A stretch of 63,976 nt of DNA, the filler included, from Reticulomyxa filosa (lineage: Eukaryota; Protista; Foraminifera): the NCBI GenBank assembly GCA_000512085.1. It is 20 parts of 20 records of this genome, joined end to end, with 100 filler letters (N's around TTAATTAATTAA, not from the genome) between each part and the next. Parts side by side here need not be neighbours in the genome. Positions count along the whole stretch, not along the records: positions 26,825 to 36,504 come from ASPP01023693.1; 19 more parts are not named here. One strand, written 5' to 3'. This document shows, one piece after another, positions 1 to 63,976 of the stretch. The position numbers were made by a program, and so were the translations under genes. The notes under the pieces were generated by a model, which was not told where the DNA came from, ran no database searches, and saw only the letters and a program-made list of their open reading frames with translations. Numbering within the stretch: position 1 is the first letter of the stretch; every line of letters starts with the position of its first letter.

Positions 1-129
1 TTGGCTTTTTTAGTTAGTCAATGATTATGAAGGGGATATTTTTTTTTCACATCCAATCACAAATATTCCAACAATGCAAGTTGCATTAACGCCACAATCA
101 AATAAATTACTTTAATGAGCCGACACCAG

Positions 130-660
130 ATCAGATTTTGGTTGTTTGTATTGTGATGGAGCACATATCCAAGTTTTTCATTAATGCCTATTCAACAAAT
201 GGAATTCTGACGTCTAAATTATTGATTATCAGATGATTTTGAGATCATTTAATGAAGACAATGTTCCAGAGATTTATTGGGTCAAAGGTCATTCTGAAAT
301 TCCTGTACATTTGTTGACATTTAGTGAACGCAAAATCATTTGTCAGTTGATTACTGGCAAAGTTTGATCTTGGACATTATATAAATAATCATTCAATCCA
401 AGTCTTCTGATTGTGTTTGATGTGAAGATGAAGATACTGTCGATAATTTCCTCCAAGCATTGCATTTATTATCAATAATAATCTCCATATACTGAACTCA
501 AGCCCATTTGATCACACTTATGAAAGAGATAGATCCAAGTTATCAATCGATATCACACTCTCTTCTGAATCAATTGCAAAATTTTGCAGGACAGATGATG
601 ACGAATTGGATGTACATTCAGATTATCTTGGAAAGAATTACCACAATGAGATTAGTAAGT
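130..660 (+). mobile_element. Degenerate non-LTR retrotransposon 3' fragment (RNase H + C-terminal zinc-finger remnant)
   Basis: Broken frames read CLYCDGA (~145-165, RNase H first acidic motif), PEIYWVKGHSEIP (~266-304, RNase H WVKGH motif) and CV*CEDEDTVDNFL (~412-453, CxxC..ET..H zinc-finger-like). Many stops and indels. Confidence 0.7.
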
Positions 661-779
661 TACTTAATTGAAAATTACTTATTAACACAAATCTTGGCAT
701 AATATTTCATAATTGTTACTAATGACTGAATCAATTTATTCATCATTCGATAACAGTCAAAGAAACTTGTATATTTAAC

Positions 780-1800
780 TTTACTGTGCTCGTATAAAGG
801 AATTCGTCTAAGTTTATCTGCGTACAATTTATTGTACACAATAATTATCAGCCATCTCTGGAGTATGCCTGTGCATTTTGGAATGTAGCAGCAGAATTAC
901 ACAAGAAAAGAATCCAAAGAATTATAATGTGTTCAGTATTCTTGGAGTTATGAACTCCATTGCATATCGTTGAAATTCAAAGACAATAAGAAGAAGTAAA
1001 ATTATATCACAAGTTTATTCAATTAAGTAAGAAGTTCCCGAATCACAACTTCACATGACATATCAATTATGGAGAAGCAATCATGATATTGAAAGTGATT
1101 TAAATATAATCTGGAGCTGAAAATTATCAACTTTATCCAGAGCATATATTAATTCTTCATCTTTATCAATACCCACGCCAAAATAAGTTATTAACGTATA
1201 TTGCAAAAGTACCACAGAAATGGTTTGAGCCGACCCAATATGAGACCCTGATCACATTGGATGAAAGAACAGCTTTGATACTCGTAGATGGGAGCTACAA
1301 CCCAGATCCAGGCTTGGATCATGGTCGGTCATCCAAAACCCACTGTTATCAAACGGATTGAATTGAAATTTCCTATCCAAGGAATCATCACGATGATTGG
1401 ATGCAATCCGCCAAGCATTAAAATATATTCAACAAAATGACAAAGACGAACGAGTTGTAATTCCCTCTGAATTGCATTTGCTGTGGGCAAATTTGCAAGC
1501 AGAGACTTACAACTTTCCGATCGCAGAATGTCAAATATTGATTGAAGAATTTCGAGAAATTTTCACTAAAAATAGAACAGACATTGGACAAATGAAAGAA
1601 ATGAGACAAACATACCAAGCATTATTTATATAACCTGATTGAAGCACAATCATTTGAAGAGATTATCCTGCTCTATGAGCGCAGATTTGTGTGCTGAATC
1701 ATTATATGTAAATTGGAATTGAATTCTTTTCTGTACAAGATCAAAATAGAGAATTCACCAGACTGCAAACGGTGTGAAGATGAAGAAGAACTTTGGAACA
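780..1800 (+). mobile_element. Second degenerate LINE 3' fragment (RT thumb, RNase H, zinc finger)
   Basis: LCSYKGIRLSLSAYNLLY..(frameshift)PSLEYACAFWN at ~785-885, homologous to 17817-17920. ILVDGSYNPDPG at ~1278-1313 (RNase H DGS motif). LNSFLYKIKIENSPDCKRCEDEEE in ORF 1713-1973, typical of LINE C-termini. Confidence 0.72.
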
Positions 1801-1949
1801 AGGATTTAGAGAAGCAAGGAGTGTCGGGCCAGCCTCAGATTCGTCGATACGTCAACGTGATAATGTTGACAATTTACCAAACTATTAGATATAATTCAAA
1901 TAGTCTTGATTCATTCAAAATCTTGTATACCAAGATTATGACATCTCAA

Positions 1950-3500
1950 TTCATCTGTGTTTGCCACTATTAAAATCTTGCTTGTGTAAATTCCATTCAA
2001 ATAGGAATACCAATGCTTCAGTCATTGCATCGCCACCATTCTTTAACATTTGGTTGTGAATGTTATCATGTCCTTAAGCATCAATAACTTCTTGATTTTT
2101 TATCAATATTCCTTTTCCTATTTATTACTTCTCAGATTCCAAGTCTCAATTTTTTGCTGTTGTGAAGACTTTGTAGTTTTGATATTGAACGTAATTATGA
2201 GATTGTCTGCTTGCACATCCAATTCTACATCATTAGTGCGGAATAATAACGGTTTCTTTTGATTAGGACACTATATTTCCACCTAACACGATTCATAACC
2301 AAATACATTGAATGTATCATGCATATTATTAAATTATCGTGATTAGTGTAAATCTCTTTGACATAACACTCCAGATCTTCCTGTTTCGATCCAGTGATGA
2401 ACATAAAGATACTGTAAATTATAATCGATTTTCTTCTTTAATCTGACCCTTCTTCTGATTCAAGTTTTGTTCTAATGTTTGGTCCTGTGACTAAAATAGT
2501 TGATGTTATTCTGGAATATCAATATATCACTGATCATATATCTGCTTGCATATTGGTATTCACAATGTCAATTTCATCTATTAATCACCATCTGCATCAA
2601 TGTTTGGTTGGAGTGATGATTTAATCATGTCAATTCAAGTCTTTGTGATAAAATTTCATCCACATTAGATTTCTTCATCTTTTGCCTTTGATCATTGTTG
2701 ATCTTTCTTTTGTTCTTTCTATTGATCTTTTTCTTTTGTTTTCGAAGTCTATTCTTATTTTTATTTCCATTTAACCTTGTCCTTTGGCAGCATCAGTATA
2801 AGAATAATTCTTTGCTTACTGCAAATTTGATTTGATTGTAATTGCTTTATATGATTTTTCCTTCATGAATTCATCTTTATTGTCAATTTAACACTAGATT
2901 TTTTCTTGTTTTGTGAATCACTTGTTTACTATTATATTATGTTCTCGAACAAACTCTACTTATTGTATTTTGTCACAACATGGCTTGCTGTATATCCGAT
3001 TAGTGTAAAAACATGTTACCTCTGCCGTTCGGATCTTTTATAATCTTTGTTATAAGCTATTGTGTTTCGGTTTTGCCCGATGTTTAATATAGCTACTGTT
3101 TGTGTTGTAGTTATGCGTGTAGTAAAAGTTACTCAATATTAGTAGTTTTACCAATGTATTTGCATCTATATTGCTAATTTCTCAAATATTTCAAATACTC
3201 TTAAGTCAAGCAATGTTCGACATTCTCCCTAATGTTTACATCAAAATTGTTAATATACCAGTTGCAACGAATTTGCACTTCGTCATTCTTAAAGCAGCTT
3301 ATGACAATATACGCTGTAAGTTTAAACAATCACTTCAACATCTCACAGTCACATACCACGCAGTTGCTAAACTGACGACATCCCCGAAAATGAATTGCAA
3401 CAAAATACGTTGCCAAAGACAATAACAAAAATTAAGAAATCACACTCACAATATTACCAATCCAACAACTATAAAAAACTTTATATCTATATAAAAAAAG
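1950..3500 (-). mobile_element. Inverted degenerate copy of the same repeat family as 16700-17958
   Basis: Reverse complement of ~2850-2922 (gtgattcacaaaacaagaaaaaa..ttgacaataaagatgaattcatgaaggaaaa) matches 17341-17397 (gtgattcgcaaaacaagaaaaaagcttgacaaggaagatgcattcctgaagaaaa). Reverse complement of ~2499-2517 is identical to 17517-17535 (attccagaataacatcaac). Outer limits are approximate. Confidence 0.55.
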
Positions 3501-3983
3501 TTTTACTAGTTAAAAAAAAAAATTTCTTAGCCCGAAAAGTCTGATATTTTTTTTTGCAAATTTTCTGGTTATTGAGGCAAAGTACCGTCTGACATGCCAA
3601 CTTTTTTATTCCAATACTATTTAAATAAAATATAGTTAGTGCAATTATGTTTTAAATATTCCAACTCTTAAGGATGAAACACATCATATAATGAAATTTA
3701 AATTTAGAACGATAGTTGATTAAATGTAATTATCTCTAGACTTTTACTTCAATCGACAAACACAAATGAAAAATCAACGAATAACCAAGATTTGTTGCCT
3801 GAATAAGTTTTATTGCAAACTTGTGTACGTGATAATCTATACTGAAATAAAAACAAGAGGCCGCAGACAACAATGCTTGCAGGGAAAACGATAAAACTGA
3901 TTTATTTTCACGAATATAGAGAATGTCTTGCAACCACTTTTTTTTTGCTATGTTTCTTGACTGAGGGAAAAAAAACAAAAACT

Positions 3984-5000
3984 TTAGGAAACTTGATAAA
4001 TTTGACTTTTGGGTTTTTGTAAACAGAGGACACTAATCAAAATGCTACATCCACTTTCCTGAGTAGTCTGTTGCATTTCAGATGTTGTCATCAATCGTTT
4101 GCCATATTTAATCTTTTCATTGGTCGTTAATTGTTGAGGGATCATTGAAAAATAACTGCAGCTCATTGGAACCAATGTCAAAGCGAATATACCACTATAC
4201 AAAGCAATTAATATGGCGCCCAATGAAGTCAATCCGCCTACCTGGCCGACACCGGGAGAAATAGTTAACAATACAATCATACCTATACAACAAATTATTC
4301 CATACAGTCCTGCACTGGTGACAAACCCGACAAAATAGCGTAAATTGCGTTCAGCGACACATGTACCAACCTATTTGCATTGTTAAGTAGTCTTTGCGAG
4401 TAGTTGAATTTTTTTCATTGTTTATTTGAGACTGATCAAAATAAAAAAATGTAAGCAAAAAAAAAATTAAGTTACCCAGGGACAGTGATGATCGAAACCA
4501 TTGACACAAGCGTCACATATCGGACAATGTTTGGCATGGGTTGGTCGATAAATATAGCATGTTTCACAGAAACGATCTTTTTCATTGGGTGGTCCGTACA
4601 TTGGCTTCTCTTTTGACGCCCTTGGAATTATTCCCGGGTCCGTTGTGTTGGTTCGGATCAGAAAAAAGTCCGCCAGCAACGCCGTTCCCAAGGATAATAT
4701 CATCATTATTGTGTAACTTAGCTTGTCGTGAGGGGACATCACGGTTATTAGAATTACGTAATATGGAATTGATGGAAGCCATTGCAGTAACAATGTGGTT
4801 GTAAATGTGCAATACTCCGGACCCCCCAATACACGATTGCCGCAGCATACCTTATTTTTACTCTGCAATGGAATGATCCTCGGGCAAAGCTCTCTCCTGG
4901 CACGGGGTGTTGTTCCTATCGAGAGAAATTTTTGGGTCTGTGACTGAGTTTCTCCATCTTGTGCTATGGTCACGAGCGTTGGCTGTTCAACATCTTTCAT
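3984..5000 (-). CDS. DHHC (zDHHC) protein S-palmitoyltransferase, 2 exons (5000-4476, 4370-3984)
   Basis: Spliced sequence reads DPGIIPR...[32 protein letters not shown]|[13 protein letters not shown], then TM helices and the TTNE motif (LTTNEKIK). A GT..AG intron at 4475-4371 restores the frame. Confidence 0.93.
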
Positions 5001-5542
5001 ATTTGTTGCTAGGATTTAATAATTGACAAAAGGAGAGAAAATTCAGTTGATTTTTTCCACTTTTTTCAAATTTTTTTAAAAAGCGTGCATATTGCTCGAT
5101 AATTACGTAAATGATTAACCAGGAAGAAGATTGTGCAATTTTTTTTGAAACTACAATCGAGACCCAAAAAAGTTAATAATTACGGCAATATTTTATTTGC
5201 TATACTTAAAAAAAAGAGCGGAAAACAAGTAAACCTTTCAGAGACAATCGATAGAATACAATGCGTTTATGTAATGATACGAGAATATGTATTAGTTTAC
5301 ATAAGAGATTTTTTTATTGCAAATTGGTGGTTGAGAAGTTAAAATTTACTTTTTAAAAAATGTTTTTTTTGTTTTCGTACATGAAATATGTAAGCAAAAA
5401 AAGCTTTTGATCCAAGTGAATGAATGGATTATGTGGAGAGCGAGCAACACGGTGACGAAATATTTCCAAGAAGTTGATAGCAACAATTACAGACATATGC
5501 AACTAACTTTAGTGAATGGTATGCTTTCAAAAGCAAAAAATT

Positions 5543-8151
5543 TCACTCGATTTTGGCAATGTCGTAAATGTCATTGAATCCCCACGAGTACATGTTGACA
5601 TGATCTGTTTTGTCCCAGCGGACTTTGGCCAAGATGCCGGAGATTTCAAGTACGAACTGCAAGACAGCAACAGTGCCTTGTGCGCCATCACCACCGTCCT
5701 CATCTCCATATTTTTGTTGATCCCAAAAGAAGGAGCGTTGGACGCGATCTCCCACGCGAATGCGAGTCGACTCGTGATTGAGCAATTGTCCCCGACGAGA
5801 AAACACGACATCCATGATCCCATTGTAGTTAAAGCGAAAGCCATGGCGACTGCTCCATTGTGTGTATACTTTGTCTCCGCGAATTTGTTGAGGTTGAACG
5901 CGAGCAGGGTCCCATTGCTCCACGCGCAAAACCACGCCTGATTCTTCCGAGTAGTCTCCACTAGGAGGACTTTTGAACGCGGGTCCCTTTGTCACTTTGT
6001 CATCAATAATCAAGTACTGACCTTCTTTCAAGCCCACTTGTTGAATCACACTCAAATCATATGCTTCTTCAATCCCCCAACGATATCTCGGCAAAGGCTG
6101 TGATAGCAGTTCATCAAAGTCGGGTTCTTCCCAAATGCTATTCTCGATTGCGTCCGGGCTATTGTCATTAGTCTTTGCGATTTCGCGAAGCGTGTAATGA
6201 GGATCTATTGTAACGTTTTGACACATTTGCGTGTATTGTTGTGTTTTTTCTTTTTCTTTTTCTTTTTCTTCTTCTTTTGGCTTTTCTTTTTCCTTTTCCT
6301 TTTGTCTCTTTGCCAATCTTTCTTTGTATTCTGTCGCCACTTTCAGCCAATGGTCTTTGTCTTTGTCCCAAAGCACACCCACGCGAATTCCGTTTGCAAA
6401 TGGAGCCGGTGACGCATACAATTCGATGACGGTGCCATAACTTTGAGTGGTATTGCCATCTTGTCTATTTTGCATTAATCAAAAAAACGTTTGAACTAGA
6501 CATAGGCATTATAAAAAGCATTAACAAAACTTTCCCCATCGCCAATTGGGTTTGTCTCGCTTGACCTTGTCCCCAACCGAAATGCAGCGTAAAGTCTGAG
6601 CATTGTCGGAAGGACGTGTATATCGGGCGCACTTTTCGACGACGATAAGATCAAAGGCTCCTCGATATCCGAAGCGATAGTTGCCATAGGCACCAATGTC
6701 CCACGATACGACAGCCTCGGTCATCACGTTGGAGGGGTCCTGCGGATGCCATTGTCGCAACGCGCGTACGGTGCCGGCTATACCATCTTTGCCGTCTTGA
6801 TTGCCCCACTTCCAATCCGGGCCTCTTATCACACGATCGCCGATGAATATCATCGTGTCGTGCGCATACTCTTGCACCACTCTATCTTTGTCGCCGTGAT
6901 GACGAAGAACACTACGCACGTTGCGGAGTTGGTCGTCATAGCCCATTGCAGACAATTGCGACAGTGTCTCGCCAAAGCGCTTCCGACACATGTCCACTCT
7001 CTCTTCCGTCAGTTCGTCATGCAAGTCTATTTTTGGTAAATACTTTTCGTCCATGCCTATGTGCTTGGCCAGAGCACGAGGGCCATTTTTCGGAGGATAC
7101 ATAATACGACCTGACCCCTCTATTATATTCCATTTCATATTCATATAGCACATTTATTTACTTTCAAAAAAAAAAAAAAAGTGTGTTGGAAGAACAAAAA
7201 AAATGTAACACACTTTTTCTAAACCGATTGGACATGTTCTCCATCGATGGAGGAGGATGTGTATTGAATGGTATAGGATCCGCGGACTTGGCATATTCCA
7301 TAATCTCTTCCTCTACAATTGTTGCAATGGAGGATTGTGACAATTGTGACACTTCCACTTTCTTTGCATTTGCAATATTATCACTGCTCTTCTCTTCTTT
7401 TTCTTCTTGTCCCTTTTCGGACTGGACTTCTTTCTTCTTCTCCTCCTCCTCCTCTTTTTCTTCTTCTTTCTCTTTCTCTTCCTCTTCCTTCTCTTTGCTC
7501 TTCTCCTTTTGTTGCTGCTCCGCCGAGGACTTAATGACTGTCGATTGTGCCTGAGCCGATATGCCATGATCCTCACGTGCTGCAACGTTCTCAGAAAGGA
7601 CTGACGCGGAGGAACCGTCTCTCGCTACCACGCTTGAAGACGGGTATTCTGCAAATGGGACCGTGGGGATATCGTAATTGCCCCAGCCCACAAACGGTAC
7701 ATCTGGAGCTGCCATGATATCATCAAGAGGAGCAGAGCCGCCTTCGATCTCTGCTGGGGCATTGTCCCAATCCGCTTCTTCAAATTTCTAGGAACATACA
7801 ACATTATACACATACATGCATATAGATAAGTAATAACAAAAAATGAGGAACGTCTCTCTGGAGTTTGCATATTTAAACTTTCATCCTTTCTTTTGCAGCT
7901 GCTGCTATTGCATCTGCGTCTCTGGATTGAACTCCAATTTTCATTAAAAACTCTTTTTCTGCAAACCGATGAAAATCCTTTCCTGTTATGTTTTCTTGTT
8001 TTATTCGAAACGTATAATTCTTGAAGATTTGATCATTCAAGAGCAATAACCAATCACAGATCTCTTCGTTAGTCCAGTCCATGTATCTCTCATGAGCTGG
8101 CCAGCTATCGACCCACTGAACCGGCTTGTCGTTACTCTTCATTTTGAACAT
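5543..8151 (-). CDS. Multi-exon protein: SAM domain, acidic linker, UBA-like domain, four MIB/HERC2 repeats
   Basis: SAM: WTNEEICDWLLLL..FRIKQENITGKDF..LMKIGV. UBA: LSQLSAMGYDDQLRNVRSVLRHHGDKDRVVQEY. MIB/HERC2: IGDRVIRGPDWKWGNQDGKDGIAGTV..VVSWD..YRFGYRGAFDL plus three further repeats. Four ORFs are joined by plausible GT-AG introns; a splice at ~6530/6465 gives NWRWGKQDG. Confidence 0.8.
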
Positions 8152-8976
8152 TGTGTTCGTGTTATGTGCAAAAGTGTTCAATACATAATACAGTCACACT
8201 TTTCACAAACCATTTGTCTATGTGTTTGTTTTTTTCCACTCGTTGCAATAATGGAGACTAAATTGTGCAAATTATTTTTTTTCACAAATTTGGTGTTGTC
8301 CTTTTCCCAAGAGAAACTCTTTTTTTTTTGTTGTCGGCTTAGTTTCATTCATTTGAATATGCTGTTTCGTGTCCTTGTTATAAAAATGACAACGACAATG
8401 TTTTGAGACAATTTCGATGAAACATTATCGAATATTTAATTATTTTTCTGGTTTTGAAAATTAAAGAACTGATCCGCTATGTCACAAAATTAATTTAAAA
8501 AAAAAAGACAGTTCCACTCGTCACTGTAACACAAAACCAGTATACCCATAACATAACAGCATAATTACCTCTCTTTTATCTTTTTTTTTTATCTTATTAA
8601 TAAGCTCAAACCGTGTGCACTGCTCACTCCCACATTGTACTTTCAGCTACTCACCACAATCTTTTTTGGACCCTTTGTATTCGTTTAAGTTAGTCTCTGT
8701 TGTTATATTTTGCGTTTGCAACAGCGTGTGATAGCCGGTGAAGGAGGAGAGTGCAGTGTCCACGTAAATTTCAACTCTAACCATCCCAAAAACGAGAGAG
8801 GCCAACAACAGTTAATATTTGTATGTATTTACAAGAAAGACCAAAAAACGCAAAGCCTTTACTTGTTGTTTAAAGCTGTAGAGACTAATTCTCTACAGCT
8901 AAAAAAAAACAAATAAAAAATAAAAACAAAAAGTATTGAAAGTTCACTGTTGTATATCGTCGCTGTTATGTATATT

Positions 8977-11701
8977 TTACATAATCGAGCAGTTGCACTT
9001 GGTCCCTGCTGTTGCATCTGTTAGGTATATAACAAAAAAGTAAACGAGAGAAGAGTACATATGGAAAGAGAACCACTAAAAAAAAAACAACTCACAAAAC
9101 TGTCACCTCCCCATCGCAATTTACACCCAATAACAAAGTGATCACTAGGATAGTTCCAGTTGGGAATGACCGAATAGTCAGCGTTAATTTCTAACTGATC
9201 CTTAATTTGGAGTAATTCCGTAACTATCCAGTTGTCCGTTTTAACAAATATATAGTCAATAGTGTGTTTGTCTGCAGCTTCGGGTCTTTTTTTGTAGGTT
9301 GTGAATTCGGGGTCTTTTCCTTGGCCTTTCACATACGCCGACTCAAAGCCAAATTTTTTACTTCGGTGTAGCACAAGGGATCGTATCCTTTTTTATTCAC
9401 CTGATCCAAAAAAAAAAAAAAAAAAGTATATTCGTTGAAACCACACAACACGGAGTGCAAATGCATTATCAAGTCATAAGAAAACGTATATAAAAGAAGC
9501 AACGCACACAAGGTTGAGTGATACGTGTACGTGCAAGAATATATATGTTTGGCAACCAAACTATTGGATTTGCGTTTAAATCGCATGACAAAATGATTGG
9601 CAAATTGCTGTCTAAAAAGCGGTTCAGCAAATATTGGATTTGCTTCTGTCGCAATTTTTCCCCTTGTTCCGACTTTTCGGATTTAAGATGAGTGCCAACT
9701 ATCAAAAACTCGCTATTTTTGCCTCTCCCCCTTGGCTTCAACCTCACCGCTAACGCCACTACTTTTTCCTGCGCAACAAACAATACATGCAAATGGCAAT
9801 GAGGAAATGCAAACATGTTACTATTTGGAGAAAGAAAGAGAGAAGAAAATAGAGGGAAGGGGAATTGTATGCGTATATGTACATATGAATATATACATAA
9901 GTATAATTTTTTGTTTTGTTTTCCTGAAAAGACCTCGTTTTGGTCGTCTCTGATTCTGATTTCGTCTCCAACTTTTTCGAATTTGTCTTTCTTGAAAGCA
10001 ATGAAAATGCCGTCGTTGTTCAGCTTGAAATCCGAGGGCAAGCTATCTTTGCGTTCTTCTTGGAGTTGTGTTAAAATGTGGCGTGCGGGCGCCTTTATTT
10101 TGGGTTGATGCAGACACTCGTACGTGGAGGACAAATACCGCGACAAAAACTCACTCTGATCACATTCTTCCACACAAATTATGTCTGTGTTGTGTTGCAA
10201 TAGTAATTCCACTATTCGCAAGCCTCGATAGGACCATCGTAGGCATTCCTTTTCCACGCCTATGAATTCTTTGGCGCTATCTCCTTCCGCTGTTTGTTTA
10301 TATAAGCTTGTCAATTTTCGAGCTTTTTTTTTTGCATTATTGAAAAAAAGTTTGAGAACTTAACTGTATGCAGTACATAACGCGTCCGCTAACATGTTGA
10401 ATTGCAATATAGATATTTCGATGGCATCATTACTACCTTTGTCTTCGACTGATGTTTTTTCAAACTCTTGCTTCAGCAATGTGGCAAATTTTCCGCTGTA
10501 TCTAAATATGCAGGAGGAAAGAAAATCATAACACAAAAGGGAGTTCACATATTACACTTTGCCGTATGTGTACGTTTTTTGTAAAAAGTCTTTTTCTTCT
10601 CTAACCCCCTCCCCCTCCTTTGGAGGAGATTGTTAACTCCAGCTGAGATCTCTTCAAGTCTTTTTCTAAGTCATATTCGAGATTGAACTTGATCTGGCCA
10701 GGCAGGAGTCGCCTACAATTCTTAGCCTTGGCCAACCGAAGCTTCACGTTAAGGGTGGGCGCTGCATTGTGCCTGCGGTTGAACTTGTCATTACACGTCA
10801 TTGTCTCGCTGAAGTTTGACCACTCGTCGGGTTTGCAAACTAAATTCAGAGCGGCTTCCCATCTACACAATTCTTCTGTGTTTGTGTCTTTTCTCTCCAG
10901 AACCACTATCTCCAAGTTTGGCTGTATTTCATTCTATTTGTATTTGTTATTGCGTGTGTTTATGTTTTTTTTTTTTTTTTGTTCTTCATCCTTCCATAAT
11001 TTTCTGAGGGATGCGTATTGCCAAACGAATAACAAATAGCAAATAATAAAAATAATAATGTAAAACACATGCCTTCAAATCAATCAAGACTTGGTGATTA
11101 CACGTTACCGAGGACCCGGAACTCATGACCACAGGTGTTGGATAGTCTCCATGGGGGCCTTTCAACAAAAGAAATATTTCATGGGCTGAAGATGCGTCTG
11201 CAAAGGGCAGGTTTTCAATTGATATTAGTTGTACTTCCACGTTACTTTACAAAGAGAGCAAGCCATATGCACAAACTCATTCACATTTTCCACTCCACTT
11301 GGATATATCAAACAACAAAAAATATACATAAAAAAAACACTTAAGAAAGTGGCTTTATTTTTTTTTTTTGAAGTATATGTAAACTTTCCAAAAAAAAAAC
11401 ACACACAAAACTTGAATCCCACTGGATCATCTTCAGAATGCTAAAATAAACAAATAAATAAAAAAAGACAAAAAAAAAAAAAACGGTTTAAACCACAATT
11501 TGTGCAACAATGCGTTTCGTGGATATGTAATAACGTATACATTAACTGTTGATTCGTTTACTGTTGTAAACGAAGGGACAACTGGTTTCCTCGCTACAGG
11601 GACAAAATAGCCTAAAAAAAAGAAACACGCGAATTCGGTAAAGGGAATATGGAGGGAGGAAAAGAAGAAAAGTAACTCTCTGCAGTAAATGAGATCGACA
11701 T
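8977..11701 (-). CDS. Nocturnin/CCR4-like EEP (exo/endonuclease/phosphatase) protein with N-terminal C2-like domain and probable CaaX terminus, multi-exon
   Basis: EEP catalytic motifs occur in order: ILQFNMLAD, WSYRGLRIVELLLQHNTDIICVEECD, GTHLKS, ILSCDLNANP, FTTYKKR..HTIDYIF, IPNWNYPSDHF. Upstream exons (11240-11070, 10915-10620) are beta-rich and C2-like (EVQLISIENLPFAD..EIFLLL..TPVV..NHQVLIDL..LEIVVLER). The start at 11701 and the last exon (9017-8977) are inferred. Confidence 0.8.
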
Positions 11702-12738
11702 TATCAATAGATCTAGCAATGGATTATGAAGTAATTAATTCTTTTAATAAATGTCGTAAATGTTCAAAAGGGTCCACACTTACACTAAAACTTGTTGCCG
11801 CTTTGTCGTACAGTTCGGTGTAAATTAAAATTCTTTTGATATTAGGACGTTATAATTAGTATATTTATGTTGTTGTTCCTATAAACGAAGAATAAGAAAT
11901 TTAGTTTTAAATGTGATAAACAACTCACAAAAGATATTTGGTAATACACAAATAAAACAATATATAATTTAAATAAACAATTGTTATATTTGATAAGCTC
12001 AAAAGAAATAAAATCTAAATAAATATAATAAGATAAATAAGTAGATATTGTTACTCTTACTTTGTGCTTAATTATGTTAATATCTTATTTTATTTTTTAG
12101 TCTAAAGAAAATTTTCAACAACTATATTAATTTCATAACAAATATTAACTTATTTAAGCTAGATTGATGTTTGTTACTTTACTGGCTTTCAATAAACTAA
12201 AAAAATGAATTATATGTCTTTGGAAATAAGTAAAGATACTAGTTGATGACAGATAAAAAAATTAAAAAAATGGAACTAGGCCCCTTTGTGTGCCCTTTCG
12301 ATTTAGTCAGTTTTTTTCCATACAAGATGACGTTTCTTTTTCTGAACTAATAATGACATATGCGCTTATTTGCCTGATAAAGACGAATATAATGAAATTA
12401 GTTTATGTTTTAAAAAAATTAAAAATAAAGTGTTAGTAAGTTTGTAACTGGAACTTGACAATGATTTCTATCTTTATTTTCAAAGTAATTCTACACACAA
12501 ATGATTAAAACAAAAAATCACTTGATCAGTGCAAAAGATTTGATTGGGAGTGTAATAAAAAAACAAAAAAACAATCAAATAAGGCTTTGACACCATCAAA
12601 TCACAAAAAGGAAGCAATTTGCAGAAGAATTGAAAACTTTGGAAAGGAGAGGAAGGATGGAGAAGAGAAAGGAAAGAAAAATTTACAATTCTGGAGGGGA
12701 TGAGGGAGAGTGCCTATCTTACAAACGAAAAAGAGTGT

Positions 12739-14590
12739 TTAATTGTCGTCAGCCTCGACTTCACTTTCTCCACTATCATCACTTTCAGCAACGAGTGTGT
12801 ATATTCTTTCTCTACCTGCATCCACCACTTGTGTTTTCCATAACAACGCTCTTCGTTGGCCTCGAATTCGACCAGTGAGAGTACCCACGCCAAAGAGTGC
12901 ACTACTATACAACAAGCTGACAAGGATTTCGCTGACAGGCGACGATATTTTGTGAGTGGACCCCAGACAACGTTGAATAATGCCAGTGGCATCCATAAAC
13001 TTTCGAGTCCATCGATTAAACCAGCCATCGTTGGTATTGTCTTTGTCTACCAGCTGTCCATACGCATGCAACACCACTAAAAAGCTGCAAAACATTCCCC
13101 CAAAGAACAGCGCACGAGACTGAGATCGAGCGACATTGACTTCTTGGTCGACCACATGTTGCAATAGAAGACGTTTTTTCGACTCACATTCTTCTGGACG
13201 TTGGCAAAACACTACCCCAAACACGTTTGAAAGTTGCAATTTCTCACTCATTATTTCAAATGGTTTCAGCAAGTCATCGTGTTTTTGTTCTCCCAAAATC
13301 AGAACATTACTGCGTTCCGCAACGCCTAATGATTAAGATATACCATACATATTCATATCAATGAGCAAAAATAAAAGGGATCCTTTTTTAAAAAACTCAA
13401 ATAAAGAGAGAACCTGTCAATTTGACCCGGAAATCACCCACTTGATATTTGTCCGAGTTATTGTTGGCATAGCTGTAGCTTCGTTGTTGCGTGAGCAAAC
13501 TCGAATCGAATGCCTTTGGAGCATTTGCAACTGAGTTTCGACCATTGGCTTCATCCGCGCCATGCGAATTGGGACGATCCTTTGTTTTTATGTCGGTCCC
13601 CGACTCATCGAAATGCATCAACGTTTCTTGAGTCACTAATCTTTCTTCTTGCTTTCTTGCCATTTGCTGGTTCCAATGTTCCGAAAACTCAAAGTAAAAA
13701 TATTTGTCGGATTCGCTGTATACCCCCGTCAACACCGTGCCATCTTCTGTCCGATACTGCAAGCTGCTTGGTTCAATTGCTTCGACTCCGTTCTCCAATG
13801 ATAACAAATAGTCTATTATTCCGCCCCCCCCCCCTCTCATTCCATTCTATTTCATTCCGAACAACAGTATCACATTTTTTTGTAAACAAACAAACAAAAA
13901 GACCTTTGATATCCGTTCGCGAAATGACAAAGTCATTGATAATATATCCATCCCTTGGGAGCTGCAGTCGGCTTTGCAATGGATTTATTTGTTCGTCTGT
14001 GTTTGTGGAGAGATTATGAGACGACCAGACCTTTTTTTTTTTTTTAAAAAAAAATACATTTACATCCACATTTAATGACACCCCCCCCCTTTTTTTTTTC
14101 ATTTCCTTTACTTTCATACATTTAACAAAAAAAAAAAAACAAACAAAACTTTGGCAGAACTTTCACCCCTTGGACCTGATGAGTTATTTGTGTTGCTGGG
14201 CTTCCATTGCAAAAATTCAATGTGCTCTTGTATCCACAGATAGCGCTTGTCTGTTTTAAATTGAAATATACTCTGGAGTTGACTCCCTTGCTTTAGTTCA
14301 CCACATGTCAATACTCGACGATTTGTGGTGCTTCCGGAAGGCCCTGAAGCTTCTGTTGCCTTGGATTTATTTTGTTTGTATTCTGTTTTGTTCATTTTTT
14401 ATTTTTTTTTTTGAATAGCTATTCATGGTCAAATACACTTCTCCATCCTTACTGATTCTAACGACTGCAGTATTATGGATTCCTTTTCACTGTGCTCTGT
14501 TTCACTGGCATGTAAACCACCAACACAAATCAATGGTAGAGAAAGACCAAAAACTACAACACTGATTTGATTCGCTGTCGACGCGGACAT
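12739..14590 (-). CDS. Hypothetical multi-exon protein
   Basis: A chain of coding-like exons (14590-14437, ~14355-14150, ~14030-13900, ~13812-13420, ~13325-12739) separated by homopolymer-rich GT-AG introns. No family confidently recognised. Confidence 0.5.
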
Positions 14591-14943
14591 ATCACATGAC
14601 CTGCCACAAAAAAACTCTATTCTAAAGTTCAAAACCTTCTCAACAGCAAAAAAAAAAAAAGCAGCTACGATGCGATTGCTTACTGTTTCAGCAACAAATC
14701 AAATATACTTAGTGTAACTATGTAATTGCACAGACACAATCTTTCAACTCGTGCTTTCAATACCTTTGTGATCGCTATTCTGGACGAACAAGCAAAAAAA
14801 TGTTAATATATTCAGCTTTTTGAAAATCTTTTTTTCAAACTGAGTGTTTTCCAGAATTTTCACAACTGCGAAACTTCATAGAGGAAGCCCCCCATTTCTG
14901 ACATGTTTCGTGATTAGGTAATATCAGGTGAAAATTGTTCAGT

Positions 14944-16263
14944 ATGTATACGAATACTAACTGTAAACGGCTTTTGGACTATTATTTTGTGGTAAGTTGC
15001 AGTGATGGTGGCAAAGAACAAATCAAGCGTAAACTGAAGCACAGATCACTAGCAACAGAAAACCAAACAGTCCCTCGTTTTGCCTCGTTTGCATTGAAGC
15101 CCAAAATTGTGGATCGATATCCGGCAAAAGACTATCCAAATACACCGTTGTTACCATGGGTCGCACGAGTTTAGAGACAATGAAAAAAAAATAAAACAAA
15201 CAAACAAAAAAAAAAAGAGAGCATAAAAATGTATGCTTTTAAATCGATTATGCAACGACATAGGCGAGCATGCCAAGAGGCGCTCGAGCACGCACTCGTC
15301 CTCCTCCTCCGCTATTTTTTACATTCACTGGATGGAACAGTGATGGTTCAAAGCTCTATGGGGCTGGCTTAGAAGTGTTTGAGAAACTGCAGGATTTAAC
15401 AGTTCTTTTTTTTTGTACAAAAAAAAAAAAAAGGGGGGGGGAGGGAGAAAAGGGGGAAGAGGAATGAAGAAATTTGTAGGACAAAGGGAGGACAAAAAAA
15501 ACATAAACACAAACATATACATATATATAAATCAAATACCACAAACACACAGAACCAAGTAGAAGATGTATACGTGCCTAAAGCGTTGGCATTTGTTTCA
15601 CATTATCCATATTTCTTTGCGTTTGACGTATTTTTAAGGTCAAAGAAACAACACACTCTTTTTTTTTTTTTTTTTTTATTAGAAAAAAAATTGGAGAATT
15701 ACAAAAAAAAAAAAAACTAAGATGTTTATGGCATGTCATTCCAAAGAAATTAATTCGATTGGAAGATCTTTTGATGCATTATTTTTATGATATTCCTGCT
15801 CCTGCACCACGCAAGAAAGTTTGTGTCTTTTGTGGAATCGCTCTTTCTTCTCTCTTATCTTACCTTATCTTCTCCTTGACCATTTACAAATTCGTCACCT
15901 TATCTTTTGTATTGGCTCCTTCCAAACAAACGAACAAAACAATGCAATATACGATGAACTGACAATAAAAAACAAAACAAACAAACAAAAAAGATCGCTT
16001 ATGATTTGGGACGAATGAAAGTACTATTGGCGTGTCCAAATGAATTTGATGTTCCAATCATGGAGTTGTCAAGTGAAGTATTGTACACTCAACTCAGCAG
16101 AGATCGTATATTCATGGCAGTCAAACTATTGCTTTTGGAGTCGAGAGTCATGATTGTGTCCGCGGAATTGCATAACCTGACGCCCATTTGTGAGCTTTTG
16201 ACCTCTCTTATCTTCCCTTTACGATGGAAACATTTGTATAATCCTCAACTTTGCAGAACTATG
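14944..16263 (+). CDS. DENN-domain Rab GEF, multi-exon, 3' partial (contig ends)
   Basis: uDENN LLDYYFVV..IVDRYPAKDYPNTPL; FFTFTGWNSDGSKLYGAGLEVFE; YVPKALAFVSHYPYFFAF; cDENN LLLLESRVMIVSAELHNLTPICELLTSLIFPLRWKHLYNPQL. Confidence 0.85.
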
Positions 16264-16345
16264 GTTTGTCGCTTATGTTCTTTTTTTTTTTTTTTTTTTT
16301 TTTGGGGGGAGGGAATGACAAAAAAAAAAAAACAAACTATACAAT

Positions 16346-16445
16346 NNNNNNNNNNNNNNNNNNNNNNNNNNNNNNNNNNNNNNNNNNNNTTAATTAATTA
16401 ANNNNNNNNNNNNNNNNNNNNNNNNNNNNNNNNNNNNNNNNNNNN
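16346..16445. other. Artificial contig-joining linker N44-TTAATTAATTAA-N44 (first of 19)
   Basis: Identical 100-bp spacers with stops in all six frames start at 16346, 17959, 19331, 20470, 21751, 25467, 26725, 36505, 39027, 40330, 41527, 42659, 45057, 47370, 49477, 51545, 59859, 61672 and 62871. Confidence 0.98.
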
Positions 16446-16699
16446 TCTTTGTCTTTGTTTCTGTTTTCACCACAATCTTGCTGACGACGAAAATTATTGT
16501 TAATAATCGAAGATTAACTTCGAACTTCTTTCAGATACTGCTAGATGTTGCAGTATCTAGTTGTCATGTGCTTGTACTCCTTCAAAATACAACTTTTTTT
16601 TCAAAAGTTTATCTAGATGATGAATGATTTTTTTTTGGATCTTTTTGAGATACTGAAGTATCTTGAAGTTTACACATGTTCCAACAAATTTTCACTTAG

Positions 16700-17958
16700 A
16701 ACGTGTCGATGACCTGATATAGTTTTTTTTGAATTGAAATTAACATTCCAGTGGAAAGAAAGTCGACAATATTTTGTAGTTTTTATATGAATACTCAAAA
16801 AATAGGTCATCAAGAAGAAGATGAAATTGATCATATTCATGCAATTGTCTGTTCAATTTGGATGCATTTGAATAAAATCAAAGAAGCAATATATTATATT
16901 TTAATTAGTGGAGATTGGAATGTACATCGTTCTGATGGTTTGACAATGACATTGAGCAAATAACATTCCAGCACCAGATTGTTATATATGATCGTGGCTA
17001 AAGACGTAACTGTATTCAAAGAAACACTTACAGGATTGTGGAAATTGTTGAAAGACCTAAGTCCAAGTTTTCTATAAGATTATATTCAATGATGCAATTG
17101 GAGCTGCAGTATTCAAGATATTAGAAGACTGCGATATTAGGATATGAACGACCACAAGAACATTGAAGACACTTATTTTTTTTTTTTTTTGTAATGTTGT
17201 TTGTTGTTTACTTTTTGTATTGCAGTGTGTACTTAGTACTGTACTAATTTTGGGTGAGATGCTTGTTCACATTGTTTTTCTTTATGAATTCAACAGCAAC
17301 ATTTTATGCCGAAAGCAGTATCCAAGTGATTTATTTCAATGTGATTCGCAAAACAAGAAAAAAGCTTGACAAGGAAGATGCATTCCTGAAGAAAAAGGCA
17401 TCTCATTCCAATTAATGGACCTTAAAAACCAAAGAAGAGGACTAAAAGAAATAATAACGATCAAAGGCTGCAAAATAAAAAATCATGCGATCAGATCCAT
17501 GATCAGCAGTCTATTAATTCCAGAATAACATCAACGGATTTAGAATGGATGGAATTCAATACTGGTGTTCCTCAAGGATCTGCTTTATCCACATTATTGT
17601 TCCTATTATATATTAATGACCTACCGACAGTGATCCATCGGCCTATTAATGTGGCATGTTCGCTGATGACGTGACATTGTGGACATCAATATTTACAAGT
17701 GATGTTAACGAGATGGTAAGTATCTTGGATTGTTCCTTAATTCACATATGACGTATTCCAAGCATGTTAATTACGTATACGGCAAGGCAGCAAGGAAAAT
17801 TGGATATTTGACATACTTATGCTCATACAAAGGAGTCAGACCAAGTTTGTCTACGTAAAATCTATTATACAAGACTATCATCCGTCCGAGTCTCGAGTAT
17901 GCATCAGCATTTTAGAATGGTGCGGCAGACACTCATAAGGGGCGATTAGAAAGGATAC
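16700..17958 (+). mobile_element. Degenerate non-LTR (LINE) retrotransposon: APE endonuclease and reverse transcriptase remnants
   Basis: ILISGDWNVH (~16898-16927, APE GDxN motif); GVPQGSALSTLLFLLYINDLP from 17564; MFADDV at 17656-17673; KYLGLFL-like remnant; LLYKTIIRPSLEYASAF*NG at ~17860-17920. Stops and large internal deletions. Confidence 0.88.
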
Positions 17959-18058
17959 NNNNNNNNNNNNNNNNNNNNNNNNNNNNNNNNNNNNNNNNNN
18001 NNTTAATTAATTAANNNNNNNNNNNNNNNNNNNNNNNNNNNNNNNNNNNNNNNNNNNN

Positions 18059-18865
18059 ACAAAACCATTCGTTTTTGGGATTTCAAACAAAATAAGGAAT
18101 TACAAATATTCAATGGACATAATGGTAGTGTTAATGGAATTGAATTTTCACCATTTAATGGTGGTAGATATTTGTGTTCTGGATCATATGACAAAACTAT
18201 TCGTTTATGGGATATTGAAACATCAAAATCATTACATGTTTTTAATGGACATGAAAGTGCTGTTTGGTGTGTTGATATTTCACCATTACAAAGCAATAAC
18301 AAAAATGAAAATAATAATAATAATAAAAATGAATAATATTGGTGTGATTGGTGGAAATGGATATACAATTTGTTCTGGATCATATGGTAATATCATTCGA
18401 ATATGGGATATTGAAACAACCAAACAATTCAATGTATTCGAAGAACATACAGATATTGTGAGGAGTGTAAAATATGGATCAAATGAATTGATAAATACAA
18501 TATTATCTGGATCATATGATAAAAGTGTTCGTTTGTGGGATATTCGATCTGGTAAACAAATTCAAGTGTTCAATGGACATACAAATTGGGTATGGTCTGT
18601 TGAATATTCACCATTTGTGATAAAGAATAGCAGTGGTAATCCAAATGTGATATGTTCTGGTTCATGGGATAATACAATTCGTTTTTGGGATACTCGATCA
18701 AATAAGAATGAATTATATATGATTAAAGGAGATTATAAAAAAGATCGTGAAATATGTTGTCTTAAATTTATTAAATTGAAAAAGAAAGAGAAAACAAAGA
18801 ATATTACATATGATTTGAATTTGTGTTATGGTTCACTTAAAGGTCCCATTTGTATTTGGGGATAA
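18059..18865 (+). CDS. WD40-repeat protein, 5' partial, one frameshift near 18327
   Basis: KTIRFWD..FNGHNGSVNGIEFSPFNGGRYLCSGSYDKTIRLWDIETSKSLHVFNGH..(frameshift)IGVIGGNGYTICSGSY..LSGSYDKSVRLWDIRSGKQIQVFNGHTNWVWSVEYSPF..ICIWG*. Confidence 0.88.
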   Translation, partial: TKPFVFGISNKIRNYKYSMDIMVVLMELNFHHLMVVDICVLDHMTKLFVYGILKHQNHYMFLMDMKVLFGVLIFHHYKAITKMKIIIIIKMNNIGVIGGNGYTICSGSYGNIIRIWDIETTKQFNVFEEHTDIVRSVKYGSNELINTILSGSYDKSVRLWDIRSGKQIQVFNGHTNWVWSVEYSPFVIKNSSGNPNVICSGSWDNTIRFWDTRSNKNELYMIKGDYKKDREICCLKFIKLKKKEKTKNITYDLNLCYGSLKGPICIWG

Positions 18866-19430
18866 TTTACTGTTTGGTTGAATAAAAAATGAAAATATGT
18901 TTTGTTTGAAAATTTTGATTAAAAGAAAGTGAGCTTATATTAAACTTGTTTTAGTTGGTTGAACGCAAGCATTGAAAGATGTGTTTTATCTTACTTTGTT
19001 TAAAAAATTTGAAAAGTTGTGTTCAAAGAGTACTGAAGAAATAGCTTGAACAAAGCAATTGTAACATGTTAGTTGTACATCATCATTGCTGATTCAGAAT
19101 GTAATTTATACTTTTACAAAACAATAAAAAAAGAAATACAATACAAGTATCACTTTTGATTGCAAAACAAAATAATGCTAGACCATCGCTCAAGATAACA
19201 TATAGTTGACCAGAATGTGGACAATTATAAAGGCAATGTTCTTTTAATTCAGAACATGTTAATTCCTGTGAAAGATAATCATTACCAATGTTTTTATCCA
19301 ATCAGATACTACTTTAATCACATCAATGACNNNNNNNNNNNNNNNNNNNNNNNNNNNNNNNNNNNNNNNNNNNNTTAATTAATTAANNNNNNNNNNNNNN
19401 NNNNNNNNNNNNNNNNNNNNNNNNNNNNNN

Positions 19431-19466
<36 letters not shown>

Positions 19467-20401
19467 AACCTGCATCCCGAAGACTTGGACGGGAGTTTGT
19501 TGTGGGAAGGAGGAACATTGGGATGGAAGTCGAACAGACCGGCCTTGTCTTTTGTCGAGTTTTTGTTGAGTAGGAAGATGTTCGTCGCGGTGGCGGCTTT
19601 GCGGTGATGAATCTCGCGATGATCGCGATGATCGCGAATACGATCATTGCGCCCAGCAGTAGTGGCGATCTGACGCTGCGTCTTGCGTGCACAATGGAGA
19701 CAAAGCTTATTTGAGGGACGAGAGTGCAGTCCCGATTGCACGCGACACGTGCATGCGTGTCGCAGTGTTGTCATGTTCCTGGGAGCAGTCAACGCCAATA
19801 TATTTGCCTTGTCAGCATTTGATTGCCATGTTTTGAGTATATCTTCCTCTTCCTCTTCTTCCTCCTTTCTCTTTTTATTTTTCATTTCCATGTCGATATC
19901 CATATCCATATCAACATCCATGTTCTTGTTCATGTTCATGTTCATGTTCATATTCATATTCACATCGTCACTACCATTGGCACTGACGTTGTTGTTGTTG
20001 TTGTCGTTGTCTTCCTCACTATTGTTTTCCAACGACAATATGGACAAACGTTTCAACACGAGTTCCGATTCCATCGACTTTTCATCTGCACCGGCGTACA
20101 GTGCATTGCGATTGTAGTTTGCATTGCTTTTTATGTTTGGATTTTGATTCTCCTGTTCCAGTTCGAAAAACAGGTCCGACCCTTCGTTCATCATCGCTTC
20201 AACACCTGTGTTCGAATTCGAAAATAATAAACGACGAGTCACAATATCACTACTCGTCTCCGACGAACTAAATCCTGAATTTGTTGACAGCTCTGTCAAT
20301 AGTGGGCACGGAGGAGAGTGAGATCGCACATTGCTCAAACTTTTGTTCGGACTTTCTCTATCCCAACAAAAACAACAATTTGCTTCATGTGCAAAATTCA
20401 A
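19431..20401 (-). CDS. Low-complexity hypothetical protein fragment (poly-N, MN/MD dipeptide, poly-E tracts)
   Basis: Open frame of ~300 codons filling the contig, bounded by intron-like homopolymer flanks. No known domain. Confidence 0.45.
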
Positions 20402-21851
20402 TTATAACATAAAAAGTTTAAGTCCATCTTTTTTTTTTTTTTTTTTTTTTCCCCCCCCCCCCCCCCCCCNNNNNNNNNNNNNNNNNNNNNNNNNNNNNNN
20501 NNNNNNNNNNNNNTTAATTAATTAANNNNNNNNNNNNNNNNNNNNNNNNNNNNNNNNNNNNNNNNNNNNTTCTTTCTTCTTTCTTCCTTCTTCCTTCTTC
20601 TTTCTTCCTTCTTCCTTCTTCCTTCTTCTACTTTCTTCATTCTCACTTCTTCCCGTTTCTGTCTCTTTCCTCTTTATCTAATCAAAACCTAAAATAAAAT
20701 ACTGTACAATAAAGAATCCATGTTCAAATTGATTTTTTTAAATATATATTACAACAAATGAAAATATGATAAAAATAAAATATATTTACACAAACCTTCG
20801 AATATAGCTTCTCTCCATCGCGTTGATTGATACTTGTTTCTGCAAATATCAATTGGATTAATTTGATGACGACGATGACGACGATATTAAGCAACTGGAC
20901 GCCATGTTAATTAATTTATTGATTTTTTCACTACGATCGCTTCGTGGGGACATAACTTGGAAGAGGCCAACATGTGTAATCAGGAGCAAGAGCAGCTTGA
21001 GCATTTGAAAATAGTACAAATGCCATTTGTTATCCACGATAAATGACAACAATGCTTCCAAATCTTGAGCATGAGCATAGTCCAAAAATGCAATACGTAT
21101 ACGCCACCACATTTACTTGGCCCAATGACAAGTCCTTTGGATTGATGTCTTGCTTTTTTTAATCCACATACGCAGGAGAAGGACCAGACCATAACGTTCA
21201 AACTATTGTGAGTGGAGTGGGGGAGGGGGAGGGGGAGAGAGAGAGTGGTGTGGTGGAGTTGAAGATGATGCCGTTCACTTTAGTGGATGTCTGTCCCCAA
21301 TCACTTCAACTAGCTGTATGGATACGATTATATCTGTTACGCTAGTGAATTTCTTTTTGGTGACGATGTTGAACATGATAATTGAGACCTCCAGGTTGAA
21401 CATTGAAAATTGCTACCGAGGTAAAACTGCTGCCATTGATAGTCTTGATATCGTTATTGGTCCCAGGAACAGATTGTCATATTGGACGCAGAGTTTGTGG
21501 CCACTTGATAGAATGTCGTAATATTGCTGGTACTTTGCATAGCGAAATGAGAATATCGAGCACAGGTACAACCATATGATATTCATTGATAGGCACTAAC
21601 GATATTTGCCTACAATCACTTCTTCATTGCAACCGGTTCAAGTTTTTGGAGAAGTAGCTCCAACAAAAAAAAATAACAAATATTTCAATAATTTTTTTCT
21701 TTGTTCTTTTTTTTTTTTCTTTTTTTTTCTTTTTTTCTTTTTTTCCTTTTNNNNNNNNNNNNNNNNNNNNNNNNNNNNNNNNNNNNNNNNNNNNTTAATT
21801 AATTAANNNNNNNNNNNNNNNNNNNNNNNNNNNNNNNNNNNNNNNNNNNNA

Positions 21852-22212
21852 GATGCTGCAACAGGGAAAATGCTCCAAACATTGATAGGACATTCAGATG
21901 TTGTGATGATAGCACAATTTTCTTCTGATGACCAAAAAAATTTTGTTTCGTGCTCATGGGATGATATAATTCGAATATGGAGTGTAAAATTGGGACATGA
22001 GACGCAAAAATTGGTAAATATTCCGATTTAATATATGGTGTAACGGTTGTGTCTGCATCGTGTGATAAAACCCTTCGATTGTGGAATATAAGGTTACGAC
22101 ATGAAACACAGAAATTAGAATGGCATGCTCACTTTGTAACAGGAGTGGATATTTCCGTGAATGGATGGTAAAATTGTCTATCTTCTTTTGACGGAACAAT
22201 CAGATTGTGGGA
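21852..22212 (+). pseudogene. Decayed WD40-repeat fragment
   Basis: DAATGKMLQTLIGHSDVVMIAQFSSDDQK(frameshift)FVSCSWDDIIRIWSV..VVSASCDKTLRLWNI..DGTIRLW, with frameshifts. Confidence 0.7.
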
Positions 22213-22384
22213 ATAAACACATATTTTTAAATTTAAAAACATTTGGGATTCTTCTGTTTGGAAGGTGAAGGACCCAAATAAAAAAGTAAATTATTTGTTG
22301 ATATTTTGGACATGCTTTAAGCAACCAAAGCCGAGCGTACTTTTTTACATTGCCGTCATTTTAAATTTAAAAATCGGACTCGCT

Positions 22385-25319
22385 TTAATCGAATAATGAA
22401 CAAAAAACGTCATAAACAACAAAAGGAAATCCCAAAATAACATCATTGTTGGGATTGTCCTTTGAAGAGCAGATATGTTGCATAGTGACATAATACCATG
22501 CCAAAGCTTTGTATCTCATTTCCGATTGTATTTGAAAACATTTAGGAAAGAAATTATCATAAATCTCCTTAACAGTGGGATGAGCTTGTAAACAAAAACA
22601 CCGAAAGAACTCTGCACGGTACTTTTTTGTAATTTCACGACTCTCTTTGACCATTTTGGTGGCAATCTTGCGAGCTTTGTTTTCATGGACAAATGAACAA
22701 AATAAAGGCTTGTGTAAAAATATTTCAATTTCAGTGTTTACTTCATATCTAGTTTTGATTGATGCAATGTCTTTTTTATATTCGCGAAATACTCTTTCAG
22801 CATCTTTTTGATACTTTCGTAACGAACGATCAATGTCCACAGTTTCAACAAAGTCTCGAGGCAAAGTACTTTCCACCCAAGTCCAAGTGGCCTTCACATC
22901 ATTTAATCGTTTCATTTTTTCCGACATTTCATCGAGAAAGGCTCGACTGTTATTGTCTTTAAATATTTGATAGATTTTGTCCAAAGCCTTGTGGGTATAA
23001 ATGCCTTGTTTGTTTCGTTTTTGCATAAACAGTGGATAAGCGTCCAGGATTAAAGGAGTACCAAATCGTTTTTGGAATTGTCTTTTGGCAGATGACAAAT
23101 TGACCGGGACAGTAGTTTTCCGGAAGTCCACTGCAAGAGAGTGCAATGCAGCTAGTGCCAAACATTGGGGAGCATTGGCACCCTCCGGCAACAATGACGC
23201 ATAAGCTAAATGCGAGTGTGCCACCACACCTTCATTTTTATTTGTTTATTCAATTGTTGATTATGTATTGTTACTTAGTCCAGCAATTGATTTCATTTGA
23301 GATTAGTTCCTTTTTTTTTTTAAGGTTTGTTCAAGTGAACGGAAGAGATATACCAAGACAGTCATTGGACAAGTAATTGAGAAACAATTTTTTTAAGTCA
23401 GCAATTGTCACTTCCTCAACAGTTTCAACTTTCGGCCGACCAAGCAATAAGGGCTTTGCATTTTCTTCGACCACTGCCTCCAACAGTCGTTTTTCATAAA
23501 TCACTTGGTACACGTCACCGTCCAAGTCACTTCCCGACATCGTCTTTTCGAATACATAGAAAAAATTAAAGATGTTAGTCCACCACTATTTTAAACTTGG
23601 AGAGAAAAAAACAAAGTAAACCATTGGGGGTGGTATTGCTCCTTTCTGCGAGAAAACGACAACATTGCATAAGTGCTGCAACTGAAAGTGATTGACAGCC
23701 TTAAAGCGTCGCAAATCCCCTGGAGCTAGGCAAGGGCACTTGGTGACAAGGACGTCTCCGGTGATCACTTGACCACCAGTTTTGGTATTTGGGGTTTCGA
23801 TTTTCACAAAAATCTGGTCGTTCTCCAGCACACCATACTCGTCCATTACGCCGAGCAAAGTTGCGCCATCTCTGATAAAAATTCGCTGATGATCTCTTAT
23901 GTCGTTTACTTCGCTTTGGATTATTAGTCTTTTTTTTTTTTTTTTTTGGGGCATTTTTTCAATTTGTGCTATTTGTCCATGTATTTATCCCGGCCCGTGA
24001 GAAAGGAAGATTGAGGTGGGCAAGTGGAAAAAAAAGTACATACATTAATGCAATGGTAGATGTACGGAGTATTCCAACGGAATCCATTCTGCAGCAGTTG
24101 AAATAGCCCATACAAAGGAGACATGAGATCATGTTTCGGCATCTGTATACGTGTAACACGTAGAGATGTGTACGTATATAATGTAGACGTGTTTTGCAAA
24201 AAAAAAATAAAATAAAATAAAATACCAAACTCGAAGTTTGATTTGTTGTTTGGCAATAACGACGTCTTGTTTCATTGCATTTAACTTTTGAAAAATGTCA
24301 TCGGCAATTTCGACAATGGCTTCAGTTGCTTTGGTCTCCACACTGCGAGCTTCAAGTAGCGTGATAATCTGCCGATTCAAATACAATGGAGAAAAGGACG
24401 ACGCTCGACACACTTCAAACATAAAATGCTGTGTCGTCGGATGAAACTTGATCATCGACGGACGCAACTCCAAATCGCATTTTGTTTCCGGATGTTTGGT
24501 CACCATTCCTTTTATTCCTCGATATCGGATCTATTTTTTTTTTTTTGTTTGTTTCAAATATTTCCCTCTTTTTCCGAACAAAACAAATGATCCATCTTTT
24601 TTTTTAAAAAAAATTTTTTTTTTTTTTTTTTTTGCTAATGGTCCTCTCGCAAACTTGAAAAGCAGAAACAGTGCTGGGCAATCCAAGTTTTTTTGCAACT
24701 TTCTCGGCAAAAATGCTCGAAATGCGTCCGATGCCGTCGCTAAAGCATACTTCTTTCACTCGCTCCATTTGGACATTTCTGTGTTTGCATATGTTTTTGT
24801 TTGTCGATTGTTGGAAGACACAAATGCAACATATGCAAACATAACACGCAGCACGTATCGACAATTTGAACGAGATGAGTTGGAAAGGGATTGCGTTGTG
24901 TAAATTTGTATTTGATATCAGGAATTTCACCGACATTCTTTTTCATATACACATATATAAATGTATACGTACATGCGTATATAAATGTACATATGTACAT
25001 AAGTATATATATATATATATAATATATATATATATAATGAAAACAAAAAAAAAAAAAAAAATACACAAATAAATGGTATTGAAGTAACAGTAGTTTGGTG
25101 GGCATCGATAGTACTTGACCAACACTGACTGACACGAGACGCATAAGCGCCAGGGTGTTTGATCATAGAAAAGTCTCCCATTTCATTTCTTAAATCGGTA
25201 ACATTTTTGGGTAAGTTGCCTTGGAAATACATCCAGACGGAGTTGTTTTGCAGCTGCGATAAGCTGTGGATTAAATACTCGTACTTGCAGTTGCCAACGG
25301 CAATGCCGTCATCCAATTT
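22385..25319 (-). CDS. Cellular RNA-dependent RNA polymerase (QDE-1/RDR RNAi family), multi-exon, 5' partial
   Basis: Motifs occur in order across GT-AG introns: SLSQLQNNSVW, YASRVSQCWSST, CFSDGIGRIS, AFQ|IRYRGIKGMV, LRPSMIKF, YLNRQIITLL, LLGVMDEYGVLENDQIFV, VLVTKCPCLAPGDLRRFKAV, VVVFSQKG, catalytic MSGSDLDGDVYQVIYE, CLALAALHSLAVDFRKT, KALAWYYVT. Confidence 0.95.
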
Positions 25320-25647
25320 CTATATCCAAAAGATTTCACTTTTGGGATCATGCAAAAGGAACAAAGAAAAAAAAAAGAAGAACAAATTATGATTGTAAAC
25401 AAATAGATCTTCCTTCTTTGAAATTTTTTTTTTTTTTTTAGACAAAAAAAAAAAAAAAAAAAAAAANNNNNNNNNNNNNNNNNNNNNNNNNNNNNNNNNN
25501 NNNNNNNNNNTTAATTAATTAANNNNNNNNNNNNNNNNNNNNNNNNNNNNNNNNNNNNNNNNNNNNGTACATAATGTGTATGTATGTATACGTATACCGT
25601 GTACATTCATATGTTACTATTGTTTTGTATGAACACTCCCATATTAG

Positions 25648-26520
25648 CATAGTTCTTCTGCTATTCAATCGACAGTGGGCGGATTGAAAGTGCAGACAAT
25701 TAGTAGTGAAGATGAAGGAGCGAGCAAATCAGATCCAGTGTTTGAGTTTAACAGCGAGCACTTAGTGCAGTTGGCAAACTACTTTGAAAATGAGATGACG
25801 GGACAGCTGAAAAAGAAACTGTGGGAAAAAGTGGACAAAGATGCGTCGTCGCTGATCGAAGCGAATGAGATGTCGCTGTTTTTGTATTACTCGTTTGTGA
25901 TCTTCATCAAAACGAAATTCCCGCAATCGCGCATTCCCAAGAAAGACAACGTTCCTTTTAATCGTCGCATGTTGACGCCTTTGAAGAAGTGGCTGTTGCA
26001 CTACAAGGTGAGCAAGCAAGGCTTATCATACGAGGAATTCGACAAGTATTTTTCCGCGTGGATTCGCGAGTATCACAGAGACGTTACATCTTCTGCAAAG
26101 TCCTTGTCTGTTCACACCACTGAAAAAACCGCAAGTCAAAATATGCAACGCGTCCCTCGTGAACAATGGCCCAAGCCATCGGTCGAATGGGAACGCAAAC
26201 TCGGTGATGTCGCTTTGACTTTGGCCAAAGCCGACGCTCGCACGAAATCCCGCTTGTGGGATAAAATTGATCCCACGTCTGCTGGTCGTATCGACACCAC
26301 CAAACCTTTAGCTTTGTTTCGATTGCTATATCTGCTCGTTTGCTATCACGCCAAACTCGAAGCGCGACATGCCAAAGTACCCAAAGTGGAAGACTTGCAA
26401 CCTTTGTTCGCCGAAGTCGTCTACAAAATCCGACGCAACTTGCCAAATGAACATCTTTTGTCCAAACAAGACTTCTTTCAACATTTTGCTCGTTCTTTGA
26501 AAGATGCTGCCAATGAATGA
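25648..26520 (+). CDS. Terminal exon of a protein with two tandem EF-hand-like modules
   Basis: The AG acceptor at 25646-25647 is in frame with the 281-aa ORF. Repeated motif LWEKVDKDASSLIEANEM / LWDKIDPTSAGRIDTT, each followed by a similar helix and LSYEEF / LSKQDF. Confidence 0.65.
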   Translation, partial: HSSSAIQSTVGGLKVQTISSEDEGASKSDPVFEFNSEHLVQLANYFENEMTGQLKKKLWEKVDKDASSLIEANEMSLFLYYSFVIFIKTKFPQSRIPKKDNVPFNRRMLTPLKKWLLHYKVSKQGLSYEEFDKYFSAWIREYHRDVTSSAKSLSVHTTEKTASQNMQRVPREQWPKPSVEWERKLGDVALTLAKADARTKSRLWDKIDPTSAGRIDTTKPLALFRLLYLLVCYHAKLEARHAKVPKVEDLQPLFAEVVYKIRRNLPNEHLLSKQDFFQHFARSLKDAANE

Positions 26521-27055
26521 GCCACTCCTATTTCATCCTTCCTTCTTTCCTTCCCTTCACTACTTACCCCTTTTACATCCTATGTATACGTATGTAATGT
26601 ATGTGGGGTGTGTGTGTGAAGGCGGGAAGCGGGAGGAAAGTATATGACTTGGCATTGTTGATGATCGGGCTTTGTTTTGTTTTTTTTTTTGCTTTTCTTT
26701 CACAAATCATTTTTAATTTATTTCNNNNNNNNNNNNNNNNNNNNNNNNNNNNNNNNNNNNNNNNNNNNTTAATTAATTAANNNNNNNNNNNNNNNNNNNN
26801 NNNNNNNNNNNNNNNNNNNNNNNNGTAGAAAAAGGGGGTTAAAAAACCTATATAAATTTGCTGACTAGACTTTTTTAAAAAAAGAGGGGGCATAAAATAC
26901 CTTCTCTTTTCTCTTCCCCTCCTCCTCCTCTCCCTGTTTTTTTTCTAAACTTTGTGTACATTTCGTGAAAGTTTTGGGTTGATGTTTGTGTCGTTTTTTT
27001 TTTTTTCCAAACCTCCCCTTTATCCCCCCCCCCCCCCCAAAAAAAAAAATGGTAA

Positions 27056-30000
27056 GGTATTGGGAGTACTACAGAAACGTGTGATGGAGAAAACAGAAGC
27101 GGTAGACTCGATGATAAATTATGCATACCAATTTTACAGCCACGACGAACTAAATAAACTGGCGGCATACTACGAAAACCCGACAATAATCCACATAATA
27201 GGCGGACGAGAGAACATAGTGGTCCAACAGAGCGACAAGACATTTATGTGGGGATATCTGAAAAAACTGAGTAACAATAGCGAAGAATTGAAAGAAATGC
27301 TCAACTTGTCAATTGTCAAACTGAGAGCCGTCACCGGCATTGTCTACATGTTACCCAAACTGGCCGAAATTTCATTGCTGGCCTTAATATTTATGTTTAC
27401 ACAATGGATTAATTATGTTACGTTTCTTTATGCATCAACACACATCATTCCAATTTTTTTTTTTTTTTTGATTGGTTGTCAATTTGTTCCAACATTAAAA
27501 AAAAAATGTACATTGAAATAACAGAATCGAGTGCCAGATGACGAATTCATTGACAAGGCCAATACAGTATTGGAAAAGTTCTATCTCTGGCCCATGCCCT
27601 ATGGCACATCGGCACGTGATTTGCTTGTGAGATTGAAGAAAGAGCGAATCGCTCCGGGATTGTCGATGCTACAAAGAATATGGCGTGAATCCCATATGCC
27701 AGAAATAGTTACCGAAGAAATGGGCTCTTTTCGGCCCCTCTACTACTTGTTGGATAGTCGTGACTCCAAAGCCTTAGTAATGGCCAATCTAATGTTCATC
27801 GAACCTACCATCAACTGGGGCGACGGCTACAAAATCCAAGCAAGCTTGTCGCCCCGTCTGTGTGCTATTTTATTGCTCAGTTCCTCTTCCTTTTTCTCGT
27901 CAAATATATATATATGCATTCATATATTGATTCTATTTATTTATTGGAGAGAAGAAAAAAAAGGGGGGGAGGGGGGAGAGGAGAAGAAAAAAAAAAATCT
28001 ATATGTGCATGTACACATAATAATCATAATAATATGAAAATGTGTATCTCTTAAAAAAAAAAAAAAAAAAATCAGACGTTGTCCATCACAGTACTGGCAT
28101 ATCACAAACGCTGGTGAAATGCATTCGTAAACTAAAAGACAATGAGGCTATGACATTTTACAAACAAGTGATGGACGCATTCTTGGAATCGACTAAATGT
28201 AACACCCCAGCCGAGGCCAAAGAGTCCCGCCGAAAGGCATTTGCAATTTTGGCTAATGAACTAATTGCTCGTGTCAAAGACAGAACAGAAGAAGTTACTC
28301 ATCAAACAAAACAAAATAAAAAAAATAAAAAAAAAAGTTAATCGCAAAAGATTGACCCACAAAATATATCTCTCAAAAAAAAAAAAAATAAAAAAAAAAA
28401 GAATGAGAAACTGCAAGACATACCAGAAGATTTTCGCCCTCAATTGCCTGTGTATAATCACACGGGCCTGATATGTGATTTGGTACAAGAAGAATGGCCC
28501 AAAAAAGGTCAAATTGCTTGTGGTGATGCTGTTTATCCTTTTAATGAAGTACTGGTGAAAATGCGGAACATTTTGCTTCAGTACTCGGAACTTTCATTGG
28601 AAAAAGACCCGATTACCTTGAGATTCGCCATTGCCGGCAGTGATCGCATCTTAAACTCCGTTTGCTGGGCTTATGCTGCTTTGTCTCGCCATTACTCAGC
28701 CTTAATATCTCAATTCAATTTGGAATTTTTTGTTATACCTTTCTCGAAAAATCATTACACGGAATGGCTTGCCAGAATGGATCCTTGGTACAAGTTAAGT
28801 TTCAATCCAAAAAGAGTTTTTGTTTGTTTTACATCGAAGCGCAATGACAACAACGACAATATATGTGTATAATTTGCACATGCACAAACAGCCGTCATAT
28901 TTATATCCCCTTTCAATCTCCGCTCTTTTTATGCCCATCTATTCATCCAACTACTCGTCCAAAGAAAGAACCTACCGGAAAAATAGTTGGGTGGCAGACA
29001 GAGGGAACAGAAAAGATTGGGTGTGATTGTTGTGTCTTTTATATAAACAAAGGCAACCAATCACGATTATACACTAATGATAGTTGTTTGTTTGTTTTGA
29101 AATATTGGTAAGACATGCGTGGGCCAATTCTATCGTGATATGTGCGCGTCGTATGTCGAAGAGTCACAACATTCCACAAAGCTGATGATTTGGGAGGTCC
29201 ATTGCTGGAACGAAGAGACATTTACAAATACACCGGACCATATCATCCCCTTTTGCCAACGAGTGACATTGGGACGACAGGCCGAAATAGAAGGGCAAAA
29301 CCAAAACGATCACGATGATAGTGACAGTGATGGACCAGATGAAGAGCAAACCGAAGAAAAAAAAGAGGCAGCTGTGCCAGATGCGTTCTCTGATGAATTC
29401 AAAAAAACTGAGACAATTGGGGATGATCTGTCTGGCGAAAATACCGACGGAACACTTACTTACAAAGCCGTTCCAATTACTGTCACGGTATGATTCGATG
29501 CAAAATAGATTCACACATCAATATATTATATATACGCACAAAAACAATGACAGAACAATTTGTACTGAAATAATTTTGTTTGGTTGACTTTTGTTCATGA
29601 CAGTGGGAGTCAATGGATATGATGGGCCATTTGGCCGAAAAGATAACCCAAAAAGCGCAGCGCTTTGAAGAATTACGAATCGCTGTTTGTCCTATGTTCG
29701 GTGACAAAGGGTTCCCGCCGAGTCCAGGTGAAGAAGGCGTTGCACAAATGCATGCCACCATGGCGAATTCCAAAAAAAAACTAGAAAAGGACTCGAGATT
29801 GTTAGCTTCGGAACCTTCACAAGCTGTACGAGCTGTTACCTTGTCGTCTGACAAAGTTATATTATCTATATTAAATATACACGTATATACATATATATTT
29901 TTTAAATTTTATTTTGCTACACAACAAACGTGAGAATCCTTTTTGTTTGCTTGCTTTTTCTCATATTAATAATCTCAACAACAAATAAATAAAATAAAGC

Positions 30001-30143
30001 CTCAAAATCGATTTTCTATTTTGGTTGATGGGCGCTTCCATGGCTCGTTTGTGCGTATTCGTGTCACGCCAATGTTGGATTTGTTCACAAAGAAACAAGT
30101 TTATATTCCAATTAAAACGTTTTTCCCAGTTGCGTCCAACTGA
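27056..30143 (+). CDS. PI3K-gamma regulatory subunit p101/p87 (PIK3R5/PIK3R6)-like protein, multi-exon, probably 5' partial
   Basis: The spliced product contains VPDDEFIDKANTVLEKFYLWPMPYGTSARDLLVRLKKERIAPGLS, NILLQYSEL..TLRFAIAGSDRI, FNLEFFVIP..LARMDPWYNR, DMCASY..PFCQRVTLG, KAVPITVT and FSILVDG..SFVRIRVTP..IPIKTFF*. These are colinear with the conserved blocks of p101 as recalled. Introns checked: 27417-27524, 28794-28891, 29856-29999. Stop at 30141-30143. Confidence 0.75.
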
Positions 30144-30643
30144 TTATATCTCATTTGTTCGCCGAAAGAGCCATTTTGATTGATTTGTTTTTGTCACTTT
30201 TTGAAGTGTCGATCTTTTGTTGTTCATTGCTGTATAATAGTGAAAGCGACCTTTTTTTTTGCAAAATTATCTTATGATGTCTGGAGACATTAATGTTGTT
30301 TTTGTTACAAATTGAGAAGAGAACCGGTTTTTGCTTCAAATCTATACTATATTCAAGTGAAATTGTATCGTTTGTCAAATAAATCTTTGCTCTTTTGTAA
30401 AATTATTCAAACACGTGTTTTGTATAAGCGAAAAATTTATTGCTTGAAAAACTCCGGTTGGAATTGTTGAGGGGAAAGCTGTGCAAAAAAAGTAAATTCA
30501 TTCGTCTACAGTTCTGCTAGAGTTATTATATTCATCCAAAAAAAAGTAAAATTTGTTTGGTTGTTAATATTGCGATGATATGTTAATTTTATGAATTTTT
30601 GCTTGTGCGTTTGAAACAACAATATCGTGTGATTTAAAGCTGC

Positions 30644-32213
30644 CTAATGTTTGGCTTGCTTCAAATTGGACATAATTCGTTCGATTTTTAGTTCCAATTC
30701 TTTCTTACGATCATCAGAAGGTGGGTGTGTAAGCATAAACGTTGGAAGATTGATTTCTTTATTTTCGATATTAGCTAGTTTCTCCATTGTGCGTACCAAC
30801 GCAGATGGGTCATATCCTGCACACAACATCAAATAAATGGCAACTTCATCGGCTTCCAATTCCATTTTCCGTTGCATCGGCAATTGTCCACCATACAAAA
30901 CCATTTTTCCCAAAATGGAATCGAGTCCACCAGACAAATCAATTCCAAGCGCAAACATGATAGCGAAGACTAAAAATTGCCAACCCAGCGAGCGCTGCCA
31001 CCCTTCTACAACATGGCGACAAATTACATGTGCAATTTCATGACACAATACAGCTGCGCAGTCTTCATCTTTTTCCACGAGTTTGTCTATCAATCCTTTA
31101 TGAAGGAGGGAGGACAGAAATAAGAAAAATGAATTTCTTTTTACAATTAAAAAAAAAAAATATATATATATATGTACATGTATATGTATATAATAAACAT
31201 ACATATATCGTTTTTTTAGTTTGAGAAGCAAACCTGTAGATAAGACAATTTTGCCACCAGGCGTGCTAAAACCAAGCACATTTTCTAAGTCATTGACGAT
31301 GTAACATTCCCAATCAAAGTGTTGACAGTGGCGTAATTTTTCAACAGAAGGGGAGATTTGCTTGATCAATGTTTGTCTGCTTTCTTGGGCATTGGCAGGA
31401 GGAGCATACTTTAGTGATGTGGAATAGACGAGTTTTTTCTGTCTTTGGTCGAGGAATTTGCTGTTGACCAGATTGTTGGATTGCAGTAAATGGACAAATA
31501 AATTGTCTACGTACAAGTATCGTTCATCTTCTTCACTATTCAAAATTTTCGGGCCTCCCAAAAGTTCGGTTGGTTTTGGAAGGTTACGAGATTTAGTTAG
31601 CAAATTTTTCCACTTTTTTTTTTGCTTGTTTTGTTTTGATCTTGATCTTTGTCTTTGTCTTTGACTGTTTCTTCTGGTTGATCTTTTTTTGTTTGATCTT
31701 CACTCTTGTCCTCTTTTTTTTTGGTGTGATCACATTTATGCCATACGTCTGGATTAATGAAAGCGTGATGGCATACGAGGCTATATTCTTATCCAATGAC
31801 CATGGCAAAAACAACATCCTCTTTCGGTGAGTGTACATCACTGAAAAATCTCCAAAACGTATGATTGCGTATGTTGGCAATAACACCACTAAAGACAGAA
31901 GAAATATTAATACACGCTCGATCCATATTGTGTTTTTGAATGAATGTTTTGGGGCTGTCCGATAAATGCGATGCGAAGGGTCCGGACTCCCTACTATATA
32001 ATATTCGGATCGCTTTGCTGGATCTTTTTGAGACGAACAGTAATTACGCTGCCATCTATTGTAACTCAGTGCATATCTTGATGAATTCCATACAAACGGT
32101 ATTGATCCAAATTTTCTCATTACACAGAAACCTTTTTGGACCTCCCTTTTCGAGAAATTGACGGGATTAGCACATATCATCACCATTTGATGTGAAAGAC
32201 CTCGACGAAACAT
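30644..32213 (-). CDS. OMA1: OMA1-like mitochondrial M48 zinc metallopeptidase
   Basis: FDWECYIVND..GFSTPGGKIVLSTGLL, AAVLCHEIAHVICRH (HExxH), RKMELEADEVA..AGYDP, FMLTHPPSDDR. Basic N-terminus resembles a mitochondrial presequence. One intron (~31210-31098) and probable homopolymer frameshifts at ~31615-31720. Confidence 0.85.
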
Positions 32214-33427
32214 CTTCCTCCCGTAAAAATCGAGCAGCGAAAATTATTTCTTTTTAGTTGTTATGACAGTTGAAATTTTTAAAAATTATATGCAAAGGTT
32301 TTCGACATCACTAAAATAAGTGTTAACTTCTACCTTGCACACCACTACCAAGGAATGAAAAAAGAAGTTAATCATATGTTTTATTGTCTATCTCATTTTA
32401 ACAGCATATATATTACAATTGTTTTGATTTATTGTTACACATCGCATCAACCAATTATTGCTGCTTTTCACGAAATTGCTAGACAAAAATGATCAAAAAA
32501 GAATAAACAAAATAATTAATTTTTAATCTTCCAATAACAACATCTCCAGTTCAATATATTTTTATAATTCTTTGGGGTTCAAGAGACACCCCGAAAGATG
32601 TGAACTATGTACGTAATTTCGGAATATTGAATGACCAAAAACGTTTGAAATAAAATTTAAAAATGTACAAGTTTTATGAACTTTGAAAATATGTACGTTC
32701 TTCAAACTATTGTGTTCGTAAACGCTGGTTTTACAAAAAGGAGACACGTTAGTGATTTTTTTATTTTGTCGTCTTTGTTTTGAAAAAAATAAGTCAAAAA
32801 ACTGTCAAAACGACAAAGCTTATTACAATACAAAAAGTGCACTCATAGTGTCCCTTTGTTTAAAAACTTAACTTTCTTTTGTGCCAACAAATATGTCTTT
32901 TTGATTTTTGTTAGTTTGTTTTAAATGCACTTTGAACTTTATGTTTTGTAAAAAAGTAAATTTAAAATGTACATTATTACTTTTTTTAATGATTAACTAA
33001 ATTTATATCTGAAATTTGATGAATCAACACATTATGACACAGCACAAATCAAATTCTTTTATGTTTTTTTATCTGTTGACACACTTAAAAAAAAGATTAA
33101 CACTCATCGAGAAATAATTGCTGTTTTCTTGAATATTCTTTGTTGTATTATAAATTACAATAACAAATCTCCAACCTTGAGTTAAAAAGGTTACAGCGAT
33201 GAATTAACAAAGTACTGTATTTTTTGAAGACGTTCTCCTTATAATATAACTTTTTCAAGTTTACTGTTTTTCATCTTTAAAATGGAAAATATTGACAAAA
33301 CACTGATAGTGTCCTTAACGACTACACTGGAGAGTGGCCCCTCCTGAAGTAGTTGGTTCGTTGCAAACTTTTTTTTGGAGATAATAGCTCTCGGTACCAG
33401 GCTTTTTTTGCATATTTCAACACAAAT

Positions 33428-35232
33428 ATGGCAGCAAAACCCGGTTTAGGGGGAAGACCGAAGCCCAAGCCGGCTATGACAAGAATTGTGAGCAAAAAAC
33501 GTTTTTTTTTCTCGGCTAAAAAAAAGTTCAACCAATAATAAAAAAAAACACATCATAGAAAACTGTGTGGATAACTGAAGCAACAAAACCCTTTGAGGAA
33601 GGTAAGTTCTGTAACTGATCTATACGATGTGCGTGTGTACGTACATAAAAAAAGGGGAGGAGAAGACAGAAAAGAAAAGTAGAGATGAGTAAGAACGATA
33701 TGTGTTATGAATGTTTGTTCCAGACTTTACAATCGGACGACAGCTTGGTGAACCAGGACAATTTGGAAAAGCATTCCGTGTAAAAAAAAAATCGGATGGG
33801 AAACAATTTGCAGCAAAGCAGATATCAAAATCCCGGTTTTACCGCTTGGACAAGGATCCAAAGCGACGTCAGGCATTGTTGGCAGCGATGCAAGGAGAAA
33901 TTGACATAATGAAACGGTTGAATCATAAATACATAGTAAATTTGGACAGTGTCTATGAAGACAAGCAAATGCTGTGGATAGTGATGGAAGAGTGCAGAGG
34001 AGGAGAACTCTTTGACAGAATAACTGCACGAAAAAGGTACAATGAGCCAGATGCGGCACGAGTGTTACGCATGATATTAGACGCGTTATTCTATATGCAC
34101 GATCATCACAGAGTAGTGCATTGTGATTTGAAGCCGGATAACATTTTGTTTGTCGATGAAACGGAAGAAAGTGCAATTAAAATTATTGACTTTGGTATGA
34201 GCAAAGTGTTGCCACGTTTGCGATCTTTGCGAGAGTTGTGCGGTACACCGTATTACACAGCACCGGAGATCATTGATGGCAACTATGCCCACGAAGCTGA
34301 TATGTGGTCCGTTGGTGTGATTGCTTTTGTCATGCTGTTCGGCTATCCCCCTTTTTATGTCAACCCAAATCAATACTATGGCAAAGCTGAAGCGGATGCG
34401 ATTTATGATCTGATCCAGAAAGGATTTAGCCCCGTTGTCAAAAAGGGATATGGACCATTTTTTCCAAAGAAATTTCCGACTTCGGACGAAGCCAAAGATT
34501 TTATGGCTCGTTTAATTGAGACAGATCGTGCCAAGCGAATGACCGCAAAAGAGGCCTTGTTACATCCTTGGATCAAATGCAATGGCTTGACGGAGTGGTA
34601 CAAAAAAAAAAACTGGTGAAAAAATTGAAGACACCAAAGAAAACGAGGAAGTGGTCAGCCGTGAGGTCTTTACAGAAATAGCCAAATTTACCAACAATTG
34701 CAACTTCAAAATTGCGGTAATTCAACTCTTTCGCTCACAATTTGAACAAATGCGACCTGCCCACTTTCAAAGTTTAAAAGATATGTTCAAAAAATTGGAC
34801 AAAGATGGCAACGGTACAATATCATATGAAGAGTTTGAAGAGGGTATGCTCCAAATGAAAGATTTGAAAATCAGCAAGCAGCGAATCAAGGAAATGTTTG
34901 GAGAATTGGACGTGGGTGCCACGGGTGAAATACGTTTTGATGAATTGCTGAATGCTGCTGTTCATGATTATTTGGTGTCAAGTGACGAGAGATTATACCA
35001 AGCTTTCCGAGAGTTGGATGACGATGATGATGGAATTATCTTGGTTGAACAATTGAAGACCAAACTCAAAGAGACTGACCCTTATGGACAATATTCAGAA
35101 ATGCTCAAGACGATAGACGATGCCGACTTGGATAAAGATGGAAAAGTCAACTATGAAGAATTTTTGCGCGCTTTGCACCCAGATTTTAATGAACAGCCGG
35201 CATGGTTTTGGGAAGATAAAAAAAAAGTGTAG
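33428..35232 (+). CDS. Calcium-dependent protein kinase (CDPK): kinase domain plus 4 EF-hands
   Basis: Kinase motifs FAAKQI, HCDLKPDN, DFG, CGTPYYTAPE, DMWSVGV. EF-hands DKDGNGTISYEEF, DVGATGEIRFDEL, DDDDDGIILVEQL, DLDKDGKVNYEEF. Two short 5' exons (MAAKPGLGGR.., KTVWITEATKPFEE). Removing one A from the A11 run at 34602-34612 fuses ORFs 33711-34619 and 34651-35232. Confidence 0.92.
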
Positions 35233-36604
35233 CAAAAGTGGTCTGTTGCCCCCACTTTTTTGTCTATATTAAAAAGCTCCTTTTTTTGTTGTGAAATTTT
35301 TTGTCGAGTTGATCAGCCAAAACCTGTCACCACCTATCATCAGACTAATGTTTATTTTGTTTTGCCGACTTTTTTTTCGCTTGTATGCCAATTGTGGTTG
35401 AAAAGTCAATGCCTATAATCAACAACGCATCATCATACATATTCATGCAAACCATTTTTTATCACAATATTATTCCACTTTCAAATATATTGCTACTGAG
35501 CAAATGCAATCTATTCTGGAATGTCTTGTAAATAAGTATAATTATATTAATTTCATTTTTACTTTTTCCTTGTTACCTTTCGTTTGTCGCTACTGAAAAT
35601 AAATTTTGTAAAAAAAGATTACTAAATATTATAACAAAAATTACACTTCATATTAATCATCTTGTGCGTTAGTAATCTTGTTCTTCATGCTTTCGTACGT
35701 AAAACACATCGTATGAATGACCGCCAATTCTAAGTAATATTCTCCGCAACTAATGAGATAAAAAAATTTTATGATTAAAAAAATGAAATTGAAAGTTTGC
35801 CAAAAAGGAAAATACTTGAACATTGTTCGCCATCATTGTTTAAGCTTTGTTAGCGAGACAAAACGGCTTTTTGCCTTGTATTCCTGTTTTTTTGTGACAT
35901 TGTACTTATTTTTGCTTAATTTCGTTTCTTTTAAGTGTATTAATGATTTTTAGCTAGTCTTTTCTAACTACATTCAATATTTTTCAATTAATCTTAAAAT
36001 TATTTTCATTATTATCACTATTATCATTATTATCAATTTTTCAAATAATTCTTTTGATTTTTTTAAAACATAGAAAAAACAAAAATAATAAAATTTAAAT
36101 ATTTTGATTCCTTCAAAAGGAGGGCCGTAGAGGAAATATTCTCAATAGTATTAATTTGGTGTATCTTCCGACAAAACTTATTTGTGAATGATCCATATAG
36201 TTTCATAATAAAATCAGTTTTAAAAAACTAATGTTATACATTAAGTTCATAATGTAACTAATATGACAACATTCTTAATTAGAAAAAAAATTTTTCTTAA
36301 TGTTATGGTGAACAACTGACAAATTATAAAAAAAATATAACATAAATAAAAAGTTCTTTACACAAACTTCTTTTGTTAATTTTTTTTAAAAATTTACTTT
36401 TAAATTAAGTAGTGTGCGAACAATGTTCAATTATTTTCCTTTTGTTGTGATATTACTGTTGATATACGGTAAGATAAAAAAGAAAGTTGACACATAAAAT
36501 GCCANNNNNNNNNNNNNNNNNNNNNNNNNNNNNNNNNNNNNNNNNNNNTTAATTAATTAANNNNNNNNNNNNNNNNNNNNNNNNNNNNNNNNNNNNNNNN
36601 NNNN

Positions 36605-39026
36605 GGACGATCGAATACAATGGAACCAAGAGCACTTCGTGCCAATGCTAATGCAAATGCAAATGCAAATGCTAATGCTAATGCTAATGGCAATGCACGT
36701 GAGGAGAAGAAACGCCAAGCTCAGACTCAGACTGAACATGCAAAGACAACAAAGAACAAGGCGGATAATCGCAACAATGACAGAAGCAACAGTCGTGGCG
36801 GACAACCCAAGTCGACTGCCGACGATGGCAATGGACCAGTGAAATATGCAGATCGAAAGAAAACATCTTCAGATATTCGTGACATTAAGAAGAAACACGT
36901 GGATGAGACTCAGGGTGGAAAGGGGGATGCGCATCTTCCCATCGCCACCACCACCACTGCCACAAACGTACACACGAATAAAGCAAAGAACGTGGTTGTC
37001 AAAGCGATAGAAACAGAAACAGAAGCAGAGATGGAGATGGAGATGGAGATAGAAGAAGAGACGGAGATTGAGACTGAACACAAACGCAACGCAGATTCGA
37101 TGGGTGATAACAACAACGAAGTCGTCAGCATTGTAATCAAGACCGATGCTATTAACGACGAACACGCACATGTCGATATGGATGCGCACTTGGAAGAGCC
37201 AGAACCAGAACAACAAGAACAAGAACAAGAAGAAAGAGAACGAGAAGAAACTCCAGAAGATACGTCCGAAGAAAGGTTGGAAGAAAAACTGGGCGAAGAG
37301 CCAATCACAGAAACTCCAGGCAATATTCACGCTGATGTGGATGCAGCAACGGTAATGAAATCAAATGAAAAAGAAAAGGAAAAGGAAAAAGAAAAAGAAA
37401 AGGAAAAAGAAAAAGAAGAAGAAGAAGAAGAAGAGGAAGAATTGGCAAGACCTGAAATACAAAGGACGTCCTCCGACGCAAATGCGCCAATGGACGAATC
37501 CCAAAAGAAGGATGGCAACAGTGCTGGGTCGTTTCCCTACGCTGTGGGAGACTTGGTGTTGCTCAACGGGGATCGAAAGGGCTATGTACGCTACACCGGC
37601 CCTGTCGAGTTTGGCGATGGAATTTATTATGGAATTGAGTTAATCGATGGAAGTGTTGGAGTTCATGATGGAACGGTCAATGGTGTCAAATATTTTTCAG
37701 TTTTTTAGATTTTGCAATATTATATTATATATATATGTATAAATATATGTATATATATATGTATATGTATGCAATGTTGTATATGTAAAATGACACAAGA
37801 CCCCATACAAGCGTGGAATGCTGGTAAAGGAAAACCGAATTCGTCGAAAGGCGACGGAACGTGACGCCAGAAACTCGTTTGCGGAGAGACGCCGTGAAAG
37901 CTTGGTGATGATTGAGCAAGCCAAGGCCCAGCAATTGACGACAGTTGCTGCAATCACCTCCACAGCTCCTCCCACCGCCACCTCTGCTGCTCGAGTCTCT
38001 CTTCCTTCCGCTCCTGGTGTTCTTGGGCCTTCCCATTCTTCCCAGTCGTCCGAGGATAGGACGGTCAATACGAGTACTAACAACAATAACAATAAAGACA
38101 ACAATGTTGAGGCTCTTCCTTCGTCGTTGGTTGTTGTAAATGAGACAAGTCCTGTCTTGGCAGAAACAACAACAACAACAACAGCAACGGACATTAAAGC
38201 TGACCATGGTAACACTACTAATGACAATGACAATGACAATGATAATGATAATGACAATGATAATGATAATGATAATGACGTGACAGATAAACAGGAAAAC
38301 AACGACAGCCATTCAAACCCTTACTTGTTTCACGACAAACGGCGCAAGAGCAAAGAGTTTGTGCCGCATTCGAAAGTGAACAACGTCAGTACGGACAACA
38401 TGACACTGGAGACGAAATGGTCGAAGAACACGCCATTGCCGCCAGCAGACCCTGACGAGGATTCAAAGTCCAAAGAGTCGCGACGCCGACGGAAATCAGA
38501 CTTGCTGTTGCTCGCAAAGTCTTCTCCTGCGGACGAGGAGACCATTCGCAATTTGCAAAAAATCGGCCAAGTCTATCAAAACAAAATGTCTTCCAAAACA
38601 AGGTTGCAAGATCCCGACCACCATTCTGTTCTTCCTTCGCAACCACCATCGCAAGTTGACGATAGCGTCCAACACAAGCAAGATGACTCTGATTCTGAAC
38701 ACGAACAAGAGCAAGAGGAGGTGCAAGAGCAAGAAGAGGTGCAAGAGCAAGAAGAGGTACAAGAACGAGAAGAGATGCAAGAACATGAAGAAGAATATGT
38801 TCAAGAGGAACCAGAACAAGAACAAGGACAGGAACAGGAACAGGAACAGGAACAGGAACAAGAAGACGGTGACAATGAAAGAGAAGAAGAAAGACAACAA
38901 CAGCAACAGCAGCAAATGGAAAAAGTGAGACAGGCAAAACAAAAACTGCTTTCTGTAAATGAATCCGACACGGTGCCCTTGTCCAAAGGCCAAGCATCAA
39001 GTCCCAATGGCAATCCCAAAGACAAT
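36605..39026 (+). CDS. CAP-Gly domain protein embedded in long low-complexity acidic regions, partial at both ends
   Basis: YAVGDLVLLNGDRKGYVRYTGPVEFGDGIYYGIELIDGSVGVHDGTVNGVKYFS|TPYKRGMLVK. Intron 37700-37799 is in phase. AN, ND, QE and KE dipeptide repeats. Confidence 0.85.
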
Positions 39027-39454
39027 NNNNNNNNNNNNNNNNNNNNNNNNNNNNNNNNNNNNNNNNNNNNTTAATTAATTAANNNNNNNNNNNNNNNNNN
39101 NNNNNNNNNNNNNNNNNNNNNNNNNNGATTTTTTTTGTTGGTATTTACTTTATTCATGACGACGTCAAAGATAAACCATTTGATCTGGAACTTAGTTGGG
39201 TATTGAATGACTCAAAAAAGTTAATCTTACTTTGTTCAATTGTTTATTTGATTGTTGCATTGAACACAAAGAAAATTCATGTTTGGACGAACGATAGACA
39301 CATATTTGTTCCACAAGATGTGTTGTCAAAGCAACCCAAGATAAAGAAGTCGGATGATGAAGATGTTGGGTATCATTTAAAATAAATAAATTTAAAATAA
39401 AAATTAAAAAAGTGGTGGTCAAAACAAAGACCCTTACAACAAAATTAATGTTCT

Positions 39455-40300
39455 TCTGGTGCATCTTTTCGGTATCTTCTTGAGGCTCATCATCTTCATC
39501 GTCGTCAAAAATGTTGGTGCCTAATTTTAATTTATGGATACGGCCAGCAAATTTTACTGGTTTCTCCAAGCTGGATCCACTGGTCAACAATGTTGTTTCG
39601 AATAACAGCAACACCAGATCTTTAATTGTATTATCGAATTGTTTTGCTGCAAATTTTTCTTTTAAGTCAATCGCGTAGTCCGTGTTGATTTCCATCGTTT
39701 TTTTCGACTGCATGTATTGCGTCATCGAATTATCTTTAATGCTTGAGCCTTCATAATTCTTTCCATAAGCCGACCATCCATATTTTCCTTTATCCAAAGA
39801 TCATATCGAATCAACCATTCGATAGCTGACAATGACTTTTTCCATCTTGTGCTCCAGGATCTCCATTTTTTTCGTCAGCTCTTCATACGCCACTTTTTCG
39901 TACCCTAGTTTCTATAAAAACACACAAAAAAACAATTATACGTAATGTTTTTTAGTTTTTTTTTTTAAAGAAGTATAATACTTTTTAAAAAACTAACTTT
40001 TTCTTCGGTTAATGGTATAACCAAACCTTCTTTGGTAACGAACGCTAATTTCTTTCCATCATATTCTCGCAATTGTTGGACAGCGGATTCGTCGATAGGC
40101 ACTAAAAATAAGACTTCCAAGTCTATCTTCTTCAATGCTTCCAAAAACAGCGACACTTCTACATTTGCTCGCGATGCACCTGTAATGTAATAAGTGTGCT
40201 TTTGTTTTTCCATTTTGTAAACATATTCTTTTAGCGACTTGATTTCTTCATTAGATTTGATCGAGTGATATCTCGACTTCTTTGACACAAATAACAATTC
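39455..40300 (-). pseudogene. HSP90: HSP90 pseudogene (middle and C-terminal domains)
   Basis: SLKEYV..YYITG..LEVLFL-PIDE..QQLREYDGKKL..VTKEGL; YGWSA..DNSMTQYMQSKKTMEIN; KDLVLLLFETTLLTSG.SLE.P..FAGRIH. Frameshifts, several short deletions, no MEEVD. Confidence 0.85.
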
Positions 40301-41287
40301 ACAAATCTTTTTTTTTTGTCTTAAAAAAANNNNNNNNNNNNNNNNNNNNNNNNNNNNNNNNNNNNNNNNNNNNTTAATTAATTAANNNNNNNNNNNNNNN
40401 NNNNNNNNNNNNNNNNNNNNNNNNNNNNNACTGAATTTTTAAGTAATTTAACTTTTTTTTAAAAAATTACATTAGTGATATTCTAAATGGTAAACTTGCA
40501 AATATTAATCTATTATAACAATGCATAACCAAATGGAACAAAAAGAGTTTTGCATAACATTCAAATTTTGTATTTCAAATATTACTTTTAAATTATTAAT
40601 TACAAAACTCCTATCATAATAAATAAATTACTATTCTGAAAAAAAAAATTTTAAAATGTGTTATGCATGTGTTCATTTTTAGTACAGTGTATTTATTTAA
40701 ATGCACTTTACGTCATTAAAGCAAGTTATTGTAATTGTAAACAACGTATTGAAAGACATATTTAATTAAAATTTTGCATTTATTAAAAATATTTTTTCTA
40801 TTTTGATATATCAAAGAGAAGTGAAAAATAGAATTTTTGATTTTGGCAAAGAGAAATAACATATATCATAATTATTTTATATGCGATACACTTTTTGTTT
40901 TAAGAAAATTTCTAACAAAAAAAAGTGTTAAATTATTATATATTATTTACTTTTTGATTTGGAGACTGGTTAGTTCGATTCTCTTTAGCGAATATGTAAT
41001 TTATTCACTTGACACTGAAATTAATTATAAAATGTTCTTTTTTTGTTAATGTTTCTTCTCCCAGTGATATAGTTTGATTAACTTTCTTTTACTGAAATTA
41101 CTCTCTTGGAACTAAGTTCCTTTCGTATTACACTTAATCTTCTCACAAGTCCCACATGCGGATCAACATTTGGGAGAAGAAGATTATTGAAATTTTGTTC
41201 TGCTCTAGTACGCTGTTTGGATCAGAGTAAATTACTTTACTTATTACACATTTTGCCGAAAGATGGCTTGTGAATGCACAAGAGGTT

Positions 41288-41526
41288 ATGGCCACTAAAT
41301 TGGTTGGATTAGAAAAGTTACCTAAACGTATACAAAAGGAAATTGAAAGATTAAAAAAAAGACGCACGTAAGTTGTTTGTGATAAAAATGTGTTTACAAT
41401 TTTGAGTTTTTTTTCTTTCTCTATAGCACCTGGAATTGAGGTCACTCCAGACGAATACAACTACAGATACTTTCAACTTACATAAAATTGTTGTACAGCC
41501 AAATGTGGATAAACTCGGTCGAATTT
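41288..41526 (+). pseudogene. UBC13/UBE2N-like ubiquitin-conjugating enzyme remnant
   Basis: LPKRIQKEIERLKK|(intron)PGIEVTPDEYNYRYF, followed almost at once by PNVDKLGRI. The intervening ~40 aa of the E2 core is missing. Confidence 0.65.
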
Positions 41527-41626
41527 NNNNNNNNNNNNNNNNNNNNNNNNNNNNNNNNNNNNNNNNNNNNTTAATTAATTAANNNNNNNNNNNNNNNNNN
41601 NNNNNNNNNNNNNNNNNNNNNNNNNN

Positions 41627-42015
41627 CTTCGACTCCGACTTTGACTTTGACTTCGAGTTCGACTTCGACTTCGACTTCGGCTGCGACTGCGACTACGACT
41701 ACGACTACGACTAAAGCTATGAGTGTGACTATGACTACAACTTGTGCTACGACAACGGGCTTGAGAAGGGACGGACCTCCAATGGCGAGACACTGGAACG
41801 GAGTCTCTTTGGCGATATAAACTTGGAGTGCCTTCCAACAACTTCAGCTTACTACTCTGACTTTGCGTCGGGTCGGAATGAATCGAGTGACTGACGGATC
41901 TGCCGTGGAGCTCTCATTCCCACTATCCGCAGATTGCGATGGGACGACTGAATATGTGGACCAATGGCATAGATCGAGTGCTATTGCATCGTCTTCGTTA
42001 TTATTGTTATCATTT

Positions 42016-42068
<53 letters not shown>

Positions 42069-42575
42069 GTTATGCTCTATACTCATACAATTTGGAGTGA
42101 CTCCAAGAGGAGTCTGAATGGCTCCGACCACTTGAAGCTGTTCAAATGGGACTCCTTCTCCAGCAATTGCGGCTTGGTGCTCACGGATTTTGTGACTCAA
42201 AAAATATTTGCCCAAGCCAAAGGGCTGTCGCGAACACTTGGGACAAGGACAATGGGGCATATAAATGGGCTCATCTCGTTCCGAAGTGGTTTTGCGTGGA
42301 AAGTATTGAAACAACAATGGAGCGTATTGATGTGCATCGTGCAAGGTTTCAGTACACAGAACAAATCTTCGAACATATTTCAAGTCCATGAAATTCTGGC
42401 GAATCGCGCTGAGCATTTCATTTGTCATGGTTTTATTGGCATTTTGAAAGCGAACCAATTCCAGCCCAATAGTGTCAATGTCGTAATCAGGTCGCTCTTG
42501 AATGTTTTCTAAGCATTGATAGATATCCAACAGCTGCTGCTCGGTAAAGTATGCGTCTTTGGTTATCACTAACAT
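41627..42575 (-). CDS. Hypothetical protein fragment with poly-Asn tract and RS-dipeptide-rich tail
   Basis: 243-aa ORF (HCPCPKC, N-run), then an adjacent frame encoding SRSRSRSR repeats up to the contig end. Confidence 0.45.
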
Positions 42576-43356
42576 TACATTTCTTTGTAGATGTCATTGT
42601 GTTTATTGTGCGTTGTTATTTTTTAATAAAGAAAAAAGAGGAAGGGGTGGGGGGGGGTNNNNNNNNNNNNNNNNNNNNNNNNNNNNNNNNNNNNNNNNNN
42701 NNTTAATTAATTAANNNNNNNNNNNNNNNNNNNNNNNNNNNNNNNNNNNNNNNNNNNNCACCAGCAAATACAAAAGAAGAAGTAATAACTAAAAGAAAAG
42801 ATGATCTCGGAGAAGATTATTGGAAAAATACAAAATTATTCTCTCTTCCCACATATGTCGCGGGTCAAACAACCCCTAACTATATGCCCCCGTCTGGTCA
42901 GACTGCGTATTATAATAGCAATTACACCCAGCTCTAATGTCACTCCCAGCGCCCCAATGTACAATCCTAAAGCTGCTCCTATGGCGTATGCAAGTGCTCC
43001 TGAAGGAAGATACAAAATCTCTTTGGTGTACTTGCCATTTTCGTTTTGTTTTTTTTTTAATGAAGATTTACTGCTGGCAAAATTGGAATTTTTTGTTTTT
43101 TTTTCTTTGGGCTGTCATTTTGTTTCCATTTTCCAAACCCAGCAAAAAAAATTTCGTTTTTAAGTATCGGGTCGTACCTGCTTTTTTTTTCTTTTGTGAA
43201 AGTTACCGTTACGTGGCTTCCTGCAGTTTTCTGCGAAATTTTGATTTGAAACTTTTTTTTCTTGTTTTCAATTGGATATTGTAGGGTGTGTCGGCATAAC
43301 ATAACAAAATTTAAATCAATTTAAAAAAAAAGGTTTTTTATCATTTGCAAATAGAA

Positions 43357-44224
43357 TCAAAAGGATAGCACTTTTTTGTTTTGGAAACATTTATTGGTAA
43401 AGTTTGCTTGAAGAAAGATTATATGCGACGGTGAAAAGAAAACAAGTTTTTTTGTCGATATCTTGGCAAAAAGATAACGGTTCAGAGACTCAGAAATAGC
43501 TTTTAGATATACCAATTGAGATACATTACGATTTTTTCTTAAATTATTTCTTTGAAATTTGAAAACGGTCAACATGGGTGAAAGACTGCTTGATAGTATC
43601 ATCCTTTTCGATGAAAGTTCTAATCCTTTCACGGAATTTCACCAATTCCACAGGCTCAGAAAAATGATAGTCCTTTTGTTTTGCTTTTGAAACAAAAGTT
43701 GTTGAGATTGGTACAATCTCGTTAGCAGTACATTCCTGAGATAAATATTTCAGACATTCTTCAATAGCGAAATCAGAAGGTATCCACAGTGTGTCTCTAT
43801 TTTCTATGTCACAGCAGTAGCCAACAATGTCAGCGACAATAATTATTCGATAGAACTGAATTGAAGGTATTGTTTTTTTGATCAGAGATGAATGCTCAGA
43901 CAACCTTTCCAACGCACTCTTGAAAGACAATGTATAATCTGCTACGTTTACTTCTTTGCATCCTAATGAAGCAGTGCATTGATGAGCTAATACATCTACA
44001 TCTGTTTTGAGCTTTTTGTCAGTTATTTCCCAGCTGAAGCCTGCTCCTAGCGGCCTCGATTGCTTTTTTTTTTTATTATCGTCTTGCTGTGCAAGTGAAG
44101 ACGAAACCCGGCGCTTTGCAAAAGACCAAACATTCAGACGATTCAAAGCAATATTGAATATAATACCATGAGGTGGTTTTTTGTACTTACAAAGTAGTAA
44201 GCGACTATGTCTGAGTAGCGGCAT
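43357..44224 (-). CDS. Hypothetical protein, possibly mitochondrion-targeted, probable frameshift near 43555
   Basis: 226-aa ORF with an Arg/Leu/Ser-rich N-terminus. An overlapping frame continues to 43357. Confidence 0.45.
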
Positions 44225-44499
44225 AGATTCCTAAACTTTTTACCCCGACGTTCGCAAAACAATTTTTTTTGTAAACATAGACTCTACTGAAGCGTTGAAA
44301 AATATCATCTACCTTAATCATATTAAAAAAAAAGCAGATCGTGGTTATTGCTTAAGTTCGTTAGTAGTAACTTTGTTTTAAGTTCGTTAATAGTAACAAT
44401 TATGGCCCAAGCGTTAAGCACTAAAAAATTGCACATAAAAATTCGATAAAAAAAGCAAGCAAAACAAAAACAAAAAACTCGGACAGAACAACAAAAAAG

Positions 44500-44705
44500 T
44501 TGAAGATTATGGTGATTGGTGGCCATGAAACAATTGGAAAGTACATTGTGAAGGCATTGAAAGAGAACGACAAAACGGTAGAAACATGGATTGGAGGTCG
44601 TCCTAAAAAAGACAAAAAATCTGAGGAACGATACGTTGACGTGGACATTGGCGACACCAAATCAGTGGAGAGCTTTTTTAGCCACGTAAAGGAAATTGAC
44701 TACTT
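44500..44705 (+). pseudogene. Short-chain dehydrogenase (Rossmann) N-terminal fragment
   Basis: KIMVIGGHETIGKYIVKAL..GGR..VDIGDTKSVESFFSHVKEIDYL resembles the start of bacterial-type SDRs. The glycine motif is altered and no C-terminal half is visible. Confidence 0.5.
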
Positions 44706-45156
44706 AAAAAAAGTAAAAATAAAAATTAAAAAGGTGACAGCCCATTTGGCTAGTGTGGGCGCATTTTTGAAGTACTGAGCTCTGGTCATGTACAAGAAAA
44801 ATAGACCTTTTTTTTAATTTTGCACGCCAAAAGTGGTATAATTTTTTGATTGCACCTTAATCTTTTCAAAATAAGTATATTTCCATTGTTGCTTTTGAAA
44901 TATTCTTTTACATTTTTCCAAAACATTTCTCACAGTGTCAAGAATCGTATGAAAAGGCTATGAACAAAAAAAGAAATACACTAGATTAATAATTTTTTAG
45001 TGACAAATGAATTATTTCACATTAGGAAAAAAAGAACAATATAAGCATTTCTCAAGNNNNNNNNNNNNNNNNNNNNNNNNNNNNNNNNNNNNNNNNNNNN
45101 TTAATTAATTAANNNNNNNNNNNNNNNNNNNNNNNNNNNNNNNNNNNNNNNNNNNN

Positions 45157-45511
45157 TCGGAAAGCCTGCGCGGCGCCATCGCCGGCGTCGATAAAGGGCA
45201 GTGGGATGCGGCGCAGTCGCTGGGCCTGAGCTGGTGGCAGAGCATGCGCCACATCATCGCGCCGCAAGGCGTGCGGCTGGCGGTGCCCCAGCCTGGCCAA
45301 CAGCCTGATCTCGCTGATCAAGGACACCTCGCTGGTGTCGGTGATTACCGTGTCCGAGCTGATGATGGCCACCAAGGACATGATCGCGCAGACCTTCCAG
45401 CCGCTGCCGCTGTACCTGATGGCGGCGGCCATCTACTGGGTGCTCAGTGCCGTGTTCGAGCGTGTGCAGAAACGCGTCGAGCAGCACTTTGCCAAAGCCT
45501 ACCAACGCTAG
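45157..45511 (+). CDS. Polar amino-acid (cystine-type, YecS/TcyL-like) ABC transporter permease, 5' partial, one frameshift near 45288
   Basis: SESLRGAIAGVDKGQWDAAQSLGLSWWQSMRHIIAPQGVRLAVP(frameshift)SLANSLISLIKDTSLVSVITVSELM..TFQPLPLYLMAAAIYW..QR*. Contains the EAA-loop and KDTSL motifs. Confidence 0.88.
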
Positions 45512-45541
45512 CGGCCGGGTTGGCCGCAAGGGAATAGCACG

Positions 45542-46684
45542 ATGAAATTCGCCACCAAAGCCGTTCACGCCGGGTTTGATTACCACCAGCACAACCGCGC
45601 GGTGATGCCGCCGATCTACCAGACCTCCGCCTTTGCCCACGACGCGGTGGGCGAGCAGCTGGACTTTGCCTACGCCCGCACCGGCACGCCGACGCGGGCC
45701 GCGCTGGAGGCCAATCTGGCGGCGCTGGAAGACGCCCGCCACGGTCTGGCCTTCGCCAGCGGTATGGCGGCCATCGACGCGGTACTGCGCGCCACGCTGC
45801 AGCCGGGCGACGAAGTGATTGCGGTGGCCGACCTGTACGGTGGCGCCTACCGCATCCTCGATAAAGTGATGCAGCCCTTGGGCATCAAGGTGACGTTTGC
45901 CGACCTCAGCGATGCGGCCAACCTCAGCGCGGCTATCGGCCCGCAAACCCCGGCTGGTATGGCTGGAAACGCCAACCAACCCGCTGCTGAACCTGGTGGA
46001 TGTGGCGGCGCTGTCGGCCATTGCCCACGCCCACGGCGCCAAGGTTTCGGTGGACAATACCTTTGCCACGCCGTACCTGCAGAACCCGCTGCAGCAGGGC
46101 GCCGACATCGTAGTGCACTCGGCCACCAAATACCTGGGCGGGCACTCTGACGTGTTGCTGGGCCTGGTGGCGGTGAACGACGAGGCGCTGTTCAAGGCTA
46201 TCAAGTTCATCCAGAACGCTGCCGGCGCGGTACCCGGCCCGCAGGACTGTTTCCTTACCCTGCGCGGCATCAAGACGCTGGCACTGCGCATGGATCGCCA
46301 TTGCGATAATGCCGAGCGGGTGGCGGCCTACCTGCAGCAGCACCCGGCGATCGAGAAAGTGTTCTTTCCCGGTCTGCCGGAGCACCCGGCCACGCGCTGG
46401 CCGCCGCCAGATGCGCCGCTTCGGCGGCATCGTCACCATCTACCTGAAAGATAACAGCCGCGAAGCCGCCAGCCGCGTGGCCAGCCGCCTGCAGCGTTCA
46501 TGCTGGCCGAGTCGCTGGGCGGGGTGGAGTCGCTGGTCAACCATAGCTACACCATGTCGCATGGCGGCATGCCTCCGGCACAGAAGGCGGCGCTGGGCAT
46601 TCGCAAGGTCAGCTGCGCCTGTCCATCGGTATCGAAGACATCGACGACATTCTGGCCGACCTGGCACAGGCGCTGGCCGACTGA
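45542..46684 (+). CDS. metB: Cystathionine gamma-synthase/gamma-lyase (Cys/Met metabolism PLP enzyme), several single-base frameshifts
   Basis: MKFATKAVHAG..PPIYQTSAF..YARTGTPTR..AFASGMAA..DLYGGAY; VWLETPTNP; VDNTFATP; PLP-lysine motif HSATKYLGGHSD; LAESLGGVESL; LSIGIED. Purine-rich RBS upstream. Confidence 0.88.
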
Positions 46685-46755
46685 GTTGAAATCAACTGGC
46701 AAGAAAATCGGCAGTAATTCAATAATGAACTTCTGTTAGTCAGGGGTTTGTGCCG

Positions 46756-47369
46756 ATGAAATGCGTGTGGCGAGTTGTAGGGTGGCTGGCGTTGCTGGTG
46801 TTACCTGCCCGCGCCGGCAACCTGCCGGCCATGGTGGTGGTCACCGAAGACGCCCGGCCCTTGCACTACTTGTGGCAAGGCCAGCTGCAGGGCGAGGCGC
46901 CGCAGTTTGTGCAGCAACTGATGCGACGGGCAGGCCTGCATTACAGCCAGCAGGTTTACCCGTGGGCCAGGGCCTACATGATGGCGGGCAGCCTGCCCAA
47001 TGTGCTTATCTATTCGATGGCGCGTACGCCGGAGCGCGAGCCGCAGTTTCACTGGATCGGCAAGCTGCTGACCGTGCAGTACGCGATGTACGCCCTGCAA
47101 AGCCGTAGCGACATCCGCGCCCGCAGCGTGGACGAGTTGCGTGCCTACCGCATCGGGGTGACTGCCAGTGATGTTCGCGCCAATTGGCTACGCGATCAGG
47201 GCCTGCGCGACGCCAGTGCAGACAGCCGGGCCGGCCTGGACGTGGCAGACGACAGCCTGAGCAACCTGCGCAAGCTGATGCAGGGCCGGGTGGATATGGT
47301 GCCCACCTCTGCCGTCGGGCTGAAATCGTTTTGCCAGAGTGAAGGTGTGGACTGCAGCCGTTTCCGGCG
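46756..47369 (+). CDS. Periplasmic substrate-binding protein (family 3-like), 3' partial
   Basis: Signal peptide (WLALLVLPARA); VVTEDARPL..YPWARAY..IYSMARTPEREPQFHWIG..LRKLMQGRVDM. Confidence 0.85.
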
Positions 47370-48412
47370 NNNNNNNNNNNNNNNNNNNNNNNNNNNNNNN
47401 NNNNNNNNNNNNNTTAATTAATTAANNNNNNNNNNNNNNNNNNNNNNNNNNNNNNNNNNNNNNNNNNNNATATATATATATATACATATACATGTATATT
47501 AGATTTGTATATATGATAAGTTAAAATAATAATGTTTGGTGTCGTAAGGTGTGTCTATTGCTGCTATCGTAGTTGGAGCGATTATACTCAGTATTGCATT
47601 GTCATTTGTAATTTACGGAGAACGCAGTTAAAGAGGACGAGAGGAGGGAGAAGAAAGGGGGGAAAAAAAAAGCCAATTTTAGTTTATTTGCCTTTTAATC
47701 AAACAATTTTGTTTGTTTGTTTATTTATGAAATGAAATGGACACCACGCAACAATAAACAGTGAAAATCATCAAACAAAGACAACAAGCAAAGGAAAACA
47801 CAATGGAGCTCGAACGATTTTTGGATTGAGAGAAAAAGCAACTATTGTTTTTCTTTTTTTGCCCGTTTTTTTTTTTTTGGAAAAAAAAAAAAAAAACAGA
47901 TATGGAGGAGAGAGCAAAAAATAAAACTGTTCAGTTTGAAAGAGTGCGTAAACTCACAAAAAGAGCAAAGCAAAGAAGGGGTTTTGTTGCAAGCAGATGT
48001 AAAATACTACAAAATTTGTGTTTTAGACTCAGACCATTTACTTTTCTGTGTTTGATAACACGAAAACTCATTTGTCTGTCGTCAAATAGTACATATTCTT
48101 TGATGCCATCACATTTTTGTTTTGTTTGCCTTTGGTTTTATTTTGACTTTGGTTTGTTTTTTTTAATAGATTTCACGCTTGTTTTTGCATTCTCAGAACA
48201 AAATTTTTAAAAATGCTAATTGATGAGATCACAACTTATATGGTTTTTTTTTTGGGGTAATGAAATAATTGGAAGCTATGAATTGTTTCACTTGTTAAAA
48301 GATCTAAAAACAAGATATTTCTTGATTACCAAGAAGCCAGTTTGTCCGGTTACAGTTTTTCCCATACTAACTGGCAGAACCTACGTGAAGACGTAAAAAA
48401 AATAAATTATAT

Positions 48413-49430
48413 ATGTCAATGTTAAAAGTGGTGAGTTTGTTAATTTCGCTGTTGATTTTTGGTGCGAATGTTGTTGCAAGAGCCAGAACTTGCAACGAAA
48501 ATGACGACTGTATAATCAGTTGTTCAAGCGCAAACAACACTTGCAACGGTCAGAAAATCGTATGTCCAACGAGTAATAGTTCACAGAGTTACTTATGCAT
48601 GATAAGTTGCTTGGACGCCTATTCTTGCATGAACACAACAATTGAAGCGGGAAAGAGTGTATCTACCTTAATATTTGAGTCACTTCAAGCCAACGCCTCA
48701 CACAGTGTAGGTAATGTATGTCAATGTTGTACAGGGTGGCTCTTTTTTTTTTTTGTTACAATCAAGTTAAAAAAAAAAAAAAACCAAGAACTAATATCCA
48801 ATGGCGCAGAAGATGTAGAGATATTGTGCAGTGGATCTGATGCATGTGACAAAATGGATTTGAAAGTAATAAAAGCACACTCGGTAACAGTCACAGTGAA
48901 CTCGACACATGGACAGAACGTGGATTATGGATCTCACTCAATCTATTTGGTAATTCAAGACAGTGAAGATGTATCATTGAACTGTTTGACCGATAATTCG
49001 TGTTATACTCATTCATGGTTTCTCCAAAACAATCACAACGTTTTCTTGGTTTGCAATGGAAGCAACGCATGTGGACAAAATCAAATCTATATCAATCAAT
49101 CCTTTCAAGTCGTTTTTCAAGGTCCATTGAAAACTCTTTGTTGTTTGCTTGTTTCAATGGAGAAGAAATATAAATATATATATATAATATTGTGTATACG
49201 TACATACGTATATATTAGCAAGTTTCGGATTGCCGTCGGTGTTCCACAACATACTAAGAGCGGATGGAGTGACTTGGTTTACAGTGAGAAGTTCAGATGG
49301 TGCATTACATGAAGGACACTTTGAATTGAGCAATATTCAAAATTTCTTATTGGATATTGCAGGTTCTGGGAATGCTTCACTTTCTGCGTGGCAAGTTCAC
49401 AATATTTCACGCGTTGCCATTAACAGTTTA
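48413..49430 (+). CDS. Secreted cysteine-rich repeat protein, multi-exon, 3' partial
   Basis: Signal peptide MSMLKVVSLLISLLIFGANVVARA, then recurring (I/L/V)xCxxxx(S/A)C..x(I/L) units: ISCSSANNTC, ISCLDAYSC, ILCSGSDAC, LNCLTDNSC, LVCNGSNAC. Confidence 0.7.
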
Positions 49431-49659
49431 TATTCTTTTTTTTTTTTTTTAATAATTTTTTTTTTAAAAAAAAAAANNNNNNNNNNNNNNNNNNNNNNNN
49501 NNNNNNNNNNNNNNNNNNNNTTAATTAATTAANNNNNNNNNNNNNNNNNNNNNNNNNNNNNNNNNNNNNNNNNNNNTTTTTTTTTAAATTACCCCCCCCC
49601 CCCCCCCCTTTTTCATATACACATAAAGATATATATGCATATATGTATCACTAAAAAAA

Positions 49660-51433
49660 AAAAGGCGATCCTTGCACTCTTTGATATGCTTTTTGTATTG
49701 CTATTTCATCTTTCAAGCTTTGACTTGTCCGAATCGTTTCATTTATTCTCTAGCCTTTGCCAACAGCAATCTATCTTGGTATTTTGTTATTATTATTATT
49801 ATTATTTTATTTTTTTTTTTCAATCAACACATACTTCAAAAGCGAAAGAATTGAATAATAAGTGCTAATACAACATATCCCTGCATTTTGTTTGACAAAA
49901 AAAAAGAACATTGCGACAAAGCTGAAAGTGATAACGGGATCGCACTTGAGACGGATTCAAGAAACCTTATTTGAATGCGCACAGCAGCAAGTGTCAGGCA
50001 ATGAAATGTATATGCACTTGCTGTGGTACAACCTGTTTAGCTTGGCCGTGTCCCATCCGAAGAAAGAGGCCCATCGAACGCAGATAAAGGAGCGCTTGAT
50101 CAGTTATGTTTCAAACGAAGGAGTTCGAAAAGACATTGTGGAAATGGGGTTTCGCTTGAGCTCCTCGTTCAAAGTGCCATTTCCAATGGAGGAGCTGTGC
50201 TTGTGGAAGTGTCTTCAAAAGAAGCTTAGCCCTACCAATCGACAGGCCGATCTCTTTACACGTATGTTCAAACAACAAAAGCCTCTTACGTAAACAATAA
50301 CAACTCACTGCCCTTTTTTTTTTTTTTTTGTGAGGAAAGAGAGAGAGAGAAGAGAAGAGAAGAAGGGTTCCATCTACGTATAAGTAAATAACATACGTAT
50401 ACATACATAAAAAATACAAATTGATTTATTGTAAATAGTATTCGAATTGATGAAAACCAATTTGCTAAACAGTGCGGAAAGATGCGTGTCTCTGCTTGAA
50501 AACAATAAAATGGAATTGAACCATTTGTTGTCCCCTTTCGAATGCGAAGTACGTATACAGATCTTCAACGAGATACTCGAACGAACGGCGACAGAGGGCA
50601 AAGGCAATGGAAAGATGATTGAAATGCTATCAACGATAACAAATGAAGTGGTGGAAAAAGTGAAGGATATCCAACAGGTGTATCGCCTTTATCAGTTATT
50701 CCAAAAATGGCCCACATTGATAACATCGTCGGTGATGTTGAGCATCATTGGCAACAGATGGCTGATTGCGGACGTCCGCTTTGTTCAGTTTTACATTGAA
50801 CCGATGCGATCGTCCTCGTTTGCAAAAGAGAAAAAGATACACGTGTTTAGCACTTGGTTGAACTCGGACAATGGTGTAATGAACTGTGTGGATTACATTA
50901 TCAAATATCAATTGGACTGGGAGCCCTTTCAATCAATGTTCCAGCCTGATGGACCGCAAAAGTTGTCTGACTATCTCGATAAGAATTTTTTGAATATATT
51001 GAAATTGTTGTCGTGCAAATCGATGCCGTACAATTGTTTTGTTTTGTTTTTTTTTTTAAAAATGTATATACATATACATATATGTATATATATAAATATA
51101 TATGTATATTTATATTTATATATTTTTAGAAAGTACTTTTTATTACTTTTCTGATGTGGTAATCCACTGCTACATATAGTCAAAGAAAAAATAATAAAAT
51201 TAATACATTGCAAATGGACGGCGAAACACACAAGTGGCACTCCTGTGGCATTGAGCACAACAGAACGTATGGAATGCATAAAAACGGTATCGGATTGGAT
51301 GAAAGAGACGTCACAACGTGTAGTCATTTCAGAATTAATATACACGTTATTGGAAGGTTTCAATCCCTTTCGTGCGATTGACCGAGTCGATTTAATCACA
51401 TACATGACATCCGAAGAAGGTTTGCAATTATTC
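49660..51433 (+). CDS. Internal exons of a large hypothetical helical protein
   Basis: Coding-like ORFs (49862-50293, 50447-51030, ~51130-51433) separated by AT/TA-repeat introns. No family recognised. Confidence 0.5.
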
Positions 51434-51644
51434 TAGTTAAGTCTAAGATAGCATATGCATATACATATACGCATATACACATATATATATGTATATGCAT
51501 ATATATGTGTGTGTAGTGTTAAACATAACCCACACACACACACANNNNNNNNNNNNNNNNNNNNNNNNNNNNNNNNNNNNNNNNNNNNTTAATTAATTAA
51601 NNNNNNNNNNNNNNNNNNNNNNNNNNNNNNNNNNNNNNNNNNNN

Positions 51645-54600
51645 AGCAATAAGAATAGCAATGGGAATGGGAATGGGAATGGGAATGAAAATGGAAATAG
51701 AACTTTCTTAAAAACAACAAAAACATCTCCAGCAATAGCATCGTCGCACCCAACTATAAACTTTCTGAACGACAGACTTTTAGTTCGCACCAGCGAATTG
51801 GAACCACCAAAATCACGCGGACAGAAAGAAGCAAAAACAAATGAAGCTAGTGATGGTAATGATGGTGATGAAGAAGAAGATGCAGAAGAAGACGCAGAAG
51901 AAGAAGATCATCGACACGTATCTCCATCCAGTAAGACGATGAATAGTATAACTACAATGACCACCCGTCCACATGCGAGCATATCGAACTCGAATACGTT
52001 CAAGTCCAAGGAAATGCCGCGATATTCGATTGATAGTGAAAGCATCAACAAGAAAATATCAGCGTCTCTCCCCAACGATCCACTGTCCCCGAATCATTTG
52101 GACATGGACCATGATAGCGCAAATGACAATGACAACGAGAATGAACGACATCTCATCGCCGCCAAAAAGCTGCCTCATATCAATGTCGACAACGTAGGCG
52201 TTCCTACCAATAAACAGCCTTTTCAGCAGTCGCAAAAGGAGTTTACGCGCAAGGAAGTACAGGTTCGGAAAAGTATAAAAGAAAATGTGTCCCACATCCG
52301 ATCGCTGTTAATGACCAATCATCAAACCAATGCAACAGAGGCAACAACGACTGCAGCGACAACAGAGACAACGGCGCCAACAGCGACAGCGGGGGCACAT
52401 TTGTCGAGATATTTTGCATTGCAAAATAAACTGAAAAACCCAGCCACGTTGAACATTGAAGAGATTGCAAAAGAATTTAAATGCCTATTCTTTGAAAATG
52501 AACGGAGCGGTTTGCCAAATTTGGCGGCCTTTCAAAAGTATTTTAATGACTTTGTGGTCACCACTCACAATGTTGGCCATGTTGGCTCACCCAATCAAAA
52601 TACCATACATTTTGCCATAAGTCCTTCCGGAGAGATGTCACCCTCGCCACCTTCTCACTGCAGTTATTCATACACACACACGCACACACATATATGTATA
52701 CAAATAAAAAGTCATTTGTATCGCGTCTTTGTTTTTCATATCTTTATAAGCAATTTTTATATGGCTTGAAAAAGGGATAAGGTATTTATTTATGTACATA
52801 GACATCTAAATACATATACACACATATGTATACGTATAACAATATACTGTTTTGGGACTACTCAAAGATCATTGGCAAATATGCTTGATTCGTCCACGAG
52901 TTCATGAGCATATGACGAATGCAGTCCATTTGAATACGGTGATAGTGAATACAAGCAGAATATTGCAACAATGTGTAATGAACTTCAATCGAAAGAAACA
53001 TCCCAATATACACGCCATTACAGAGACACACTCCGATGAAAAAGATGCAGAAGAAAAAAAAAAGAGTCAGAAAAGAGTGAAGCGCAACTGAAAAGGGAAT
53101 CAGTGTTAAAAACTCACGCCCAGTTGATAAAGATTGCCACCGCAATGAAACAGCAAATTGATATTCGTGATCGACAATATCGAATGAAACGATACAAACA
53201 ATGCTTCGTTGCAAAAGAGGCAGTCGGGTGGTTGGTACAAAACCGCGCCATTAGCGGTTGTCAAAGTGAACAAGACGCCGTCGCTTTATGTAACTTATTT
53301 GTTCATTTCCGCATCATTGACAAAGCACGCAAAAAACATAAAAATAGTATTAGCGGTCCAAATGATCTCAGTCCGTTCGTTAGTGGAAGCAAGTATTTTT
53401 ATGTGTTTACTGAGTCCCGCACGAACAAAAGTTTTGTTTTACATCCAAAATGTAGCATTGAAACAAAAGTCATCCAAAAAAAAAAAAATGTTAAGTGTAA
53501 AACGAAAAAAAACAAAAAACGTTGCTACATAGGAGATTCATTTGAAGTGAATTTAAACAAGCAAATTCACCCAGCGCTGTTAGAACGCCCTGGTTTTTTG
53601 ATGGCAAACGCATCAACAGCAACAGCAGGTGATGCAACAGAAACGGCTCGTTTTACAATGATGACAGAGCCAAATTTGAGAAGTGAAGAACAGGTCCCCG
53701 AACAAAAACCAGAGCAAGAACAAGAAGAAAAAAAAAATTGGTTGCTGAGAAGAAATTCAAACAAGAAACAGGAGTTGTCTGTTTCAAACTCAAAAACAAG
53801 CAGCAGTGCAGTCAGTGATGAAAGTCGGCAAAGTAGTCCTGGTTTCAAAAGTATTGTGGACGAAACAAAGACATCGAAAACAATTATGGTTGGGCTATCA
53901 CCATCTCCACACAGAACCCCAGAAAAAAGGGCAGATGGTGATTCACCGAAACTGCCACCTCTTGTTTCATTTGAAAATATCAATGAAATCAAGAACAATG
54001 ACACCAGACCTAACTCCAACTCCAATGCCGATTCCAGTCTCAATCCCAATACCAACCCTAACCCTAACCCTGAACCCCAACCCCAACCCTGATCCCAATC
54101 CCAATCCTAACAGTGATGAAAACACACCTTATCCAATGGAGCTGTTCCATGTTCGTGATCTTGACTTTTTGTTGGTGTACCATGCCCCATTTCAAAATCA
54201 ATGGCAACAGCTGATTAAAGAATTGTTACAAGAGTATTCGTTGATATGTTCCCAGCTTGACCAGCATTACGAAACAACAGAATTACGTGCGGCCATCGGA
54301 AAAGCCGATCCACGACAATCTTATCTGGAATGCTTGTTACGTTTGGAATCAACCATTGTAACGGGTCGAGAGATCAAAGATCATCCATGGATAAGATTGG
54401 AAGCCAATCGCCGAAACACCAAGAAATTTGGACAAGATTTGGTCCTCATGACCTCATATATGAAACCCAACGATATCCACAGCATGCACGAATTGATGCG
54501 GCAAGTCCCCGATTTAAATACGCAGAACAAAGATGGACAGACTGCCTTGCATATTGCCCTCACGCGAAGTATCAAGGAACCGGCTTTTTCCTTTGTCGCC

Positions 54601-57370
54601 AGGTACTTGGCCCTTCAACATGTTGTCAGTAGGCAAATGATCCAAGACAGTCAAATCCTCATCCATGCCTTGACGGCCAACAACCCAGTTGTTGTGGAAA
54701 TGCTTTTGGCATTGGAACCCAAATTGAATGTCAAAGATAAGTATGGCCGAACAGGTAATGTTCATGGTTTTTTTTAATATAAAGCTGTCCCCTTTTTTTT
54801 TGTAGTTTTGTTTTAAGTTAGAGAAAAAAAACAACAAATGACAACAACATAAGTATTGGATATTGCATTATCGAAAAATTATTACGGTTTGGCGAATGAA
54901 ATGATGCACATAAATCCACCGCCTTGGTTGAAGCCTTTACTAATAGAAAAATGGTTCGGTGGTGTGAGCCGAGGCGATGTGGTAATGTTACGCAGTTGTA
55001 TAAACGAAGGCATGCACGTAGACTTCTTTCATCAAGATTCGCAAGAAACGGCGTTGATATTGGCAACAAAGCAAGGACATATCAATGCAGTGCAATATTT
55101 GTTGTATTTAAATTGCAACATCAATGCATACGATATGTACGGTCGAGCGAGTATTCATTACGCTGCAATGAACCTAAATACATCAATATTCCGACTCCTT
55201 GCTCAAAATGGGGCCGTGTTGACCTCACGAGACAATGATTTCCGAACACCGGTTGATTACGTCCTCGAACGCATTGGGTTGAAAGTAGTCCAAGCGAATC
55301 TGAGCAACTACCAACCGCAAACCCCGACCCAAGTCCAAGAAAAGGAAAGAGAGCGAGAAAAAAACTCCTTCGCTATTAGTCAAAACCTACGTAGCAATAC
55401 TTCCAAGTTGGCCTTTTTTATTCGAAAAGGGGGTTCCACAAGGACGTTTGATACCAACGGCAATAACAACAACAACAACACGAACAATAACAACAATGCA
55501 AACGAAGTCAAGTCCGACTCTTACAACACTGGCGCAGCTTTCTCTGGCCTTCGAAAAGAGCGCACAAACACAGTAGGCAGCAATAATAGCAGAAGAACAA
55601 GGTTTGATCTGTTTCATCTCACTTTTTTTTTTTTTTTTAAAAAACAAATGTATACATAATATAAATATAATTATAATTATATTTATATTATGTATACATT
55701 TCCAAATGGGCACACATAACCAAGTACGGCCAGTCGTAGTGCTCTGCAACGCAATGGAATGGATGAAGGCTCTTCGAGGACGTTGAATGACGTCTCCGGA
55801 TTTGAGTATTTGACGAGCGATGACGAGAACGACGCGGCCAACGACGTGGAGTTTGATGAGAGTGTGGACGTCGATGGCCACAAGGTCGCGGAGCTCTTGG
55901 AGGTTATTGTTTCCAGAAGCATCCGTGTGGACTCGCGCTTGTTGCTGTTGGCCGTGCGTCGCGACTGGCCCCACGTCATTCTCAGCTTGGGTCACGCCAA
56001 AACGCCTGTCGATATGAACGTTCGTGGCAAAGACGGTATCACGCCTTTGATGTTGGCCGCCAGAGAAGGACGATTGGCATGTCTCCAAGCATTGTTACAA
56101 TCTGGTTTATATATATATATATAATATATACATTTTATAAATTCTTTTCTATCTTTCTATAAAATACGTATACGTATACGTATACGAATACGTATACTTA
56201 TACAATTATCCCATATACGTATATATTAGGCAAAGTTGATATTGATGCAGCAGACGACGCGCAAAGAACAGCAGTGATGCATGCGGCCTATCGTGGACAA
56301 TTGCATTGTGTGCAAAAGTTGTTGAAGATGGGTGCGTCGATTGACGTGGAGACAGTGGACGGGACGACGTTGTTGATGGCCAGTTGTTATGGAGGATTGG
56401 CCCCGGTGGCGCAGCTGTTGTTGAACAATGGCGCAGAGGTGGACGCCGCGAATGCAAATGGATTCACGGCGCTGTTGTTTGCAGCAAGTGAGGGGAGTCA
56501 AGAATGTGTCAATGTGTTACTGCAAGCGGGTGCGAATATCAATATTGCCTCGCAAGGATTGCTGACAACGTTAATGGCCGCTTCGTCCGGAGGACTGCCC
56601 GACTTTGTCGTATACTTACTTACTCATGGACGCAAGAAAGATTTGGAAAGCAAAGACGAAAATGGATGGACTGCACTGATGCATGCTGCCGTTGCTGGCG
56701 AAGATCAATGTGCTGCTATTTTACTCAAAGCGGGTGCCGATATTAATGTAATCGGTACCGATGGCTTTGCACTCTTATCCGTCGCTGTTGTTGGCAACTT
56801 GGTTTGGCTGGTACGTCACATCTTGGAACATGGCGACAGACGACTGTTCAATCACAAAGATTCACATCTCATGTCTCCTGTTCATGAAGCTTGCTCCACT
56901 GGAAATGATCAATGTCTCAAAGTTACTCTTTTTTATTATTATATTTGTAATATCTAACATACAAAATAAATATACAAAATAAAATCCATTTTGTTATCAA
57001 GTTATTGTTAGACGAAGAATCCATAGAGATTGATATTCCCGATATCAATGGCCGGACTCCGATGATGTTGGCGGCATTATCCGGAGCTATTCCATGCATG
57101 GACTTGCTGGCTCGCAGTGGTGCGAGTTTCAATGTCTATGATAAACAACAGAACTCGGTGCTGGTGTATGGCGTCGAAAATGGCTCCATTGAGGTTGTCA
57201 AGTATCTATTGCAACGTAGTCAGCCTTCTATCTCTATCATTCGGCAAGCTCGTGCTGTTGCCCAAGTCAGAGGATTTTTGCCCTTGCTGGACTTGTTGGA
57301 TGTTGGTGATGATGATAATCACAACAATCCACACATCTCTGAGCCGTCACAAGTCCATTCAAATGAGTAA
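51645..57370 (+). CDS. Large DEP-domain + ankyrin-repeat protein, multi-exon, 5' partial
   Basis: DEP: IDIRDRQYRMKRYKQCFVAKEAVGWLV..EQDAVALCNLFV..FVSGSKYFYVF. At least 10 ankyrin repeats (GQTALHIA, ETALILAT, GRASIHYAA, GITPLMLAA, RTAVMHAA, GFTALLFAA, GWTALMHAA, GRTPMMLAA). Stop at 57368-57370. Homopolymer frameshifts near 53060 and 54085. Confidence 0.82.
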
Positions 57371-58204
57371 CACTTGTTCTACATTACATCAAATTCATAT
57401 TTTTCTTTTTTTTTTAATTTTTATATTTTTCAGAAACAAAAAGTATTTTTTTCCAAAATTCATGTTTGGTTGTGTCTTTTATGTATATTATATACTTGTC
57501 CTTTATGTTTCTTTCCAAAAGAAAAAAAAATGAGTTTTTTGAGATGATCATAAGTAAGTGAGTTATAGTTAGCTGGGGCAGTTTGTTCGTATGCTTTCAC
57601 CCAAAATCTTTGAATTTCATGTTTTTTTTTTGTTGTTGTGCTATTTTGTTTGTTTTGTTTTGCTTTGCTTGTGTTTTTTCTCTCCCAATTGTTTTCTTTC
57701 TTTTTTTTGCTTGTCTTGTTTCCTCAAATTTCTTCCCGTTTTTTTTTAAGCTGTAATGTACAGTTTGATATGTCATTCTTTATTTTTCTCAGTCATTGTT
57801 CTAGTGTCGAACTACAAAGCTTGAACCAAAAATTTACTCAAAATTTTCTTTTGAAACAGTTTGCAAAACACATAAAATTCGGGTATCTAAGATAGATGGG
57901 AGAGCCAAATAATATTGAGATGAAATCTAAACTTTCAAGAAGCTTACAAGTGTAACAAACGATAAACTGACCTTTTTTAAAAAAGGATATGGCTCGGATG
58001 TTCACCTCCTTTTTTTGGAATAAAACTGTTTAGAGCAAATAGTGTGTATAAAACAACTGAGGGAACTATCATATTAAACCGAAAAAAAAACAAAACGAGT
58101 TCTTTGTTAGTTACAGGCAACGATATTTTTTACCATTATTTTGTATGTATGAAAAGTGGAGGCTTTTGAAAAATAATGTGCTAGTATACTTTTGTTCCCC
58201 TTTC

Positions 58205-58790
58205 CTCTATGATTAATGCTTCATCCCGGTTTGAAGTCTCTTCAGTTCTCGTTAAACGCTCAAATTGTAAAATCTTCAATTTCATCAGTCGATAGATACA
58301 CATCTTCAATCTTATGCTCTTTGGACTTTAATCGAAGTGGCACATCGTATAATGATCGGCATTTCCATCGTGCTATATATTTCATCGTAGAAAAGTATAC
58401 CTTTGGCGTGATTAATATATTCAAAACATTAACTGAGAAATAATTGTTATTTATGATTGGTACAACATATAGTGGATATATCTTCACAATGGATACTATA
58501 TTACCACATAATAAACATTATGCACACTATACTATTATACTCACCATCATAAACACTTACCGTCCATATCTTTAACGTACTACCATCAAACGTATACGTC
58601 CGCAGATGAAACATATAAAGCGCGTAGAAATGATAAACGTCACTAAATGTACCATTTGGATAGAAATTTCAAGAAGCGTGAAGTTGAAGATGAAGTAATC
58701 TCAACTGATGAAATTGAAGATTTTCCAATTCGAGAGTTTGATAAGAATAGAAGAAACGTTGGACCAGAATGAAGTACTACTCAAAGATGC
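58205..58790. repeat. Diverged inverted repeat (arms ~58205-58400 and ~58590-58790)
   Basis: The left-arm reverse complement ttgaagatgtgtatctatcgactgatgaaattgaagattttacaatttgagcgttt aligns with right-arm ttgaagatgaagtaatctcaactgatgaaattgaagattttccaattcgagagttt. Similarity extends inward to gtatac..gatgaaa.atata. Confidence 0.75.
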
Positions 58791-59958
58791 GCCTTGTGAG
58801 TGCATATTCGGAACAACAAAACTTCAGTTTAATGTATTGCTTATTATTTGATTATCTTTGATAGGCACATTTACATTGGACACTATGTCCCAGATGGGAT
58901 CATTATAATGTAGTATACGTTGGCCAGCACGTGCGAAGGTATTTGACCTTGCACTTGTAGCTGAGTTTGTGGTGGCACCTGCTGCACTAGTAATTGCACC
59001 TGTATTTGTACTTGCTGGATTTGGGATGGCGCTTGATGTGGCACTTACTGTACTGATAGTTGTATTTGTGATGATGCATGCCGGACTTGGAGTGGCACTT
59101 GTTGGACTTGAGGTGGCGCTTGCTGGACTTGGGGTAGTGCTTGCATCTGCTGTGCTTGTTGTATTGGCTGTTGTTGGAGTTGCGGGATTTGCTGCGCTTG
59201 TTGAATTTGTTGCGCTTGCTGTTGTAATTGATTTCCCACCCAATGTTGATGATGGCCCGCTTGTCCATTGTTCACATGTGGTTGGTCCATCAATTATTAT
59301 TTATAATATAAATTATTTATTATTGTTATCATACATCTCGAAATAAATTAACAAAATCAATTGGGAAGAAAAACAAACTCTATATCTCTTGCTAGGCAGC
59401 AATGTATCATCATTGAAGAACGGTCTTCATCTTTACCACTCTACTTCTACGGCTTTCGTCTATTATTAAATTTATTTGGTATGTTTTTTTTTATTTGTCT
59501 GTTTGAATCTAAAAACATAGTCAATGCACACAAAATGAACCATAAAAAATTTTTGTATGAAAAAAAAAGCAGTGTGCCAGTGTGAACAAGAAGAAAGATT
59601 GATGTATGAGAAAGTCAAAATGGAGATTTACAGAAAGGATATTTGACATAGAGCAAATGGTGCAAATGGGTGTTATAACAATCAAGATCCATTTTTTTGT
59701 ACTATTTTTTTTTTGTTTGTTGTATTGTGCAAGTGTGTTTTTTTTTTACAATTGAAAAGGCCTGACGCTGCTTCAGCATTATTTTCTCCGTTATTTCGCA
59801 TTTTTTTTTTCAAATTTTTCAACTGTTGTGTAACTTGAAAACTAAAGGACCAGTGAACNNNNNNNNNNNNNNNNNNNNNNNNNNNNNNNNNNNNNNNNNN
59901 NNTTAATTAATTAANNNNNNNNNNNNNNNNNNNNNNNNNNNNNNNNNNNNNNNNNNNN

Positions 59959-60851
59959 TTATTATTATTATTATTTTTATTATTTTTATTATTATTATTT
60001 TTTTTATTACCATTATCGTCATCATCATCATCATCATTTTTTTTTTCTTTGTCTTTATCATTATGATAATCTCTGTCATCATTATCATTGCTATTGGAAG
60101 AGCGCTTATGTTTCTTTTTACCTTCGTTGTCACTTCCATTTGCATGAGCATTCGCACTTTCGCTTGCACTTTCACTTTGGCTTTCGCTGTCGTTTTCAAA
60201 GTCCCCTTTCTGCTTTTTTTTGTTCTTCGATTTTGCGTGGCTGTCTTGTTTGTCGTCGTGGTCGTGATGGGTCTTCTTGTCCAAACGCTTATGGTACTTG
60301 GCTTTATTGTCCGTCACTTCGATGACTTGACCGGCTTCGTCTTCTTTCAAGCTCAGCGCGTCCAACATGCGTTGATTCAGTCGCTTCTTTTCTTCGCTCA
60401 TTTCGTGACTGTTTTGAAGGTCAGTGATACCCCCTTTTTTTTTTAGACTGCTACTAGTCCCACTCTTATCTGCTGCATGCGATAATGGTGATGACTCATT
60501 CACTGACATCTTCGCTGCTAATTGCTCGCGGTATCCTTTCAACTTCAATTCAATCAGTGTCTCTTCCATTCCCAACTCTTCGAATTTACATCTTTGCTTA
60601 AATACCAACGCTTCCATTCTTCGGTTCTTTTCATGATCCAACGTCTTTGGGTCTGTCTTCAACGCGTTTTGTCCCTTTTTCTTATGTCGCACTGCCGAGT
60701 TCAATGTCTGCTTTTTCTGACTGTTGTTCGGATTACGCTTCAAACCTACTATGAATTCTTCTCGTGGACGAGATATGTGCGCCAAGTTCGTTTGAATATA
60801 ACCATTGGTGCCGGACCCTCGAGGTGTTCTCAACCCAATGTTATTATACAT
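59959..60851 (-). CDS. CWC21: Pre-mRNA splicing factor CWC21/SRRM2-like, 3' partial
   Basis: N-terminus MYNNIGLRTPRGSGTNGYIQTNLA; cwf21 domain LDHEKNRRMEALV..EELGMEETLIELKLKGYREQL; lysine/acidic low-complexity tail. Confidence 0.92.
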
Positions 60852-61177
60852 TACCAATTATTCTTCAGTTCACGAGAATTTTTCTTTTGCAACGTCACCT
60901 GGACTTCTTTCTCCTACATTGTTACCACCCTCACACTACCAATTGAATGGATATATGTTATTTTACAGCGCTGAAGACACTAGCAATTACATATAATAAT
61001 GAGATCAACTGCAAAGAAAAATAACTTAACATCGCAAAAAATCTTGCAAATGAGATTAAATAACAGCACATATGTTGTTTTTGTCTGCCTTGTGTGAAAC
61101 TCACAAACTTGGTCACTTGTTGCTGTTTGAAAACGGAAAAGACCCTCACTTTTTGATTTGATTGTTTGAGTTTCATA

Positions 61178-61572
61178 ATGTCTGCGCCAGACGCTTTAAT
61201 TGGGTTGACATGGGTAGGATTCGTATTGAATTTAGCTCTGTCAGCATTTCTTGCGGCCGGTTTCCATCGCGTTTATAAGGAGAGGAACCAAATTCAGTGG
61301 GAAGCCCGACACTTTGGGCCGTTGTCGTTCTCCGTCTTTTTCACTATAATCTTTGTAGCTGGTAAAATTTTGAAAAACAAAAAAAAAAAAAAAAAAAGGT
61401 TTCCATTTCAATAATACACAAACGACACAATACAAATAAATGGGACTTAATAGTGGAAAGAAATTTACAGTTATTTGGCAGTGCTTCTGGTTACTTTGAT
61501 TTAGGCATGCAATTGAGATGGATATTAAATAATTTCTTTACCTTTGGATTTTTGAGTGTTTATGCTTTGAGG
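61178..61572 (+). CDS. Multi-pass membrane protein N-terminus (three TM segments, possibly 7TM receptor-like), 3' partial
   Basis: MSAPDALIGLTWVGFVLNLALSAFLAAGF..EARHFGPLSFSVFFTIIFVA|VERNL..WILNNFFTFGFLSVYALR|. Divergent from CWC21. Confidence 0.45.
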
Positions 61573-61799
61573 TAGTGACAATGTGTGTGTAATGGTTTTG
61601 TCTTTTTCCTTTGTAAATAAAATAAGGGGTGGCAACAAACACACATACACATTTCCTCTTTTCCCTTTTTTNNNNNNNNNNNNNNNNNNNNNNNNNNNNN
61701 NNNNNNNNNNNNNNNTTAATTAATTAANNNNNNNNNNNNNNNNNNNNNNNNNNNNNNNNNNNNNNNNNNNNGTACTCCTCTCCAATGATCTTAAAAAAA

Positions 61800-62206
61800 A
61801 AAAAAAGTGGAGTGCATTATCTGTATTACCTTCTTTGAGCCCGGAAACTTTGTCAGTGACAGCACGAGAAGACGCTAACGTGGATACGTGCGGTTGCTTG
61901 GTTTCATCAGCTTCCAGCGCATGTTCGATTGGCTTGCTTCGTGCCGTTGGGTTGTGCTGCTTCAACGCGTCACTCATGTCAGTGGTAGTGACCGTAGCGG
62001 CAGTCGTTCCCGCCGTGTCAGTGGTCGTTGTTGTCGTGGCTGTGATAGTAGTGCTGGTACCGTGGTCTTCCACATGCGTATGAAAGGGCGACACTGGAAG
62101 GCTATATTTCCGTACCATTGTGTATGTGTGTATATGCATGTTCGTGCACGTGAGTAATGTGTTGCAACGCATGTAGAATCCAATTGCATGAACATGTACA
62201 CATATA

Positions 62207-62238
<32 letters not shown>

Positions 62239-62780
62239 ACGTTGTTGACGTTTCGACTTTGCTTTCTTGCTCATTGCTTGCCTTGTTGACGCTTGGATCT
62301 GCTTGCAAATAACTTGTCTCCTACGTATTTGTTTTGGTTTTGCTTTTTCGTGTGGGCAACTAGTCTGAGCGTAACAAAACAAAAAGAAAGAGATAGATTG
62401 ATAGAAGAATATAAATAAATAAAATAAAAAAAAAAAAAAAAAAGCCTGAGTTCGAACGAAATAAACAAACCAAGAAATTGGCGACATCGTTGGACTGTTG
62501 AGAAGAAGTGGGAGCAGTGACAGGGCCGCCGACCGTGCCTAGTTGCGTTGCAGACTCTTGCTTGCGAACGGGCTTGTTGGTAGGAGGGACGACATTACTC
62601 GATTCAAGTTCAGAGTCGCTGGACAAAGAGCCGCTCATCATGGTCGTCGAATCGCTATATTCACTTGGAAAGCCTTTCGGATATTCGCGGTAACATTGAA
62701 AGGCCATCGCTTGCGCTTTCAGTTGTTCGGCAGTGTTGCATAGTCCGGAATACATTGTGTAGTCTGCTGACAACATCTTC
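61800..62780 (-). CDS. Hypothetical Ser/Thr-rich protein fragment (internal exons)
   Basis: Coding-like segments at 62770-62480 and 62100-61820, separated by TA-repeat and poly-T introns. Confidence 0.35.
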
Positions 62781-63009
62781 ACATTCACACAAAAATAAAT
62801 AAACAAAGAGACTTCTGACATACATATATGTATATGTGTATATGTATTTTTTTTAAAAAAAAAAAAAAAANNNNNNNNNNNNNNNNNNNNNNNNNNNNNN
62901 NNNNNNNNNNNNNNTTAATTAATTAANNNNNNNNNNNNNNNNNNNNNNNNNNNNNNNNNNNNNNNNNNNNTTTTTTTTTTTTTTGTTTAATTAAAAAAAT
63001 GAAAAAAAG

Positions 63010-63297
63010 TAACTTTTCAATGACAGTAACCAGTCTTCGAGCGCCAATATTTTCGACTTGATCATTAACACGAACAGCAGTGTGAGCAATTTCCAAAACG
63101 GCTTCTTTTGTGAACGTTAGCTTGCAATTTTCAGTTTTCAGCATTTCGATTTGCTGTTGGATCAAGTTGAACTCTGTCTCTGTTAAAATGCGATGCATGT
63201 CATCCTTTGTCAACGGGGTCAGTTCAACCCGAACAGGCAACCGTTAACCCTTTTTTTTTTTTTAAAAAAAAAAAAAAATTTTCGAGATTATTCCCCG

Positions 63298-63330
<33 letters not shown>

Positions 63331-63531
63331 TGAAACTTGGAATTCCGGCATTAAATCGGACGGCTTGCTATCATGAAAAGCACCAGCACAGATGAACAAG
63401 ATATGGTCAGTGTCGACTTTGCCATATCCCGGAACTTGGACGGAACAGCCTTCGATCAAAGGGAGCAAATCTCTTTGGACCCCTTCTTGCGAGACTTTGC
63501 GATCTCCGCCGCGAAAGGAGTTGCGCGAGCT

Positions 63532-63563
<32 letters not shown>

Positions 63564-63941
63564 CGCCATCGTTCTGCGCGAGTTCAACGGCTTGGGTGAT
63601 CAAGTCATTTTCATTGAGTCGTTTGCGCAGCTCTTGCTCCATCAAAATGTCGCGTGCGCGCTTCACGCGATACGTCTTCTTTTCCGGTCTCGCGTTGCAC
63701 TGGGGTCCATTATCATCGCCGATCCCGAAGGGGGCTGCAGTATCAAAAAAGGGGTCGTCGGACGCACGCCCCGAAGGACCTTGTTCAAATCCAATTCCTT
63801 TGGCACGTCCACGCTCACTTCCATTTCGTCCAATTCGCCTTTTTCCAATCGTTCCTGTGTTATACCCTTTTCTTTTATCTCCACTTCTGACAGTTTCATC
63901 GTCAGTGATTTCAACAGCATTGCATCGACAATTCCTTTCAA
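63010..63941 (-). CDS. hslU: HslU (ClpY) AAA+ ATPase of the HslVU protease, intron-containing, partial
   Basis: Walker [13 protein letters not shown]; [16 protein letters not shown]; [26 protein letters not shown]|[21 protein letters not shown]; sensor-2 [12 protein letters not shown] intron from 63336 to ~63250. Confidence 0.93.
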
Positions 63942-63976
63942 TTCGGTTTCATACTATAAATACGTATATAAATAAA

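Follow-up and report, generated by a model that had tools for sequence, protein, structure and literature searches.

The window, that is, the whole stretch of 63,976 nucleotides analyzed here, includes one 9,680-bp contig of Reticulomyxa filosa (ASPP01023693.1) at positions 26825–36504. R. filosa is a freshwater foraminifer. A p101-like gene with eight exons and seven introns lies at 27057–30143 on the plus strand (Table 1). On the same contig we identified an M48/OMA1-like peptidase and a CDPK-like kinase, the two neighbors that a first-pass annotation of this DNA had reported. The R. filosa assembly is highly fragmented (PMC5784254).

The gene is already deposited in GenBank, as 'hypothetical protein RFI_27324, partial [Reticulomyxa filosa]', and the record is nameless, partial and mis-spliced. 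Its 504 residues are identical to the ORFs of the window with intron read-through included, and it ends in read-through after exon 4. Databases hold a precomputed PF10486 match for RFI_27324, so the locus is an unremarked annotation, not a hidden gene.

The exon map is based on tblastn of four relatives onto the contig, a frame check and the sequence itself. These four comprise transcript P0044 of Ammonia sp. (MMETSP1384), P0047 of MMETSP1385, the TARA metagenome protein P0002 and the metagenome protein P0001, and their matches form collinear blocks across 27057–30131. The splicing of the R. filosa gene model rests on homology to foraminiferal transcripts. The joined exons amount to 2190 nt, or 729 codons, and are open throughout up to a final TGA. 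All seven introns are GT-AG introns of 98–196 nt, with a GC content of 18–35% vs 39–47% in the exons, and A-rich tracts precede most acceptors. The spacing of the exon 1/2, 2/3 and 5/6 junctions equals that of the orthologs to the residue, and the exon 2/3 junction (LLLN/VVHH) agrees with both the GenBank model and Ammonia. At exon 5, the spacing to the next conserved block (VGQFY) is exactly 33 residues, the same as in Ammonia. Exon 4 is 58% identical to P0001.

Table 1. Features of the p101-like gene of R. filosa, in window coordinates
Feature	Position	Strand	Content and basis
Contig edge	26825..27056	.	Low-complexity (poly-C, poly-A, poly-T), upstream of exon 1; sequence
Exon 1 as present on contig	27057..27416	+	N-terminal helical region; AG at 27055–56 directly upstream
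Exon 2	27525..27879	+	Helical domain; WPxPY turn (WPMPY 27588–27602) and E..PG motif
Exon 3	28076..28293	+	Helical region and start of alpha/beta domain; tblastn collinearity
Exon 4	28402..28793	+	Core of DAGK-like alpha/beta domain
Exon 5	28892..28985	+	Short linker after DPWY-NRH; tblastn of P0001, P0002, P0044, P0047
Exon 6	29113..29487	+	Start of C-terminal beta-sandwich (WEVHCW, IPFCQRV); tblastn
Exon 7	29604..29855	+	C-terminal beta-sandwich; translation, tblastn, family alignment
Exon 8	30000..30143	+	Last strands (F.ILVDG..G, P.KTFFP); TGA 30141–30143; translation, family alignment
Seven GT-AG introns (span 27417..29999)	27417–27524, 27880–28075, 28294–28401, 28794–28891, 28986–29112, 29488–29603, 29856–29999	+	

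The 5' exons lie off the contig, and the gene as present here lacks about 133 N-terminal residues that are conserved in its protist relatives. This reading follows from three observations: the conserved VLGVL, directly after the AG, stands upstream of the first in-frame ATG (27084); the tblastn match of Ammonia P0044 begins at its residue 134, which corresponds to 27057; and the contig starts at 26825. Ammonia residues 134–936 map to 27057–30131, while the N-terminal 133 residues of the orthologs have no tblastn match on the contig. We recognized no coding sequence in the 232 nt between the contig edge and exon 1. In the consensus of both alignments, an N-terminal extension of approximately 133–140 residues is kept across the whole protist family. 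The first-pass annotation had called the gene full-length; its 5' end is instead cut by the contig edge, though the span homologous to p101 (Ammonia 144–938, which superposes on p101/p84) is present in full.

Family membership of the R. filosa gene

p101 (PIK3R5; PDB 7MEZ, 8SO9–8SOE) is a regulatory subunit of class IB PI3K-gamma. With exons scored singly against the Pfam profile PF10486 (PI3K_1B_p101; curated cut-off 23 bits), exon 2 matches profile positions 93–144 at E 4.4e-7 and 28.5 bits, and thus exceeds the cut-off alone. Exon 4 matches positions 479–549 at E 3.5e-4 and 18.9 bits, so the two matches follow the order of the profile, and the remaining exons gave no meaningful Pfam match. 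Conservation with p101 is highest in exon 2, which aligns to p101 residues about 100–150. Among PDB sequences, the best matches of exons 2 and 4 are p101 chains (7mez_B, 8so9_B), and exon 2 also matches p84 (8aj8_B). These Pfam and PDB matches bear out the first-pass annotation, which had proposed that an apparently rhizarian protist carries a gene of the p101/p87(p84) family and had suggested a check against this very profile; the organism is R. filosa, of the Foraminifera.

An exhaustive phmmer search with exon 4 returned 38 proteins. Those of full length contain PF10486, in most cases above the cut-off; the orthologs score 57–61 bits. We discarded one entry of this list, P0004 (E 1.5e-21, 20 stretches), as spurious: it is a surface protein with HYR/Ig repeats from a bacterium. 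Used as a profile against the PDB, the 22-sequence protist family finds p101 at E 6.6e-21 and p84/p87 (PIK3R6; PDB 8AJ8) at E 2.9e-6, with the next match at E 0.49; among solved structures it therefore recovers p101/p84 and nothing else. The profile matches p101 collinearly at 48–156, 512–566 and 605–749, and the score is weaker for p84 (29 bits) than for p101 (77 bits). The 13 non-foraminiferal members alone, used as a profile, find p101 at E 1.2e-15. None of the 22 family sequences departs from the W and P of the WPxPY turn.

The first-pass annotation had listed eight motif pairs with human PIK3R5. Half of them, the WPxPY block, TLRFAIAGSDRI, FNLEFFVIP and DPWY, fall within the HMMER alignments. 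The other half (PAEAK, NILLQYSEL, AVPITV and the C-terminal FSILVD/IPIKTF) were recovered by no sequence search. Taking the profile and structure-database matches together, we firmly conclude that the R. filosa gene is homologous to p101/p84 (PIK3R5/PIK3R6).

Among vertebrates, p84 originated as a paralog in gnathostomes. Because of this late origin, the foraminiferal gene is co-orthologous to p101 and p84, and not to p84 in particular.

Predicted architecture and the C-terminal domain

An AF2 model of the Ammonia ortholog (pLDDT 81, pTM 0.84) was compared with known structures. In Foldseek, the top eight matches are p84/p101, with E from 5e-19 to 6e-13, and in the ESM Atlas PIK3R5/6 come first both by features and by shape. 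The three-domain architecture, consisting of a helical solenoid, an alpha/beta barrel as well as a beta-sandwich at the C terminus, superposes end to end on p101/p84, and the span that superposes is residues 144–938 of the Ammonia model. In the structural alignments, the identity to p101/p84 is 14–20% (about 15–20% for p101).

The alpha/beta core in exon 4 contains AGSDRI (28636–28650), a degenerate GGDG-like motif, followed by FNLEFFVIP and DPWY (28780–28791). Toward the 3' end, exon 7 includes the family-conserved blocks P..GD...P.P and EPSQ.V. Within the protist family, the alignment shows good conservation of the C-terminal sandwich. However, searches of exon 8 and of the Ammonia C-terminal domain against PDB sequences found no p101 match and nothing relevant. 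The C-terminal domain resembles p101 in fold alone.

The protist proteins differ from p101 in three further features. The disordered linker of p101 (residues 311–512) is absent; in the model of the Ammonia protein, next to nothing separates a helix from the TLRF strand that follows it, which agrees with the place where the first-pass annotation had seen the linker missing. Conversely, the protist family has about 140 additional residues at the N terminus, a conserved extension that this contig lacks. An acidic, disordered loop in the C-terminal domain is the third, a feature of the protist side. In R. filosa this probably disordered loop lies in exon 6 at approximately 29293–29454, and the equivalent segment of Ammonia (717–790) has a pLDDT below 50. 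The claim that the acidic loop is missing hence holds for the p101 linker position and fails for the protein as a whole.

The G-beta-gamma-binding elements of p101, the two beta8-beta9 helices (residues 816–830), are not recognizable by sequence in the protist proteins. The Ammonia model has two short helices (867–876) at a possibly equivalent place, while the P0017 model has no helices at this position. These models suggest that the beta8-beta9 helices are not a family-wide feature of the protist proteins. p84 also lacks the beta8-beta9 helices, which mark p101 and not the family, and is the weakly G-beta-gamma-responsive form. In fold score and in having no long linker, the protist proteins resemble p84 no less than p101.

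Candidate role and competing readings

We favor, at a probability of roughly 0.6, the reading that the R. filosa gene is an ortholog in a protist branch of the p101/p84 family and serves as a regulator or adaptor without catalysis of its own. Both p101 and p84 contact p110-gamma mainly through their N-terminal helices, at the alpha3-4 and alpha5-6 loops, and residues 25–175 of p101 suffice for p110-gamma binding (PMC8397274, PMC10068899). The similarity between the foraminiferal proteins and p101 peaks at p101 residues 48–156, which contribute 41 of the 77 bits. Taken as a stretch, this peak lies inside the binding fragment, and the adaptor role is proposed because the best-conserved part falls there.

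Under such a mechanism, the helical domain at the N terminus would hold on to a class I-type PI3K catalytic subunit by its C2 domain and the linkers on either side, and this grip would stabilize the catalytic subunit and position it at the membrane. The C-terminal sandwich may supply contacts with the membrane or with activators. The sequences analyzed by Philippon et al. (PMC4617754) include at least two PI3K catalytic homologs of R. filosa, which are candidate partners. On the other hand, coupling to G-beta-gamma is unsupported, since the C-terminal domain shares only its fold with p101. G-beta-gamma/Ras coupling and a PIP3 module in this protist are hypothetical.

The main rival reading, clearly less probable, keeps the homology to p101/p84 and gives up the PI3K partner. 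The protein would then belong to a wider family of pseudo-kinase scaffolds with another partner in foraminifera, such as one that acts in the sorting of membranes or in transport along the cytoskeleton, and service to PI3K-gamma would have been acquired newly in vertebrates. The PACS proteins bear on this reading. Their C-terminal region (PACS-1/2, PF10254) likewise combines a DAGK-like alpha/beta part with a beta-sandwich half; the PACS-1 C-terminal cluster has the same DAGK-like fold (TM 0.56 by target), and weak Pfam Pacs-1 cross-matches fall on the same alpha/beta region, from AGSDR to DPWY. The lack of C-terminal sequence conservation with p101 and the extra N-terminal extension, which vertebrates do not have, also fit a scaffold of another kind, as does the finding of class IB catalytic subunits in opisthokonts only (PMC4617754).

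The gene itself does not belong to PACS-1. Exon 4 scores 11 bits and the homologs at most 22 bits against a cut-off of 25 for PF10254, and there is no match to C2_PACS_N. A better match to PACS-1, the outcome that the first-pass annotation had held against its own assignment, was thus not found. PACS proteins further differ in their N-terminal part, a C2-like cargo-binding region in place of the p101-type helical solenoid with WPxPY.

It is very improbable that the gene product, instead of being a scaffold, is a working kinase from the DAGK/SphK/NAD-kinase superfamily with a lipid or small-molecule substrate. The fold is shared with DAGK, sphingosine kinase, YegS and NAD kinase; these enzymes, however, have no N-terminal solenoid, and neither the exons nor the homologs match Pfam DAGK_cat or NAD_kinase at E <0.01. 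The GGDG motif is degenerate (AGSDR and VDGR in R. filosa, AGGNS in Ammonia), with neither the aspartate nor the second glycine conserved. We therefore rejected membership in these kinase families. For the same reasons, p101 has been considered devoid of catalytic activity (PMC8397274).

Descent of the family and its significance

The named relatives of the R. filosa gene are foraminiferal, namely Ammonia (taxid 29189), MMETSP1385, EukProt entries, and entries of TARA and further metagenomes. More distant, non-foraminiferal homologs lie on contigs of metagenomes or transcriptomes from TARA, JGI and Logan, with a copper-mine metagenome as a further source. Word-based homolog searches with the family alignment and with P0025 returned foraminiferal relatives or the query alone. 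Across the mapped exon blocks, the R. filosa gene is 35–41% identical to the foraminiferal orthologs by tblastn.

In a quick, unrooted maximum-likelihood tree of the protist family only, R. filosa is sister to the other foraminifera with an SH-aLRT of 100, and the non-foraminiferal sequences sit on long branches of 1–3 changes per site. Under vertical descent, a monothalamid would be expected to hold this sister position relative to rotaliids. The gene is thus shown to be inherited vertically within Foraminifera.

Contamination by an animal sequence, or a recent transfer from an animal into the R. filosa assembly, was rejected as the least credible reading: the family was previously described from vertebrates only (PMC4617754) and every large PF10486 cluster of the ESM Atlas comes from chordates, but the gene has seven short, AT-rich introns like that of the neighboring M48 gene, shares its contig with protist-type genes, is much closer to the foraminiferal orthologs than to p101/p84 (the 14–20% of the structural alignments), and branches with other foraminifera at full support. 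The host-type introns and the freedom from contamination that the first-pass annotation had argued for are upheld by these data and by the orthologs in other foraminifera.

Philippon et al. (2015) concluded that the class IB regulatory subunits p101/p87 arose in vertebrates, with R. filosa included in their data set (PMC4617754). The R. filosa gene conflicts with this published origin of the p101/p84 family. The BLAST cut-off of that study was 1e-30 (PMC4617754), at which the gene would be missed. No other phylogenetic study of the class IB regulatory subunits was found in the literature searched, and text searches of the literature found no mention of p101-like proteins outside animals. The same study raised the question of how class IB-type catalytic subunits are regulated elsewhere (PMC4617754), and reviews describe the class I PI3Ks of Dictyostelium and Entamoeba as lacking regulatory subunits (PMC6563779).

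The p101/p84 adaptor family is not confined to vertebrates. A conserved and structurally complete homolog occurs in foraminifera and in several uncultured eukaryotes, which moves the beginnings of this fold and family well beyond the vertebrates; on the sequences at hand, such an origin is strongly suggested. Given the diversity of the non-foraminiferal homologs, it is plausible that the family is much older than animals.

More tentatively, and with the odds against it, p101/p84-type proteins might be an ancient and widespread eukaryotic partner of class I-type PI3Ks, the 'missing' regulatory subunit whose absence protist surveys have noted. In foraminifera, they could couple heterotrimeric G-protein or Ras input to the PIP3 that steers reticulopodial motility and feeding, and the vertebrate pair would be a late, trimmed derivative that has lost the N-terminal extension of about 140 residues. 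The foraminiferal p101/p84 homolog is a concrete candidate partner for protist PI3Ks.

The GenBank model and its genomic neighborhood

At the locus of the p101/p84-like gene, the GenBank model RFI_27324 treats intron 1, and portions of further introns, as coding sequence. The model ends in read-through past exon 4 (...DPWYKLSF...), and exons 5–8 are therefore absent from it, which removes about 290 codons, including the entire C-terminal domain.

Long homopolymers locate upstream of exon 1 and directly before several acceptor sites, with C13–14, A11–17 and T11–13 runs near exon 1 and the intron 3' ends. Such runs are typical of the R. filosa genome and are likely to cause breaks in the assembly and frame errors. 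In the CDPK-like gene on the same contig, two ORFs in different frames overlap at an A11 run, and the frame change reflects either an assembly error in homopolymer length or a very short intron. The M48/OMA1-like gene contains at least one short AT-rich intron, which appears in the ORF as a read-through run of Y/I/H/F residues.

Coordinates of the features (positions in the window unless L001, a TARA contig, is named)
Feature	Position	Strand	Details
RFI_27324 model	27084-28872		
Homopolymers upstream of exon 1	26900-27050		
Sites aligned with AGGD / VDGQ of many protist members	28636-28650 and 30024-30038		motif sites
M48/OMA1-like zinc peptidase gene	30644-32213	-	Pfam Peptidase_M48 E 4.7e-24; HEIAH motif
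Intron of M48/OMA1-like gene	near 31100-31210		
CDPK-like gene	33711-35232	+	protein kinase domain E 5e-67, then four EF-hands E 1e-26
A11 run	34602-34612		
Called gene	L001 5513-5989	same as P0002	158 residues; 12 nt upstream of P0002
P0002 homolog	L001 6001-8424		807 residues

A conserved N-terminal extension

Alignments A1 and A2 of the protist p101-like family revealed a conserved N-terminal extension of approximately 140 residues, containing the blocks K..LG, FW and NT..F, whereas p101 and p84 have no counterpart of it. In the predicted structures, the extension is confidently helical (residues 1–143 of the Ammonia ortholog P0044, residues 1–140 of the family member P0017). This is the portion of the protein that is absent from the window. 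The short called gene preceding P0002 is probably the same extension, split off from that protein.

Fold relationships and kinase-like motifs

The C-terminal region of PACS-1/2 shares a DAGK-like fold with p101/p84 (TM 0.56 by target), and the AGSDR–DPWY segment gave repeated Pfam cross-matches to that region, all sub-threshold. Together, the fold and the cross-matches suggest a distant common origin for the two families.

Many protist members retain AGGD and VDGQ in the family alignment columns, which brings them nearer than vertebrate p101 to DAGK and NAD kinases, whose corresponding motifs are GGDG and DGE/DGQ. Judging from these motifs, the protist family may record an ancestral kinase decaying to a scaffold.
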